Positions 1-64,000 of a DNA stretch of 64,000 nt are shown here, one piece after another (position 1 is the first letter of the stretch; each line of letters begins with the position of its first letter). A program made the translations under genes and the position numbers. Below the pieces are notes generated by a model that saw only the letters and a program-made list of their open reading frames with translations, was not told the origin of the DNA and ran no database searches. Source of the DNA: an uncultured delta proteobacterium (GTDB lineage: Bacteria; Desulfobacterota; Binatia; UBA9968); NCBI GenBank assembly GCA_963760795.1, contig CAVXEP010000019.1, forward strand, positions 64,001 to 128,000, read 5' to 3'.

Positions 1-130
1 CGGCATGCTCGTCGGCGCGCTTTCCGAGGTGCTCGGCGCGCCTTGGGCGGCATCGTCCATGGCCATCGCCGGCACGCTGTGTATGGTGGCGATCTTCGTG
101 ACGGTGCCGCGGGCGCGCGACATTCGTTAG
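1..130 (+). CDS. MFS transporter, 3' end (truncated by window edge)
   Basis: Frame 2 reads GMLVGALSEVLGAPWAASSMAIAGTLCMVAIFVTVPRARDIR*, parallel to the C-termini of the next two MFS genes (...QARHIR*, ...RAWHIR*). Confidence 0.8.
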   Translation, partial: GMLVGALSEVLGAPWAASSMAIAGTLCMVAIFVTVPRARDIR

Positions 131-338
131 CCAGCCGTTGCCGTCAATCGGCGTGGCGGCGCGATCGAGCGGGCGAGTGATGGGCGGTGCCTTTGATGAG
201 TCTCGCCGGCATGGTTTTGCTGATCGGGATGTATCTGACCCTTGTGCAGGCGAGGCTGCTTCAGTGACTAGCGATTGAGTGGCTAGTGAGTTGTCCGCCT
301 TGCGATAATTTGCGCGCCGGAGTTTTCGTCAATTTACC

Positions 339-1584
339 ATGTGGTTTAACTGGCTTGTCCAATTCAAAATCTTCGAAGCGCTGCGCCATCCGCAATACCG
401 CTTGTTGTGGATCAGCCATGTGTTCTCGGCGATGGGCACCTGGATGGATCAGGTGTCGCGCGGCTGGCTGATCTACGAGCTGACCAATTCTTCGTTTCAG
501 TTGGGGCTGGTGCGCGGCGTGCAAGCGCTGCCGATCTTGCTGCTATCGCCGATTGCCGGCAGCACCGCCGACCGCTACTCGCGCAAGTCGCAGGTGATGG
601 TGGCGTTGGTGGCGGACGCGTTTTTCTATGGACTTCTTGGCCGTGCTGATCTTTACCGGCTCGGTGCAACCCTGGCATGTTTATGCCAGCGCGGTCTGCA
701 TGGCTTCGGTGTGGACGTTTCAGCAGCCGTCACGGGCGGCGATGGTGTCCGACTCCGTGCCGTCGGAATCCCTGACCAATGCTATCGGCCTCAACGCGAT
801 GATGTTTAATGTCGCGCGCATTACCGGTCCGGCGGTGGCGGGTCTAATCATCGCCGGCTGGAGCAGCGGCGGCGCCTATACGGTTCAGGCGCTGTTTTAC
901 ATTTTGGCGGCGATCTGGAACGTCAAGTTGCGCGACGATCGGCATGGGTCCTCCAGCGCCCATGGCCACGCCGAGCATGACGATGGGTTTTTTCAAAGCA
1001 TTGTCGAAGGCTGGAAGTTCAGTTGGCAAAACGTCGAGGTTCGCACCGGGCTGCTGGTGGTGATCTGGGCGTCTTTGTTTATCATTCCGTTCAATACGCT
1101 GTTGCCGGTGTTCGCGCGCGACTTGCTTGGCGTCGGCGCCAAAGGGCAAGGAATGCTGCTCACCTCTATGGGCGCCGGCGCGCTCGCCAGCTCGGTGCTG
1201 ATCGCGACTTTTGGCGACCGCATGCCGCGCGGCCGGCTGATGATCGGCGGCGTCGGCGTGTACGGGCTGTTGGTCGCGGTCTTCGCCATGTCGACCTGGT
1301 TTCCGCTGTCGATGGTGCTGATGGCGGTTATGGGGCTGTTCCATGTGGCGTCCCACGCGCTCGTGCAGACGGTCATTCAGGCCTATTCGCCGCCTGAGTT
1401 TCGCGGTCGCACCATGGCGCTGTTTCACCAGACCCATGTGATCTTGATGGCCGGCGGCTTGATCATCGGCGCTCTGGCGTCGGCCATCGGCGCGCAATGG
1501 GCCGCTGCGCTGATGAGCATCGCCGGCACGCTGTCCATGCTCGCGCTCTATCTGTTCAGCCCGCAGGCGCGGCACATTCGTTAG
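339..1584 (+). CDS. MFS transporter (MFS_3/DHA3-like); one frameshift near 630-640
   Basis: ORF 339-809 N-terminus (ALRHPQYRLLWISH...GSTADRYSRK) joins ORF 628-1584; collinear with the intact paralog at 2687-3925. Confidence 0.88.
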
Positions 1585-1707
1585 CCAATCCCGCTATCTC
1601 ATTGAACCCGAAATCCTAAAGTTGCATCTAAGGCATAACCGCCGCGCTCTGATAGCTCCGCTGTTTTTGCGCGAAATATCGCTTCGTGGCTTTTCTCCAC
1701 GGTCAAA

Positions 1708-2439
1708 ATGCCGCTGTTGCGCCGTCAACTTTTCGACGGCGGCGGACCTGTGGCGCGGGTGAACTTAATTGCCGAGATCAGTTTACCGCGGGGGTTAAAG
1801 TTATCGCCGTGCGCACCGATTGAGTTTGTGAGAACGGGGAAGATGGAAATGCAAAACAGTATAGTCAAGACACGGCGGAGCCTGGGAGATGTCGACGGCG
1901 GCGCGGATTTCGATTACTCACGGATCCTCCGCGTGGTTGGCCAGGAGCTCGAAGCCAAGGGGATATCCACTTGCTGTCTATGGGTGGAAGCGAACCGTGT
2001 CGATGTCATCGGTCTGTGCACCAGCAGCGCCAACGGTGTTGTTGAGGCGGGGTTTTGGCAGCGTCTCAAATCGAAAAACGGCGCTGCGGGCTATACAACC
2101 ATTAAGTTGGGCTATTCCATCGAGGGGTTGATGCGGTTCGACGAACTTAACCAAGCTAAACGGACGCTCGCTTCGCCCCGTGCCGATTTTCTCAAGCTCT
2201 CCGAGCAACTGCGCACCGTCGGCGCCATTGTCGATCGCCGCGGCGGCCAATTGATCCGACTAGACCGCACGGCTTACGACGGCATGATTTCGTCTTTCAC
2301 CGTGCAGTATAAAATGGCCACCGGCGCGTTGGTAACCGAAGAATTTAGCGCTCAGAGTCTTTACGATTTTTCGGTGCAGATCTTCATGATGGAAAAGCGC
2401 CGGTCGGGCAACAGTCCAGAGGTCTCGCAGGCAGCTTAG
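1708..2439 (+). CDS. Hypothetical protein with an apparent internal duplication; true start probably ATG near 1843-1849
   Basis: Long ORF; two similar segments, YSRILRVVGQELE and LSEQLRTVGAIVD. Confidence 0.6.
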   Translation: MPLLRRQLFDGGGPVARVNLIAEISLPRGLKLSPCAPIEFVRTGKMEMQNSIVKTRRSLGDVDGGADFDYSRILRVVGQELEAKGISTCCLWVEANRVDVIGLCTSSANGVVEAGFWQRLKSKNGAAGYTTIKLGYSIEGLMRFDELNQAKRTLASPRADFLKLSEQLRTVGAIVDRRGGQLIRLDRTAYDGMISSFTVQYKMATGALVTEEFSAQSLYDFSVQIFMMEKRRSGNSPEVSQAA

Positions 2440-2686
2440 TAGCTTGCGCGTTCGTTAGTTTTCCCGCTATCCCAAATCTCTCGCCCGTGCCGAGGCCCTC
2501 ATTGCCTTCAATTCTCAAGCGCCGCTGGACGCGCTCATTTCGCTCGTGCTATAGCCAAAACATCATGCGTTTTCGTCAGTCATTCGGGAGTCGGTCCTGA
2601 GCTCCGTTCCAGGCGATAAGGAAAGCCTTCGCGATTCACTCGATGCCGAGGCCGCGGGTTCCGCGGCGCAACCCAAGCGGGAGCCG

Positions 2687-3925
2687 TTGGCTTGGTTATA
2701 CCGACATCGTGCCGCCGAAATTCTGCGCTATCGCGATTTCCGCTTATTGTGGTTCGGCCATGTGTTCGGTTCCATGTCGTTCTGGATGGACCAGGTGACG
2801 CGCGGCTGGCTGATCTATGAACTGACCGATTCCACCGTGCAGTTGGGCATGATCCGCGGCGTCCAGGCGATCCCGATACTATTTCTCTCGCCGATTGCCG
2901 GCAGTGTTGCCGATCGTTACTCGCGCAAGAAGCAAATCCTCATTACTCAGATCGCTGATGGCGCGATGTTGGCGGTGCTGGCGCTGTTGATTCTTTACGG
3001 TGCGGTCGAGCCTTGGCATGTCTACGTCTCCGCGTTTGGCATGGCGGTGGTGCAAACCTTTCACCAGCCGGCGCGGACGGCGATCATGACCGATACCGTG
3101 CCGGCGAGCCATTTGACCAACGCCATCGGCCTCAACTCGATGATCTTCAATGTCGCGCGCAGCCTGGGCCCGGCACTGGCCGGCGTTTTGATCTCTTGGA
3201 GCGGCACGGGCGGCGCCTACACCGTCCAGGCGATTTTTTATTTACTCGCGACTTTTTGGACTCTACGTTTGAGCGATATCGACGCCGGCGCCGCCCGCAC
3301 CGGCGGCCATGACGCACATCGGTTTTCCTTAGGCAGCAGTATCGTCGAGGGTTGGAAGTTCAGTTGGCAAAATGAAAACGTCCGCACCGCGCTATTGATC
3401 GCCATGCTGGCGGCGTTCTTTATCGTGCCGTTCACGACGCTCCTACCGGTGTTTGCCCGCGATATTCTACAAGTCGGCGCCTCCGGCCAAGGCTTGCTGC
3501 TGACGGCGATGGGTGTCGGCGCGCTTGGCAGCGCCGTGATGATCACCGGCTTCGGCGATCGCATGCCGCGCGGCAAAATCATGCTAGGCGGCGCGGCGGT
3601 TTATGGACTCGGCGCCGCCGTCTTCGCATTTTCGCCGTGGTTTCAGCTGGCGATGTTCTTGATGATTATTATCGGCTTAGCCAATGTCTGTACCCACGCG
3701 CTGGTGCAGACGGTGATCCAAACCTATTCGCCGCCGCAATTCCGCGGCCGCACCATCGCGCTGTTTCATATGAGCCAGGTGGTGATGACCGTCGGCAGCA
3801 TGTTCATCGGATCCCTCGCCGCGCTTTCCGGCACGCAGTGGGCGGTGGTGCTGATGGGCAGCGCCGGCGCGTTGGCGATGCTGGTAATTCATATTCTATT
3901 GCCGCGCGCCTGGCATATTCGCTAA
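2687..3925 (+). CDS. MFS transporter (MFS_3/DHA3-like)
   Basis: 412 aa, multiple TM segments, LRYRDFRLLWFG start and GSVADRYSRK motif A. Confidence 0.92.
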   Translation: MAWLYRHRAAEILRYRDFRLLWFGHVFGSMSFWMDQVTRGWLIYELTDSTVQLGMIRGVQAIPILFLSPIAGSVADRYSRKKQILITQIADGAMLAVLALLILYGAVEPWHVYVSAFGMAVVQTFHQPARTAIMTDTVPASHLTNAIGLNSMIFNVARSLGPALAGVLISWSGTGGAYTVQAIFYLLATFWTLRLSDIDAGAARTGGHDAHRFSLGSSIVEGWKFSWQNENVRTALLIAMLAAFFIVPFTTLLPVFARDILQVGASGQGLLLTAMGVGALGSAVMITGFGDRMPRGKIMLGGAAVYGLGAAVFAFSPWFQLAMFLMIIIGLANVCTHALVQTVIQTYSPPQFRGRTIALFHMSQVVMTVGSMFIGSLAALSGTQWAVVLMGSAGALAMLVIHILLPRAWHIR

Positions 3926-3946
3926 TACGCAATCGAGGATAGACTC

Positions 3947-4948
3947 TTGGAATATCGAGGATTGAAAGACAAGGATTCGCTCCAGATCGAGACGCCATTG
4001 GAACCCGAGCTGCCGATCTGTGATGCCCATCATCACCTCTGGGAGCGGCCGCCGCACGGCTATTTGCTCGACGATTTACTTTTGGACTTGCGCGCTGGCC
4101 ACAACATAGTTTCGACGGTCGCGATCGAGTGCCACTACGGCTATCGGAAAAGCGGCCCCGAGGAGCTGCAGCCGGTCGGCGAAGTCGAGTTTCTCGAAGC
4201 GGTGGCCCAGCAAGTCGCCGCGAATCCCGCAATCACAAGCCGCATCGCGGCAGCCATTGTCGGCCATGCTAACCTCACACTTGGCGACGCAGTGGCGCCA
4301 GTGCTCGAAGCCCATTTGACGGCGAGCTCGCAGCGCTTCCGCGGCATCCGCCACTCGACGACTTGGGACGCCAGCGACGCGTTGCGCAGCGAGGCGGCGC
4401 GAGGATTGCTCGCCGACGATGGTTTCCGCCGCGGCTTCGCCTGGCTGGAAAAACTTGGCTTGAGTTTCGACGCTTGGGTCTATCATCCGCAGTTGCTGGA
4501 AGTGGCGCAATTGGCGCGGCGTTTTCCCGGCGTCACGATTATTCTCAATCACATCGGGGCGCCGCTGGGTGTCGGTCCCTACGCCGGCAAACGCGATGAG
4601 GTGTTTCAGGAATGGAGCCAAGGGATCGCCACGATCGCCGCTTGTCCCAATGTCGCGGTTAAACTGGGCGGCGTCGGTTCGCTTAGGTCGGGCTACGATT
4701 GGCATGAGCGCGCGGTCAAGCCGTCATCGCAAGAGTTGGCGCAAGTCTTAAAACCTTATTTCGACCACTGCATCGAGCGATTCGGCGTTGAGCGCTGCAT
4801 GTTCGAGAGCAACTTTCCTGTGGAGAAGTCATCCAACGGCTATGTCAATCTTTGGAACGCATTCAAGAAAATCACCCGGCACTACTCCATCAGCGAACGC
4901 GCCGCGTTGTTTCACGACACGGCGGCGCGGCTTTATCGCATCGGTTGA
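3947..4948 (+). CDS. Amidohydrolase_2 family protein (lactonase-like)
   Basis: DAHHHLW, RFRGIRH, ILNHIG and MFESNFPV motifs. Confidence 0.9.
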   Translation: MEYRGLKDKDSLQIETPLEPELPICDAHHHLWERPPHGYLLDDLLLDLRAGHNIVSTVAIECHYGYRKSGPEELQPVGEVEFLEAVAQQVAANPAITSRIAAAIVGHANLTLGDAVAPVLEAHLTASSQRFRGIRHSTTWDASDALRSEAARGLLADDGFRRGFAWLEKLGLSFDAWVYHPQLLEVAQLARRFPGVTIILNHIGAPLGVGPYAGKRDEVFQEWSQGIATIAACPNVAVKLGGVGSLRSGYDWHERAVKPSSQELAQVLKPYFDHCIERFGVERCMFESNFPVEKSSNGYVNLWNAFKKITRHYSISERAALFHDTAARLYRIG

Positions 4949-4962
4949 AATCTGCCGCGTGC

Positions 4963-6042
4963 TTATTTTAGTTTCGGCAGGATTTCATTACCCCACAGGT
5001 CGATCGCTTCGGGAACATCCGGCCCGAGCGGCACGCCGATGGCGATCTCGCTGAAGCCATGGCGCGCTGCCAGGGAAAATAGTTCGCGAAATCGATCAAT
5101 GCACTCGTCTGGCGTGCCGGCGATGATCAGACGATCGACCGCGTCGTCGGGCGTGAGCGCTGCGGCGTCGTCGACGCCGCGATTTTCCGCGTAGGCATGG
5201 CGCACCGCCTGAATCGCCTTGGGGTCGATGCCTTTTGCCACCAGCGCGTCATCGGGCCATCCCGACACGATATGGGAGACAAAGCGTTTGGCATGTTGGC
5301 GGGCGGCTTGGCGGTCGCGCGATATCGAAGCGTTGAGCAGCATGGTTTTGCGCAGCGGCTCAGCAGCTCCGGATTGCGCGCGCGCGTCGTTGAGCCGCGC
5401 CAGTGAAGCTTCCATGTCGGCGATGCCGTAAAGGGTTTGTAAAATCACTCCGTCGAAATGGCGCGCGACTAAATCGAGCACGGCGGGTTTGAGCAGGCTT
5501 GGCCCGTAATAGAGGTGGATCGGCGCCGGAGTTTTGAAACGTAGCGCGTAATGTTCCGAGTTGAGATGAAAATAATCGGCCAGGGTCGGAATGTCCTTCC
5601 GGTGAAGCGTGTCACCGGCAAACAAGCTGCGCAACGCGACCGCTAGTTCCGCCATGATCGTCAACGGTTTGGTGCGCACCACATGGCGGGTCAGGATCGA
5701 GCGCGACCCCGGACCCAAGCCAAGTGAAATTTCCTTGCCGTTGGCGAGCTCGGACATGGTGGCAAACGCCATCGCCACGTCGATTGGATTGCGAAAGTAG
5801 GGCACTGTCACAGCGGTGCCGAGCTTCACCGGTAAGCTTGCCAGGATAGCCGCGGAGCTGGCGAGGACGCTGCGATATTCTAAATTGTCATTCGTCCATA
5901 CTCGGGTGAAGCCAAATGGCCCCATGGTTTTCAACGCGCGCTCCGCCAGGCCGATGAGTTCCGGCAGGGTGTAGCGGTTGAGCACGTGGAGCGGATAATG
6001 AATGCCGATCTCGCCAGTGAAAGTTACTGGTTGGTAAGCCAT
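4963..6042 (-). CDS. LLM-class flavin/F420-dependent oxidoreductase (Mer-like)
   Basis: LGTAVTVPYFRNP, LGLGPG and C-terminal IAGTPDEC motifs of the luciferase-like fold. Confidence 0.8.
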   Translation of the reverse strand: MAYQPVTFTGEIGIHYPLHVLNRYTLPELIGLAERALKTMGPFGFTRVWTNDNLEYRSVLASSAAILASLPVKLGTAVTVPYFRNPIDVAMAFATMSELANGKEISLGLGPGSRSILTRHVVRTKPLTIMAELAVALRSLFAGDTLHRKDIPTLADYFHLNSEHYALRFKTPAPIHLYYGPSLLKPAVLDLVARHFDGVILQTLYGIADMEASLARLNDARAQSGAAEPLRKTMLLNASISRDRQAARQHAKRFVSHIVSGWPDDALVAKGIDPKAIQAVRHAYAENRGVDDAAALTPDDAVDRLIIAGTPDECIDRFRELFSLAARHGFSEIAIGVPLGPDVPEAIDLWGNEILPKLK

Positions 6043-6163
6043 TGGATCGGGTTAGCACGGTCGCGCCGCGCAAGTCAAAGCAATTACTGACGCGGCGGCT
6101 TGCACCCGAGGTGGTTTTCGATTACCGGTGGGACGTAATTTCAATCCAATCGAGGAATTGGTC

Positions 6164-7147
6164 ATGAGTAAATCCGAAGTACAAAGCGGCGTAGTGAACT
6201 GTCTCGGCGCGCCGTGGCCGGAGGATCTGTCGGCGGCGTTTATCGATCAATTGCACGGCCAAGGCGTTACACTGGTCGGCTGCACTGGCAATCTCACTTG
6301 GGATGACACGCTGGAGAGCATCGAGAACTTCGAGGTCGTTAAGACTATTGTGCGCGAGCATCCGCACGCCTACATCCTGCGTCGTGCGGCGGATATCGAT
6401 TGTCCCGAGCATCGCGGCAAAGTCGGTGTGTTGCTCGGCCTGCAAAATCCCAAGGCGCTGAGCGATAGCTTGGGATTGCTCGACGCTTTCTTCGACCTAG
6501 GTTTGCGCTGTCTGTCCTTGGCGTTCAGCGAAAATAGCTACTACGGCTGCGGCCATGCCAGCGAAGTCGATACTGGTCTCACGTCGCTCGGCCGCCAGGC
6601 GATCAAACGCATGAATCGGCTTGGCATCGTCATCGATCTGTCTCATTCCGGTGACCGCACCGCCCTGGAAGCGCTTGACCTCTCGGAGCAGCCAGTGATC
6701 TTCAGCCACTCGACCAGCCGGACGTTGTTCAACCGGCCGCGCAGCGCCCCCGATCCGCTGATCGTCGCGGCGGCCAAGAAGGGCGGGGTGATCTGCCAGG
6801 ATGTGCGCGCCAACACCAGCGTCGCGGAATATGTCGATTGGGTCGACTACTGCGTCAAGCTCGCCGGCATCGATCACATCGGCGTGGCGGCGCAGGACGA
6901 TTTTCACCGTTCTTACAAAGACACCAAGCGCATCGCGCCCTATCTGCCCTCCTACGCTGCGGAACTCAAGAAACGCGATTGGCGCGACGACCGCGTCGTG
7001 CGGCGCGGCGGCATCGGCGCCAAACTACTCGATCGAGAAAATTTGCCGGCGGAATTCAAACGGCGCAATTATTCCGACGAGGCGATCGAAAAAATTCTCG
7101 GCGGCAATCTAATGCGGGTAATGCGCGAGGTGTTGCCGAGGAATTGA
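6164..7147 (+). CDS. Membrane dipeptidase (peptidase M19) family protein, divergent
   Basis: GLTSLGRQAIKRMNRLGIVIDLSH, IFSHS and KILGGNLMRV motifs; GAGGA upstream of ATG 6164. Confidence 0.82.
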   Translation: MSKSEVQSGVVNCLGAPWPEDLSAAFIDQLHGQGVTLVGCTGNLTWDDTLESIENFEVVKTIVREHPHAYILRRAADIDCPEHRGKVGVLLGLQNPKALSDSLGLLDAFFDLGLRCLSLAFSENSYYGCGHASEVDTGLTSLGRQAIKRMNRLGIVIDLSHSGDRTALEALDLSEQPVIFSHSTSRTLFNRPRSAPDPLIVAAAKKGGVICQDVRANTSVAEYVDWVDYCVKLAGIDHIGVAAQDDFHRSYKDTKRIAPYLPSYAAELKKRDWRDDRVVRRGGIGAKLLDRENLPAEFKRRNYSDEAIEKILGGNLMRVMREVLPRN

Positions 7148-7268
7148 TGGTTCAAAGGTAACCCCACGGCTTCGGCCGGATCGTTCCTATCAATTGCGAC
7201 CGAAGGGACTCACGGTAGATTTGGCTCAAACGCATTAGACGTGGCAAGTCTTGCGTACCGTCACAAGC

Positions 7269-7302
7269 AAATCCCCCTTCATCCCCCTTTTCCAAAGGGG
7301 GA
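7269..7302. repeat. C/G-run palindromic REP-like element (half copy)
   Basis: AAATCCCCCTTCATCCCCCTTTTCCAAAGGGGGA; same family as 47338-47437. Confidence 0.7.
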
Positions 7303-7388
7303 ATCGATGATTGCGGCCGGTAGCTGCTGCAGCGCCATGTTCTGAGAACAGGATTGGCGCATGATTAGGCTTGCCGGAGATATCCGAC

Positions 7389-8669
7389 TCATTCTCTCCG
7401 AAGATTCGCCCAGGGTCTGATCAATAAAGACGTCATGGCGGAAGAGAGCAGCAACGATCCGGCCATCGCCCAGAAAACCAAGGCATAGCTTTGCGTGCGG
7501 TCGTAGACATAGCCGGCGAGGACCGGGCCGAGCACCGCGCCCCAGGTGTAGAAAAGATTCATATTGCCGCGGATGGCGCCGAAGGATTTCCGGCCGAAGA
7601 AATCGCCCACCGAAGCCCAAAAAACCGGAATCGAAGCGTCGAGCACCGAATAGAACGCGGTGAAAAACCACAGCGCCCAGAGCGAGCTGCTCCACAGCAT
7701 CGGCAAGACCGCGACAAATCCCAAGAGCAAACAAAACGTCACCAGCTTCGGCTTATTGACGAAGTCGGCGATCCAGCCGAGCAAGAAGTGAATCGGCAAG
7801 TTTATGATCGCGAAGCCGGCCAACAGCACCGAGGCTTCGGTCTGACTCATGCCTTTCCACACCATCATCGGAATGAAATGGGTCGTGACGGTGGTGAAAG
7901 CCGCCGAGCGCGCGGTCATGGATAGAATCAGATTCCAGAAGATCGGCGAGCGAAAGGCTTGGCGCGCGCTGACCTCCGGTTCGTTGACAGCGTTGTTTGT
8001 CGACTGCGCGCCGCTCTTGTCGCCTTGGGGGTTTTCCAATGGTCCGCCGTCGGGAGCCATACCGACGCTTTCCGGCGAGCGGCGAATCGCCAGCGATAAC
8101 GGAACGCCACCGGCGATGAACAAGCCGCCGGCAACCAGCGCGGCCCAGCGCCAACCGAAATTTTGCACGGCGACGGCGAGCAGCGGCGTGATGAGGGCGC
8201 CACCGATGGGCACGGCAGCGCTGACCACGGTCATGGCGCGGGCGCGCAGCTTGATGAACCAACTGTTGGCGACCACAGTGGGCGCGTGCACGAAGCCGGC
8301 GTTAAACGCCAGTGAGATGACGCCAAGATAGACGATCAAAAACGTTGTGTAGCTGTGGACGAAGGCAAAAAGCATATAGCCGATGCCGGCGAACAGAGTG
8401 GCGGCGAGCATGAGCGGCTTCGGCCCGTAGCGATCGAGCAGGTAGCCGACGATGGGCGCGGTGAGGGAGCCTTCGGCGCGCGCCAGAGAAAACGCCAGCG
8501 AGGTCGAAGCGCGGGTCAGGCCGAGGTCCTGGGTGACCGGCAGGAAAAATACCGTGAAGCCATATTGATGCAACCCGCCGCCGAGTATGCGCAGCGCCGA
8601 GACCACGCCGATCATACGCCAGCCGTAGTAGAGTCCGGAGATGCGTTTGCGGATGTCGGAGCTGCTCAC
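7389..8669 (-). CDS. MFS transporter (OFA/monocarboxylate-like)
   Basis: LYYGWRMI start, GYLLDRYGPK and GDFFGRKSFGAIRG motifs. Confidence 0.9.
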   Translation of the reverse strand: MSSSDIRKRISGLYYGWRMIGVVSALRILGGGLHQYGFTVFFLPVTQDLGLTRASTSLAFSLARAEGSLTAPIVGYLLDRYGPKPLMLAATLFAGIGYMLFAFVHSYTTFLIVYLGVISLAFNAGFVHAPTVVANSWFIKLRARAMTVVSAAVPIGGALITPLLAVAVQNFGWRWAALVAGGLFIAGGVPLSLAIRRSPESVGMAPDGGPLENPQGDKSGAQSTNNAVNEPEVSARQAFRSPIFWNLILSMTARSAAFTTVTTHFIPMMVWKGMSQTEASVLLAGFAIINLPIHFLLGWIADFVNKPKLVTFCLLLGFVAVLPMLWSSSLWALWFFTAFYSVLDASIPVFWASVGDFFGRKSFGAIRGNMNLFYTWGAVLGPVLAGYVYDRTQSYALVFWAMAGSLLLSSAMTSLLIRPWANLRRE

Positions 8670-8783
8670 GGTTGCGCCAATGCTCGATGCCTTCGGTGTC
8701 GGTGATACAGCGATTCTATCGGAGCTGCCAGCGGCGAACGGCTGGTGGGATTTCGATTATTTTCAACAGCGGCCGGATACGGT

Positions 8784-9179
8784 TTACTTGCTGGCGCCGA
8801 CCCAGCCGGCGTTGGAAACATCGATCACTTGGTCATCAATCACGACGCACTTGACTTCGAAATAGGACTGCGGCTTGGACGGATCGTCGTGATTGACTTC
8901 GTTGCGTTGATTGAGCGGTTTGCCGCCGAGGGCGCGAATTTTTTCCACAGCGGCGTCGACATCGTCGACTTGAAAGCCGACGTGGTCGACGCCCAACTTC
9001 ATGGTCTCGCCCTCGACCACGCCGCGCATGTTGAGGATCGCGATGTTGAGATAGCCGTCGGTGAGATAGATGCCGCTCTGGCCGACGCCGACCTGTTCGA
9101 GGCCGAAGGCTTCTTTGTAGAAGGCTGCGGTTTTCTCGATGTCGTGGGTTCTGATCGCGATATGTTTGATTTTGGCCAT
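8784..9179 (-). CDS. VOC (glyoxalase-like) family protein
   Basis: KIKHIAI...GVDHVGFQVDD. Confidence 0.88.
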   Translation of the reverse strand: MAKIKHIAIRTHDIEKTAAFYKEAFGLEQVGVGQSGIYLTDGYLNIAILNMRGVVEGETMKLGVDHVGFQVDDVDAAVEKIRALGGKPLNQRNEVNHDDPSKPQSYFEVKCVVIDDQVIDVSNAGWVGASK

Positions 9180-9324
9180 AAATTTGTCCTCTGGATTCGT
9201 CTACCATGGGGTGGTAGCCGACCGCAACGCACGACAGCTCCTGGTAGCCGCGGCCAATCTGGGGCTAGCCGGATTGACGGCGCCAACGTCGATCTGATAT
9301 CGACGCGTCAACAGAGAGAGTCCG

Positions 9325-10354
9325 ATGTTATTCTTAAATCGCAGCCGTCATCGCAGTCAGATCGGCGCGTTGCCGCTCGTTCTGATCTTTATCGTGTCAT
9401 TGCCGGTGCTCGGTCTCGCCCAGCTCGGCGGCAAACCGGAGAAGAGCAATTTCACGCTGTCATACACCCAAGCGAGCGGCGCGTTCACCGCTCTGGGTGG
9501 CGCAGGAAGCGGGACTGTTCAAGAAACATGGCCTCGATGCGACTTTAAAAATTCTCAACTCACAGGTCGCACATCAGGCACTGCTGGCCGGCGAGCTTGA
9601 TGTGATTTCCACCGGTCCGGAGTTGGTCAACGCGCGCTTACAAGGCGTGCCGGCGAAATACATCGGCGGCACGCTACAACGCTTTGTCTTTCAACTATGG
9701 GGCGGCAAAGGGGTTAAGTCGCTTGCCGACCTCAAGGGCAAAACCATTGCGGCGACGACGCCCAAAACATCGACGGAAATCGCTACTCGCGAAGCGCTCA
9801 AGAAGACCGCGGTGATTTCGGAAAAGGACGTGAACTTCATCTACCTGCAAACCATTCCAGCGATCCTTACCGCGGTGATCAACGGTAACACCGCCGCCGG
9901 GACCTTGTCGGCGCCGAACACGTTGAAGGCGCGCGACGCAGGACTGAGTCTGCTGATCGATATCGCCCAGGCTAATGTGCCGGGATTTCATCTCGCCTAT
10001 GGCACCACGGAGAAGACGATCAAAGCGTATCCCAATGCGCTCTACGCTTTTCTCAAAGCTACTGCCGAAGCCACCGTCTTGGCCAAGCAAAATCCGGTGT
10101 TGGCAAAAAAAGCGATCGCCAAATACACCGACAGCGACGATGTAAAAATAATCGACGGCACGTACGAACAATTCTCACTCTACTGGGATGCGGTCCTTGC
10201 CGTGCGCGGCGAGCCGATCCAGGGTCAGCTGAGTTATCTCGACGAAAAGGAGTTTCCTCGCGCCAAAGACCCGCGCCCCGCCGATTTTTTTGATAACTCC
10301 TTCGCCGACCAATTGAAAAACTCCGGCTTCTTGCAGTCTCTCGGGATAAAGTAG
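9325..10354 (+). CDS. ABC substrate-binding protein (NMT1/SsuA-like); frameshift near 9490
   Basis: Signal-peptide-containing ORF 9325 continues into ORF 9497-10354 (AQEAGLFKKHGLD, DLKGKTIA). Confidence 0.85.
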
Positions 10355-10466
10355 CCGGCGAGCGGCGTTGGCTATCCCTCCGCTTGGCCGGCGGCGCGGT
10401 TCTTTAGAGCCGTTCCATTTCCCTGCGTCGGCTGCAGCAGTTCGATATCCGGCTGCCCCGGTCCGG

Positions 10467-11345
10467 TTAGTGCGACACGTCCAGCATGTTGCCTTCCGGA
10501 TCGCAAAGCTGGTGCTCACCGTAGCGGCAAGATTGCAGTAAGCCAAGCACGACGGCGTATTCGGCTTCCAAATTGGGCGACTTGGGCGCCAGCCATTCGG
10601 GATCGGCTTTCGCGAGAATCTCCAGATCGCTTTTCAAAGCCGCGACGTTCTCGACGTGGAAACCGATATGGTCGAGGCCGGGGCCTTTGTGCTCGGTACC
10701 GAGATAATCTTGAATCTTCCACGGTGCGAAGACCAAATTAACCGTACCATCGGTGAGATAAAAGTTGGGATCTTCCAGGGCCTTGTCTTGGTATTCGAAC
10801 TGATAAATGTCGACGTAGAACTGCGCGAGCTTTTCCGGATGGAGCGAGCGCATGGTGATATGTTTGATCCAACGCTCTTGCTTGCGCTCGCCGTCGAGCC
10901 AGACGCCTTTGACGTTGGTCTTGCCGGGCTGCATCAGATCGAAAATATTGCCTTCCGGGTCGTGGGTACTGTAGTCGGCAAAGGGGCGGTTTGACGGCCG
11001 CTTGACGACGCCGACTTCGGGGTACTTGTTTTTGATGCGATCGAAGGTGGCGTCGAGCTCGTCGACCTGAATGCCGAAATGATCGAGGCCGCCTTTGTAG
11101 CCGGGGCGGCGCCGATTAAAGGCTACGCCGATGTTGCCGTCGCTGGCGATCACCGTGCGATCGAACGGCGCGGCGACGCGCTTGGACGCCAATATCGGAT
11201 AGCCGAAGGAGCGCCCTTGCTCGGTTTCCAAGGACGGTGTCGCTTCCGAAGCCGCTTTGCGCAGATCGAACAGGCACTCGTAAAACTTAAACATCCGCGG
11301 TGCGTTCTGGCTCATGATGGCGACATGTTTGATTCTCGATGACAT
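10467..11345 (-). CDS. Two-domain VOC family protein
   Basis: Two IKH...LDHxG...DPEGN units. Confidence 0.85.
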   Translation of the reverse strand: MSSRIKHVAIMSQNAPRMFKFYECLFDLRKAASEATPSLETEQGRSFGYPILASKRVAAPFDRTVIASDGNIGVAFNRRRPGYKGGLDHFGIQVDELDATFDRIKNKYPEVGVVKRPSNRPFADYSTHDPEGNIFDLMQPGKTNVKGVWLDGERKQERWIKHITMRSLHPEKLAQFYVDIYQFEYQDKALEDPNFYLTDGTVNLVFAPWKIQDYLGTEHKGPGLDHIGFHVENVAALKSDLEILAKADPEWLAPKSPNLEAEYAVVLGLLQSCRYGEHQLCDPEGNMLDVSH

Positions 11346-11373
11346 GATACTGGCCTCCTGAATGAAGATGGTT

Positions 11374-12420
11374 TTATTTGCGGAGAAATTCGCTTTCGAG
11401 TTTTCTAAAAAAACCTTCGCGGTCGAGCTCGTCCAGAATGGTCTCGTCGACGAAACGGTTTAAGTCCGTATCGATCTTAGCCCGCCCGGGTTCACGCTGG
11501 ATGATTTCAATCACATCCTGAACGCCGCGCCGGCCTATTCGCGGGGGAAACGAAAAGACGTTGTAATAGCCGTCGTAGGCGTCTTCGGCGAGTTTGCTGT
11601 TGATGCGCAAGCGTTTGGCCGTGAGGGCGACGATTTTGTCTTTCAACTGGGGTTGGTAACGCAAGCGATAGAGCGCTTCACTGATGCCTTGGAAAAACCG
11701 CTTGGCGTTGTCGCGCTTTCTTTCCAAGAAAGTACGCTCGGTGATAAACGCGCGATCTGGGAATTCCTTCACGATCTCGCCGAGATCGGCGAGGATGTTG
11801 TGCCCCCGTTGCAGTGCGATCGCGGCATTGCTGTAGGGAACCACGGTGCCATCGATGCCGCCAGCGATCTCCAGCGCGGTGAGCCGCGTCATGCTGTCGC
11901 CGGCCGGGACTATCTTGACCGACTCGGGCGGCAGCCCCCAGGATTTGAGCGCCATCAGGATGCTGAACTCGTTGGCGCCGCCGAAATTGACCACGCCGAG
12001 CTTCTTGCCCCGCAGGTCGGCAGGTTTTTGGATTTCCTTGCGCGTGACGAATTTATAGAGGTTGCGATTGAGGAAAGCGCCGGTAACGACCACGTTGGCA
12101 CCGGCCAGATTGGCGCGGATCGGAGCCATCGCGGCTACATTGGCCGAGTCGAGGCTGCGGCCGACTAGCGCTTGCATCAAGCGCGAACCGCCGCTGATCA
12201 CGACGAGATCGACATCAAGGCCATATTTTTCGAAGATACCAAGATCCTTGGCGACAAACAGCGGCAGTTCCTGTGGGCTGGTGCCACCTGCGCCGGCATG
12301 GATGTGGCGTTCGAGGGCTGCAACATCGGCGGTGCTAGCGGCGATGAAAAGCAAAAACGCGAGCACGACAGTGGGCGGAAACATAGACGCGTTTATAGTC
12401 TGGGGTTTAGGGAGATGCAA
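11374..12420 (-). CDS. ABC substrate-binding protein (NMT1/SsuA-like)
   Basis: LPLFVAKDLGIFEKYGLDV and DLRGKKLGV motifs; signal peptide. Confidence 0.9.
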   Translation of the reverse strand: MHLPKPQTINASMFPPTVVLAFLLFIAASTADVAALERHIHAGAGGTSPQELPLFVAKDLGIFEKYGLDVDLVVISGGSRLMQALVGRSLDSANVAAMAPIRANLAGANVVVTGAFLNRNLYKFVTRKEIQKPADLRGKKLGVVNFGGANEFSILMALKSWGLPPESVKIVPAGDSMTRLTALEIAGGIDGTVVPYSNAAIALQRGHNILADLGEIVKEFPDRAFITERTFLERKRDNAKRFFQGISEALYRLRYQPQLKDKIVALTAKRLRINSKLAEDAYDGYYNVFSFPPRIGRRGVQDVIEIIQREPGRAKIDTDLNRFVDETILDELDREGFFRKLESEFLRK

Positions 12421-12469
12421 TCAGCCACCCGAAGTTGACCGATGGATTCTTGTTCACCACGAAGTGCAC

Positions 12470-13967
12470 AGCGCGGCTACGCCGCAACCAAAGTGACAGA
12501 ATAGTGTCTATCATGTAAATGGGAGTGATGGCTAAGACTCTCGACGGTTCGAGGAACGAAGGTGCGCAACGTTTCGTACAACGCCATCACGCCGATGTCA
12601 TCGGGGTTTTGGAAGGCTGGGATCGGCTGCGGCTGCAAGGGACGCTGCGCAGTCTCTATCATCCCTCGGTGATGGATTATTATCTGAAGCAATGTGGTGT
12701 TTTGTGGAAGGACTTTAAGACCTTTGTGACGGGCCTGACCGATCGGGTGAAGCAGTCTGCTGCGGCGTTGGCCATCGAGCATCGCCGTCCGATGATTTAT
12801 TTGCCATCGAGCCGCACTAGCAAGGAGGACACTGCCCGCCAGATTCAAGAGCGGGACAAGGTAGAGAGCGGGCTGATCGCGGTGTTCAGTTGCGTGGAGC
12901 CGTGCCGTCGATGGATAGCGCGAGGCAACCGGGCCACCCAGAAGTTGGAGCTGCGCTTGGAGTGGGGTAAATGCACACACCTTTACTTTTACTGGCTCCA
13001 TGAACAGCTGGGTTTTCTGCATTTTCGGCTTCAGACATGGTTCCCGTTTCTGATTCAGGTCTGTCTCAACGGACGGGAGTGGCTGGGGCGTCAGATGGAC
13101 GCTGCCGGGATTGCGTATCGGCGTGAGGACAACTGTTTCCCATGGATTGACGATATCGCTGGCGCCCAAGCGTTGATGGCCGAGCAGCTGCGCACGCGCT
13201 GGTCGAGCGTGCTCGACCCGCTGGTGCAAACAATGCCATCCGCTTAGCGCCGAGATCACCCGGCCCATCGAGCGCGACTACTACTGGACGGCTGCCGAGA
13301 GCGAATACGCCACCGACGTAATGTTTGGCGAGCGTGGAGCGCTGGAGCGGATTTATCCATCGTTGGTGCATCATGCGGTGATGAGCTTTGGCAGCGAACA
13401 GGTGCTGCGCTTTTTGGGGCATTCGGGCCGGTCTCCGGTTCAGGGCGAAGTTAAAACTGATCGGCGACGGCGTGTCGAGGGCGTGAGGATTAAGCACTGG
13501 GTCAATCAGAACTCGGTGAAGTGCTACGACAAGGGCAGCATTTTGCGTGTAGAGGCGACGATCAACCAACCCAAAGAGTTCCGAGTCTGGCGCGGGCCGG
13601 AGAATAAGCCTGAGGGTAAGAAGCAATGGCGCCCGCTGCGGCGTAGCGTGGCTGATCTGCATCGGCGTGCGCAGGTCAGCCGGGGTACCACCGACCGCTA
13701 TCTCACCGCGCTGGCCGCGGTGCATGTCCGTACTGCGCTGGCACAACAAGCGGCGACCGTATGCCGGCCTGTTGTGCGGCGTGATCGACGGCGCTACCGT
13801 GCGCTCAATCCGCTGGGGGACGCCGACGCTCAACTCTTGGCCATCGTCAACCGGGGCGAGTTTGCGCTCAACGGGTTTCGCAATCGCGATCTGCGTGCTC
13901 GTCTCTACGACGCCACCGAGGACCGAGAACAACAACGCCGGCAGATGACCGCGGTGGGACGGCGGCT
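12470..13967 (+). mobile_element. Putative transposable element of unnamed family, 3'-truncated, inserted in a palindromic repeat
   Basis: Flanked by CAC at 12467-12469 and 13968-13970; starts with hairpin AGC-GCGGC-TAC-GCCGC-AACCAAA; removing it restores the palindrome TTCACCACGAAGTGCACGAAG...CTTCGTGCTTTCGCGGTAAA. Confidence 0.7.
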
Positions 13968-13970
13968 CAC
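12519..13970 (+). pseudogene. Putative transposase/Rep_trans-like nuclease (~480 aa); frameshift near 13230; C-terminal winged helix cut off
   Basis: ORF 12519-13247 joins the frame of ORF 13321 (HP...YYWTAAESEYATDVMF...NSVKCYDKGSILRVEATIN...GFRNRDLR); after AVGRRL the reading frame runs into repeat DNA. Confidence 0.7.
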
Positions 13971-14042
13971 GAAGGTTTCAGATAATTATTATTCCGACCC
14001 TCGTGCTCTTCGTGCTTTCGCGGTAAATACCGACCGGCGATT

Positions 14043-14615
14043 TTACGTCGCTGCTTTGGCGGTCTTGGCAATGAACTTCAGGGCCACGCCGTTGTTGCAC
14101 CAGCGTTGGCCGGTCGGCTTGGGGCCGTCGTCGAAGATGTGGCCGTGATGGCCGCCGCAGCGTATACAGTGGTATTCGGTGCGCGGCAGGATCAGCTTAT
14201 AGTCGGTGGTCTTGCCGAAGGCGCCGGGGATGGTGGTGAAAAAGCTTGGCCAGCCGGTGCCGCTTTCGTATTTCATCTCCGAGCTGAACAGCGGCAAGTT
14301 GCAGCCGGCGCAGGCGAAGATGCCGGGCCGTTTTTCGCCGTTGAGCGGGCTCGAGCCAGGGGGCTCCGTGCCTTCTTCGCGCAGAATGTTAAACTGCTCG
14401 GCGGTCAAGCGCTTGCGCCACTCTTCTTTTGAAAGTTTTAACGGCTCGGTGGGCAGCGGCACTTTAACGCCGTCGGCGAGCAGCGTCTGCCAATTTTTTT
14501 GCAGCGCGTCAACGCTTTTTATCGGCGCAGCTGTCGCGGCGGTGGCAGCGCGGCTTTGCCAAATTGTCGAGAATCCAGCGGCCAGCATCCCTAAGCATAG
14601 CTTACGTCGCGTCAT
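14043..14615 (-). CDS. msrB: Peptide-methionine (R)-S-oxide reductase with twin-arginine-like signal
   Basis: EQFNILREEGTE, CxxC, SGTGWPSF, RTEYHCIRCGGHHGHIFDDGP and RWCNNG motifs; GGAG RBS before MTRRKL. Confidence 0.95.
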   Translation of the reverse strand: MTRRKLCLGMLAAGFSTIWQSRAATAATAAPIKSVDALQKNWQTLLADGVKVPLPTEPLKLSKEEWRKRLTAEQFNILREEGTEPPGSSPLNGEKRPGIFACAGCNLPLFSSEMKYESGTGWPSFFTTIPGAFGKTTDYKLILPRTEYHCIRCGGHHGHIFDDGPKPTGQRWCNNGVALKFIAKTAKAAT

Positions 14616-14839
14616 AGTTAATCTCCTCCATCGGCTAGCGCGATAACGCCGTTCGGCGGCGAATAGTTCCCAAGGTGGCACCCATTTGGCACCGAGTCGG
14701 CTTGTATTAAAACAGTAGGATCTCAATGACAAGGGCACATCGACTCGGATGGCGCCGCTCAGCGGGTCAACGCAGGCGGGCGGTAAACGGGGCATGTAAG
14801 CAGCGAATACAAGCGTCGATCAAAGCTTATGTCAAATGG

Positions 14840-15229
14840 TCACAGCACATGGAGAGCTTGAAGCTTGCTCATGATCTCCGCAGTGAGCTCAATGAACTCG
14901 GACAGACGCGCGGGATCGCAAGCGAATCCGGCGACCTTGGCTGAACCCAGGGCTAATGATCTAATCAGCTCAGTATCTGGCGGCAGCACTTTCGATCGGC
15001 CATCATTGAAGCGAAGTCTGATAGCCTTCATCAATTCCAGGTTGGCTTCGATGTTCGATCGTGCCGCGCGATAATAGTCTTGGCTGGCTGGATCTTCTGC
15101 GTTGTTTTCCTGTGCCAGCAGTTTCTCGCGGCAAAGCGACAGGGCATCGGACACGATAAAATGCGCCGCCGAGTAATTGTTGATCTCATCGCTAGAGAGG
15201 TCGCTTTTAGTTCTTGCTTGAGTGCTCAC
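14840..15229 (-). CDS. Hypothetical protein (129 aa)
   Basis: GTG start preceded by GAGGA; no recognisable family. Confidence 0.55.
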   Translation of the reverse strand: MSTQARTKSDLSSDEINNYSAAHFIVSDALSLCREKLLAQENNAEDPASQDYYRAARSNIEANLELMKAIRLRFNDGRSKVLPPDTELIRSLALGSAKVAGFACDPARLSEFIELTAEIMSKLQALHVL

Positions 15230-15317
15230 GTTGGATCCTCGAAAACCAATCTACACGTCGGCGCCCAGTTGCGGGTTACCGCGGAATAGTCAGCGTTTTC
15301 GTTTTGTCCTACGCTAC

Positions 15318-15332
15318 GCAAACAGTTTGCCA
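15318..15332 (-). promoter_or_regulatory. Putative sigma-54 (-24/-12) promoter
   Basis: Minus strand TGGCAAACTGTTTGC = GG-N10-GC, about 90 nt upstream of the 15229 start. Confidence 0.4.
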
Positions 15333-15576
15333 CTCATGCTGACCCACGGAAAATTGCCGCCAGGAGTGGTAAGCTGCTGAAACACAAGGCGCTCTTCGCC
15401 GAACACTGGCTCATCAGGATCACTTCAGCGGATCTTTCGGATGGCTCATAAGCAACCGCTGTTACCAACTGTAAACTTAGTTGTTCGCTTAATAGTTGTT
15501 GGAGCAGAGGGGATTGGCCGTGATTGCCGCAGCGGTGTCCTGGCTCCGACCATTTTGACCGTGAAATTCGACGGCC

Positions 15577-16617
15577 TTACCAGGGTTTTCCCGGAACTTC
15601 ACCACCCCAGAGATCTTTGAGAAAACCGCTTTTCGCCAAATTTTCGGCGAAACTGTTGTCGTAGGTTTCACTCGGTTTGCGGTGCACTTGGGCACCGGCC
15701 TGACGGGCGGACTCGATGGTATCGGCGACCCGGGATGCGGGAATGGTGACGCGGCGATTGACCAGCTGTTTGGCGTAGGCATCGTAGGCCGCTTGCAGCG
15801 ATTCGGCATCCTTGATCGCCAAGACTTTTCCCACCGAGGCTTTGGCACGTTCCGGGTTCTTTTCGACGAAATGAACCGCTTCCGCCATGGCGGCGACGAA
15901 TTTCTGCACGACCTCGGGCCGTTCTTTAAGGATTCGATTGCTGGTGAACAGGCTGCTGTAAATCGCCGGCAAATTGAGATTGTCGAGTTGATAGATGACG
16001 TTGAGGCCATCGCGCCGGGCGCGCGCGTCGAGGGGTGGCGTGACCATGGTCGCGTGCCCCAAGTCTTGCAGCAAGGCGTTGTACACCTCAGTTTGGCCGG
16101 CGCCGCCGATATGGCGAATGTTCAAGTCGTTGGCGCTGAAGTTGAGCCGCTTCATCAAGACGCGGATCAGCGTGTCCGGCGTGCCGCCGGGGCGGGTGGC
16201 GATAAAAATCTTGCCCTTCAGATCTTCGACGCGGCGGATGTCTTTGCGCGCGATTATCACCCAGGGTAGGCCGACCAAGGGCGAGGCGATCATCTTGGCT
16301 TCGGCGCCGGCGGCCAGGCTCGGAATGATCGCATCGGCAGTGCAGTAGAGGAACTGGAGTTCATTGGCGGACAGCGCCGCCACTGAAACACCGGCACCAC
16401 GGATCAACAGGAACTCGACTTTGAGACCGTACTTCTCGAATAGCCGGTTGTCGACGGCGGTGTAAAGATGCATGAAGCCACCGCTGATCGCACAGGTGGC
16501 GACGCGAATCGATGTCGGAGTTTCACCGGTCTTGGCCAGGTAGGGATTGGCCGCGTGCAGCACAGAGGATGAGCAGAGCAGGAACACGAGAGCGATTAAT
16601 TTGCCGGTGTAATTCAT
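15577..16617 (-). CDS. ABC substrate-binding protein (NMT1/SsuA-like)
   Basis: Signal peptide; LFEKYGLKVE and EDLKGK motifs. Confidence 0.9.
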   Translation of the reverse strand: MNYTGKLIALVFLLCSSSVLHAANPYLAKTGETPTSIRVATCAISGGFMHLYTAVDNRLFEKYGLKVEFLLIRGAGVSVAALSANELQFLYCTADAIIPSLAAGAEAKMIASPLVGLPWVIIARKDIRRVEDLKGKIFIATRPGGTPDTLIRVLMKRLNFSANDLNIRHIGGAGQTEVYNALLQDLGHATMVTPPLDARARRDGLNVIYQLDNLNLPAIYSSLFTSNRILKERPEVVQKFVAAMAEAVHFVEKNPERAKASVGKVLAIKDAESLQAAYDAYAKQLVNRRVTIPASRVADTIESARQAGAQVHRKPSETYDNSFAENLAKSGFLKDLWGGEVPGKPW

Positions 16618-16918
16618 GTGGAATCTCCCGAGTGGTAGCAGGACGCGAAACGGCGAACACGCTTGATCTCAACAACCTAGCATGAACTACGAAAGGATCG
16701 CACTTTTGCGGCAAACTTAGACTGGGTATTGTTGTGATGTCGATTTGGCGCGTTAACGCGGAATCGTCTTTCATCAAGCGGTCGAGGTGATTTTCGCTGA
16801 ATATCTTTTCCGGCTTCGCTAAGATGTGATCGTTAGATAATAAGGAACGACGGAACATACGCATTTTCTAGGCGCACACCGAGATATCGTTGTGATAGAG
16901 AGCGATCACAATTAAGAC

Positions 16919-16952
16919 TGTTCAAGGTTCAATCGTTCAAAGTTCAAGGTTT
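16919..16952. repeat. GTTCAA tandem array
   Basis: GTTCAAGGTTCAATCGTTCAAAGTTCAAGG. Confidence 0.7.
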
Positions 16953-17000
16953 CCGCACTCGGAACAAGTCTCAGATGGTTCAGCCTAGGAGAGGACGCAG

Positions 17001-17984
17001 TTACTTGCCGAGTGTTGCTAGCGCTTTAGTGTAAAAGCGTTCGTCGACATATTTTTCGGCTTTGGTTTCGCCGGGTTTCATCAGGCCGGCGACTTCGCGC
17101 AGTTCTATAACCGTGCGGATGCCCGCCATGTCGATCCGGCTGCGCGCTGTCAGGCCCATGGTTGGGCTTAGCGTGCTGGCGTACATGGCCTCGGCGCGCG
17201 CTTTGTTGCCCTTGGTTTCGCCGAGCAACAGCTGCACCGCTTCGTCTTTGTTTTTCTTGTCCTGCAGCCAATCGGTGGCGCGGATCATGGCGCGGTTGAA
17301 GCGCACGACCAGCTCTTCGTTAGCGTTGGCCCAGACCCGCCGGGTGGCACCCAGGCCGCGGGCGTAATTTTTGACGTAATCTTCCGAGCGCGCCAGGATC
17401 TTGAAGCCGCGTTTGGCGATGTCTTCGTCCGGCATGCTCATCATCGCGCCGGCGGCGTCGCCCCGGCTCATGGCGTCGGCGCGGGCGCCGGTGTTGCCGA
17501 AGGACTTTATCTGGTAGTCCTTCTTCCACTCCAGGCCATGCTTTTTGAGGATGGCGATAGCGACCACCGCATAGCCCGTGGTGACCGCGTCGGCGGCCAG
17601 CAGTTTACCCTTGAGATCGGCGAAATCGTTGATGCCCGGTGCGACCACCAGTTTTTGATCGACGCCCTGGCTGCCGCCGAGGAAGATCACGAAGTCGTTT
17701 TTCTGCGGGTCTTCGCCCTGGCCTTCGGCCCAAGCGATGACGTTGTCTGCGTTGTTCAAGATCATGTCATAGTTGCCCTTGATCAAGTTGCGCAGCAAGG
17801 TCGGCGAGTCGGTGACCGTGCTGATCTCGACGGCGATATTTTCCTGCTTGAGAAAGCCTTTTTCGACCGCCGTGATGATCGCGGCGTCACGGTTGAATAA
17901 ACCGATTTTGATCGAGTCTTGCGCCATAAGTTCGTTCGGCAGCAGCGCTATCGCGGCTGCCAACACTCCCTTCAATAGTTTCAT
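17001..17984 (-). CDS. ABC substrate-binding protein (NMT1/SsuA-like)
   Basis: GGAGGA RBS before MKLLKG; signal peptide; ADLKGK motif. Confidence 0.88.
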   Translation of the reverse strand: MKLLKGVLAAAIALLPNELMAQDSIKIGLFNRDAAIITAVEKGFLKQENIAVEISTVTDSPTLLRNLIKGNYDMILNNADNVIAWAEGQGEDPQKNDFVIFLGGSQGVDQKLVVAPGINDFADLKGKLLAADAVTTGYAVVAIAILKKHGLEWKKDYQIKSFGNTGARADAMSRGDAAGAMMSMPDEDIAKRGFKILARSEDYVKNYARGLGATRRVWANANEELVVRFNRAMIRATDWLQDKKNKDEAVQLLLGETKGNKARAEAMYASTLSPTMGLTARSRIDMAGIRTVIELREVAGLMKPGETKAEKYVDERFYTKALATLGK

Positions 17985-18469
17985 TCGAAGATCCTCCGCA
18001 GGCATTTATCCAATTCCCGTCCGTGCTTGTCAATATGCGCGATGCCAATCCGTGAATCGTCCAGGCGCTAACGGCGCTGGAAAAGCTTGCCGCAACTCTA
18101 CGACGGCGATTGTTCAGAATTGACTGGGTTCGCTAGCACAACGACTGGTCCGCGCTGGGGCGCTCGGCGACGGTGGGAACCATGACCGGGTTTAACGTCT
18201 GCCTTCAAATATGCCGCGACTGGTGGAGCTCGCGGTCGATCGCTTCGGTGGCGCGGCAGGCTTGGTCGAGAATTTCTTCTTCGTGCTTTACTTGATACCA
18301 GCGACGATCCGGCTACGGGCGGTGTCGGACTCGGTGCGGCGTTATTTTATCGCGGATAAACAGGTTGTGAGGATCATCGATACGATGCCACCGCCGATGC
18401 CGCGTTAGCGCACACCGGCAAGCCGCTTAGCCAGCTCACCATGAGTAATCGTTCCAGGGGCGCACGATG

Positions 18470-19501
18470 CTACAGCGACAGCTTCTCCCAATCGGCGCTC
18501 GAAGCATCGCGGGCGATGGCCAAGCCGCCGTCGCAACCGGCGAACACCGGATCTTTGACTACCGTCGCGCGACCCCCGCCGAGCTCGATCAGGGATTTCT
18601 GGATCGCGTCAGTCAGTCCGGCGATCAGCGAGGAGCCGCCGGCGAGAATGACGTTGTTGCGGACTTTGTCTTGGAAGTCAGGCTCGACTTTCGACAGGAT
18701 ATCTTGCAGGGTCTCGCAGATCGGCGGCAGGATGCTTTCGCAGGCGGTGCGCATTTCGTGAGTGATATCGAGTTCGCTGGCTTTGCCTTTGACCGGTGCG
18801 CTGACGACGACGCGGTCTTTAGGTTCACCGACAAAGCTCCATTGCTCCTTCCACTGGCGGATCATGTGCACGGAAAACTGCGCGTCGGGATGGCGTTCGC
18901 GGACCAGTTTTTCTAACTGTTCGTCGATGGAGTCGCCGGCGGCGGACAGAGTGCGCTGGTCGTCTTCGGTGGGATAACGCCCCTGCATGACACAAAAGTC
19001 GGCGGTGCCGGCGCCGATGTCGATCACCAAGGCGTGCAGCAACGCTTCCAGGCCGTAAGCGACGGCGAAGGGTTCAGAGACCAGCATGACGCTGTCGGCG
19101 ATGCCTTCCATGGTGTTGCGCAGATTTTGCCGGCTCACTCGGAAGGCCTCCGCCGGCACGCCGACCACCGCGCGCACTTTCGATTTGTTTTTACCTTTTT
19201 GCTTGATGCCGGCGAGGTTGATCAGATGTTTGAGAATCTCCTGCACCGCCTCTTGGTCTTTCTCCGAGCCTTCCTTCATGATGCCCCGTTCGAGCGGGCG
19301 GCGCAGATCGAGCATGGAGCGGTTATCGAGCGCCTCGCGGCCGATCAAGATGGCTTTTTTGATGATCTTGCGCGCCACCATATCCAGCGGCCAACCGACA
19401 TAGCTGTCGATCACATGGCGCTCGCCGTTTGACGCGGAGATCGAGCTGCGCGAGGTGCCAAGATCGATGCCGACGCAGAGGGGTTCATTGCTTTCTTCCA
19501 T
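18470..19501 (-). CDS. MamK-like bacterial actin
   Basis: GIDLGTS (phosphate 1), SEPFAVAYGL, VIDIGAGTADFC (phosphate 2), P.EDDQ.TL..AG, KEQWSFVG, ILAGGSSLI and KDPVFAGC.G motifs match MamK rather than MreB, by recall. Confidence 0.85.
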   Translation of the reverse strand: MEESNEPLCVGIDLGTSRSSISASNGERHVIDSYVGWPLDMVARKIIKKAILIGREALDNRSMLDLRRPLERGIMKEGSEKDQEAVQEILKHLINLAGIKQKGKNKSKVRAVVGVPAEAFRVSRQNLRNTMEGIADSVMLVSEPFAVAYGLEALLHALVIDIGAGTADFCVMQGRYPTEDDQRTLSAAGDSIDEQLEKLVRERHPDAQFSVHMIRQWKEQWSFVGEPKDRVVVSAPVKGKASELDITHEMRTACESILPPICETLQDILSKVEPDFQDKVRNNVILAGGSSLIAGLTDAIQKSLIELGGGRATVVKDPVFAGCDGGLAIARDASSADWEKLSL

Positions 19502-19504
19502 GAC

Positions 19505-20500
19505 CTAATTGCCTTTCCTCACGGGGAGGTTGAAATTGCGTGCGTAGTTCTTGATGCCCTGGAGCAGGGCAAGGGCGATATTTTCGCGATAATCTTCTTT
19601 TGTCAACAACTTAACCTCTTCGTCGTTGGACAGCGCCGAGATCTCGACCAGAATGGCAGGCATCTGGGTGCCGATGAGGACGACAAAGGGGGCGGTCTTG
19701 ACGCCGCGGTTCTCCAGCCACGGATTGACCGGCTTCAGTGAATGATGGAGCTGGGCTTGGATGTGTTTGGCAAAGGTTCTGGATTCATCGTGGCGTGCGT
19801 CGACGTAAATTTTTTCCAGGATCTTTTTATAGTCCGACAGCGAGTAGCCTGAGTCTTTGTTTTCGATGCTTGCCAGCCTGAGGGTCGCCGGGTCATCGGT
19901 GGGGCCGACGTAATAGGTTTCCAGGACGCGAAGAGATTTCGGTTCCAGCGAATTCACATGGATCGAGATAAACAGATCGCCGTTGTTTTCATTGGCGAAG
20001 GCCACCCGCTTGTCGAGTGGCACCGACTGGTCGGTTTCACGCGTGAGCAGGACATCGTAGGGGCCGTTTTCCATGAGCCGGCGCAGGCGCAGCGCCACGT
20101 CTAAGGTAATTTCTTTTTCCATGACGCCCGATCGCGAGATCGCGCCGGACTCGCCGCCATGGCCGGGATCGATGATGATTCTCTTGATCGACAGCGGCAC
20201 GGCTCTTTTGTCTAGCGGTCGGGGTGAATTTAGCGCCCCGGCGGACTCCGGGGTTTGCGCGATATTGGCGGCGGAAACGGTCCCGGCTGCTTCGTTGGGC
20301 GAAGTGTTGGCGGTGGAAACGACCTGTGAGGGGATCGCCAGATAAGCGACACCGAGCATGGCGATGCAGGCTGATAGCCAATAGCGAAAGGATAGCCTGT
20401 GCTTGGCGCGATATTTAGTTCTAACCCCCTGGACGATGTCGACGTTATCCTGGACCACGCCGCGCAGGAGCTTCGCCTTGGTATTATAGATGTCCGCCAT
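19505..20500 (-). CDS. N-acetylmuramoyl-L-alanine amidase (Amidase_3) with N-terminal TM anchor
   Basis: IIDPGHGG, EKEITL, FISIHVN, FVVLIGTQMPAILVE and YRENIA motifs; hydrophobic segment near residues 41-57. Confidence 0.93.
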   Translation of the reverse strand: MADIYNTKAKLLRGVVQDNVDIVQGVRTKYRAKHRLSFRYWLSACIAMLGVAYLAIPSQVVSTANTSPNEAAGTVSAANIAQTPESAGALNSPRPLDKRAVPLSIKRIIIDPGHGGESGAISRSGVMEKEITLDVALRLRRLMENGPYDVLLTRETDQSVPLDKRVAFANENNGDLFISIHVNSLEPKSLRVLETYYVGPTDDPATLRLASIENKDSGYSLSDYKKILEKIYVDARHDESRTFAKHIQAQLHHSLKPVNPWLENRGVKTAPFVVLIGTQMPAILVEISALSNDEEVKLLTKEDYRENIALALLQGIKNYARNFNLPVRKGN

Positions 20501-20649
20501 GAATAAAATTGGCTAGAAATGATTCCCGAATTGAAAGATAACTATCGATCACATACTAACACATCAGCTGGATTTGTGCGGCATGGACGTGGTTTTCCTC
20601 AGTTAAAGTTAGCCGGTTCTTAGCGCCGGCCAAAATGGAGGATTGAGCA

Positions 20650-21621
20650 ATGGCATTGCTCTTGAGCGAGAAAGACTTAGCTTCTTTGTACTGTCAACCG
20701 TCGAATATGGACGCGCTCTTGCCGCTCATCGAAACCTCAATGGGCGATTTTAATAGTAATGCGGTCGCCGGACAAGCGCGGGTTGAAACTAGTTTGATCG
20801 ACCGCCAGAAAAAATATCGCATTATGACCGCCGCCGTGCCGGGGGCGGGACAGGGCATGCGCATCAGCGCGCTGTTCCGCGGCGCCAAGGACGGCTATTT
20901 CATCGTCCTGTTCGACGGCGAGAGCGGCGACTTGCTGGCCCTGGTGGCGGGACGCGGGTTGAATGTCTGGCGCACCGGCGCGCCGGCGGGTGTCGCGGGC
21001 AAATACCTGGCGCCCAAAGGCACGGATACGTTGGGTCTGATCGGCAGCGGCCGCCAAGCGCGCGGCCAGATCGTCGCCATCGCCCGGGCGCTGCCAGGAA
21101 TAGGGAAGGTAAAAGTTTTCAGCTCGACCAAGGAACACCGCGAGTCGTTCGCCAGGTCGATGAGCGATTTTCTAAACATCGATGTCGAAGCCGTCGACTC
21201 AGCCAAGAGCGCCGTGGAAAACCAACCGATGGTCAGCCTGGCGACCAGTTCGCGCTCGCCAGTGATCGAACCGGGCTGGATCAAACCGGGCGCGCTGATC
21301 GTTTCCATCACCAGTGGGCAACTGCCGCGGCAGACGGTGGCGAACTCGCGCGTCATCGTGTCTTGGAAAGAAGAATTGCTCGGCGGCGAAGCGCCACGCC
21401 AGCCCTACATGGCGATGATTGGTGATGGCAGTTGGTCGGCGGCGAAAATCGCCGGGGAATTGGGCGATGTCATCCTGGGAGAAATCCCTGGCCGCGCGGG
21501 TGAAAACGAGACCGTCGTCTTCGAGTCGGTCGGCATGGCGATTTGGGATACCGTGGCGGCGGCCTGGGCGTACCGCTGGGCGGTGGCGCAGGGTGTCGGT
21601 ACGAAATTTTCGTTGGAATAG
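20650..21621 (+). CDS. Ornithine cyclodeaminase/mu-crystallin family protein
   Basis: LNVWRTGA, LIGSGRQARGQ and FESVGMAIWD motifs. Confidence 0.9.
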   Translation: MALLLSEKDLASLYCQPSNMDALLPLIETSMGDFNSNAVAGQARVETSLIDRQKKYRIMTAAVPGAGQGMRISALFRGAKDGYFIVLFDGESGDLLALVAGRGLNVWRTGAPAGVAGKYLAPKGTDTLGLIGSGRQARGQIVAIARALPGIGKVKVFSSTKEHRESFARSMSDFLNIDVEAVDSAKSAVENQPMVSLATSSRSPVIEPGWIKPGALIVSITSGQLPRQTVANSRVIVSWKEELLGGEAPRQPYMAMIGDGSWSAAKIAGELGDVILGEIPGRAGENETVVFESVGMAIWDTVAAAWAYRWAVAQGVGTKFSLE

Positions 21622-21634
21622 TTTGGGACAAATC

Positions 21635-21696
21635 GTAAGGAGTCAGGAGTAAGGGTAGGGTCTCCGACCCCTTACTCCTTACTCTTCACTCCTTAC
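21635..21696. repeat. Heptamer tandem palindrome between convergent genes
   Basis: GTAAGGA GTCAGGA GTAAGGG ... CCCTTAC TCCTTAC TCTTCAC TCCTTAC. Confidence 0.8.
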
Positions 21697-23064
21697 TTCT
21701 TCGAAGTCGGCAAGAAATCTTCCAGTCTGATCTTCCGCATTACTTCGTCGGGCACGCGCAGTTCCGGCGCAAAACCGGTGAGCGGTTTGGTCGCATCGAG
21801 GCCCATCTTGGCGTTGACGCCGCCGGGGCCGGCGGAGGGATCGAGCTCGCTGCCCTGGGCGTTGGCGATGACGACCAAATCTTTGTCGGCTTGAAAACGG
21901 TTCGACACCGCCCAGAGCACTTGTTCTTCATCGAAGACATCGATGTCATCGTCGACGATGACGACATGTTTGAGCAGCATGTCGGCGGCGAAGGCGGCGC
22001 AGATGGCGTTTTTCGCCTGGCCGGGGCCGCGCTTGGCAATTGAAATATAGGCGTGAAAGCGGCAGTTGCCCGACACCGGCATGCTGACGTTTTTCACCGT
22101 CGGCACGGTCTGGCGCACGGCGCGGATGAGGGCCGCTTCGCGCGGCACCGCGCCCATGAGCTTATGCTCGGTGTAGCCGGCGTGGACGTCTTGGAAAATA
22201 TAGTTCCTGCGGTGGGTGATCGCGGTCACTTCGATCACCGGGCGTTCGTCCTTCGACACCGCGTGGCCGGTGAACTCGCCGAAGGGGCCTTCCTCGCGCC
22301 TGACGTTGGGCAAGATCTTGCCTTCGATGATCAGCTCCGCGTCGGCGGGCACGAGCACGGGTACGGTCTTGGCTTTCACGACACGCAACGGTTCGTTCAT
22401 CATGCCGCCGATGACCGCGTATTCGTCATCCGTCGACGGCGTGAACGCTTGGGCGCCGAGAGAAAACAGCGGGTGGACGCCGACGACGATGGCGATGGGC
22501 AGCGCTTGGTTGCGCTGCTCCATCTTGTTGTGCAGCGTCCAAAGATGACGGCCGATAGCCATGAAGATGCGCAGCTCGCGCTTGCCCGCCATCATCAGCC
22601 GGTTGTAGCTGGTGTTACGCACGCCGCTGTCGGGATCGGCCGCGACGACGATGCCGGCGGTGACATAGGGCGCGGCGTTGACATCGTAGTGAGTGAGCAG
22701 CGGCACATTGGCCAAATCAATATCATCGCCAAGCTTGACGACTTCCTGCACCGGCGCGTTTGCTAACTTCCACCGGCGCCATCGGTTTGCCCTGGCGCTC
22801 GGTGAATTTTGCCGCCAATTGTTCCGGCTGACACTCCAGCGCCAGCGCCATCAGCTTGCGGCTCGCCTGGGCGTTGATCACCACCGGCGCATCGCCGCCG
22901 TCGACCTTTTCGCAGTAGAGCAGCGGAAAGCGTTTGGCTTTTTCCAATTGCGTCAGCAAAGCCGTGATCTCGTAGCGCGGCGATATGGATTTTCCCACCC
23001 GGGCGACTTCTTCGGGATATTTGGCTTCCAATTCGGCGATGAAACTGCGCAGGTCTTTGGGCAT
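21693..23064 (-). CDS. UbiD family prFMN-dependent (de)carboxylase; frameshift near 22760
   Basis: MPKDLRSFIAELE N-terminus plus EEGPFGEFTGH, VDDDIDVFD and KMGLDAT motifs. Confidence 0.9.
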
Positions 23065-23218
23065 TGGCGGCGCTATCCTTATTCGATGGTTTCGGCTCGG
23101 CTGACTATTAATTAGCAGGCCTGGCATGTCAAATAGGGGTACTCAACGTCTGCAGGTTTGCGCTATATTGAGCCGCGAATGACAGTGCATTTTTTGCCGG
23201 CGCGAAAGTCGAGGACAA

Positions 23219-23605
23219 ATGGCTATCCGCATCGTCCGTCTCGGCAGTGATAGATCTCCCAATGAAGGACCGCGTATCGGCACCGTGCGCCGTCCACCGC
23301 GCGGCGTGCCCAAGTCCAAGTTCTCGTCGGGCAATTGGTACGATGTTTGGTTGCCGAATCTGTCGCCCGCGCCGGCGACGGTGAGACTTGCATTGAGCGC
23401 TGAAAACGAGGGCCAGTGGGTGGCCTTCGTAAAGCGCTATCGCAATGAAATGGCTAAGGCAGAGAATAGCAGAGTGATTGATTTGCTCGCGGTGCTGTCA
23501 CAGCAGACGAACTTTTCAGTTGGCTGCTACTGTGAAGATGAAGCGCGCTGCCATCGGTCGGTGCTGCGTCAGCTGCTCACTGATCGAGGGGCCAAAGTAA
23601 TATGA
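23219..23605 (+). CDS. DUF488 family protein
   Basis: RIGTVRRPPRGVPK, WLPNLSP and CYCEDEARCHRSVL motifs. Confidence 0.88.
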   Translation: MAIRIVRLGSDRSPNEGPRIGTVRRPPRGVPKSKFSSGNWYDVWLPNLSPAPATVRLALSAENEGQWVAFVKRYRNEMAKAENSRVIDLLAVLSQQTNFSVGCYCEDEARCHRSVLRQLLTDRGAKVI

Positions 23606-23626
23606 GTCTCTAAGGAGGGAATCGTC

Positions 23627-24223
23627 ATGAAACATTTGCCTGTTTTTGCATTGGCCCTGCTGATTTTCGGCTTGCCAATCTTGGGCTGCGTTCAGCAGGC
23701 TGGGGATCAATCTGACTCTGGTTGGATCACACTGCTCGACGGCAGCAATTTGGATCACTGGACGACGGTCGGTAAGGCCAATTGGCGGGTGGTGGACGGC
23801 GTCGTGCAAGCCGATCAGGGCAATGGTCACTTGGTATCGAAGAACTCGTATAGTGATTTTCAAATCCGAGCGGAGTTTTGGGTCGATACGCCGGCCAATA
23901 GCGGCATTTTCATTCGCTGTGCCGATCCGCAAAAGATCGGCACGGCGACCTGCTACGAAGTGAACATCAACGACGATCGTCCCGAGGCCGACTACAGCAC
24001 TGGGGCCATCGTCGGCGTCGCCAAGGTGTCGCCGCCCATACCCAAGGCGGGGGGGCGCTGGAACACTATGGAAATTACCGCCAGAGGTCCGCAGATGACT
24101 GTCGTGCTAAACGGCGTTCGCACCGCAGAGGGGCGGGATGCCAAGTTTGCCAGCGGACGGATCACAATCCAGTACACTCGTGGCCTGGTGAAGTTCCGCA
24201 AGCTGCAAATCCGGCCGCTATGA
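23627..24223 (+). CDS. DUF1080 (3-keto-disaccharide hydrolase-like) secreted/lipoprotein
   Basis: GWITLLDG, YSDFQIRAEF, NSGIFIR, YEVNI and WNTMEI motifs. Confidence 0.88.
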   Translation: MKHLPVFALALLIFGLPILGCVQQAGDQSDSGWITLLDGSNLDHWTTVGKANWRVVDGVVQADQGNGHLVSKNSYSDFQIRAEFWVDTPANSGIFIRCADPQKIGTATCYEVNINDDRPEADYSTGAIVGVAKVSPPIPKAGGRWNTMEITARGPQMTVVLNGVRTAEGRDAKFASGRITIQYTRGLVKFRKLQIRPL

Positions 24224-24293
24224 ATCGGCTGGTCTCAGTTTCTTCGGTGGCCCGGCTTGTGGGTCTACGCGCCGATAAATAATGAGGTAATCG

Positions 24294-25203
24294 ATGGCCG
24301 ATGTTTTTATCAGCTACGCCAGTGAAGATCGCGAGCGCGCGGCCAAACTGGCAAACGCGCTGGGCGAGCGCGGTTGGTCGGTGTGGTGGGATCGCAAGAT
24401 TGTCGCCGGCCAGGCTTTCGATCAGGTGATTGAGCGTGAGTTGGAAACTGCCAAGAGTGTGGTCGTCCTATGGTCGATCCATTCGGTTGAATCCGAGTGG
24501 GTCAAGAACGAAGCGTCGGCCGCGTCGGAGCGCCGTGTCCTGGTGCCGGCGTTGATCGATAGCGTGAAGCTGCCGTTGGAGTTTCGCCGCAAGCAAACCG
24601 CCGATCTGATCGGTTGGGACGGTGATTTATCACACGGTGGCTATCACGCCTTGTGTGAAGGCATCGCGGCCACAATGGGCAGTGCCGCACCGCGTCTAAC
24701 GACATTACCTAAAGAATCGAAGTCAAACGGGAAGCCTTCGTGGTTATGGCCTGCGATTGTCGGTGTCGTGATCGTCGTAGGTCTTTTCGCCTTTGCTCTG
24801 CGGTCATGGCAAAACTCGCCGCCGGGATCTCAAATCGATGGCTCCGAGACAGGCAAGCGTTCAGAGAGCAAATCGACCGAGGGCATAAAGCCGGTTGAAC
24901 AAGTCGGTGAGCTGGCCGATCTTGTCGTTGGCAATTATCATGGTGAGGTGATTGCAGATTCCAAGGGCAGTAGCCGAAGCGATATTGCGGTTACGGTTGC
25001 GAAAATAGACCGATTGAAAGTGCGTGTCGCCTCGGACTATCAGCGAATTGGTACGCGTTGAGATCACACTCACTCGCACCGGCAACCAGATCCTAAATGC
25101 TGACGGCGATACGCCATTCGTGGTCGATCTCGATCGCAATCCGCCGACTCTTGTCCTCAACCCACGAAACGAGATCGCGTACAGCGGAAACAAGCAGAAG
25201 TGA
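24294..25203 (+). CDS. TIR domain (TIR_2) protein with TM helix and C-terminal extracytoplasmic domain; frameshift near 25055
   Basis: DVFISYASED, SVWWD and SEWVKNE motifs; TM WLWPAIVGVVIVVGLFAFAL; continuation VEITLTRTGNQILNADG...GNKQK* ends at 25203. Confidence 0.85.
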
Positions 25204-25260
25204 GTGATTGCGGCGATGGGAATTGAGAAGGCGTCGCGAAGCCACGCCGAAGACTAGGCC

Positions 25261-25398
25261 CAGTCTGTCGTTCTCGGCGAAGCAGGCGACGGTGCCTTGC
25301 TTGGCGCAGTGACGCTGGAAACTCTCGGTTTCATGCTCAATCCGTTGACGCGCGAAATCTTGCCGATGCGCATGGCGTTGTCTCGTATGCGGCGGTGA
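25261..25398 (+). pseudogene. C-terminal remnant of a clan AA (retropepsin-like) aspartic protease
   Basis: VVLGEAGDGALLGAVTLETLGFMLNPLTREILPMRM; upstream in-frame TAG and no DTG motif. Confidence 0.6.
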
Positions 25399-25416
25399 TG
25401 GCAGCAAGAAGTGCAC

Positions 25417-25446
25417 TGGGTATCGCTGCGCTCAACCCATCCTACG
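25417..25446 (-). repeat. GTAG-type REP
   Basis: Minus strand CGTAGGATGGGTTGAGCGCAGCGATACCCA. Confidence 0.7.
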
Positions 25447-25552
25447 AAACTGCGAAGTGCTGAAAGTACGATAGTGCACGGATAGCGCTCGCCTCGGACC
25501 CGTGGTCTTCAGGTTAAGAGTGAGTTGTTACCGTTGCCGAATGTTCAATAGG

Positions 25553-25647
25553 AATGGCCGCAAAGAACGCAAAGGGAATCATGGATTCGTAGGGGCGGGT
25601 TTTAAACCCGCCCTCTTTTTGCGCCCTTTGCGTTCTTTGCGGCCATT
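25553..25647. repeat. 9-mer-unit palindrome with a nested GTAG REP
   Basis: AATGGCCGCAAAGAACGCAAAG...CTTTGCGTTCTTTGCGGCCATT enclosing GTAGGGGCGGGTTTTAAACCCGCCC. Confidence 0.8.
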
Positions 25648-26721
25648 CTAATCTTGAATCCCGTACAGCCGACGCGGGTTGTCGTCGAGGATTTTTTTCT
25701 TTACCGGGTCGGTGACTTCGCTATTCGCGCGAAAAATATCAATAGCGTCTACTTCACTCGACGCGTCGGTGTGGCCGTAGTCGGTGCCGATGACGAGGTT
25801 GTCTTCGCCGGCGTAGCGCAGGACGAAGTCGAAGTCGTCGTTGGTCTCGGTGGTGACGTAAATATTGAAATCCTTGAACGGCAGTTTGGGGAAGCCTTTG
25901 CTGCCGCTCCGGCGGGTCGCTTCTTTGACCACCCAGGGCACCCATTGAGCTGACGCTTCGACAAAGCTCCAGCGCAGCTTGGGAAATGTTTTTGGCAGAT
26001 CGCTCATCATCACCGACAAGCAAGTGATCACCGTCGGCACGCGGAACTGGGCGAAGCCGCCCATCTTGTCGTAGCGCGGTTTGAACTGATCCATCAGCGC
26101 CGGGCTGCCGTTGGCGATGTGTACCGCGATGGCGAGATCGAGGCGGATCGCCTCTTCGTAGATCGGATAAAAATAGGGATCGACGAGATGGCGGTCGTTT
26201 TCGAAGGGCCGCAGGCTGACGGCCACCGCGCCATGTTCTTTAGCGAAGCGCATCTGCTGCACCGCTTCGCTGAGCGTCATCGCCGGAACGACGCAGGAGT
26301 AACGCAGGCGGTTCCTGCCGGCTTTCCACATGTCCGCCATCCAGCGGTTCCATGAGCCGCATAAAGCGATCTCGGCATCAGGTTTGTCGGCGACGCGGGC
26401 GATCCACATGGTGTTGAACAGCACCTGGACGTCGATGCCGAGCCTGTCCATGTGGGCCAAACGCAGCTCGACGTCGCGCAGTTCGCGGGCGCCGGCGGCG
26501 GTATTCAATTCCCGGCCGGTTTCTTTGGATAGCGCAATCAGTTCTTGCTCGGTCAGTGTCGGTGGTCGAAAGCCCACCGATTTACCTTCGCAAAACCAAT
26601 ACTGCATGTTGGGATTGTCCGCGGAGCTGAAAAGTTGCGGGCGAAATTTTTTATCCGAGCCATCCATGTAGCTCCAGGTTTGCTCAGTCTCGACCACATG
26701 GGCATCGGCATCGACGATCAT
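25648..26721 (-). CDS. Amidohydrolase_2 family protein (ACMSD/decarboxylase-like)
   Basis: IVDADAHV, DPYFYPIYE, FVEASAQWVP and IGTDYGHTD motifs. Confidence 0.9.
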   Translation of the reverse strand: MIVDADAHVVETEQTWSYMDGSDKKFRPQLFSSADNPNMQYWFCEGKSVGFRPPTLTEQELIALSKETGRELNTAAGARELRDVELRLAHMDRLGIDVQVLFNTMWIARVADKPDAEIALCGSWNRWMADMWKAGRNRLRYSCVVPAMTLSEAVQQMRFAKEHGAVAVSLRPFENDRHLVDPYFYPIYEEAIRLDLAIAVHIANGSPALMDQFKPRYDKMGGFAQFRVPTVITCLSVMMSDLPKTFPKLRWSFVEASAQWVPWVVKEATRRSGSKGFPKLPFKDFNIYVTTETNDDFDFVLRYAGEDNLVIGTDYGHTDASSEVDAIDIFRANSEVTDPVKKKILDDNPRRLYGIQD

Positions 26722-26984
26722 GATTAGCTCCTATCCGGGTATCAATTCGAGATCATACTACTACGGAGACCACATGGATCAATACGCCCCGCGCCGGTCC
26801 ACCTCAAAGCGCGATTGCCGAATGACCAGCGATGTCACCGCCAAGCACTTCGGCGTGCGACAAGAAGAACCAGCAGCATTAGGATCGGGGAGAATTTTTT
26901 CATTGTAACTCCTCCATCTGATTGGGTTGACCGGCCGGGCTTAAGTCATCGCCACGCTCGAACCGCCGACAATATGCTGATCAT

Positions 26985-28001
26985 CTACTTGAGAATTTCC
27001 GTCAACTTGGGGATCAGCGCTTTGTCGAGGGCGAATAGTTCGCGGATGTTGCGGTCGAGGGTTGCACCGTCGAGCGGATTCAAATCGAGTTTCGCCCGTT
27101 TCAACTCGGCGCCGAACTCGGGATCGCGCATGGTGTCCATGAAGGCTTTGCGCAACATCTCGACCCGCGCTTTCGGCGTGCCCGGGGTGACGACGTAGGG
27201 ACGAGCGGTGGCGCCGAAGTTGTTGATCACGCCTTGCACCAATTTTTTCGCCATGTCCGTTTTGGCGTAGTCGATGACTAGCGGGACGTTGGGTAAATCG
27301 GCATGGCGCTTGCCGGCGGCTTGCAGCAAAACTACGGCGTCGCCGTTCTGAGTTTCCTGCGGCCATGTGGAAACCATCGACTCCCAGGCGTTGGCGACGC
27401 CGTCGACTTCGCCGCTGTTGAATGCCAAGCGGATCACCGAGCTGCCTTTGTAGCCGGAAACCACTTGGAGCGGCAGGTTGAGCGCTTCCTTGGCGATCTT
27501 CGGGATCGATTCGTTGGCCGAGCCGGGGCCGGTGCTGCCGAATTTCACCGGCGTCGGATGGGCGAGCCACTGCTCGACGCTTTTCAACCCGGTGCGCTTG
27601 TGGACGATGAGCAGTTGGGTGTCCTGCGCCGGCGCGCCAATGTATTCGAACTTTCTGCCGTCGAACTCGATGCCCGGTTTGCCGATCAGTTGATCGACGA
27701 ACATGGTGCCGATGGGCGTCGCCATGGTCAGACCGTCGGGCTTGGCGACTTTGTAGACATGGTTGACGCCGATGAGCCCGCCGGCGCCGGTCATGTTGTC
27801 GACGACGAACACCGGATTGCCGGGAATGTATTTGCCCATGTGCCGGCCCATGATGCGTGAATAGATATCGTAGCCGCCGCCGGCGGCGAACGGCACGATG
27901 ACGCGCACGGTCTTGCCTTTGAAGAACTGGTCTTGGGCGAGGACGGAAACGGCGCTGCACAGAACCGCGGCCAGGGTGAACGATGTCAGCTTAAGTTTCA
28001 T
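26985..28001 (-). CDS. Bug/TctC tripartite tricarboxylate transporter substrate-binding protein
   Basis: IVPFAAGGGYD, HIPGNP-like segment, NMTGAGG, KPDGLT and VSGYKG motifs. Confidence 0.92.
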   Translation of the reverse strand: MKLKLTSFTLAAVLCSAVSVLAQDQFFKGKTVRVIVPFAAGGGYDIYSRIMGRHMGKYIPGNPVFVVDNMTGAGGLIGVNHVYKVAKPDGLTMATPIGTMFVDQLIGKPGIEFDGRKFEYIGAPAQDTQLLIVHKRTGLKSVEQWLAHPTPVKFGSTGPGSANESIPKIAKEALNLPLQVVSGYKGSSVIRLAFNSGEVDGVANAWESMVSTWPQETQNGDAVVLLQAAGKRHADLPNVPLVIDYAKTDMAKKLVQGVINNFGATARPYVVTPGTPKARVEMLRKAFMDTMRDPEFGAELKRAKLDLNPLDGATLDRNIRELFALDKALIPKLTEILK

Positions 28002-28025
28002 TAGGCTCCTTGATGACGGTCAATC

Positions 28026-28115
28026 GGAGTGATGGAGTATGCGAATAACATATGCGATTGAACCGTCGAACCTCTGAACTCTTGGACCCGGTACTCCATC
28101 ACTCCAGTACTCCAG
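28026..28115. repeat. 8-mer-unit palindrome with an internal TTGAAC array
   Basis: GGAGTGATGGAGTA ... TACTCCATCACTCCAGTACTCCA. Confidence 0.7.
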
Positions 28116-28121
28116 TTTCTT

Positions 28122-29082
28122 CTACGGCAAAAAGCTCAGATCGGTCAGCTGCTGCGGCGTGTAGTTTTTCGCCCGCGGGTCGTCGAGCATGGCGGCGTCG
28201 ATGACCAGCTGGGTGCCTTTCATCGTCGGCCGGCCATCGTCGGGCAGCGCCTTGACGTTGCTCAGATAGCCGGTCTCGATGGCTTCGCGGTCGGCGAGTT
28301 TTTGTAACTGCATGCTTTTCTTTACAGCTTCTTCTTTGTGGGTCTTGAAGTAGCGGATCGATTCCACGTAGGCGCGCATGAAGCGGCGCAGCATCTCCGG
28401 TTGCGTCTTGATGGTGTCGTCGCGGGCGATGATGGCGATGTGGGTATAGTCGATTTCCTTTTCGAGAAAATTGACCAGCACGTTATAGCCCAACTTTCGC
28501 GCCACCACGGCTTGCTCGATATTGAATAGCGTTGCATCCACCGTTCTGGTTTTGAGCGCGAGCAGCCGGCTTTCCGGCGCGCCGGTTTGCACGATGGTGA
28601 TGTCGCTCTTGGGGTTCAGGCCAAACTCCTGCGCCGCCAGCCGGGCGATGAAGTCGGTGTTGCTGCCGAAGCGGGTGATGCCGATTTTTTTGCCTTTGAG
28701 TTGGGCGCCGGTTTTGATTTCGGGTTGGGCACAGCAGCGCGAATGGGATGCGGTTGTTCATGCCGCCGATGATTTTCAATTGCGCGCCGTTGATCACCGC
28801 CGAGAGCATCGGCGTGGCGCCGCCCATTAACAGATCCAAGCTCTTGCCGATCAGCGCCTGGATCGTCGTCGAGCCGCCGACGATAAAGATCGGCTCGACG
28901 TTGAAGCCATGCTTGACGAAGATGCCGGCGTCTTTGCCGACATAAAAGGGAATCTCGCTGGAAAAGCCGTTGTGGGCGATGCGGATGGTGGTAAGTTCGC
29001 TGGCGGCTTGCGCCGGCATGGGACATGTTAACGCGCTCAGCAACAGTGAGATCGCGGCAAGGGCGGCGGTTTGAATAAACAT
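28122..29082 (-). CDS. ABC substrate-binding protein (NMT1/SsuA-like); frameshift near 28735
   Basis: IPFYVGKDAGIFVKHG N-half joins LKGKKIGITRFGSNTD...FMRAYVESI C-half. Confidence 0.85.
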
Positions 29083-29174
29083 ATTCCTCGCTCTCCTTAG
29101 ATCCAGCGCTGACATTAACTGATCTCCGCCTCACTCATCAACCGTTAGCCGTTGGGTTCCCGGCTGATTCCTTA

Positions 29175-29203
29175 TTGACAGAAAAACCCATTAACCATAG
29201 ATT
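29175..29203 (+). promoter_or_regulatory. Sigma-70-type promoter of the ABC operon
   Basis: TTGACA-17 nt-TAGATT, ending 10 nt before ATG 29214. Confidence 0.6.
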
Positions 29204-29213
29204 CCCCAGCATC

Positions 29214-30082
29214 ATGGCACGGGAAGAAAAGTCCTTGGTTCTCGGCGCCGAAGTCGGGGCGGTGGCGGACGAGCATCGGCGGCAACTCCGCGCCGGGCGC
29301 GGCGCAAAGAACATGGCGCTTCGTGGACCTTTCTTTTGCGCGGCGGGTCGATCCTGGCGATGATCGCCATCTGGTGGATCTTGACATTTTTCTTTCCGCC
29401 GAGTTTGATTCCGCTGCCGTCGGCGACTTTCTCCGAAGTGATTTCGATCGTTAGTACCGGCCAATTCTTTTCTGAGATGGGCGCAACCTTGCGCCGTGTC
29501 GGTGTCGGATTCGGCATCGCCATGATTGTCGCCATTCCCCTCGGCATCCTCATGGGCACAGTGAAGAACCTGGAAAGCTTCTTCGAGCCGCCGGTGATTC
29601 TCGGACTGACCATGCCGGGGTTGGTTTGGGCGGTGATGTCGATCATGTTTTTCGGCCTGTCGGAAACCAGCGCCTACGCCGCCGTGTCGGTGACGATCAT
29701 GCCCATGCTCGCCATCAGTTTATGGCAAGGCACCAAGTCCATCGACAAAGATTTGATCGACATGAGCACGGCGTTTCACGCGAGCGCTTGGTCGAAGATC
29801 GTCGATGTCATCTTGCCGCAGTTGATCTCGCATATCCTCGCGGCGATCCGTTACGGTTTGGGGTTGGCGTGGAAAGTGGTGGTGGTCGTCGAGATGTTCG
29901 GTTTTAGCAACGGCGTCGGTTACCAAGTCGTGCGCGGTTTCAACGTCTTTTCGATGAAGCAGGTGCTCGCCTGGGCGATTACCTTTTTGATCGTCATGAT
30001 CGTCATCGAGTTTGGCGTCATCGGCTGGCTCGAAGGCAGAGTGACACGCTGGCGGCCACGCATTGAGGCGTGGCGGCGGTAG
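29214..30082 (+). CDS. NitT/TauT-family ABC permease; probable frameshift near 29330
   Basis: TLRRVGVGF, SIDKDLIDMSTAF (EAA-loop equivalent) and AWKVVVVVEM motifs. Confidence 0.88.
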
Positions 30083-30090
30083 GAAGAAAT

Positions 30091-30221
30091 GTTCCAGTCG
30101 TTCAAACAGTTCAAGCCGTTCCAATCGGTTACGGAGGAAGCTTCGGAAGCGGTTATCGGTGGGAACCTCCGGGTCGGTTTGAACGGCTTGAACGGAACGC
30201 AGTGATTGAACGGTTTGAACG
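30091..30221. repeat. 9-mer GTTCAA/TTGAAC tandem palindrome within the operon
   Basis: GTTCCAGTC GTTCAAACA GTTCAAGCC GTTCCAATC ... TTGAACGGC TTGAACG ... TTGAACGGT TTGAACG. Confidence 0.8.
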
Positions 30222-30230
30222 AGCAACCCA

Positions 30231-31014
30231 ATGGCCTACGTTCACGTTGAAAATGCCGTTAAGTATTTCTCCCGCGAAGACGGCTCGGACATGCTCGTGC
30301 TCGACAAGGTCTCTTTCGACACCAAGGAATTCGGCATCACCTGTCTCTTGGGGCCGTCGGGCTGCGGCAAATCGACGCTTGCTCAACGCCATCTCCGGTC
30401 TCGAAAGACTCGACCAGGGCAAGATCGAAGTGATCGGCAACGGCAACACCGCGGCGCGCGGCGCGGCGCTGCTCGGCTACGTGTTTCAGGACGCGCGCTT
30501 GCTCAACTGGAAAAGCGTCGAGCAGAACCTGATCTTCGCCCTCAAGGGCATGGGCATCCCGCCGCCGCAGTGGCCGGAGCGCTTGAACAAGTATCTGAGC
30601 TTGGTCGGCTTGGCCGAGTTTCGCAATCAGTTTCCACTTTATCTTTCCGGCGGCATGCGCCAGCGCGTCGGCCTGGCGCGCGGCCTGGTGATCGAACCGG
30701 AAGTGCTGCTGATGGACGAGCCGTTCAGCAAGCTCGATCAACTGACGGCGCGCCGTCTGCGCGAAGAATCGTTGCAAATTTGCGCGCGCTTGAATCAGAC
30801 CACGGTGATGGTCACCCACGATGTCGAAGAGGCGGCTTACATGGGCGACCGTATCGTGATTCTGCGGGCGCGGCCGGCGCGCATCGTCGAAATTTTCGAG
30901 AATCCGATGGCGCCGGGCCAACGCGACATTGACGATGTCGCGTTTATCCGCTTCAAGAAGCAGTTGCTCCACACAGTTCTCGAACTTATGGAAAAGGATG
31001 AAACGCTGTCATGA
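30231..31014 (+). CDS. NitT/TauT-family ABC ATP-binding protein; frameshift near 30378
   Basis: Walker A GPSGCGKST; YVFQ; LSGGMRQR; LLMDEPF; VTHD. Confidence 0.92.
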
Positions 31015-31988
31015 AAAAGTTGCTCGAATTACTCACAGTGCTGGCGCTGACCCTTGGCTATTGCACTCAAGTCCGCGCCGCGGAGCTGCCGACCATCGAA
31101 GTGGGCCTTCCCGAAGACGGCATGTTCGGTTTGGGCGGCCAGTATCTGATCGACAAGGGGATCGATAAGAAGCATGGCTTCATCGTCAAGCCGCGCTGGG
31201 CGGCCGTCGCGGACGTGGAACGGCTGATGGCCATCGGCGCCATTTCGGTGGGCCTGGCGACCTCGGAGTCGGCGGTGCGGGCGAATTTGAATCAGATCGC
31301 CATCCGGCTCATCCAACCTTACCAGACGCCGCATAATTCGATCCTGGTCCGTCGTGATTCGCCCTACAAAGATCTAAAGGACTTAAAGGGTAAAGCGGTC
31401 GCCGTGCCGCCTGAAGTGACCTCGGCGTACAATAACTTCGACTATTTCATGCGCAAGCAAGGGATCGAGATCGAAAAGTTTTTCCAACTAAAAAAGTTGG
31501 GCGCCGCCGGCATCAGCACGACACTGGAGCGCGGCGACGTGGAAGCGGGCTACAGCTGGGAGGCCCATGTATCCAAACTTTTGACGACGGGAAAATATCG
31601 CGTGCTGGTGTCGCCGCGTGAAGAATTGAACCGGGTGTTGAACACCAAGGTCAAAATGCTCGGCTGGATCGGCGCGCTGGAGCCATGGACGGCGAAGAAC
31701 CAACCGATGGTGGCCCGGATCAGAGCGGCGTGGCAAGAATTGATCAAAGGCGTGCAAAACGATGAGGAACATTTCCGTAAGTATGCCAAGCGTTTCTTCG
31801 GTCTGGAAAGCCCCGAGGAATTGGCTCTTGGCTGGAAGCGCACCAGAGTTTTCTTTTTGCCGCCGGACTTCCCCTGGCCCGATAAGACCAATCTCGATAT
31901 CGAAAAACGTTATCTCAACGAAAGCACTGAAATGGGGATCTTTCCGAAGGAATCGCTAGGTGTGATCGAAACACTCTTCGTGCCGTAA
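31011..31988 (+). CDS. ABC substrate-binding protein
   Basis: Signal peptide; DLKDLKGKAVA; ATGA overlap with the ATPase gene. Confidence 0.88.
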   Translation: MKKLLELLTVLALTLGYCTQVRAAELPTIEVGLPEDGMFGLGGQYLIDKGIDKKHGFIVKPRWAAVADVERLMAIGAISVGLATSESAVRANLNQIAIRLIQPYQTPHNSILVRRDSPYKDLKDLKGKAVAVPPEVTSAYNNFDYFMRKQGIEIEKFFQLKKLGAAGISTTLERGDVEAGYSWEAHVSKLLTTGKYRVLVSPREELNRVLNTKVKMLGWIGALEPWTAKNQPMVARIRAAWQELIKGVQNDEEHFRKYAKRFFGLESPEELALGWKRTRVFFLPPDFPWPDKTNLDIEKRYLNESTEMGIFPKESLGVIETLFVP

Positions 31989-32003
31989 GCGCGCGCTGCG
32001 CGC

Positions 32004-32106
32004 GGTTCAAGGGTTCAAATGTTCAAGGTATTCGGATTCCGGAGGTTCGTACGGTGTGCGAAACTGGAACGAGCCGATTGAACCTTTGAACCTCGAACTT
32101 TTGAAA
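32004..32106. repeat. GTTCAA/TTGAAC tandem palindrome
   Basis: GGTTCAAGGGTTCAAATGTTCAAGG ... TTGAACCTTTGAACCTCGAACTTTTGAA. Confidence 0.75.
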
Positions 32107-32167
32107 CAAAAGGTGATCGCCGTAAAGAGAAGCTTCTCGGTTGCAACGTTTATCGGAGGCTAAGACA

Positions 32168-33235
32168 GTGCAAAAATTATTAATCGACGCTGACGGCCAT
32201 GTGATGGAGTACGACGAGCTGTGCGATTACATCGAAGAGCCTTATCGCAGCAAGGCGTCGACACGGACGTTAGCGCGGCCGTTTCCGTCGCTGGATTTTC
32301 ACCACCTCGGACTGAAGCCGACCAATCCTAAAGCGTTTGGCGGGCCCGGCAAAGTCGGTCCCAAGGAGTGGATCGAGTTCGCCGAATTGGCTGAATTTAA
32401 GTATGCCGTCCTCTATCCGACCAATGGACTTGCCTATGGCAACATCAGCAATCCGGACTGGGCGGTCGTCGTGGCGCGGGCCTATAACAATTGGCTCCAC
32501 GATCGATATATGAAAGCCAGCCCGAAGCTGAAAGGCATGGCCTTGATTCCGCTGCAGGATGTTTCCGAAGCGGTGACGGAACTGCGCCGTGCCGTCACCG
32601 AGTTAGGCATGGTGGGGGCCATGTTGCCGTCACGCGGTTTGCCGTTCGATCTTGGCCACCGCACTTACTGGCCGGTGTACGCCGAGGCGGAAAGGCTCGG
32701 TTGTGCGTTAGGCGTGCATGGCGGTTCCCATCACAGTTTGGGTCTCGATTCCTTCGAATCCTTCGTGCCGATTCATGGTCTCGGTCACCCGTTTCAACTG
32801 ATGATCGCGTTTACCGGCATGGTGTATCACGGTGTCTTCGATCAATTCCCCGCGCTACGCGTCGGCTTCATGGAAGGCGGCTCGGCGTGGGCGACATTCT
32901 GGGCCGATCGTCTGGATCGCTCGCATCATTATTTCGCCGAGTTCAATCCGCGCGGCGCTTATAAAGGTCCGGCGCAGGACAAGCGGCCCAGCGATTATGT
33001 AAGGCGCGATACCATTTTCATCGGCTGTGAGGGCAGTGAGGAGGGCCTCGCCTATCACGTCAATCGCGCCGGCCGGCAGCATTTTCTCTTCGCCAGCGAT
33101 TTCCCCCACGAGATCGGCCCGGAAGATGTTAAACATGAAATCGAAGAAGTCGACGAATGCGCCGGATTGTCGGAAGCGGACAAAGCCGCAATCCTCGGCG
33201 AGAACGCGCGGCGGTTTTATCGATTGGGCGAATAG
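32168..33235 (+). CDS. Amidohydrolase_2 family protein
   Basis: IDADGHV, ARAYNNWL, FMEGGSAW and FASDFPH motifs; GGAGG RBS. Confidence 0.9.
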   Translation: MQKLLIDADGHVMEYDELCDYIEEPYRSKASTRTLARPFPSLDFHHLGLKPTNPKAFGGPGKVGPKEWIEFAELAEFKYAVLYPTNGLAYGNISNPDWAVVVARAYNNWLHDRYMKASPKLKGMALIPLQDVSEAVTELRRAVTELGMVGAMLPSRGLPFDLGHRTYWPVYAEAERLGCALGVHGGSHHSLGLDSFESFVPIHGLGHPFQLMIAFTGMVYHGVFDQFPALRVGFMEGGSAWATFWADRLDRSHHYFAEFNPRGAYKGPAQDKRPSDYVRRDTIFIGCEGSEEGLAYHVNRAGRQHFLFASDFPHEIGPEDVKHEIEEVDECAGLSEADKAAILGENARRFYRLGE

Positions 33236-33360
33236 TAGGCGCGAGCCGTGAGGCTTGAGGCGCAGTTGAATTTGCATCGTGCAGTCCCGATCCGATCACC
33301 TTGAACTTTTGAACTCTTGAACCTTGAACAGCCGCAAGTCGGCTATGGAGCGAAGCGAAG

Positions 33361-34188
33361 ATGCCTTACGCACAAGCAGGCGATGTAAAACTGCACTACG
33401 AATCCTTCGGCAGCGGCGTGCCGTTTCTGTTTGTCTCCGGCACCGGTTGGCCGGGGGAGCCGTGGAAGTTGCAGCAGGTGCCGGCGTTCAGCGATCGTTA
33501 TCAGGTGATCGTGTACGATCATCGCGGTGTCGGCAAATCGGATGCGCCCAAGGGGCCGTACTCGACGCGGCAGTTCGCCCAGGACGCGATCCAGTTGCTT
33601 GACGCTATCGGCGTTAAAGAGCCGGCGCATATCATCGGCCACTCCATGGGCGGGCGGGTGTGCCAGTGGATGGCCATCGATCATCCGACGCGGGTGCGCA
33701 GTATGATCCAAGCGGCGTCCGGTTCGGGATCAATGGGACTGCCCGACTATCCGCGCGGGTTGACCGTGAATGCGACCGAGAGTTTGATCACGCGCGGCTA
33801 CAAAGAGCATATGTGGCATCACTTTCAGAGCAAGTTTTTTTTCCCGGAAGCGTTTGTCAAAGCCCATCCGGAGGTGCTGACCGAGCTATTCAAAACCTTT
33901 TGGGACAATGCGCCAAAGATCGAGCCTTACTTGGAGCATGTCATCGCGCGCAACCGCCATGAGACCGGCGAATACTTGTCAAAAATGAGCACACCGACGC
34001 TGTGTATCGTCGGCAGCGAGGACAAAGTCGACGCCGACACCGGCAACCATGTGGTCACGACGGAACACCTGCGCGACAACATCAAAGGCGCCGAGATGAA
34101 AGTCATCGACGGCTGCGGTCACGGCTTTTTCTGGCACAAGCCGGAGGAGACCAATCGGATAATCCGGGAATGGGTGGATCGACATTAA
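33361..34188 (+). CDS. Alpha/beta hydrolase
   Basis: YDHRGVGKS, GHSMGG nucleophile elbow and GCGHG motifs. Confidence 0.92.
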   Translation: MPYAQAGDVKLHYESFGSGVPFLFVSGTGWPGEPWKLQQVPAFSDRYQVIVYDHRGVGKSDAPKGPYSTRQFAQDAIQLLDAIGVKEPAHIIGHSMGGRVCQWMAIDHPTRVRSMIQAASGSGSMGLPDYPRGLTVNATESLITRGYKEHMWHHFQSKFFFPEAFVKAHPEVLTELFKTFWDNAPKIEPYLEHVIARNRHETGEYLSKMSTPTLCIVGSEDKVDADTGNHVVTTEHLRDNIKGAEMKVIDGCGHGFFWHKPEETNRIIREWVDRH

Positions 34189-34446
34189 GATTCGTTCGAG
34201 ACGAATGCGGAATGTGAACAGAATCGCGATTGCTTGCAATAACTTTTGAGCGGAATATTTTTGATTGTGCGGGCCGGTGTTTGAAAGTGGGAGTTATCCA
34301 AAGGCATTTTGGTGAGGTCAACGCCCAGCATCAGCTGCGGCGGTAGCGCCAGCAGCCGCCGCCCTGCGTCATCCAACACGGACTGAGGTATCTCGTTTAT
34401 AGAAACGTCAGTGCTCAATTGATTCTTCTTGATCGCTAATTACGCT

Positions 34447-35067
34447 CTAGCCGAGATCCAATACGAAGTCGAAGTTGGCGGTCTTGGCGCCGGCTGAGCC
34501 GCCGAGGGCGACGACGAGTTTGGCATTGAAGATGAAGTCTCTTTTGTTTTCCGGCTCGCCGGGAAAGTAGAGTTGAGTGGTGAGAGCCGGGCGATTGGGC
34601 GCCTGGACTCGCACGTGGAAATGACGCGTGCGTCCGGGATAGACGCCCGGCACGACGGTCTCGAGGCGGTATCTGCCGGCTCCGTCGGCAAACTGGTGGC
34701 CGCGCAGCCTGTAACCGGCGTTGTCGTACGCTCCGCTCCCGTCGGCTTGCCAAAAGTCAACGAGGGCCCCTTGAACCGGCTTGCACTTGGTCGAGCGCAC
34801 CGCGCCTTCAAGAATGATTTTGCTCCCTTGGATGCCCGGTTCAAGCAATGATTTTCGTTCCGGCGAGCGCGGCTTGTAGAAAGGTCCGGCGGTTTGCGGC
34901 GGTGTAATATCGTCGGTATCGGCGCAAGCCGGCGTTGGCTCCATCCCGGCCGTTGCCGCCACGGCATCCAGGCTATCCGCTAGCCGATTAAATAAGACGT
35001 CGGAGACGATTAAAGATGCGGTCAAAAATCCGCGCCGCGATATCGGGAAATCATTTGCCATCTTCAT
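34447..35067 (-). CDS. Intradiol ring-cleavage dioxygenase family protein with Tat-like signal
   Basis: SRRGFL; AGPFY, DFWQADGSGAYD, LRG and PGVYPGRTRHFH motifs. Confidence 0.88.
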   Translation of the reverse strand: MKMANDFPISRRGFLTASLIVSDVLFNRLADSLDAVAATAGMEPTPACADTDDITPPQTAGPFYKPRSPERKSLLEPGIQGSKIILEGAVRSTKCKPVQGALVDFWQADGSGAYDNAGYRLRGHQFADGAGRYRLETVVPGVYPGRTRHFHVRVQAPNRPALTTQLYFPGEPENKRDFIFNAKLVVALGGSAGAKTANFDFVLDLG

Positions 35068-35195
35068 AGGGTAAACTTTGCACGGCATTGCTTCCGAGGC
35101 AAGACCATTGGTAGTGGCGGATCCTTGGAGTTGACAGCACAGCCGATTCTTGACGATATGGTAGACTAAGACATTGCACTGATCCGGGGGACACC

Positions 35196-36662
35196 ATGTT
35201 CGACAGTTCAAAGATTCAGCCGCATATCGCTTTTACCGACCTGCGCGAGTGGATGGCCGAAGCCGATAAACTCGGTGAACTCAAAACCGTCCGCGGCGCG
35301 TCGTGGCAGGAGGAGATCGGGTTAGCCACGGATGTAGTCGTGCCGCCCGATGACGGGCCGGCGGTGATCTTTGACGATGTTCCCGGTTGCCCGCGGGGCT
35401 TTCGCGTGATCGTCAACGCGTTCGCCGGCAAGCGACGCGCCATGACTTTCGGTTTTCCCCAAGGCTTGACCAAGCAAGAGCTGAGTGACGCCTACTTCGC
35501 GCACTATCAGACCGACGCGAAGCATCTGGCGCCGGTGTTGGTCGACAACGGGCCGGTGTTCGAGAACATCGTCAAGAAAGACGACATCGATATCGAAAAA
35601 TTCCCGACGCCGGTGTGGCATCGCGACGACGGCGGCCGCTACATCGGCACCGGCTGTTATTCCGTGACCATGGACCCGGACGAGAAATGGATCAACGCCG
35701 GCTGCTACCGCGCGATGATTCAAGACAAGAAGTCGGTGAGCCTTTTAATGGTGCCCGGCAAGCATGGCTACATGCACCGGCAAAAATATTTCCGCAAAGG
35801 CGAGCGCATGCCGATCGCGCTGGTGCTGGGCGGCGATCCGCTGTTTTTCTTCATGGCCGGCACCGAACATCCCTACGGCGTGTGCGAGTACGACGTGGTC
35901 GGCGGCATGCGCCGCAAGCCGGTGGAAGTGGTGCGCGGCAAGATCACCGGTCTGCCGTTTCCGGCCAACTCGGAAATTGTTTTCGAAGGATTTCTCAATA
36001 ACGACAACCGCAAGTTCGAAGGGCCCTTCGGCGAGTGGACCGGCTACTACGCTTCGGACGAGAGCGCGCAGCCAGTGCTCGAAATCGAGGCGATCTATCA
36101 CCGCAACGATCCGATTATTCTCGGCGTGCCGCCGATCGGCGGCGGCTCGGACGAAATGGCGCGCTACCGCGCGATCATGCGCTCGGCGATGCTCAAGAAC
36201 GAACTGCGCAGCGCCGGCGTCCCCGATGTGACGCAAGTGTGGCCGCACGAGATCGGCGCATCGCGCATGCTGGTGGCGCTGGCGATCAAGCAGCGCTATC
36301 CCGGCCATGCCAAACAAGTGGCGACCCTGGCGTCGAGCTGCGGCTCCAGCGTCTACGGCTTGAAGATGGTCATCGTCGTCGACGACGATATCGATGTGTC
36401 CAATTTAGACCAGCTCATGTGGGCGACCTTGTCGCGCTACGATCCGGAAACTTCCGTCGAGATCGTCAAGCGCATGCGCAGCACGCCCGCCGATCCGCGC
36501 TTGACGCCGGACCAGCGCAAGATTCGCGACTTTACCAATTCGCGCATGATCATCGACGCCACCCGCCCCTTCGAGTGGGGCGACAAGTTCCCCAAGGTGA
36601 ACGCGCCGGGCCAGGAAGTGGTGCGCAAGGCGAGAGAGATGTTCGGCTATCTGCTGAAATGA
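35196..36662 (+). CDS. UbiD family decarboxylase
   Basis: DLREW, DGGRYIGT, EGPFGEWTGYY, VVDDDID and IIDATRP motifs. Confidence 0.93.
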   Translation: MFDSSKIQPHIAFTDLREWMAEADKLGELKTVRGASWQEEIGLATDVVVPPDDGPAVIFDDVPGCPRGFRVIVNAFAGKRRAMTFGFPQGLTKQELSDAYFAHYQTDAKHLAPVLVDNGPVFENIVKKDDIDIEKFPTPVWHRDDGGRYIGTGCYSVTMDPDEKWINAGCYRAMIQDKKSVSLLMVPGKHGYMHRQKYFRKGERMPIALVLGGDPLFFFMAGTEHPYGVCEYDVVGGMRRKPVEVVRGKITGLPFPANSEIVFEGFLNNDNRKFEGPFGEWTGYYASDESAQPVLEIEAIYHRNDPIILGVPPIGGGSDEMARYRAIMRSAMLKNELRSAGVPDVTQVWPHEIGASRMLVALAIKQRYPGHAKQVATLASSCGSSVYGLKMVIVVDDDIDVSNLDQLMWATLSRYDPETSVEIVKRMRSTPADPRLTPDQRKIRDFTNSRMIIDATRPFEWGDKFPKVNAPGQEVVRKAREMFGYLLK

Positions 36663-36683
36663 CCGTGAAATACTCGGATGATT

Positions 36684-36780
36684 AACCGCAAAGTACGCAA
36701 AGAAATCACATCCAAGGGACGGCTATCACCTGCGCTTAATCTGGTTTCCGGCTTTGCGTTCTGCTGCGTACTTTGCGGTT
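36684..36780. repeat. 9-mer-unit palindrome between convergent genes
   Basis: AACCGCAAAGTACGCAAAG ... CTTTGCGTTCTGCTGCGTACTTTGCGGTT. Confidence 0.75.
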
Positions 36781-36815
36781 GAAGGGGCAATCGGCGAATC
36801 GCCGTCACGAGTTCC

Positions 36816-37577
36816 TTACCACATCACCTGGCCGCCGTTGGGTTGGATCAACTGGCCGGTGATAAACGCCGCGCGGTCGCTGAGCAGGAAATCCACCACG
36901 GCGGCGACTTCCTCCGGTTGACCCAATCTTTTTATCGGTAAGCGGCCCTCGAATGTGCGCCGGGCGGTTTCGAACTCTTCTTGGGTGCGATTGGCGCGCA
37001 AGAGCGGCGTGTCGATGGGGCCGGGACCGATGGCGTTGACGCGAATATGCGGCGCGAATTCCAGCGCCAGCGATTTGGTCAACGAATAAAGCGCGGTCTT
37101 GGCGGCGCAGTAGTTGGCGGCATTGGCCACGCCAATTATGGCGAAATCCGAAGAGGTGATGACGATGGCGCCGGCTTGTCTCGGCACCATATGGCGCAGC
37201 ACCGCTTGGCAGAAATTGAAAGTCCCGGTGACATGGGTGTCGATGAGCAGCGACCACTGTGCCAGCGTCATGTCGGCGACCATGGCGCGGGCGTTGACGC
37301 CGGCGTTGCTGAACAGACAATCGATCTGGCCGTATTTCTCGATCACCTGGGCGATCCACGCGATTACTTGCGCTTGATCGCGCACGTCGACAACGCCGGT
37401 AAATACACTGCCTGCCTCGGCGCGAATTCGCTCGGCCGTGGCGTTGACCGCGTCGGCATTCAAATCGCAAATACAGACTCGATCGCCATTGCGCGCCAAC
37501 CGCAGTGCGGTCGCCTGTCCGATGCCGCTGCCGCCGCCGGTGATGACGGTGACGCGCGAATTGGCCGCGGCTACCAT
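36816..37577 (-). CDS. SDR family oxidoreductase
   Basis: TGGGSGIG, NAG, YCAAK and RVNAIGPG motifs. Confidence 0.93.
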   Translation of the reverse strand: MVAAANSRVTVITGGGSGIGQATALRLARNGDRVCICDLNADAVNATAERIRAEAGSVFTGVVDVRDQAQVIAWIAQVIEKYGQIDCLFSNAGVNARAMVADMTLAQWSLLIDTHVTGTFNFCQAVLRHMVPRQAGAIVITSSDFAIIGVANAANYCAAKTALYSLTKSLALEFAPHIRVNAIGPGPIDTPLLRANRTQEEFETARRTFEGRLPIKRLGQPEEVAAVVDFLLSDRAAFITGQLIQPNGGQVMW

Positions 37578-38293
37578 AGAGTCGACCCTCCGTTGACGCG
37601 CAGATCTTGGCCGACGATGTAGGAGCTGTCGTCGCTCAACAAAAACAGACAGGCTTCGACCATGTCCTGGACGTCGCCGATGCGGCCGAGCGGGATATGA
37701 TTCTTGCGCGACTGCATGTATTCGTCCGACACCACGGCGCGCGGCATCGCGGTATCGGTGATCACCGGCGAGATCGCGTTGACGCGGATGTTGTCGGCGG
37801 CGGCTTCGACGGCGAGGGCGCGGGCGAGGCCGAGTATGCCGCCTTTGGATGCCGCGTAGTGGGCGACATTTTTGCCGCCGGTGCGCGCGGCCATGGAGGA
37901 GAAGAGGACGATGCGGCCGAACTGGCGCGGGGTCATGTATTTCAACGCCGCGCGGCAGGAGAGAAACATGCCGGTTAAATTAATTTGCAGCGTTTGGCGC
38001 CAAGCGTCGAGACTGAGTTCGAGAAAGGGTTGCGGCCGGTAAATGCCGGCGCAGCAGATTAAATAATCGATGGCGCCATGCTCGGCGCCGATGGCGTCGA
38101 TTATTCGATTGACCGAAGCTTCATCGCCGACATCGACGGCATGGAAGCGCGTGTCGTCAGCGCCTGGATTGACATCGAGGACATGGACAACGGCGCCTTC
38201 GGCGGTTAAACGTATCGCGATCGCGCCGCCGATGCCGCCGCTGCCTCCGGTGATGACCGCGATGCGGCCGTGATGTTCATTAGCATTGGCCAT
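37571..38293 (-). CDS. SDR family oxidoreductase (FabG-like)
   Basis: TGGSGGIG, YAASK and RVNAISP motifs. Confidence 0.93.
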   Translation of the reverse strand: MANANEHHGRIAVITGGSGGIGGAIAIRLTAEGAVVHVLDVNPGADDTRFHAVDVGDEASVNRIIDAIGAEHGAIDYLICCAGIYRPQPFLELSLDAWRQTLQINLTGMFLSCRAALKYMTPRQFGRIVLFSSMAARTGGKNVAHYAASKGGILGLARALAVEAAADNIRVNAISPVITDTAMPRAVVSDEYMQSRKNHIPLGRIGDVQDMVEACLFLLSDDSSYIVGQDLRVNGGSTLW

Positions 38294-38327
38294 GGTGGTT
38301 TGCTCTTGCGATTGTCAGCATTCTATC

Positions 38328-38353
38328 AGGGCGGGTTTAAAACCCGCCCCTAC
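38328..38353 (-). repeat. GTAG-type REP
   Basis: AGGGCGGGTTTAAAACCCGCCCCTAC, reverse complement of the REP at 25589. Confidence 0.75.
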
Positions 38354-38384
38354 GGTTTTGCAGATTTTTATGCCGTCGAAATTG

Positions 38385-39416
38385 TCACCGGATTATTTCA
38401 GCAGTATGTCTTTGAGCTTTTCGCACCAGCGCTTTGTCGAGTTGATAAACCCGCGCTACGACTTTCTCCAACTCCTCTCCGCTGAGCGGGTTCATGTCGA
38501 GACGGGCGCGGCGCGCGTCGGCGATAAACTCCGGATCTTTGTAGGTGTCGGTTAGTCCTTTGCGCAGTAGCAGGACCCGATCTTTCGGGGTTTTGGGCGG
38601 CAATGCGTAGGGCCGGGCGATGGCGCTGTAGTCGAAGATGCCGGTCTGCACCAGTTTGCGATCATCGTCATTCTTGACGAAATCATGGATCGCCGGAACG
38701 TTGGGTAGTTCGGGATGGCGCTGGGGCAGTGTCTGCAGCAGCATGAGCACCGAACCGGATTCGATCTCTTTGCTCCAGCCCGATTTATACGACTCCCATG
38801 AATTGGTCACGCCGTGGAGTTCGCCGGCGGCCATCGCCAGGCGGATGTCGGCGGTGCCTTTGTAACCGGAGATCAGTTGAATCGGCACACCGACGGTGGC
38901 GCGCACGACTTTGGGGACATCGTCGGTGCCCGCGCCGGGGCCGACACCGCCAAATTTTAGCGTCGTCTTGGTCGCGAGCCATTGTTCGACGCTGGTGATG
39001 CCGGCGGCCTTGGTGACGCCGAGCACCAGCGAGTCCTGTGCCGGCACGCCCAGGTATTCGAATTTCTGTCCCTCGAACTCGATGCCCGGTTTGCCCATGA
39101 CCTGTTGCAGCATCAGGCCGCCGATGAAGTGGCCGATGGTGAGGCCGTCCGGCTTGGCGATCTTGTAGGTGTAATTGGCGGCGATCAAACTGCCGGCGCC
39201 GGTCATGTTTTCAACCACGAAGCTGGGATTGCCGGGAATATGCTTGCCCAGGTGGCGCGCGATGGTGCGCGTGTAGGTATCGTAGCCGCCGCCGGCCGAG
39301 CCGCCGACCAGGATGCGCACGGTCTTGCCTTTATAGAACGACTCCTGAGCAGCGGCCTGGACGGAGAACCACAGTCCCAGCGCGGCGGCAATCGTACACA
39401 AGGAAAATTTTCTCAT
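38385..39416 (-). CDS. Bug/TctC substrate-binding protein; probable indel in the last codons (alternative frame KLKDILLK*)
   Basis: GSAGGGYD, HIPGNP, ENMTGAGS and KPDGLTIG motifs; paralog of 26985-28001. Confidence 0.92.
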   Translation of the reverse strand: MRKFSLCTIAAALGLWFSVQAAAQESFYKGKTVRILVGGSAGGGYDTYTRTIARHLGKHIPGNPSFVVENMTGAGSLIAANYTYKIAKPDGLTIGHFIGGLMLQQVMGKPGIEFEGQKFEYLGVPAQDSLVLGVTKAAGITSVEQWLATKTTLKFGGVGPGAGTDDVPKVVRATVGVPIQLISGYKGTADIRLAMAAGELHGVTNSWESYKSGWSKEIESGSVLMLLQTLPQRHPELPNVPAIHDFVKNDDDRKLVQTGIFDYSAIARPYALPPKTPKDRVLLLRKGLTDTYKDPEFIADARRARLDMNPLSGEELEKVVARVYQLDKALVRKAQRHTAEIIR

Positions 39417-39536
39417 CGGCAAATCTCCCTTCCCCATTTACCTCAAGCGCTGGGCGATAGATAGCAAAAATTCACCGTGTTGCAACTTGAATCGCGATGC
39501 CATTGTGGACCATTATTTCGCCGGGAGGGGCTTCAC

Positions 39537-40522
39537 ATGCAATACCGTTATCTCGGCAAAGATCGTTTGAAAGTTTCCGCCATCGGCTATGGCTGTCCGC
39601 CGTTTCAAGGCAAGTTGAGCGACGCCGACGAACGCCAGGCGATCGCCGTGCTCGATCGCGCCATCGATATCGGCATGAACTTCATCGACACCGCCGATCA
39701 CAACAACGGCAACAACGAAGAGATCCTCGCCAAGGTGTTAAAAGGCCGGCGCGGCGATGTCGTGCTGACCGCAAATTCGGCAATCTGCGCGGCCAGCCTT
39801 GGGCGGAAGGCAGAGAAGTCGAAGGCAAGCCGGAGTATGTGGCGTGGGCGTGCGACAACTCGTTGCGCCGGCTGCAAACCGATTACATCGATCTCTACTA
39901 TCTTCATCGCGTCGATCCCAAAGTGCCGATCGAAGAAACCGTCGGCGCGATGAAGCGGTTGGTCGAGCAAGGCAAAGTGCGCCAGCTCGGCTTGAGCGAA
40001 GCCGGGCCCGAGACCCTGCGGCGCGCCAACGCGGTGCATCCGATCGCGGCGGTGCAAAGCGAGTATTCGCTGTGGACGCGCGATTACGAAAGCAACACCA
40101 TTCCGGTTTGCCGCGAATTGGGCGTCGGCTATGTCGCCTACTATGCATTGGGACGAGGATTCTTAAGCGGCAAGTGGAACGACTTCGCCGACCTCGGCGA
40201 GAAGGAAGCCAAGCGGCGCGGGCCGCGCTTCCACGCCGAGAATTTTCAACACAATGTCAGTCTGCTCAAACAACTGGAGGCGATAGCGAGCGTGAAGAAA
40301 TGCACGGTGGCGCAGTTGGCGCTGGCATGGATTCTTCATCAGGGTGATTTCTTCGTGCCGATCCCCGGCACGTACAAGATCGCCAATCTTGAAGCTAACG
40401 CGGCCGCGGCGGATATTTCGTTGACGGCGAAAGAGTTGGCGGCGATCGATCGGATCTTTCCGTTGGGCGCGGCCGCGGGCGGGCGGCATGATTATGATCG
40501 ATCTAAAGAATTGAACATCTGA
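39537..40522 (+). CDS. Aldo/keto reductase; frameshift near 39770
   Basis: [37 protein letters not shown] and PIPGT motifs. Confidence 0.92.
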
Positions 40523-40527
40523 AGATT

Positions 40528-40612
40528 CGTTCAAAACGTTCAAGCCGTTCAAATCGTTCAAAACGTTTCGGACAAGACGCGGTTCAATGTAGGGGCGACC
40601 GGCGGTCGCCCT
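40528..40612. repeat. 9-mer CGTTCAA array followed by a GTAG REP
   Basis: CGTTCAAAA CGTTCAAGC CGTTCAAAT CGTTCAAAA ... GTAGGGGCGACCGGCGGTCGCCC. Confidence 0.78.
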
Positions 40613-40637
40613 TCCCAGATTTCGAAAGGGGATAGAC

Positions 40638-41553
40638 ATGCGAGTCTTGATTACCGGTTGTGGTTTGATTGGTGCCTACACGGCGAAAGAGTTGGTCGAA
40701 CGCGGCGATGAAGTGACATTCTTCGACCTGCAACCGAATCTTTCTTACCTGCAAAAAGTTCTCGGCCGGGAGCTGCCGATTATTCGCGGCGATATTCGCG
40801 AGCTGCCGGCGCTGATCGAAGCGATGCAACGCACGCGCGCCGAAGTAGTGTTTCATAGCGCCGGATTGCAGGGTAACCGGACACCGTATTTCGGCTTTCA
40901 AGTGAATCTCATCGGTACGTTAAATGTCGCCGAGGCGGTGCGACTCACCGGTGTGCGCCGGTTGATTCACGCCAGCAGCCAGGGTGTTTACGATCTCACC
41001 GATCCGCCGGTGCCGATTCACGAAGAGGCGCGGCGCGACGGCGGCGCGCGCGTCTATCAGGGCGGTAAAGCCGCCTGCGAGGAAGTGCTGACGGCTTACG
41101 CCGCGACTTACAAGTTCGAGCTGGCGCTGCCGCGCTTCGCATCGGTCTACGGCTACGGTCCCTACACCGGCGGCGGCAACGTCGGCATGGACATGTACGC
41201 CATGTTGCAAGCGGCGCTGGCCGGTAAGCCCGCGCCGATGGGGCCGGGGATCGCGGACGCCAACGATTTCGTCTACGCGAAAGATATCGCCCAGGGCCTG
41301 CGTTTGATCACCAGCGCGGCGAGCTTGCCGCACCAAGCGTATAATCTCGGCACCGGCGTCGCCGCGACGATCGCGGATATTCAACGCGGCCTGCAAAAAG
41401 TTCTCGGCGACGTGCGCTTTACGCGCGAAGTCGTCGTCACGGCCGCGGCCGGCGTTGGATATTTCGCGGGCACGGGCTGAGTTAGGCTATGAGCCGAAGT
41501 TCGATGTTGAGGCGGGGCTCAAGGACTTTATCGAAGAGATGCAGCGGCAATAA
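40638..41553 (+). CDS. NAD-dependent epimerase/dehydratase; frameshift near 41437
   Basis: LITGCGLIG, YQGGK and DFVYAKD motifs; C-terminus LDISRARAELGYEPKFDVEAGL in another frame. Confidence 0.88.
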
Positions 41554-41652
41554 GCGGTTCCAATAGTTCCAGTTGTTCCAACGGTTCCAATTGTCGGAAT
41601 CGTTCAAGGTTCAAAATTCAGAGGAACTACCGTAGATGGAATCGCAAACTAA

Positions 41653-41670
41653 TGTATGTTATAAGATACA
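41653..41670. promoter_or_regulatory. Palindromic operator upstream of the TA operon
   Basis: TGTATGTTATAAGATACA, near-perfect 18-bp inverted repeat 7 nt before the toxin ATG. Confidence 0.6.
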
Positions 41671-41677
41671 CTAGGCC

Positions 41678-41967
41678 ATGATAGAAATAAGCCAAACCGA
41701 GGTGTACGCACGTTGGTTTATGGCTTACGCGATCGGCGAGCCCGGGTCCGTATCGATATTAGAATTCGTCGTTTATCTCTAGGCAATCCCGGTGATGTCA
41801 GGCCAGTTGGAGGAGGCGTATCGGAGCTGCGAATCGATTATGGACCTGGGTATCGGGTTTACTTTGTGCAACGCGGAGCCTCGCTGATTATCTTGCTCGC
41901 TGGCGGCGACAAAAAGACCCAGGACCAAGATATTCAGAAAGCTATAAAGATGGCACGGGACCTATAG
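41678..41967 (+). CDS. RelE/HigB-family toxin (addiction module killer, HI1419-like); frameshift near 41718
   Basis: MIEISQTEVYARWF joins LRDRRARVRI...GNPGDVRPVGGGVSELRIDYGPGYRVYF...LLAGGDKKTQ. Confidence 0.9.
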
Positions 41968-41976
41968 GAGATTACT

Positions 41977-42270
41977 ATGGCGAAAGTTAAAACTAGACGT
42001 TGGGACCCGTCGGAACATTTGGAATCGGACGAAGACATGGCAGCGTACTTAGAAGCTGCGCTTGAAGACGGCGATCCGGCGCTGATAGCTGCGGCATTGG
42101 GGGATATCGCGCGGGCACAAGGCATGAGTGCAATCGCGCGAAAAACTGGCCTCGGTCGCGAGAGCCTGTACAAAGCATTGTCGCCCGACGGTAACCCAGA
42201 GTTTTCGACGGTACTCAAAGTTGTGCGTGCGCTTGGCCTGCGGTTACACGCGACGTCGGTGGATGCGTGA
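41977..42270 (+). CDS. Addiction module antitoxin (HI1420/HigA-like HTH)
   Basis: YLEAALEDGD...ALGDIARAQGMSAIARKTGLGRESLYKALS.DGNPEF; AGGAG RBS. Confidence 0.92.
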   Translation: MAKVKTRRWDPSEHLESDEDMAAYLEAALEDGDPALIAAALGDIARAQGMSAIARKTGLGRESLYKALSPDGNPEFSTVLKVVRALGLRLHATSVDA

Positions 42271-42646
42271 ACGCCGTCGTAGGTTTTGCATTGCGATGAA
42301 TTGTAAGACTGGCCCCAACTCCATGTCTCTTTCGGACAGCGCCTACACTGACGCGAACGATGTACTGGTGGAGCAGTGCCCATTAGCAAAGCTGCCTAAG
42401 CGCACGCCGTAATCGAATCTGACCCGGCAGACTATATCGCGAAGACGACAGGTGTTGTAAGGTGATTTGCCGCGTAAGACTGATGCAGAGCTGCCGACTC
42501 AGCACCCGCGCAAGTAAGCACCGTCGAAGTCGCATTGTACAATTCTCACAACCCTAGAATTCGCCGGCGTAAGTAAGGCACTCGGTGCCACGAGACTGCT
42601 TGCAATGGATTCCGCCCTAGTCATGCGTTATTGTTTTGATCCATAA

Positions 42647-43166
42647 TCAGAGCGCATCCGGCGCCGGCATGATTTCGCCACACTGCTTGCAGGTTCTGAA
42701 CTCCACACTCTCAAAGAATCGCTGGTAGGCTTTCGACACCGGGTCTTCGGCGTAGTCGTGTACGACGAAACTCTCTTCGTGCAGCAAGTTGTCGCATTTC
42801 TGGCAGTACCAGTGAAATCGATCGATCTCTCCGGCTCGTCTCTTTCTTTCTGAGATCAACGCGAAGGCGTCGGGCGGGAAGCGCGGCGAGTGCGGCGTGC
42901 CGGCGGGGGTGTAGATCATCGCGCCTTCGGCGATCACGGCGACTTCTTCTGTTCCTTCCGGGGTGCGGTAGTGCAAGCGCATCTCGCCTTTGATCATGTA
43001 CATGGTTTCGTCGCTCGGGTTGATGTGAAACTCGCTGCGGTATTCGCGGCCGCGGGCGATGAAGGCTAGGTTGTCGTCATGTTGCCATAGGACTCGAACG
43101 CGGCGTCCCGACTCCCGTAGTTTCTCGCCTTCCGCCGAGAAGCTTGACGATGGGCATGGGTAGCAT
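42647..43166 (-). CDS. 3-hydroxyanthranilate 3,4-dioxygenase-like cupin; frameshift near 43140
   Basis: RSEFHINPSDE...PHSPRFP...WYCQKC...RTCKQCG (cupin Fe site plus rubredoxin-like site). Confidence 0.85.
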
Positions 43167-43416
43167 CGGCGTGGCTCCTTTGTTCAAAGGTTCAAGGTTC
43201 AAAAGTTCAATGTTCGGATTGGAAGAGCTAATCATGATAGGCACGAAATTCCCATAATGGGTACGCGGTGCTATCGGCGCGATCTCCTTAAGCTGCCTCG
43301 GAGGTACAAACTCTATGATCGATGCCAGGACGATTCAACCGATACGCCATCGGTGCGCGAGACGTTTTGCGTTGTCGAAACATTTCAATTAACAATGGAG
43401 TTGTCGCTTCTGAGAT

Positions 43417-44658
43417 TTGTCTACGGTCATGCCTAAGCTGTCATCTTTGAGAACTCTCCGCTCGCTCCGTCATCGAAATTTCCGACTATTGATGGAAGGC
43501 GCGCTGGTGTCGAGCTCGGGCGATTTCATGCAGAACATCGCGCAGAGCTGGTTGGTGTGGCATCTGTCCCAATCGCCGGTCGCCATCGGCGTCATCGCGG
43601 TATTCGACACGGTGCCGCGGCTTTTGATCGGTGCTGTGGGTGGCGCCATTGCCGACCGGTTCGACCGACGGCGCGTGTTGATGATCACGCAAAGCTTGGC
43701 GATGTTGCAGGCATTCGCCTATTGGTTGTTAGTGGAGTTTGAAGGGATCGAGCTCTGGCATATCGCGCTTTTGTCTTTCTTTCTCGGCGTCGTTAACACG
43801 ATCAATCAGACGGCACGCCAATCCCTGGTCAATAGTTTGGTGCCCAGGGAGGAATTGCTCAACGCCATCGGCCTGCAATCCTCGGTGTTCAACTTTTCGA
43901 AAATCATGGGGCCGTCGGTGGGCGGTTTGATCATCGCCTACATTGGCATCGCCGGCTGTTTTCTCATAAACGCGCTCAGCTTTGTCTATTTGATTTTCAA
44001 TCTCTATCAGATGGAGCTGCCGCCATGGGAAGCGCGGCACCACAAACAGGGACTATTGGGCGATATCAAGGAAGGGTTTTTCTATCTACGTGACAACCGC
44101 CGCATGCTCGGTATAGTCGGAATTTCCTACGTCATGGCCTTGTTTGGCGCGCCGTACAATCGTTTCGTGCCGATATTCGCGACCAATGTGCTGCATGTTG
44201 GCGCGGCGGGGTTCGGCATGCTGATGTCCGCGCCGGGAATCGGCGCTATGGTGGCGTCCTTGTCTCTCGCGACCGTGAATAAGCTGCGCGTCGGCACGCG
44301 CTCGATCTGTTTTTGCGTGCTCGGATTCGCGCTGTCTCTGGCGCTGTTCGCTTTCTCCTATTCCTTCATTTTGTCGATCCTGTTTCTTGCCATGATCGGT
44401 TTTTGCCAGGTCGGCGAGCGCGCATTGACCAATACGGTCATTCAAACCGGAACGCCGCAGGAGTTATTAGGGCGAGTCTTGAGCTTGTTCTTCATGGACC
44501 GCGGCTTGTGGTCTCTTGGCGGTTTGCTTATGGGCGCCTCGGCGTCGGCCATCGGCATCGACTGGACCTTCGCGGTTTGCGGCGTTGTTTGCACCATCGC
44601 CGCGACCGCTTTGTTGATCTTCAGTCGCAGGCAGCGCGCCGCAGCTCTTCAACATTAA
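43417..44658 (+). CDS. MFS transporter (MFS_3/DHA3-like)
   Basis: SLRHRNFRL, GAIADRFDRRR and NAIGLQS motifs. Confidence 0.92.
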   Translation: MSTVMPKLSSLRTLRSLRHRNFRLLMEGALVSSSGDFMQNIAQSWLVWHLSQSPVAIGVIAVFDTVPRLLIGAVGGAIADRFDRRRVLMITQSLAMLQAFAYWLLVEFEGIELWHIALLSFFLGVVNTINQTARQSLVNSLVPREELLNAIGLQSSVFNFSKIMGPSVGGLIIAYIGIAGCFLINALSFVYLIFNLYQMELPPWEARHHKQGLLGDIKEGFFYLRDNRRMLGIVGISYVMALFGAPYNRFVPIFATNVLHVGAAGFGMLMSAPGIGAMVASLSLATVNKLRVGTRSICFCVLGFALSLALFAFSYSFILSILFLAMIGFCQVGERALTNTVIQTGTPQELLGRVLSLFFMDRGLWSLGGLLMGASASAIGIDWTFAVCGVVCTIAATALLIFSRRQRAAALQH

Positions 44659-44826
44659 ATTAAGCCGCCGCGGCGCTCAGGTCGGATAGTTTCTGGGAAA
44701 AGAAATAACCGCATTCGAATTTCCGTTAGCCGAGATTGTTTAGCCCTGGAACTTTCAATTCTTCGCCAAAGTTTGCGCCCTTAGTAACCGGTCAAGCGGC
44801 AACGCGGTGGTTGCTGGCAGATCGAA

Positions 44827-46068
44827 CTATTCCGGCAAGGCTTGGCCCTTGGTTTCGCGCGCCCAGATTAGGATGATCAAGCCGACGAAATAGATCGACC
44901 CGATGGTGGCGATGGCGGGGGCGAAGGCGCCATGAGCCGAGGTGAGCATGCCGGCGAGGAGCGGGCCGGCGGCGGAGAAAAAGCGCGCGAAGTTAAAGCA
45001 AAAGCCCTGGGCGGTGGCGCGGATGTTGGTGGGGAACAGCTCGGGAAAGTAGATGGCAAAGCCGCTGGTGACGCCGGCGGCGAAAAATCCCATGACCGGC
45101 GAGGCCATGACCGCGTGGCTGAATTCCTTGGCGAATAGAAATGTCGATGGCACTGAGCAGAGGGCGCCGAGAAAATAAATCCACAGCGCGTTGCGCCGGC
45201 CCCAGCGGTCGGCGATCATCGGCATGCACAGACAGCCGGCGATGCCGCCGACGGTCAGCGTCGCGGTGATCAAACTGACCTGCGGAATCACCGCGCGGGT
45301 GCCCTGGGCGTGCAGCATGGCGGCGATCCAACTCGGCACCCATTGAATGGCGCCCTGGTAGCCGAAGGTCGCTACCACCGCCAAGCCGATGCCGACCAAC
45401 AGGTCGCGGCGTACTGGGCGCATGAAAAGCTGTGAAAACGGATTGCCGGTCTGTTTGGCCCGGGTCCAACGCTCAGGCTCTTCCAGGGAGTGGCGAATAT
45501 AAAACGCCACGATGGCGGGCAATATGCCGAGAGCGAAAACCCAGCGCCAACCATAGGGACCGACGAACAAGTAGAGCCCGATGGCGAGAAAAAAGCCGAT
45601 GCCGCCCGAGGCTTGCATGATGCCAGCGGCTTTGGCGCGGGATTTAGCCGGCCAGGTCTCGGCGATCAGCGCTGCGCCGGCGGCCCATTCGCCGCCGATG
45701 CCCAGGCCGGTGAGGAATCGGTAAAAAGCCAGTTCTTGCCAACTGCCGGCGATGCTGCACAGGCCAGTGAATGTCGCGTAAACCAAGATCGTAATCGCCA
45801 TGGTTTTGGCGCGCCCGTAGCGGTCAGCGATGGGACCGAAGATCAGACCGCCCAAGGCCCAACCGATCATGAAGATCGCCAGGACGATGCCGCCGTACCA
45901 GCCGATAGCCGCCGGCTCGCTGGTGCCGAGCAAATCGCTCATGGCGGGAAACAGGATGATGGCGTAGAGATAGCCATCCATGATGTCGAGAGCCCAGCCG
46001 AGACAGGTGCAGTAGAGCACGCGCCATTGGTAGGGGGTGATATCGTGGTACCACTTGGGTTCACCCAT
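44827..46068 (-). CDS. MFS transporter (aromatic acid/sialate-like)
   Basis: LGWALDIMD, ADRYGRAK, GLGIGGEW and ELFPTNIRAT motifs. Confidence 0.92.
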   Translation of the reverse strand: MGEPKWYHDITPYQWRVLYCTCLGWALDIMDGYLYAIILFPAMSDLLGTSEPAAIGWYGGIVLAIFMIGWALGGLIFGPIADRYGRAKTMAITILVYATFTGLCSIAGSWQELAFYRFLTGLGIGGEWAAGAALIAETWPAKSRAKAAGIMQASGGIGFFLAIGLYLFVGPYGWRWVFALGILPAIVAFYIRHSLEEPERWTRAKQTGNPFSQLFMRPVRRDLLVGIGLAVVATFGYQGAIQWVPSWIAAMLHAQGTRAVIPQVSLITATLTVGGIAGCLCMPMIADRWGRRNALWIYFLGALCSVPSTFLFAKEFSHAVMASPVMGFFAAGVTSGFAIYFPELFPTNIRATAQGFCFNFARFFSAAGPLLAGMLTSAHGAFAPAIATIGSIYFVGLIILIWARETKGQALPE

Positions 46069-46240
46069 GGTTTGCTCAAGTGCCACAAAGGAGCGAGAAA
46101 GGCAACGGAAAAGGTGGCGGGATGGTGGTTCTAGGGCAGGCATTGTGGCCGCGGATTTATTAAAAATAGATCATTGACTCGATTTCACCGCATGGTTAGA
46201 CTCCCTACACAGAGAAGGAATTCCTAGATCAGGAGGAAAA

Positions 46241-47239
46241 GTGTTTATGTCGACTACAAAGTATAAATTGTTTGCCACGGCCGTGGGGCTTTTCGCGGTC
46301 TTCGCACTAACGCAAATAGCATTAGAAAGCTTAGCCGATGCCCGCGCCGGCGGCGGCCGCTCCGGCGGCTTTCGCGGTTCGCGCAGCTCACAGGCGCCGA
46401 GCCGTGCGGCGAACCCGACGTCGCCACAAAGACAGGATGCCATGCCGGCACAACAGGCGCGCCAACCGGCTTCGATGATGCCGCAGTCCGGCGGTTTCAT
46501 GCGCGGTCTGGGCACCGCGGTGCTCGGCGGCTTTTTAGGTTCCATGCTGTTTTCGGGCTTAGCCGGCGCCGGCGGCTTCGGTGGTATGGGTGGCGGTATG
46601 GGCGGCAGTGGATTCGGAATGATAGAAATTCTTTTGTTCGGCGGTTTGGCGTATTTTCTTTACCGGAAATACAAAGCGTCGAGAACTCCGGCGCTGGCGA
46701 CGGGCGGCGGCTCGATGCAGTATCAAGACACCTCCTACCAGGCGCCGACACCGGGTTATGCCAATAATCCGCCGGTGCAGGAGCAGTTGCCGTTCAATGG
46801 CACCGACTATCGCTCGCTGACCATGATGGATCCGAGCTTCGACGCCAATACTTTTCTGAAAACTGCTCAGGATAATTTTTTCAAGATTCAGGGCGCATGG
46901 AACAAGCAGGATGTCACGGCGCTACGCGTGCTCTGCGGCGGCGAGCTAATGAAAACTTGGGAAGCCGAGATAGCGCAGCTCAAACAACGCGGCCAGAAGA
47001 ACCGCATGGACAACATCGCTTTGCGCGAGAGCGAGATCACCGAAGTCTGGACTGAGAACGGCGAGGACTTCATCACCGTGCGCTTGCACGCCAACCTGCT
47101 CGACTTCACAGTCGACGAGAAGAGCGGCAATGTGGTCGTCGGCAGCGACAGCGAACCGGTGCAGTTCGAGGAGTTTTGGACATACAGCCGCCCGGTTGGA
47201 CCGAACGCGTGGAAGCTGACGGCGGTGCAGCAGGCGTAA
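46241..47239 (+). CDS. Tim44 domain-containing protein
   Basis: ADARAGGGRSGG.RGSR N-terminus; DPSFD...F.KIQGAW; FEEFWTYSR...WKLTAVQQ. Confidence 0.9.
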   Translation: MFMSTTKYKLFATAVGLFAVFALTQIALESLADARAGGGRSGGFRGSRSSQAPSRAANPTSPQRQDAMPAQQARQPASMMPQSGGFMRGLGTAVLGGFLGSMLFSGLAGAGGFGGMGGGMGGSGFGMIEILLFGGLAYFLYRKYKASRTPALATGGGSMQYQDTSYQAPTPGYANNPPVQEQLPFNGTDYRSLTMMDPSFDANTFLKTAQDNFFKIQGAWNKQDVTALRVLCGGELMKTWEAEIAQLKQRGQKNRMDNIALRESEITEVWTENGEDFITVRLHANLLDFTVDEKSGNVVVGSDSEPVQFEEFWTYSRPVGPNAWKLTAVQQA

Positions 47240-47261
47240 TTCAGTAAGACGTTTACGAGTT

Positions 47262-47302
47262 AAACCGGCAGTGCATGGGTTCATGCACTGCCGGTTTTTT
47301 TT
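47262..47302 (+). terminator. Rho-independent terminator
   Basis: AAACCGGCAGTGCATG-GGTT-CATGCACTGCCGG followed by a T run. Confidence 0.88.
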
Positions 47303-47337
47303 GATCTGATTGGTTGTCTGGTCTTGTGGACGGTACT

Positions 47338-47437
47338 TCCCCCTTTGAAAAAGGGGGACTGAGGGGGATTTGAGGTTTTTGCGCGCGAGAAAGTCCGCTG
47401 AAGAAAATCCCCCCTTCCCCCCTTTTCCAAAGGGGGG
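47338..47437. repeat. C/G-run palindromic REP-like doublet
   Basis: TCCCCCTTTGAAAAAGGGGGA...GGGGGATTT / AAATCCCCC...CCCCTTTTCCAAAGGGGG. Confidence 0.78.
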
Positions 47438-47496
47438 AGCATCCGAACCAATACTCGGATTTGTTCAACGCATATCTGGGTTGCGACAATACCGAC

Positions 47497-47883
47497 CTAC
47501 GCGACGATCGGTTCTTTGATCGGCGTGTGGCTGGGAATCTTCGGCACGCGGGTGCGCGGCTTGCCGTCGACATGGCTATTGCCGGCGCCCAGGAGAATCA
47601 TCCGGCCTGTGCCGGTATTGCACAGTTGATAGGACTCGCCGGATTGCAGCAACACGGTGTCGAACTGCTTCAAGACAAAGGCTTTGTGCGGCGTGCGCAC
47701 GGTGCACTCACCTTCGACGCACATGAAAATGTGATCGTCGTTGTCGTGATAGTGCATGTCGTCTTGCAGGCCGGCCTCGCAGTTGATCACCCAGTAATAC
47801 GCCAAGTCCGTGCGCCAGAGACTCAAATGGCCAACGCCAGGGTGGGAATCGGCTTCCTTCACCAAATTTTTCATTTCAACCAT
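47497..47883 (-). CDS. Cupin domain protein
   Basis: MHYHDNDDHIFMCVEG motif; GGAGG RBS. Confidence 0.82.
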   Translation of the reverse strand: MVEMKNLVKEADSHPGVGHLSLWRTDLAYYWVINCEAGLQDDMHYHDNDDHIFMCVEGECTVRTPHKAFVLKQFDTVLLQSGESYQLCNTGTGRMILLGAGNSHVDGKPRTRVPKIPSHTPIKEPIVA

Positions 47884-47906
47884 AAATAACCTCCTAATTA
47901 GTTGGG

Positions 47907-47980
47907 GTTCAAAACGTTCCAATCGATCAAGCGTTCAAATTGTAGGGGCGACCGGCCGGTCGCCCTTACGGGTTCAATCG
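47907..47980. repeat. GTTCAA array with a nested GTAG REP
   Basis: ...CGTTCAAATT GTAGGGGCGACCGGCCGGTCGCCC TTACGGGTTCAA. Confidence 0.75.
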
Positions 47981-47994
47981 GTCGCATGCTTCTA

Positions 47995-48267
47995 TTATCC
48001 GTGCGCTCTGGGTGGGCGCTCTTTGGGTTTGACCAAGCGGCCGTGGGTGCCATCGCAGTAGGGATGGTCTTTGGATCTCCAGCAGCGGCAGATGGCGATG
48101 GTTTCCGGGCTGGCGAATTCCAATACTGCCGGTTGCATGTTGGTCCCTTCGTGGGAGCCGTCGCAGAAGGGCAGGTTTTTGCTGCGGGTGCAGCGGCAGT
48201 AGGCGACGCTTCTCGATTCTTGTTTGACGATCGTCGGTTCGATCAGATCTTCATAGGATAGCGGCAT
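47995..48267 (-). CDS. CDGSH iron-sulfur domain protein (two motifs)
   Basis: CRCTRSKNLPFCDGSH and CRCWRSKDHPYCDGTH. Confidence 0.93.
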   Translation of the reverse strand: MPLSYEDLIEPTIVKQESRSVAYCRCTRSKNLPFCDGSHEGTNMQPAVLEFASPETIAICRCWRSKDHPYCDGTHGRLVKPKERPPRAHG

Positions 48268-48292
48268 CTTTCCTCCTTACAAAACGATAACA

Positions 48293-48388
48293 CGTTCAAA
48301 TCGTTCAAGCCGTTCAATTCGTTCAAACCGTTTCAGAGGTTTAAGGATTCAAACGTTCAAATTGTAGGGGCGACCGGCCCGGTCGCCC
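48293..48388. repeat. 9-mer CGTTCAA array followed by a GTAG REP
   Basis: CGTTCAAAT CGTTCAAGC CGTTCAATT CGTTCAAAC ... CGTTCAAATTGTAGGGGCGACCGGCCCGGTCGCCC. Confidence 0.78.
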
Positions 48389-49319
48389 TTACCCGCGTGC
48401 CAATAGCCTCATGGCGTTACGGCTAAAGATATCTGCCCGCTCATCATCGGTCAATGGGAAGTCTTCGATGATCTGTTTGGCGCGCGGCAGGAGCGGCAGG
48501 AGTGGCGGGGCGTCACTGCCGAAGAGTAATTTCTTGGCGCCGACGGTTTGATAGGCGCAGGCGAGGGCCGGCGGATGGTAACAAACCGTGTCCATGTGGA
48601 TCTCGCGCAGATATTCACTGGGTTTCTTGGTGATCAGCATGGGTTCGTAGGGTCCGAGGCCCGAGGCTCGGTCGCCGAGCTCGTAGGCGTAGTCCATGCG
48701 GCCGATGACGTCGCAGATGCCGCCGCCAAGGTGGCAGCCGACGAATTTTAAGTTGGGGTTGCGTTCGAAGACGCCGCGGACGATCAACCGGGCGATGCTC
48801 AGACACTCGTCGAAGGGCCGGCCGACGCTGGAGGCCAGCCGGTAGTCCAGCATGCGCTCTTCGCCGAAGCCCACCGACGGCGCGTGCATCATCATCGGGA
48901 ATGGCGAGACTCGAGACCAACTCGAAAAAGGGCTTGGCTTCATCGTCGTCGGGGTAGGCGCGTTGATGGCTGGAATTGATCAGCACGCCGTGCAGGCCGT
49001 ACTCGGTGACGGCGCGCTCCAGTTCTTTGTTGAACGGCGCGCCGCCGCAGGGCAGCGTGCTGGTGAAGACGATAATGCGGTCTTTATATTTTTGCTGGAT
49101 CTCCGCGCCGTATTCGTTCCAGCGGCGCAGGAAGGCGAGAGACTCGTCGGCGTTTTTGTCTTTCAGATAATGGATCGTGTTGCTGACGACGCAGCGCTCG
49201 ATGCCGGCCTTTTCATGGGCTTCGAGCAGGTTTTCAATGGTCAGCGGCGACGCGCCGCCCCAACGCCGCTCTTTGGCCAACTCGGGCGGATAAACATGGG
49301 CGTGCCAGTCGATAATCAT
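48389..49319 (-). CDS. Amidohydrolase_2 family protein (ACMSD-like); frameshift near 48900
   Basis: IIDWHAH N-half joins HLGGG...LLFGSDAP...NAMRL C-half. Confidence 0.88.
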
Positions 49320-49496
49320 GTTCGCTCCTTTTCAATCACCTTAACGTCGTTGGTTCTTACGTCCGACAGTATCGCCCTCGTGAAGCTGCGTCGCAATAGC
49401 GTTGATGGTTTCCGTCGACACGCTCAGGGCAGACGCTGAACGAATTGAAGGATTCCGTATTCAATCCGAGTCGCCTTACCCTTCACCCTTTACGCC

Positions 49497-50497
49497 TTAC
49501 CGTATGATTTTACTCGCTCGCGCCAACACCTCCGGTACAATCGTCACGCCGATCTGTTTGGCGGTTTTCAAATTGATCACCAGTTCAAACTTCATCGGCT
49601 GCTCCACCGGCAGATCGGCGGGCTTGGCTCCCTTCAAGATTCTATCCACGAAATATGCGACGCGCCGGTAGCTGTCCACTTGGTCCGCTCCGTAGGACAT
49701 GAGCCCACCGGCATCTACAAATTCACTGGTGCCGTACACCGACGGTAACCGGCTCTTTAACGCAAAGCCGATGGTGCGTTTTCGGTTGATATTCATTAGC
49801 GGGCCCCCGCCGATCACGTAAAGTCCATCCGGGCCCTGTTTACTTAGCGCAGTGAATACCCTCTCGAAACCGTCTGCAGCTCGTACCTCCCAAGGCTGAA
49901 GAGTCAACTTCAGCGCGCGCGCCGCGCCTGGGAGAACCTCTTTCACCTCGTGTACACTGGGCGAAATGGCCGGATCGTAGAGCACCGCGACACGGACAAG
50001 TTTGGGAACGGCTTCTTTGAGCAGCTCCAGCCGCTTCCCGCTTAGTTCTCCGGTAAGGTTTGTAATGCCGGTGACGTTGCCGCCGGGACGGGCTAGGCTG
50101 TCAATGAGGCCTGGCTCGACAGGATCGGCCCCAGCGCCCGTCATAACGATGGGAATCGTCTTGTCGCATTCTTGGCTGCCCGGACCGTCCGGGGTCCCTC
50201 CTGCTACCACGATGATATCAACCTTGAGACGCACCAACTCGGCCGCAAGCTCAGGGAGCCGATCGAGCTTCCGCTCCGCATATCGGTACTCGGTGGCGAT
50301 GTTCTGTCCTTCTATGTAGCCAAGCTCGCGCAGAGCCAGTCGAATTCTCTCGGAACGGGACGGACTCACTGGCTGGATCGCGCGATGATAAATACCCTAG
50401 CACGCGGGACTTTCTTCGGCTGCTGTCCTTGAGCGATCACTCCACCAGCAAGCAGCATGGCAACGACCAGGGTTGATTTGAAAGAAACTATCCTCAT
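49497..50497 (-). CDS. ABC_sub_bind-type substrate-binding protein; frameshift near 50395 plus likely compensating indels
   Basis: QQPKKVPR, ELGYIEGQNI, SLARPGGNVTG and ILKGAKPADLPVEQP motifs. Confidence 0.88.
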
Positions 50498-51050
50498 TGC
50501 GCACCTCGAGATGGAAGCTATCACGCATGCGGCAGTTGCGAAAAGTGTTATTTGCGTCAGATACGGAACCAGGTCCGTCACTTTCTCCGTATGGTATCCG
50601 GCGCTTGGTCACACGGTGCCGGCATAGGCACCATCGGAAGAGGCGCGCCGAAGCCCCAGCCAACGGATTGCCCGCCGCCAATTTCCCAGCATCTTGCTCA
50701 GGCTTTTGCGCCCAGCTCAGCGGGATATGGTTTGAGCAGACTGAGCGCGTCGCTGAAGATCGTCCTATTAATCCATGCAACGGCGTCGATCGTTAAGCAT
50801 CACCGGCATGCGGTTGTGAATGGGCAGAAGCTCTGCGTTAGGTTCGATGATGAGTATGATGAATCCGATGGAGAATTCAGTTCAATCCTACGCTGCGAAA
50901 AAGCAAAAAACGGCGGACCGATTTAGAGCCGGCGCTGTGGTGTGAGGTAGGCTTTATTTGACCGTGCGACTCGGCTTTATGGACAAACCCACAAGAGCGA
51001 TTTCACACAATCGATTTGCCAGGATGGATCGTGAAAAAGTGATTGCACCT

Positions 51051-51100
51051 TGTTATTGAGGGCATCGACAGTCCTGGGTTCAACTCCCAGGATAACGGCA
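51051..51100 (+). other. tRNA-like minihelix (acceptor-like stem plus canonical T arm)
   Basis: TGTTATT...CTGGG-TTCAACT-CCCAG-GATAACG-GCA; no anticodon arm. Confidence 0.35.
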
Positions 51101-51335
51101 GCGTGAGTCTTGTGTCCTAAAAATGATCACAGGCGCACAGGCTAAAAGACCACAGCAGAATCATCGATTTCCCACTAGTCCTTTCCTGGGTACTCCGGAT
51201 ATATACAGGACCTCAAATCTTCGCGCTCTATGCAAGGAGTCCTGCCGGTGCATGCAAGAGTGACGAAACCTAACGAGGGGTCTAACCGTTATCGAAGGTG
51301 TTGAAGGGCATGAACAAAGCTAGAGGGCTGGCTCA

Positions 51336-51698
51336 ATGAGCCGGGGCAACGGTAATGGGTTTTTTGGAGAAGACGTAGTAGCTACTGCGCTTCGCTTGAT
51401 GTGTGATCACGGACTCGATGGTCACACGATTCAGCTTGTTGTGTATTTGGATGCCGAAAAATTCCATGTCAGTGAGTTCCGGTGCGCTGCTTGTGCCAAC
51501 CGACTTCCGTTCCTACTAGTTAATAGTGCCAGGCAATCTGTTGAACTGCGGGATTTACTGCTCGCTCTAGGGTTAAACGTCAACGTGATCCGTGAAAAGC
51601 TGCAACATCGTAATACCAACCAGAAAGTCGGCGAATGGTTGGGAAACCACAGGATTTTAGAATACCCATCCAGCCGAAGCACAAGCCCTCGAAGCTAA
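51336..51698 (+). CDS. Hypothetical protein
   Basis: 120-aa ORF with ATG start in the AT-richer patch; CAAC motif. Confidence 0.4.
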   Translation: MSRGNGNGFFGEDVVATALRLMCDHGLDGHTIQLVVYLDAEKFHVSEFRCAACANRLPFLLVNSARQSVELRDLLLALGLNVNVIREKLQHRNTNQKVGEWLGNHRILEYPSSRSTSPRS

Positions 51699-52109
51699 GT
51701 TCAACGCGCTATTTGCAAAGGCTACAATATCGACTGATGATCGCTCAGTCGTACTGAACAGCCCATCTCTCGTGCAACATCAATTCAATCTCATAACTTT
51801 CGGCTATCTCTTTCACTCTCCCTAAATCCAAGGGACCTGATCATGACCCAGAATTCGGCGATGATAAGCCTGCGCGAAACGAAAAGACGGCAACGCGATA
51901 GGACGAGTCGACTGATGGCGTAGTCGTGAGCTCTATAAAACCAATTTGGTATCGACCGAGACAGACTCAAGACGAAGAATCCAGAGTGCCGTTAGCTCGG
52001 AGTTGAATGGATTGAAGGCAAAATGCTGTGAACGAATCTGCATACAGTCTGTAGAGGATAACTTAGGTTATAAGGCGTCCGAGACATTGCTTTTGCTTGG
52101 CAACTTTCT

Positions 52110-52448
52110 ATGCAACTCCGAAAACATCCTGTTATGGCGTTTTGGGGTTACACCCGCTGGCCACCAATCTGGATTGAGTATCAGGGAACAAGCGAATCAA
52201 TTTTGCAAGGAGAAATTGGTGTGCTGCGGAGTGCGCTAAGTTATCCCTACAATCCTCGCAAAATATTTCTAACGATAGAGCATGAAAGGGCTGACTATAT
52301 AGGTTGCCTTCTCATGGAGTACGAATTCTTGGGTGAGTACATGGCGAGCTTGTTGAACGACTGTATCGGTATGACTATCGAATCGATTGGCAGCTTAGAA
52401 ATTCCGATCACCTTCGAGACCGATAAAAAAAGCCCAAACTGCCGTTGA
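52110..52448 (+). CDS. Hypothetical protein
   Basis: 112-aa ORF with globular-looking composition (LRKHPVM...WPPIW...GEIGVL...YIGCL...IGSLEI). Confidence 0.6.
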   Translation: MQLRKHPVMAFWGYTRWPPIWIEYQGTSESILQGEIGVLRSALSYPYNPRKIFLTIEHERADYIGCLLMEYEFLGEYMASLLNDCIGMTIESIGSLEIPITFETDKKSPNCR

Positions 52449-52788
52449 GCAAAGCTCTGGCTTTAATATACTTCCAAAGACTTGCGAACGAAAAGTCCTG
52501 CCGCAAAAAGTAAGTGTTACATTTCGTATGAGCGTGGTGATACGTAATCTCACGCGCAAGCTGTGGAAATTGGTCTAGCTTCCATCTCCGTAGTGGTACT
52601 CGATCCTTATGTTCTGGCCGTCTATATAACCGAGATCGCGGAGAGCAGACCCAATAGCCGAGCGCGGATGGACTCACTCCGGCAGGCGCAAAATGATTAT
52701 CTACGGGAGAACGCGAAAACGTTATGCGATTAAGCTGTACGGCAGCCTGTTGACTCGCCCTTGGGCGCTGCGATAAGAGTCCGCGACC

Positions 52789-52995
52789 ATGTCCAAGTAT
52801 ATTGCTCGAACTTGCCCCCGGTGCCGCGACGATTTTTGGGTTGTAGTAAGCCAGACACCACGTTCGAATGGAGAGTATCCGATCTATTCATACTGTGCTG
52901 TATGCGGATATCGCTTGGACGGTTGGCGAGTGGTCGTGGGACGCAAGCGACCAGTTAACGTCTATTACGGCAGGATGCCAAGGGTCTTCCGGTGA
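52789..52995 (+). CDS. Small zinc-ribbon protein (68 aa)
   Basis: YIARTCPRCR...YCAVCGYRL. Confidence 0.6.
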   Translation: MSKYIARTCPRCRDDFWVVVSQTPRSNGEYPIYSYCAVCGYRLDGWRVVVGRKRPVNVYYGRMPRVFR

Positions 52996-53132
52996 TGGAC
53001 CGTTACTTAGTCCGCAACTGCCCACGCTGTCGTGGGTTAATGGGTGTGGCAGTCAATGGAAAGTGCGTTAGGTGCCGTCATCGGCTGTGGGATCGAGATA
53101 TGAGCAACGAACTCAAGGGACTCGCCCGGTGA
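52995..53132 (+). CDS. Small zinc-ribbon protein (45 aa), paralog of the upstream gene; not in the ORF track
   Basis: MDRYLVRNCPRCRGLMGVAVNGKCVRCRHRL...; TGATG stop/start overlap. Confidence 0.5.
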   Translation: MDRYLVRNCPRCRGLMGVAVNGKCVRCRHRLWDRDMSNELKGLAR

Positions 53133-53773
53133 TGATCGGGAGAATAAGATCAGCAATAACGAACGGCCTAGGGTCGTAATTCTAATCGTTACATTGATTG
53201 ACTACTTACGGAGTTGCTAACTCGTTTACAGACATACTTTAAGCGAACAGACAACGAATTCCGCAGCAGTTCTAGTCAAACTCTTTGGCTACTTTCGCGA
53301 ACTCATAATACTCGTCTTTTGGAACACTTAAGTACATCGCCGAGTGGTGAATTTTATCCTCCCACCCAACCATACGAGATCATGTCTTTTGCTTTTTTGG
53401 TAATCATATAAACATGGCAAGGCAAAGGGTTTTCGATTTAACGTCATCCCGGTGCTTGGGGTAGTGGATCGCCCACAAACGCGTAACTTCTTTGTCAGCC
53501 CTCTACGGGGTTTGCCGGTCGTGAGCTAGATGAGGAAGAGCATCGGTTATCTTCGATGCAATGGTCAAGGTAGGCATCGTCCCGCGATACCGCTAAGGAA
53601 GTGACTGGAAGTTAGAAAAGCCTTCCCATTCGCGAGGCATTTCAATCGACCACTTGGGCAACGCAAAAATTAAATGGTCAAAATCACAAAGCACTCACAG
53701 CAAGGCAAAATATTTTTTTTCATTTTCCTCTCTCACGCCTCGCGCCTGTCACCTCACGCCTATCGAATCACCT

Positions 53774-54757
53774 TTAGTTGGGCACCCAGGCCAGGGCGCC
53801 TCTAATCTCAGTGAACTCCCGCGTGAGTTTGATCCACCACTCGCCGCCGTCCGAGCTGGCGAACAGTTGGCCGTAGTGGCTGCATGCGAGGATCAGGTTG
53901 GGATCTGCGGGATGGGTCGCGAAGCACTCCATATGCGTATTCGGCGTGATCGGAAGGAGCGGCGTTTCCCAGCTATGGCCGCCGTCAGTGGAGCGCTGTA
54001 GGGCGCCGAGGCCACCCAGCGCGTCATCGCCGATGGCCGCCAGGATCACGTTTGGCTCGTCTAGTTTGAAAACCACGTTGCGGCAATACGGCAAGGGAAA
54101 GCGTCCGCGCACCCCGATAGCCTGCCAGTTGGCGCCGCCATCGGTGCTGACGCAGATCTCGTCGGGGATAGTGACGACCGCTGCGCCCGGTTTGCCCGGA
54201 AGTATCTTGATATCGTGGATGTCGGGCTCGTCCATGAGACCGCCGGATGGACGCGTCCATGTGTCGCCGCCATCCTGGCTCACGCGCACGCCGTCGACCT
54301 CGACCCCGGCCCAGACGAAATTGTGGTCCAACGGGTCGACCACCAGCGCCGTAACGCGCGGCTTGGTTACGTTCATGCACTCCGTGGCAAATCCCGCTGG
54401 GAGTTTTTCCCAGTGAAGACCGCCGTCGCGGGAGCGAAAGAGCGCCGGCAGAGCGGTGCCGGCGAACATGGTATCGGGGTCCACGGGGTCGATGGCAATG
54501 CGCCAGACGTTATACGCGTCCAACGGCGATTCAATGTGCTCGAAGGTCGCGCCGCGGTCTTCGCTTCGATAGATGCCATCGTCTGCGCCCGCGTAGATGA
54601 TCCGGGAATCCCGAGGATGCACCGCGAGACCAAAGACAGATCTCCCACCCTGGTATCCCTTCCATAGTTTGCTTCTAGCCCAGCTCTTGCCGCCGTCGGC
54701 GCTGCGCCACAAGCCCATGCCCAACGTGCCGACACAGATCGTAAAGTTCTTTGCCAT
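53774..54757 (-). CDS. BNR/Asp-box beta-propeller protein (Ycf48/VPS10-like)
   Basis: Repeated SxDGGxxW Asp boxes. Confidence 0.88.
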   Translation of the reverse strand: MAKNFTICVGTLGMGLWRSADGGKSWARSKLWKGYQGGRSVFGLAVHPRDSRIIYAGADDGIYRSEDRGATFEHIESPLDAYNVWRIAIDPVDPDTMFAGTALPALFRSRDGGLHWEKLPAGFATECMNVTKPRVTALVVDPLDHNFVWAGVEVDGVRVSQDGGDTWTRPSGGLMDEPDIHDIKILPGKPGAAVVTIPDEICVSTDGGANWQAIGVRGRFPLPYCRNVVFKLDEPNVILAAIGDDALGGLGALQRSTDGGHSWETPLLPITPNTHMECFATHPADPNLILACSHYGQLFASSDGGEWWIKLTREFTEIRGALAWVPN

Positions 54758-54820
54758 AGCTCCGTCTCCCTAACTGCTCCTAAGAAGGATTTTTGTTCTC
54801 GCGCCAAGACCACTAAAACC

Positions 54821-55062
54821 AAACCCGAAATTCGAATATCGAAAGCGGCCCCGCGGACCGAAACAAACCGGGGCCAAAATAAATCTAAACCTGGAAAATC
54901 AAAAACCTTAAATCCGACTCAGGGTTGTTCTGAACATTGCATTTGTCTTTGTCATTTGAATTTGTTTCGAGCTTCGTGCTTCGGTCCGCGGGGCTTCTTT
55001 CGTGCTTTCTCTTTAGATCATTTGAATTTGTTTAGAGTTTCGGATTTCGAGTTTCGAATTTG
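54821..55062. repeat. Heptamer (TTCGAA/CGAAAT-type) tandem palindrome
   Basis: CCCGAAATTCGAATATCGAAA...CCGCGGACCGAA / TTCGGTCCGCGG...TTTCGGATTTCGAGTTTCGAATTT. Confidence 0.75.
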
Positions 55063-55076
55063 TAATTTGTTTACGC

Positions 55077-57386
55077 TTAGCGTCCTTCGGCTTTCCGTAT
55101 CGCCGCCCAGAGTTTGGGCGCGGTGTAGGGCATGTCGATGTGGTCGATACCCAGGGGAGCCAGCGCGTCCATGACGGCGTTGGCCACAGCAGGCGGCGCT
55201 CCGTTGCATCCGGCCTCGCCCACGCCCTTGACTCCCAAAGGGTTAAATGGATTCGGCGTCACCGTCTCTCCCAATGTGATCTCGGGCATGTCACTGGCGC
55301 GCGGCACCGCGTAATTCATCAAAGAGTCGGTGAGCACCTCGCCGTCGGCGCCAAAGAGCATCTGTTCGCAAAGCGCTTCACCGAGCCCCTGAGCTACGCC
55401 TCCGTGAATCTGCCCATTGAGAATCATTGGGTTAATGACAACGCCGCAGTCATCGACCAGGACAAGTTTTTCAACCGTCGGCGTGCCCGTGTCCCGATCG
55501 ATTCTCACCAGCGCCAGATGCGCGCCGAAGCCCCAGGCCTCGCGCTTTGGATCAAAGAAGGCGGTCTCGTGCAGACCGGGCTCCATACCGCGTGGAAGGT
55601 TCATTCCGTACGCGGCGGCGGCGATTTGGCGCCAGGAAGCTTTTTTGTCGGGCACTCCAGCCACCGCCAAGCCGCCATCCGTCTGAACGATATCCTCGGC
55701 TGCCGCCTCCATCAAATGCGCGGCGATGCGGCGAGCCTTTTCAATGACCCGATCAATAGCCATCACCAAGGCTCCGCCCCCCATAATGGCACTGCGGCTG
55801 CCAAAGGTGCCGCCGCCCTCCTGAATCGTCAGGGTATCGCCGTGTCGAATCGCCACGTGATCCATGGAAACGCGCATCTTCTCGGCCGCCACCTGGGCAA
55901 ACACGGTCTCATGACCCTGACCGTGGGGGCTGGAACCGGTGAGCACGGTAATTTCTCCGCCGCGCTCCACCCGAACCGTTGCGCTCTCAAAGCCGGCGCC
56001 GCCACTCGGCTCAGCGAAAGTCGAGAGGCCCACGCCGACCAACTCGCCGCGTTCGCGCGCTTGGTCTCGGTAGCGAATAAGTTTTTCGTAGTCAGACAAG
56101 CGCAGCGCCTCGGCGAGCGACTTTTCATAGTCACCCGAGTCGTATTCGACGTTTACGCCCGTGCGGTATGGGAACTGGTCGGGGCGAATGAAATTTTTGC
56201 GCCGGATTTCCAGACGGTCCATGGCCAATTCGCGCGCCGCTTTGTCGATCAACCGCTCGATGTTAAGCACCGACTCCGGCCTCCCCGCGCCGCGATAGGG
56301 ACCGGTGGCAATGGTATTAGTAAAGACCGCGACTACCTCGACGGAGCAGTTTTGGATCTGGTAGCAGCCCGGGGCCATCGCCATCATGCGCAGCGGCGGT
56401 ATCGCGGAAAGGGAGTTCAGGTAAGCGCCCAGATTGCCGACCACGCGCACTTTCAAGCCGAGCATGGTGCCATCCCGCTTGAGGGCCAGCTCCGACGTCA
56501 TCACCTGGTCGCGCCCTTGATTCGTCGTGACGAAATCCTCGCTGCGCGTGGAGATCCACTGGACGGGCCGGCCGAGCTTCAGCGCCAGGTGGCTCGCCAG
56601 CGCGTCTTCTTGGTAGAGGAGTCCTTTGCTGCCGAACCCGCCACCGACATCAGGCGCGATGACGCGGATCCTGTGCTCAGGAAATCCAATCGCGGTGGCC
56701 AGATCCGTGCGCACTCGGTGCGGGCTCTGAGTTGAGAGCCAAACAGTCAGATCTCCCGTCGGTTCCGGCTTCGCCACGATGCCTCTCGGCTCCATTGCCA
56801 TCGCTACCAAGCGCGGGCTAGCGATGCGCAGGCGAATGATATGCTCGGCCTCGGCGAATGCTTTGTCGACGTCGCCGCCATTTTTTGTCGCGATGTAGCA
56901 CAGGTTGCTATCCAGCTCCTCGCGGGCGAGTGGCGCGCCGGGCTCCAGCGCTTTTTCGGCACTCACCACTGCCGGCAGCGCTTCGTATTCCACAATGATA
57001 GCGCTCGCCGCATCCTGGGCGAGGGCGCGGCTTTCAGCAACCACCGCCGCCACGGGAGTGCCGGCCGCGTGGACTGCCCCACGCGCCAGCAGCGGATGGG
57101 GCGGTATCTTCATGCCGGGCACCATCGGAATAGCCGGGATATGCAACCGCTCACTGAGGTCATCGCCGGTCACCACGGCGATCACTCCGGCCATTGCCTT
57201 CGCTGCGCTTGTATCGATGGAAATTATTTTCGCATGTGGGTGGAGGCTACGCAGAAAAGCCATGTGGAGCATTCCAGGTAGCCGGATGTCCTCCGTATAA
57301 TATCCTTTGCCGGTAATCAGGGGCGCGTCCTCGACGCGCCGTATAGACGCGCCAATAAGTCCAGTCGTGGTGGGTTCTGTTGTCAT
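55077..57386 (-). CDS. Xanthine dehydrogenase-family molybdopterin-binding subunit (form II CoxL-like)
   Basis: RVEDAPLITG, DVGGGFGSK, PYRGAGRPE, GQGHET, GQIHGG and KGVGEAG motifs. Confidence 0.93.
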   Translation of the reverse strand: MTTEPTTTGLIGASIRRVEDAPLITGKGYYTEDIRLPGMLHMAFLRSLHPHAKIISIDTSAAKAMAGVIAVVTGDDLSERLHIPAIPMVPGMKIPPHPLLARGAVHAAGTPVAAVVAESRALAQDAASAIIVEYEALPAVVSAEKALEPGAPLAREELDSNLCYIATKNGGDVDKAFAEAEHIIRLRIASPRLVAMAMEPRGIVAKPEPTGDLTVWLSTQSPHRVRTDLATAIGFPEHRIRVIAPDVGGGFGSKGLLYQEDALASHLALKLGRPVQWISTRSEDFVTTNQGRDQVMTSELALKRDGTMLGLKVRVVGNLGAYLNSLSAIPPLRMMAMAPGCYQIQNCSVEVVAVFTNTIATGPYRGAGRPESVLNIERLIDKAARELAMDRLEIRRKNFIRPDQFPYRTGVNVEYDSGDYEKSLAEALRLSDYEKLIRYRDQARERGELVGVGLSTFAEPSGGAGFESATVRVERGGEITVLTGSSPHGQGHETVFAQVAAEKMRVSMDHVAIRHGDTLTIQEGGGTFGSRSAIMGGGALVMAIDRVIEKARRIAAHLMEAAAEDIVQTDGGLAVAGVPDKKASWRQIAAAAYGMNLPRGMEPGLHETAFFDPKREAWGFGAHLALVRIDRDTGTPTVEKLVLVDDCGVVINPMILNGQIHGGVAQGLGEALCEQMLFGADGEVLTDSLMNYAVPRASDMPEITLGETVTPNPFNPLGVKGVGEAGCNGAPPAVANAVMDALAPLGIDHIDMPYTAPKLWAAIRKAEGR

Positions 57387-57439
57387 GATGAAACCTCGCC
57401 AGAAAAGCAAAGCGCAAAGGGCATGGCGCCCAATTGAAT

Positions 57440-57690
57440 TGCGGATTTGACATTGCGGAGTGCGGATTTAAAGTCAATCGCGAAAGAGTCAATCGAAACT
57501 TGATCCATTGTTGTACCCATCAATCCAAAATCGAATCCGCAATCCGCAATCATCTGATCACCTTATCCGCTCTCGCCAGCACATTCATTGGATTTTGGAT
57601 TATCGGACCGAAGCCACAGAATTGCCGTCCGAAATGTCTTTGTCATGTCCGAGTCCCTCAATCGAAAATCGGCAGTCTAAAATCCAAAAT
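57440..57690. repeat. Two heptamer (AATCC/AATCG) tandem palindromes flanking a gene remnant
   Basis: TTGCGGA...TGCGGATT / AATCCGCAATCCGCAAT and ATTGGATTTTGGATT / AAAATCGGCAGTCTAAAATCCAAAAT. Confidence 0.72.
57550..57586 (-). pseudogene. 3'-terminal remnant of an ABC_sub_bind-type gene
   Basis: Minus strand reads NVLARADKVIR*, matching the C-termini of neighbouring paralogs. Confidence 0.65.
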
Positions 57691-58679
57691 TACTTGATGA
57701 CCCGATTCGCCCGCGAGAGAAACTCCGGCGAGAGTGTCAGACCGATCTGTTTCGCCGCTTTCAAGTTGATGACAAACTCAAACTTGGTCGCCTGCTGCAC
57801 CGGCAGGTCAGCCGGCTTGGCGCCTTTCAAGATCTTGTCGACGTAGTGGGCGGCCTTGCGGAACAGGTCATCGTAGTCCGCCCCGTAGGACATGAGACCG
57901 CCCTCATCGACAAACTCCTTCTGAAAGTAAATAGCCGGCAACCGGTATTTGCCGGCAAGCTCGACGATCCGCTTTCTTTCGGCGAAAAAGGGGCGACTGG
58001 TGATCGTCATAATCGCGCCCACCTGCTTCTGCTTTGCGGTTTGAAAGGCGCTCTCTAAACCTTTGGCGTCGGGTTGAGTCTCGATCTCCTCCAATTTTAG
58101 CTTCAGTGCCACAGCCGCAGGCCTGAGCTCTTTCAGTTGGAGTTGATCCTATGCCGCCTCCCGGCCGGCCGCAGAAGTCCAACTCGGGCGAGCTTGGGGA
58201 TTGCGTCCTTGAGTATCTCTAGCCTTTTGCGTGTTTAGCTCGGTGACTAAATTCGAGAGCCCGGTGACATTGCCTCCCGGCCGCGCCAGACTGGCAACCA
58301 GACCTGCACCCACGGGGTCCCCAGCGCTCGCCATCACGATGGGGATGGTAGTAGTGGCGTTCTTCGCCGCTAACGCCGATGGTGTCCCTGAGGCCACGAT
58401 CAGATCAACCTTAAGACGAACCAAGTCCGCCGCAAGCTCAGGTAGGCGCTCAGCTTTTGCTCTGCAAATCGGTACTCGATGGTGATATTCTTTCCCTCAA
58501 TCCATCCAAGCTTGGTCAGCTCTTGCCGGAACGCCTCCAAGAGGACCGCGCATACCAGAAGCAGTGCTATTATCCAGGAAACCGATGCGAAAGATTTTTC
58601 CAGCCTGCTGCGCGTTGGCGATGGGACCAGAAATCACAATGGCAGTTGCCAGTAGCCAGATGACAATGGATTTCATCAT
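57690..58679 (-). CDS. ABC_sub_bind-type substrate-binding protein; several frameshifts
   Basis: Fragments 58497-58679, 58149-58424 and 57690-58112 are collinear with the family. Confidence 0.82.
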
Positions 58680-58746
58680 GGATTTGTCTCCGATGTTTTT
58701 GCTGACAACCGACCGCTGATCTCTGACTTTTGATCTCTGGTGTCTG

Positions 58747-59741
58747 TCATTTGATTATCCTAGTCGCCCGCGCCAGCACCTCCGGCGCAATCGTCACGCC
58801 GATCTGCTTGGCCGTCTTGAGATTGATCACGAACTCAAACTTCATCGGCTGCTCCACCGGCAGGTCGGCGGGCTTGGCGCCCTTCAGGATTCTGTCCACG
58901 TAATATGCGACGCGCCGGTAGCTGTCCGCTAGGTCCGCCCCGTAGGACATGAGCCCACCGGCATCTACATCTTCTCTGTTGGTGTACATCGACGGTAACC
59001 GGCTCTTTAAGGCAAAGCCCGCGATCCGTTTTTCGTTAGCACGCATTAGCGGGCCCCCGGGCACGTAGAGTCCATCCGGGCGCTGCTTGTTTAGCGCAGC
59101 GAATACCTTCTCGAAACCGTCCGCAGTCTCGTACCTCCCAAGGCTGAATAGTCAACCTCAGCGCACGCGCCGCGACTGGGAGAACCTCTTTCACCTCGAT
59201 TACACTGGCCGGATTGGCCGGATCGTAGAGAACCGCGACACGGGCAAGTTTCGGAACGGCTTCTTTGAGCAGCTCCAGCCGCTTCCCGCCTAGTTCTCTG
59301 GCAAGGTTTGTAATGCCGGTGACGTTGCCGCCGGGACGGGCAAGGCTTTCAACCAGGCCTGCCTCGACAGGATCGAGCCCACCGCCCACCATAACGATGG
59401 GAATCGTCTTGGTCGCATTCTTGGCCGCCCGGACCAGTCTGGTCCCTCCTGCTACCACGATGATATCAACCTTGAGACGCACCAGCTCGGCCGCAAGCTC
59501 AGGGAGCCGATCGTTCTTCCCCTCCGTATATCGGTACTCGGTGGCGATGTTCTGTCCTTCTATGTAGCCACGCTCGCGCAGAGCCAGCCGAATTGCCTCG
59601 GCACGGGTGGACTCACGTAGCTGCATCGTCCACCGATAGATACCCTATCCGCGGGACTTTCTTCGGCTGCTGGGCTTGAACTGGAAAGCTATGAGCAAGA
59701 AGCAGGACGCAAAGAATCCGTCCCGTGATTTTTTTGTGCAT
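58747..59741 (-). CDS. ABC_sub_bind-type substrate-binding protein; frameshifts near 59618 and 59125
   Basis: MHKKITG...QQPKKVPRIGYL plus ORFs 59036-59626 and 58747-59064; close paralog of 49497-50497. Confidence 0.85.
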
Positions 59742-59835
59742 GGAGCAACCCTCACTCTAGCCCCGTCGAAGTCAGAGAGAGAACTCGAATTTAGATGCGA
59801 GAAAAATTGATGCCGTTTCTAATTCCGCAGCCGAT

Positions 59836-60829
59836 TCATCGCGCCTTGATGCCTAGCTCCGCTTGCGCCTCGCGCAAGAATGTTAGATCCGCCACATCGT
59901 TGGCGGCGATTTCGCGGGTAACTTTGGCGTTGCGGCGGGCTTGGTCGATGACCAACTTCAAGCCGTCTTCGGGCACGGCGCCGTCGCTGTTGAACAACAC
60001 TCGCAGCGCGTCGTAGGAGGCGTAGGCGAATTCGCGTTCGACCTTGCCCCAGGCGATCAGCGTGCGGGCGGACTCGTCGCGGTTGTCGCGGATGAAGCGA
60101 TTCGCTTTTACCGTCGCTTTGATGGCGCGGCGTATCTCCTGCGGCTTCTCTTTAATTTTGCGCAGATGGGTGCCGAGACCGAGGTAGGGGAAATTGAACA
60201 GCTCGTAGGCGCGGGCCAAGATTTTGTAGCCTTGTTTCTCCAGCTGGGTGTCGGCGGGAGGCGACATGACAACGACGTCAACGATGCGCTGCATCAGCGC
60301 GGTCATGCGCGCGGCGTCGGAGCCGAGGGCGAGGATTTTGATTTCCTTGTCGCTATCGATGCCGGCCTGTTTGATCATCATGCGGGCGGCGACATCGGGA
60401 GTGGCGCCGAAGCTGCTGATGCCGAGGGTTTTGCCTTTGAGGTCTTTGAGCGTTTTGATCTCCGGTTGGGCGATCAGCGTCATCGGCCAGTTGTCGAGAA
60501 ATCCGGCGACGATCCGCACCGGCAGGCCGGAAACCGCGCCGCCGACGACGGCGCCGAAGAGTTGGCAGTAGTCGACGTCGCCGGTGGCCAGCGCCGTGAT
60601 CGCGACGTTGGGATTCATGCGGATGATCTCGGCGTCGAGATTCTCATCCTTGAAGAACCCGCGCTTCAGCGCCATCTGCGACGGTGAGATTGGGCATGTT
60701 CGGATTCGACACCGCGATGCGAATGCGCTCAGCGGCGTGGCTGGGGGAGCCGAGGCAGAAGCAGGCCGCAATCGCGGCGATGAAGATAAACCGTAACGAG
60801 TTCGGACTTTGAAATCTGCGACTTGTCAT
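59836..60829 (-). CDS. ABC substrate-binding protein (NMT1/SsuA-like); frameshift near 60680
   Basis: Signal peptide...AERIRIA joins ALKRGFFKDENLD and DLKGKTLGISSFG. Confidence 0.85.
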
Positions 60830-60855
60830 TTGCGACCAGACGGCCTCGCCGTCGG

Positions 60856-61276
60856 TTACCGCTCCTGCACCACGTTGAATCCGCTGTAGCCGCGAATTTT
60901 GTCGATCCGCACCAGCACGCCGTAACCTTTGCGCTCGGGGTCTTTGTCGAGTTCGCCTTTGACCGTGCGGCGCATGATCTGTTGGCGGATGTCGCCGTCC
61001 TTGTGGATCGTCGCCGTGCCGTAGAAGCGCCAGCCCAAGCGGTTTTCTTTGTCATAGAAGAGCATGCAGACATGCGGGCTTCTTTTCCAGATTGGTCGTG
61101 CTGGCGCCGAAGGAGCGGTCCCAGAAGGCGATATGCTCATCGTCGAAAACAAACGTGCTGCCGCGAAAGCTCATGTCGGGAAAGCCGTCGTCCGAGGTGG
61201 TCGCCCAGACGCAGTATTTCTTTTCCTCGAAAGCCTTGTCGACTCGCTGTTGCATTTCCTCGGTGATCTTGATCAT
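60856..61276 (-). CDS. Pyridoxamine 5'-phosphate oxidase-like (split barrel) protein; frameshift near 61082
   Basis: ATTSDDGFPDMSFRGS...AFWDRS...NL...GWRFYGTA. Confidence 0.82.
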
Positions 61277-61508
61277 GTTGTTTCGTCCCACGTTGCAATA
61301 TTTCCTATGGGGAAGCGTGGCGGCTGTCAAGCGATTGTTGCCAGCGATGCCGAGTGTATCGACGGTTATTGCCAGGCTTTGCTAGCATCCGCCGCGACGA
61401 ATTTTAGAGCTAATCGCATGCTCGCAAGCGGAAAAAGTCACTCCCGCTAACGAGACTTACGCCACAGGGTCGACGGCGACCGGCTGGGGCATCAGACTCG
61501 CGTACTTT

Positions 61509-63083
61509 TTGCTCGACCGCACACCGCTCGGTTGGCTCGTTCGCCAGGTGGCGGCGATCCAGGCGTCGGTGCATGCCAAACTGATCACGGCTTTTCTCAT
61601 CGTCACCTTCCTGGTAGTCGCCATGGGCGCGTTGAGTTTGCAGGTGATTAATCAAACCGCGCAGCAGAGCTTGTTGTTGGACGAAGCGCATAAGAGTGTC
61701 GAATGGTCGCGCCAGATCCAACATGAGCTGGCGCTGCAGATGAATTTTACCGCCATGGCTTTGTTGCTCAAGGACGAGGCGACGGTGGCGAAGATTTTAC
61801 GCGCCAATAATCGCTTTAACAACTATCTCGCGCTGATCGCCGAGGCGGCGCCGGCGGACGAGCAAGGCGTCATCGATCAGATTCGTGCCGCGCAGGGAAC
61901 CGCCTTGACCACCGTGGCTGACATCGCCAATCTGTTGCGCGACGGCAAGGCGAGCGAGGCGATGAGTTTGCAGCAGAACAAGGGCTATCCGCTCTACGAG
62001 CAGATCGCCGGCCTGGTCGATCGGGTGGTGGCCAGCGAGCAGTCGAAAATGGCCGGGTTGAGAGCCAACGTTGCGGCGGCGACGCGGCGCACGCAACTGC
62101 TGATGGCCGTATTCGTCGTCGTCGCGATACTCTTGGCATTGCTGCTCGGTTTTGTCATTTCATGGTCGTTCATCATGCCGGTGCAGCAGGCTCATGGTTT
62201 TCTCACCGAGGTCGCCAAGGGTAATTTCCAAGCCACGATCGAGGTGCCTAACCGCGACGAGTTTGGCGTGCTCGCCGACCGGATGAATCATATGAGCCAG
62301 GAGCTGCATCAATTGTACGAAAAGCAGCGCGACGCCGGGCTGGAACTGCAACGGCTCAACCGCCAGCTCACCGAGGCGAGCCGGGCCAAGTCGGAATTTC
62401 TCGCCAACATGAGCCACGAGCTGCGCACGCCGATGAACGCGATCTTGGGCTTCATCGAGATGCTGCTTGACGATCTCTATGGCGAGGTGCCGGCGGCGCT
62501 GCGCGAGCCGCTACACGACGTCCAGATCAACGGCAAACACTTGCTCAATCTGATCAACGACGTGCTCGATCTCTCCAAGATCGAAGCCGGTCGCATGGAA
62601 CTGACGCTGTCGGAATACTCGGTTCAAGATGTCATCGAAGCGGTTTGCGCGTCGTTACAATCGCTGGCGGCGGAGAAGGGGCTCGAATTTTCCGCCAAAG
62701 CCCAGCCGGAGATTCCCCTGGCCTATGGCGACGGCAAGCGCGTCACCCAATGCATTATGAACCTGGCCGGCAACGCCTTGAAATTCACTAATCGAGGCCA
62801 AGTGGAAATTTCCGTCGAACGGCGGAACGGTTTACTGCGCTATCGCGTCTCTGACACCGGCATCGGCATTCCCCCCGACCAATTGGAAAAGGTCTTCGGC
62901 GAGTTTCGCCAGGTCGATGCCGCCATCACCCGCGAATACGGCGGCACCGGTTTGGGTTTGAGCATCACCAAGAAATTCGTCGAACTGCACGGCGGGCGGA
63001 TTTGGGTGGAAAGCGATCTCGGCCAAGGTTCGAGGTTTTTTTTCGAAATCCCGCTGCGCTGTGAAGGAGGGGCGACTGAATGA
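61509..63083 (+). CDS. Membrane sensor histidine kinase (2 TM, HAMP, HisKA, HATPase); start may lie near 61418
   Basis: [37 protein letters not shown] and GGTGLGLSI motifs. Confidence 0.95.
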
Positions 63084-63451
63084 GCAAGACAATTCTCTAC
63101 GTCGAGGACAACGAATTCAATCTGAAAATCGTCCGCCAGTTGTTAAGCCGCACCTCGTACCGGTTGATCGAGGCCATGGATGGCGAGAGCGGCGTTGCCA
63201 CGGCGCAAAACGAATTGCCCGATCTCATTCTGATGGACGTCCAACTGCCCAAGCTGTCCGGTCTCGACGCGACGCGCCAGCTGCGCGCCGATGCCAAAAC
63301 CGCGGCGATTCCAATTGTCGTCATCACTTCCTTCGCGCTCAGTGGCGATGCCGAGAAGGCCAAGGCCGCCGGCGCGTCGGCCTATCTAGCCAAGCCCTAC
63401 AGTCCAAGGGAACTTTTGCAGATGATTCGCAATCTGGTTCCGGAGAATTGA
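63080..63451 (+). CDS. Single-domain response regulator (DivK-like)
   Basis: [16 protein letters not shown] and YLAKP motifs; ATGA overlap with the kinase. Confidence 0.93.
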
Positions 63452-63471
63452 TTCGCGTTGCAAGCAGATTT

Positions 63472-64000
63472 ATGGCCGATTCAATGCCAAAAATTCTCGC
63501 CGTCGATGACAATAAGCAGAACCTCGAACTGCTGACTCGATCGTTGAGCGCGGCCAAGTACGAAGTCATCACCGCCGGCGACGGGCCGAGCGCATTGCAG
63601 CTGATCGACGGCAGCGCGGTGGATTTGGTGTTGCTCGACGTCATGATGCCGGGGATGTCGGGCTACGAGGTCTGCGAAAGGATTCGCGCCAACGACGCGA
63701 CGCGGCTTTTGCCGGTCGTCATGCTCACCGCCCTGCATGACGTGTCGCACCGGATTCAGGGTATCGCCGCCGGCGCCGACGATTTTTTGACCAAACCATT
63801 TAACCGCGAAGAGCTGCTGACACGGGTGAAATCTTTGCTGCGGATTAAAACACTTTATGACGACATCGAAACCAAGAATGTTTTGCTGCGCCGGGTGATC
63901 GGCCGCTATGTTTCGGAAGAGGTCGCCGACGAAATCGTCGCCGATCCTGGACGGCATTTTAAATTGGGCGGCGAGAAGCGCGATGTCACCGTGCTGTTTG
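63472..64000 (+). CDS. Receiver domain plus class III adenylate/guanylate cyclase (truncated by window edge)
   Basis: ILAVDDN, LLDVMMP and DDFLTKP motifs, then RYVSEEVA...LGGEKRDVTVLF (start of cyclase domain). Confidence 0.88.
   Translation, partial: MADSMPKILAVDDNKQNLELLTRSLSAAKYEVITAGDGPSALQLIDGSAVDLVLLDVMMPGMSGYEVCERIRANDATRLLPVVMLTALHDVSHRIQGIAAGADDFLTKPFNREELLTRVKSLLRIKTLYDDIETKNVLLRRVIGRYVSEEVADEIVADPGRHFKLGGEKRDVTVLF

Follow-up and report, generated by a model that had tools for sequence, protein, structure and literature searches.

Between two genes on the minus strand of the window (the whole 64,000-nt stretch of DNA analyzed) lies a sequence that belongs to neither of them. The gene on its left (positions 11374 to 12420), referred to here as SBP1, encodes an NMT1/THI5-like substrate-binding protein (Pfam NMT1, E = 3e-22). 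The gene on its right (14043 to 14795) is msrB, which has a SelR domain (Pfam SelR, E = 3e-41) and a match in 25 of 31 genomes of the genus, the window's own genome (G000) included. Beside SBP1, positions 12453 to 12467 of the plus strand hold the left remnant of a host palindrome, REP1, consisting of a first heptamer and a spacer ending in C (TTCACCACGAAGTGC). This remnant matches the left end of the genome's REP family, with homology to genome G013 extending to 12463, and its register (heptamer plus nnC) is that of the left flanks of other copies of the element described below. Beside msrB, a second palindrome, REP2 (13968 to 14030, plus strand), comprises the last heptamer of a left arm, a loop, and a right arm of three heptamers.

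The element between these palindromes lies on the plus strand. Its left end (12468 to 12492) consists of a variable dinucleotide (AC, 12468 to 12469), AGC (12470 to 12472), the hairpin GCGGC-TAC-GCCGC (12473 to 12485), and AACCAAA (12486 to 12492). The left junction reads TTCACCACGAAGTGCAC and then AGCGCGGCTACGCCGCAACCAAA; at the right junction (13967/13968), GGCGGCT is followed by CACGAAGG. Both junction sequences had been described in a first-pass annotation of this DNA, but comparison with 80 other copies indicates that the element most likely starts at 12468 rather than at 12470. The trinucleotide CAC, formerly taken as the entry point, does not hold in general; the register is heptamer plus nnC, variable dinucleotide, and AGC.

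The reading frame of the element is interrupted. ORF part 1 (12528 to 13231) covers residues 1 to ~236 of ~526, with the first half of a predicted TBP-like saddle, and is 86% identical to residues 1 to 236 of the homolog P0001. Part 2 (13232 to 13969) covers residues ~237 to 479, is 82% identical to P0001, and ends ahead of the winged-helix recognition part. The frames change at 13226 to 13231, where the plus strand carries one extra base compared to intact copies; contigs from three sequencing runs have one base fewer at 13226 or 13231 and read CAAAAATGCC across. As the first-pass annotation had noticed, the right junction also interrupts the ORF, which falls 47 codons short of full-length 526-aa homologs; these run on as RLLRAHGLIAKV… past the point of truncation, and the environmental contig X9 continues beyond 13969 into the missing C-terminal sequence. 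The 3′ loss amounts to ~175 to 180 nt (the right end of the element as well as the stop codon and the 47 codons before it). Identity to intact copies reaches 13969, so that the right junction has an overlap of 2 nt (CA, 13968 to 13969), which is common to the element interior and the REP heptamer. Within this overlap, the joint falls at the canonical C^ACGAAGG register, as defined by copies in genome G018 and in metagenomes. These comparisons demonstrate that the window copy is decayed.

Intact elements are ~1.67 kb long and carry a single ORF of ~526 aa. The left end of the family, NN-AGC followed by a 5-bp hairpin (GCGGC-n3-5-GCCGC) and AACCAAA, repeats its layout in a second copy in the genome and in three identical copies in G018, where an intact copy measures 1,674 bp. 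Because 58 of 80 metagenome copies have the hairpin plus AACY ahead of the ORF, compared to six matches in 345 kb elsewhere, we assign the left hairpin to the element. An anchored test in which pairing was not demanded gave five of five pairs at 53 of 63 sites and at none of 429 control sites, and 10 left-end arms had compensatory changes (CCGGC/GCCGG at nine loci and GCGGG/CCCGC at one). The right end of intact copies, ~35 to 45 nt in length, consists of a variable hairpin followed by (A/G)TAGTAGT. Copies end there at a fixed distance (~35 to 45 nt) after the stop codon in all three G018 cases and in the majority of 68 loci inspected at the 3′ tail, and the hairpin is at least 6 bp long in 34 of these 68 tails. 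A variable far end, which had been proposed from the window copy, is thus not a trait of the family. Short units that bear the left end but have no ORF also exist. Separately, a 7-nt palindrome (GTAnTAC or GCAnTGC) spans the right junction; its 1-nt loop makes it unlikely to serve as a guide-like hairpin.

In agreement with the first-pass annotation, terminal inverted repeats were not detected in the 1,674-bp G018 copy, in which the best score of the left end against the reverse-complemented right end was 7 (228 of 500 shuffles scored at least as high), and there was no target duplication in the G018 copies. The three G018 copies are identical over the shared ~1.67 kb, and each is located in a different REP copy, with flanks that diverge within the REP spacers and past ACGAAG. 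Likewise, two metagenome loci (L099 and L100) hold one element with different right flanks. Homologs were located on contigs of ~1.7 to 2.2 kb. Circle junctions were not observed, and neither were a covalent intermediate or a strand bias. At another locus, L129, a right end abuts a second left end, but the DNA beyond it is not the element's, and we rejected it as a circle junction in favor of adjacent insertions.

Every copy is bracketed by REP-like heptamers, as would be the case if the element included the REP arms, in the manner of a RAYT-like domesticated gene flanked by REPs, or if the locus were an assembly chimera formed at repeats. The draft genome was assembled from a metagenome (35 contigs, 6% contamination), and none of four runs had reads over the flanks of the element, so that the joints rest on the assembly. 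We nevertheless give these two readings hardly any credence. Identical G018 copies have different REP spacers and right flanks, as do L099 and L100, orthologous REPs in relatives occur without the element, and the 13967/13968 joint shares only 2 nt, which leaves no repeat at which an assembler could switch.

The host repeat itself is real, as the first-pass annotation had held. A BLAST comparison of 13968 to 14030 against the genome gave 150 matches that were 35 nt or longer, a separate comparison gave about 40 genomic matches for the REP2 stretch, and 136 clusters of at least three exact heptamers make up 0.13% of G000. These repeats have the features of REP/BIME-type sequences, being short imperfect palindromes with many intergenic copies that take orthologous positions in relatives: the orthologous REP adjoins msrB in G019, G022, G003, G013, and G021 and is uninterrupted in G003. 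The insertion point lies between two tandem heptamers (…CACGAAG-nnC^ACGAAG…), in one orientation, which bears out the earlier idea of a repeat-targeted element. The window copy, another copy (C15), all three G018 copies, and most of the left-end hairpins in G000 are located in such repeats. Target heptamers in other hosts are CACGGATG, CACAGAG, and CGCAAAG, and the same host 6-mer was present on both sides of the element at 23 of 44 loci, compared to 83 of 940 control windows. If this reading holds, the locus provides a concrete, testable case of REP-like palindromes as safe landing sites, and the target of the enzyme is a short, easily recognized motif junction.

The family is large and lacks an assignment. 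A word-based search returned 3,637 matches, phmmer returned 3,542 cluster representatives (50% clusters) at an E value of ≤1e-3, and 588 of 599 pattern matches in metagenome contigs were confirmed. Its distribution is patchy (10 of 201 genomes in a phylum-wide sample, counting G000, and 8 of 41 relatives), and a search of genome contigs with a single query protein gave one locus only. No Pfam family was detected in the window ORF parts, P0001, or P0092 at an E value of ≤10, a scan of 50 members at the same threshold gave nothing except winged-helix matches, and NCBIfam and PHROG held no family for the ORF parts or full-length homologs, weak winged-helix matches aside. Clusters matched in the ESM Atlas were only unnamed "hypothetical protein" clusters. 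The annotations of distant plasmid homologs read ArsR family regulator or hypothetical protein. The papers searched contained no description of a transposase with a Rep_trans/TBP-like fold or of a REP-targeting element of this kind. The family is unnamed in NCBI, Pfam, and these papers; it may have a name in ISfinder. Positions 12468 to 13969 of the window are very probably a decayed copy of a REP-targeting mobile element from this unannotated family.

Comparison with relatives altered the history of the locus. One REP split by one insertion, as first supposed, does not agree with their gene order, in which the halves flanking the window element correspond to two different REPs, ~1.5 kb apart, with a second binding-protein gene (SBP2) between them. 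The order SBP1-REP1-SBP2 was found in G013 (SBP1 ortholog, 88% nucleotide identity) and G008; the full order SBP1-REP1-SBP2-REP2-msrB was present in G013, and only its left half in G008. SBP2 (90 to 100% amino acid identity to the G013 query) adjoins REP2-msrB in six of the nine relatives' loci checked (L043 being the locus of G013 itself). An SBP2 ortholog is absent from G000, in which the best match has 38.8% amino acid identity. Because of this additional gene in relatives, a deletion forms part of the history of the locus. The element would have entered the REP beside SBP1 and then gained the +1 frameshift; its last ~175 to 180 nt would have been lost, the broken end being joined to the REP next to msrB exactly in the C^ACGAAGG register.

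This loss could have come about without transposition machinery, through a full-length insertion in REP1 and then one CA-microhomology deletion that removed the last ~180 nt of the element, the rest of REP1, SBP2, and the left arm of REP2. Such an ordinary deletion is consistent with the gene order in relatives and the missing SBP2 ortholog in G000, one event from the element interior into REP2 would account for both losses, and a microhomology deletion also gives a 2-nt CA overlap at the joint. However, the right endpoint lies exactly at the C^ACGAAGG register used by the three G018 insertions, and such positions are few in the ~1.5-kb interval (rough chance estimate, well under 1 in 100). 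A fragment of the element in G003 (residues 139 to 484) has lost both ends and yet lies exactly inside one unit of a 137-copy repeat (GCCGCAAAGAAC^GCAAAGG), which flanking deletions cannot produce; its right break is ~10 nt from the break in the window. Truncated ends joined exactly at the target register therefore recur, at the right end of the window copy and at both ends of the G003 fragment. An empty allele, which the first-pass annotation had envisaged, may be represented by a single X3 contig in which 12466 is followed directly by 13968, as if an allele with neither SBP2 nor the element existed, but this contig (depth, 2.2; shorter side, 38 letters) may also be another REP copy. The contigs compared came from four runs, none of which covered 12300 to 12427. 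On balance, an ordinary deletion appears less likely, and we infer, with a slight preference, that the truncation was made by the element through its own cleavage and joining at a cryptic internal site.

The original interpretation of this locus was an IS91-like, one-ended element that moves by rolling circle, its hairpin origin end being fixed and its far end naturally variable. Truncated ends at the target register, as in the G003 fragment and the window copy, would also suit this model. The conserved left hairpin, the lack of inverted repeats and duplication, and a predicted fold resembling that of rolling-circle initiators agree with it as well. We consider it improbable, in that intact copies share the conserved right end ~35 to 45 nt after the stop codon, the G003 fragment is without the hairpin end as well, and the flanks here are not GTTC/CTTG. 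Moreover, IS91-like membership is contradicted by the searches, in which neither HUH/Y2 nor any other Pfam or NCBIfam transposase family was matched.

Structure models of the protein (pLDDT, 90.9 and 93.7) predict a ~400-residue TBP-like double saddle and a C-terminal MarR-like winged helix. The N-domain model aligned with TBPs at Z scores of 7.0 to 8.3 (1mp9_B, Z 8.3, 179 residues aligned, rmsd 4.1; 7o4i_O, Z 8.0) and with Rep_trans chains at Z scores of 7.0 (4cwc_A, 179 residues aligned, rmsd 5.1) and 6.7 (4cij_A, 188 residues aligned), all of which are middling matches; Z scores of 7 to 8.3 can reflect a common arrangement. Among the 50 matches listed, the long ones (170 to 188 residues, covering both halves) were TBP or TBP-containing chains and the two Rep_trans chains, while most other chains covered the second half only or aligned over 80 to 125 residues; also among these 50, the unrelated chain 7n7s_A aligned over 205 residues at an rmsd of 8.0. 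Foldseek returned no PDB match at an E value of ≤1e-3 for either model (E values, 3e-3 to 9e-3). The BFVD matches included a viral TBP (E = 3.7e-4) and an inovirus protein, A0A345MNV4 (E = 3.9e-3), which is cited as a Rep_trans protein in PMC13107129. The same paper assigns the TBP fold to Rep_trans enzymes and describes Rep-Arvir as a TBP-like domain joined to a MarR-like wHTH, with an essential Tyr and Glu residues (PMC13107129). At the sequence level, a profile search of the PDB gave only MarR-type chains (E values, 0.2 to 0.4), and no match to the Rep_trans (PF02486) or DUF7845 (PF25227) profile was found in 50 members at an E value of ≤10.

The invariant residues of the family include Y333 in a K-x-Y-D-K motif, Y153/Y155, D32, E259, D263, and E342, and it is in the 400-residue domain outside the HTH that the invariant Tyr, Asp, Glu, Lys, and Arg residues are located. 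Judging from the predicted fold, there may be an even chance that the protein is a Rep_trans-like, non-HUH tyrosine nickase; any choice of the catalytic tyrosine among Y333 and Y153/Y155 is a guess. The catalysis and strandedness that we infer would run as follows. The winged helix and the saddle would bind the end hairpins, an invariant tyrosine (Y333 or Y153/Y155) with the acidic residues D32, E259, D263, and E342 would nick one strand per boundary, and a copy of the element, in single-strand or rolling-circle form, would then enter REP DNA that had folded out into a hairpin.

Alternatively, the ORF might encode a passenger DNA-binding protein, and the hairpin-ended unit might be moved in trans, for example, by a Y1/RAYT-type transposase. 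The ArsR-like annotation of plasmid homologs, the winged helix as the only sequence-family signal, the short left-end-bearing units without the ORF, and three Y1_Tnp (PF01797) matches elsewhere in G000 are in line with this possibility. It is highly improbable, though, as the ORF is the sole gene of the 1.67-kb unit and is conserved together with the ends among members down to 47% identity, and the invariant residues lie outside the HTH. A link to RAYTs was rejected, as the three Y1_Tnp loci of G000 (~3.2 to 3.3 kb, ~1.5 kb per side) contain no CACGAAG repeats.

Taken as a whole, with mechanism and history included, the best explanation (probability, roughly 0.7) is that 12468 to 13969 is the dead remnant of a ~1.67-kb autonomous insertion sequence. 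A broader proposal, to which we give somewhat less than an even chance, is that the family represents an unrecognized class of prokaryotic transposons. Its enzyme would be a TBP-fold, Rep_trans-like tyrosine nickase with a winged helix, unrelated to DDE, DEDD, HUH, serine, and tyrosine-recombinase enzymes, and its hairpin-ended units would move between REP heptamers by a single-strand or rolling-circle route. The same machinery would make internal-fragment and one-end-truncated copies, the heptamer palindromes of many soil phyla might be coevolving landing pads, and the miniatures would be nonautonomous derivatives. If true, this would add to the HUH enzymes a further type of transposase, based on the TBP/Rep_trans fold, and tyrosine-nickase transposition would have been invented twice, independently. 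Insertion sequences of chromosomes would be connected with the initiators of pT181-type plasmids and inoviruses and with archaeal Rep-Arvir. It would also mean that a very abundant insertion sequence of soil bacteria has escaped annotation, with thousands of protein clusters labeled "hypothetical protein" or "ArsR regulator." In metagenome-assembled genomes, such elements interrupt assemblies and, as at the window locus, are associated with local loss of genes; the ends and the protein profile would let annotators mask the elements and their miniature derivatives.

Among known systems, IS200/IS605 elements (Y1 HUH TnpA, "peel and paste") and RAYT/REP systems share with the window family hairpins at both ends, the lack of inverted repeats and duplication, a fixed orientation beside a short specific sequence, an association with REP-type palindromes, and miniature derivatives. 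The window family differs in having no Y1_Tnp (PF01797) or HUH domain; its protein is ~526 aa long with a predicted TBP-like saddle and winged helix. The IS200/IS605 target is a tetranucleotide, whereas that of the window family is the junction of tandem REP heptamers, and RAYTs are single copy, whereas the window family is multicopy and patchy. Subterminal hairpins without inverted repeats or duplication show a likeness only in manner of working. IS91/ISCR elements (Y2 HUH, rolling circle) are comparable in lacking inverted repeats and duplications, in having distinct "origin" and "terminus" ends, and in having truncated or aberrant copies that end at target-like sequences. They insert beside GTTC/CTTG without duplication; the flanks of the window family are REP heptamers (…nnC^ACGAAG) in place of these. 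The window family further differs from them in its lack of HUH/Y2, in the fixed position of both ends of intact copies, and in its target.

IS110/IS1111 elements, with a DEDD transposase and a bridge or seeker RNA, are the classical REP-targeting insertion sequences (PMC1525189 and PMC11208160). They resemble the window family in highly specific insertion into REPs, the lack of classical inverted repeats, and a sizeable noncoding left region. In the window family, however, there was no DEDD_Tnp_IS110 (PF01548) or Transposase_20 (PF02371) domain and no evidence of a guide RNA.

The initiators of the Rep_trans group and Rep-Arvir act in plasmid or virus replicons, whereas the window family is a chromosomal insertion sequence. 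There is no sequence-level match between them, Z scores are only 6.7 to 7.0, the domain of the window family is ~100 residues larger, and its tyrosine motif is K-x-Y-D-K, compared to YxxK or KHYYM in Rep_trans and Rep-Arvir. In comparison, the pT181-type initiators RepD/RepDE and RepSTK1 (PDB 4cwc and 4cij) may be alike in the TBP-like double saddle (predicted here) and in a hairpin as recognition element, and they too have conserved Tyr and acidic residues. In Rep-Arvir (PMC13107129), a MarR-like winged helix comes after a TBP-like catalytic domain, which is the domain order predicted here.

Rereading of the window bore out the first-pass annotation's account of 12453 to 14027 as an element inserted in a REP-like palindrome, including both junctions, the hairpin, and the ORF cut off on the right. 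On the forward strand, the left junction reads TTCACCACGAAGTGCAC, followed by AGC, the hairpin GCGGC-TAC-GCCGC (12473 to 12485), and AACCAAA. The element ORF occupies two forward frames, the first from 12519 or 12528 to 13247 and the second open from 13177, and at the right junction (13967/13968) coding sequence meets CACGAAGG and the remaining palindrome, which ends near 14030. Both neighbors, the NMT1-type binding-protein gene SBP1 (11374 to 12420) and msrB (14043 to 14795), lie on the reverse strand. Near-identical elements were present in metagenome contigs from four studies. One of these (X9; 1859 nt) spans 12466 to 13969 with 34 differences and one gap and continues beyond 13969 into the missing C terminus, and three runs have one base fewer at 13226 to 13231, the position of the frame break in the window copy. 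The window copy lacks ~175 to 180 nt (the final 47 codons with their stop codon, plus the right end), and judged from its sequence it is dead. Another metagenome contig, X1, has CACCACGAAGTGCAC and the left end in common with the window (12455 to 12469) but a different upstream flank. This contig either reflects another insertion, into a REP bearing the identical spacer, or points to an ability of the element to carry part of the REP along.

A second decayed copy, with 69% nucleotide identity, the same starting hairpin, and a complete C terminus, was found on contig C15 of the window's own genome (G000), and the same-genus genome G018 yielded three more, all intact, with an open frame of 528 aa. 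Because the G018 copies are identical across their shared ~1.67 kb but have different flanks, they set the element ends: on the left, REP spacers differ immediately 5′ of …GAC/AGC, with CC-AGC-hairpin thereafter, and on the right, sequences diverge beyond …CATAGTAGT-ACGAAG. Joining the flanks restored …CACGAAG-GA-C^ACGAAGG…, and insertion therefore produces no duplication. A comparison of the left end with the reverse-complemented right end for terminal inverted repeats scored no better than shuffles (score of 7, reached by 228 of 500).

The host REP unit is an imperfect palindrome of ~105 nt with up to three CACGAAG heptamers per arm. G000 (6.58 Mb) contains 136 clusters of at least three exact heptamers, amounting to 0.13% of the genome; the stretch at 13968 to 14030 was matched at ~40 places, and a looser BLAST search with it recovered 150 matches that were 35 nt or longer. 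CGCAAAG heptamers build a second repeat family of 137 copies. Two other short repeats were seen: a distinct element starting …CCTTCGAAAATAC(A/C)…GATGAT(A/C)TGCACAA(C/T)GA(A/T)GA…, which breaks the right arms of many REPs in G000 and relatives (flanks of loci L040, L041, and L076), and a repeat (…GTAGGGGCGTATGGCATACGCCC…) that recurs in G000 intergenic regions.

In left flanks of the element, a host heptamer is followed by two to four further bases, the last one C (CACGAAGgaC, CACGGATGgaC, CACAGAGgC, and CGCAAAGgC), and right flanks start with the same heptamer without its initial C. An identical 6-mer occurred on both sides in 23 of the 44 loci with both flanks, compared to 83 of 940 control windows. 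Metagenome loci L099 and L100 carry the same element in different flanks; the heptamers are thus target rather than cargo.

For end analysis, 80 loci were kept from a metagenome scan in which 588 of 599 pattern matches were confirmed. In 58 of the 80, the ORF was preceded by a perfectly paired 5-bp hairpin and then AACY, a combination matched 6 times in 345 kb elsewhere in the same loci. When the test was repeated with an anchor not requiring pairing, all five pairs formed at 53 of 63 anchored sites (four of five at another 3) versus 0 of 429 control sites. Arm variants, CCGGC/GCCGG in nine loci and GCGGG/CCCGC in one, are by their sequence compensatory changes. The trinucleotide preceding the hairpin was AGC in 41 of 57 loci, and the dinucleotide before it was variable (AC, 19; CC, 16; CT, 12; others, 10). 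The right end, ~35 to 45 nt past the stop codon, is a sequence-variable hairpin followed by (A/G)TAGTAGT or a variant. Its junction is often straddled by a 7-nt palindrome, GTAnTAC/GCAnTGC, whose final two bases lie in the flank (loci L077 to L156, ~31 to 37 nt past the stop) and whose inner bases covary with the host heptamer start, CAC versus CGC. In locus L129 (2370 to 2410), a right end (…TAGTAGT) is followed immediately by another left end, AC-AGC-hairpin-AACCAAAC, beyond which the DNA is unrelated. The arrangement looks like adjacent insertions or an insertion beside a miniature unit rather than a circle junction.

Left-end-like hairpins also occur apart from the ORF. Among the matches listed for G000, 31 were found, some apparently by chance and many inside REPs in the same register. 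Two REP-borne units of ~160 to 190 bp, C15:136857 (136830 to 137060) and C25:94819 (94790 to 95040), have a right end ~145 nt downstream, reading …ATAGTCAT or …CTAAT, then ACGAAG, and are probably nonautonomous derivatives. Several additional left-end hairpins in G000 REPs had no recognized right end.

The order in the relative G013 is SBP1, REP1, SBP2 (a second binding-protein gene, on the opposite strand), REP2, and msrB. SBP2, at 90 to 100% amino acid identity to the G013 query, adjoins REP2-msrB in six of nine relatives' loci checked (including L043, G013 itself), and REP2 is uninterrupted in G003. No SBP2 orthologue was found in G000 (89% complete; best match, 38.8% amino acid identity). 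Hence, the element's two REP halves come from two REPs, and SBP2 was lost. NMT1/THI5-like substrate-binding protein genes are also very strongly expanded in G000, where a single query drew well over 100 tblastn matches. In G008 (SBP1-REP1-SBP2), REP1 carries a left-end-bearing miniature unit (L067; G008:C324, 240 to 470) in the register of the window element, suggesting either that the site next to SBP1 was hit independently or that the insertion is old. The present arrangement could have arisen by a single deletion from the element interior into REP2, or SBP2 could have been lost before the element was truncated at its own right junction. The element's machinery may have taken part in the truncation, as three observations favor. 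The joint coincides, to within its 2-nt overlap, with the canonical C^ACGAAGG register. In G003, a fragment without either end (L024; G003:C10, 1500 to 2540; residues 139 to 484) sits exactly between GCCGCAAAGAAC and GCAAAGG in one CGCAAAG-type unit, its 3′ break ~10 nt from that of the window copy. One metagenome contig (X3) joins 12466 to 13968, which is weak evidence.

The family is large and patchily distributed. The second ORF half retrieved 3637 proteins, nearly all of 525 to 528 aa on contigs of ~1.7 to 2.2 kb and called "hypothetical protein" wherever any name was given, and phmmer with the first half retrieved 3542 representatives of 50% clusters (E ≤ 1e-3). Copies were found in 8 of 41 relatives and, in a sample of 201 genomes from the phylum, in 10 (G000 counted in both). 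The unpublished genome G004 underlies none of the conclusions. The literature searched, with ISfinder outside the comparison, yielded no description of such an element. Pfam, NCBIfam, and PHROG gave no fitting protein family, bar weak C-terminal winged-helix matches, and plasmids encode distant homologues labeled ArsR regulator or hypothetical protein. Across 50 aligned full-length members, D32, R33, K99, Y153, Y155, E259, D263, K331, Y333, R340, E342, and H485 are invariant (numbering of the full-length member P0001).

In the AlphaFold model (pLDDT, 90.9), residues 400 to 526 form a MarR-like winged helix (Z, ~9). The N-terminal 402 residues modeled alone (pLDDT, 93.7; pTM, 0.90) matched best to TBPs (1mp9_B, Z of 8.3, 179 aligned, rmsd of 4.1; 7o4i_O, Z of 8.0), followed by two Rep_trans initiators (4cwc_A, Z of 7.0, 179 aligned, rmsd of 5.1; 4cij_A, Z of 6.7, 188 aligned); the remaining matches listed for this domain mostly covered its second half only or far fewer residues. 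Foldseek was weak against PDB (4cij, E of 3e-3 to 9e-3) and in BFVD found a viral TBP (E of 3.7e-4) and inovirus proteins, including A0A345MNV4. According to PMC13107129, Rep_trans enzymes adopt a TBP fold, A0A345MNV4 is a Rep_trans initiator, and archaeal Rep-Arvir combines a TBP-like catalytic domain and a MarR-like wHTH and has an essential Tyr together with Glu residues. Rep-Arvir, so described, shares the architecture of the element protein; since homology has no sequence support and Z is moderate, we put the odds that the modeled protein is a nickase at about even.

Compared with known insertion sequences, the element protein fails the defining protein tests of IS200/IS605, IS91, and IS110/IS1111. 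Hairpin ends and duplication-free insertion are a way of working common to the element, IS91, and IS200/IS605, and REP targeting is common to the element and IS110/IS1111.
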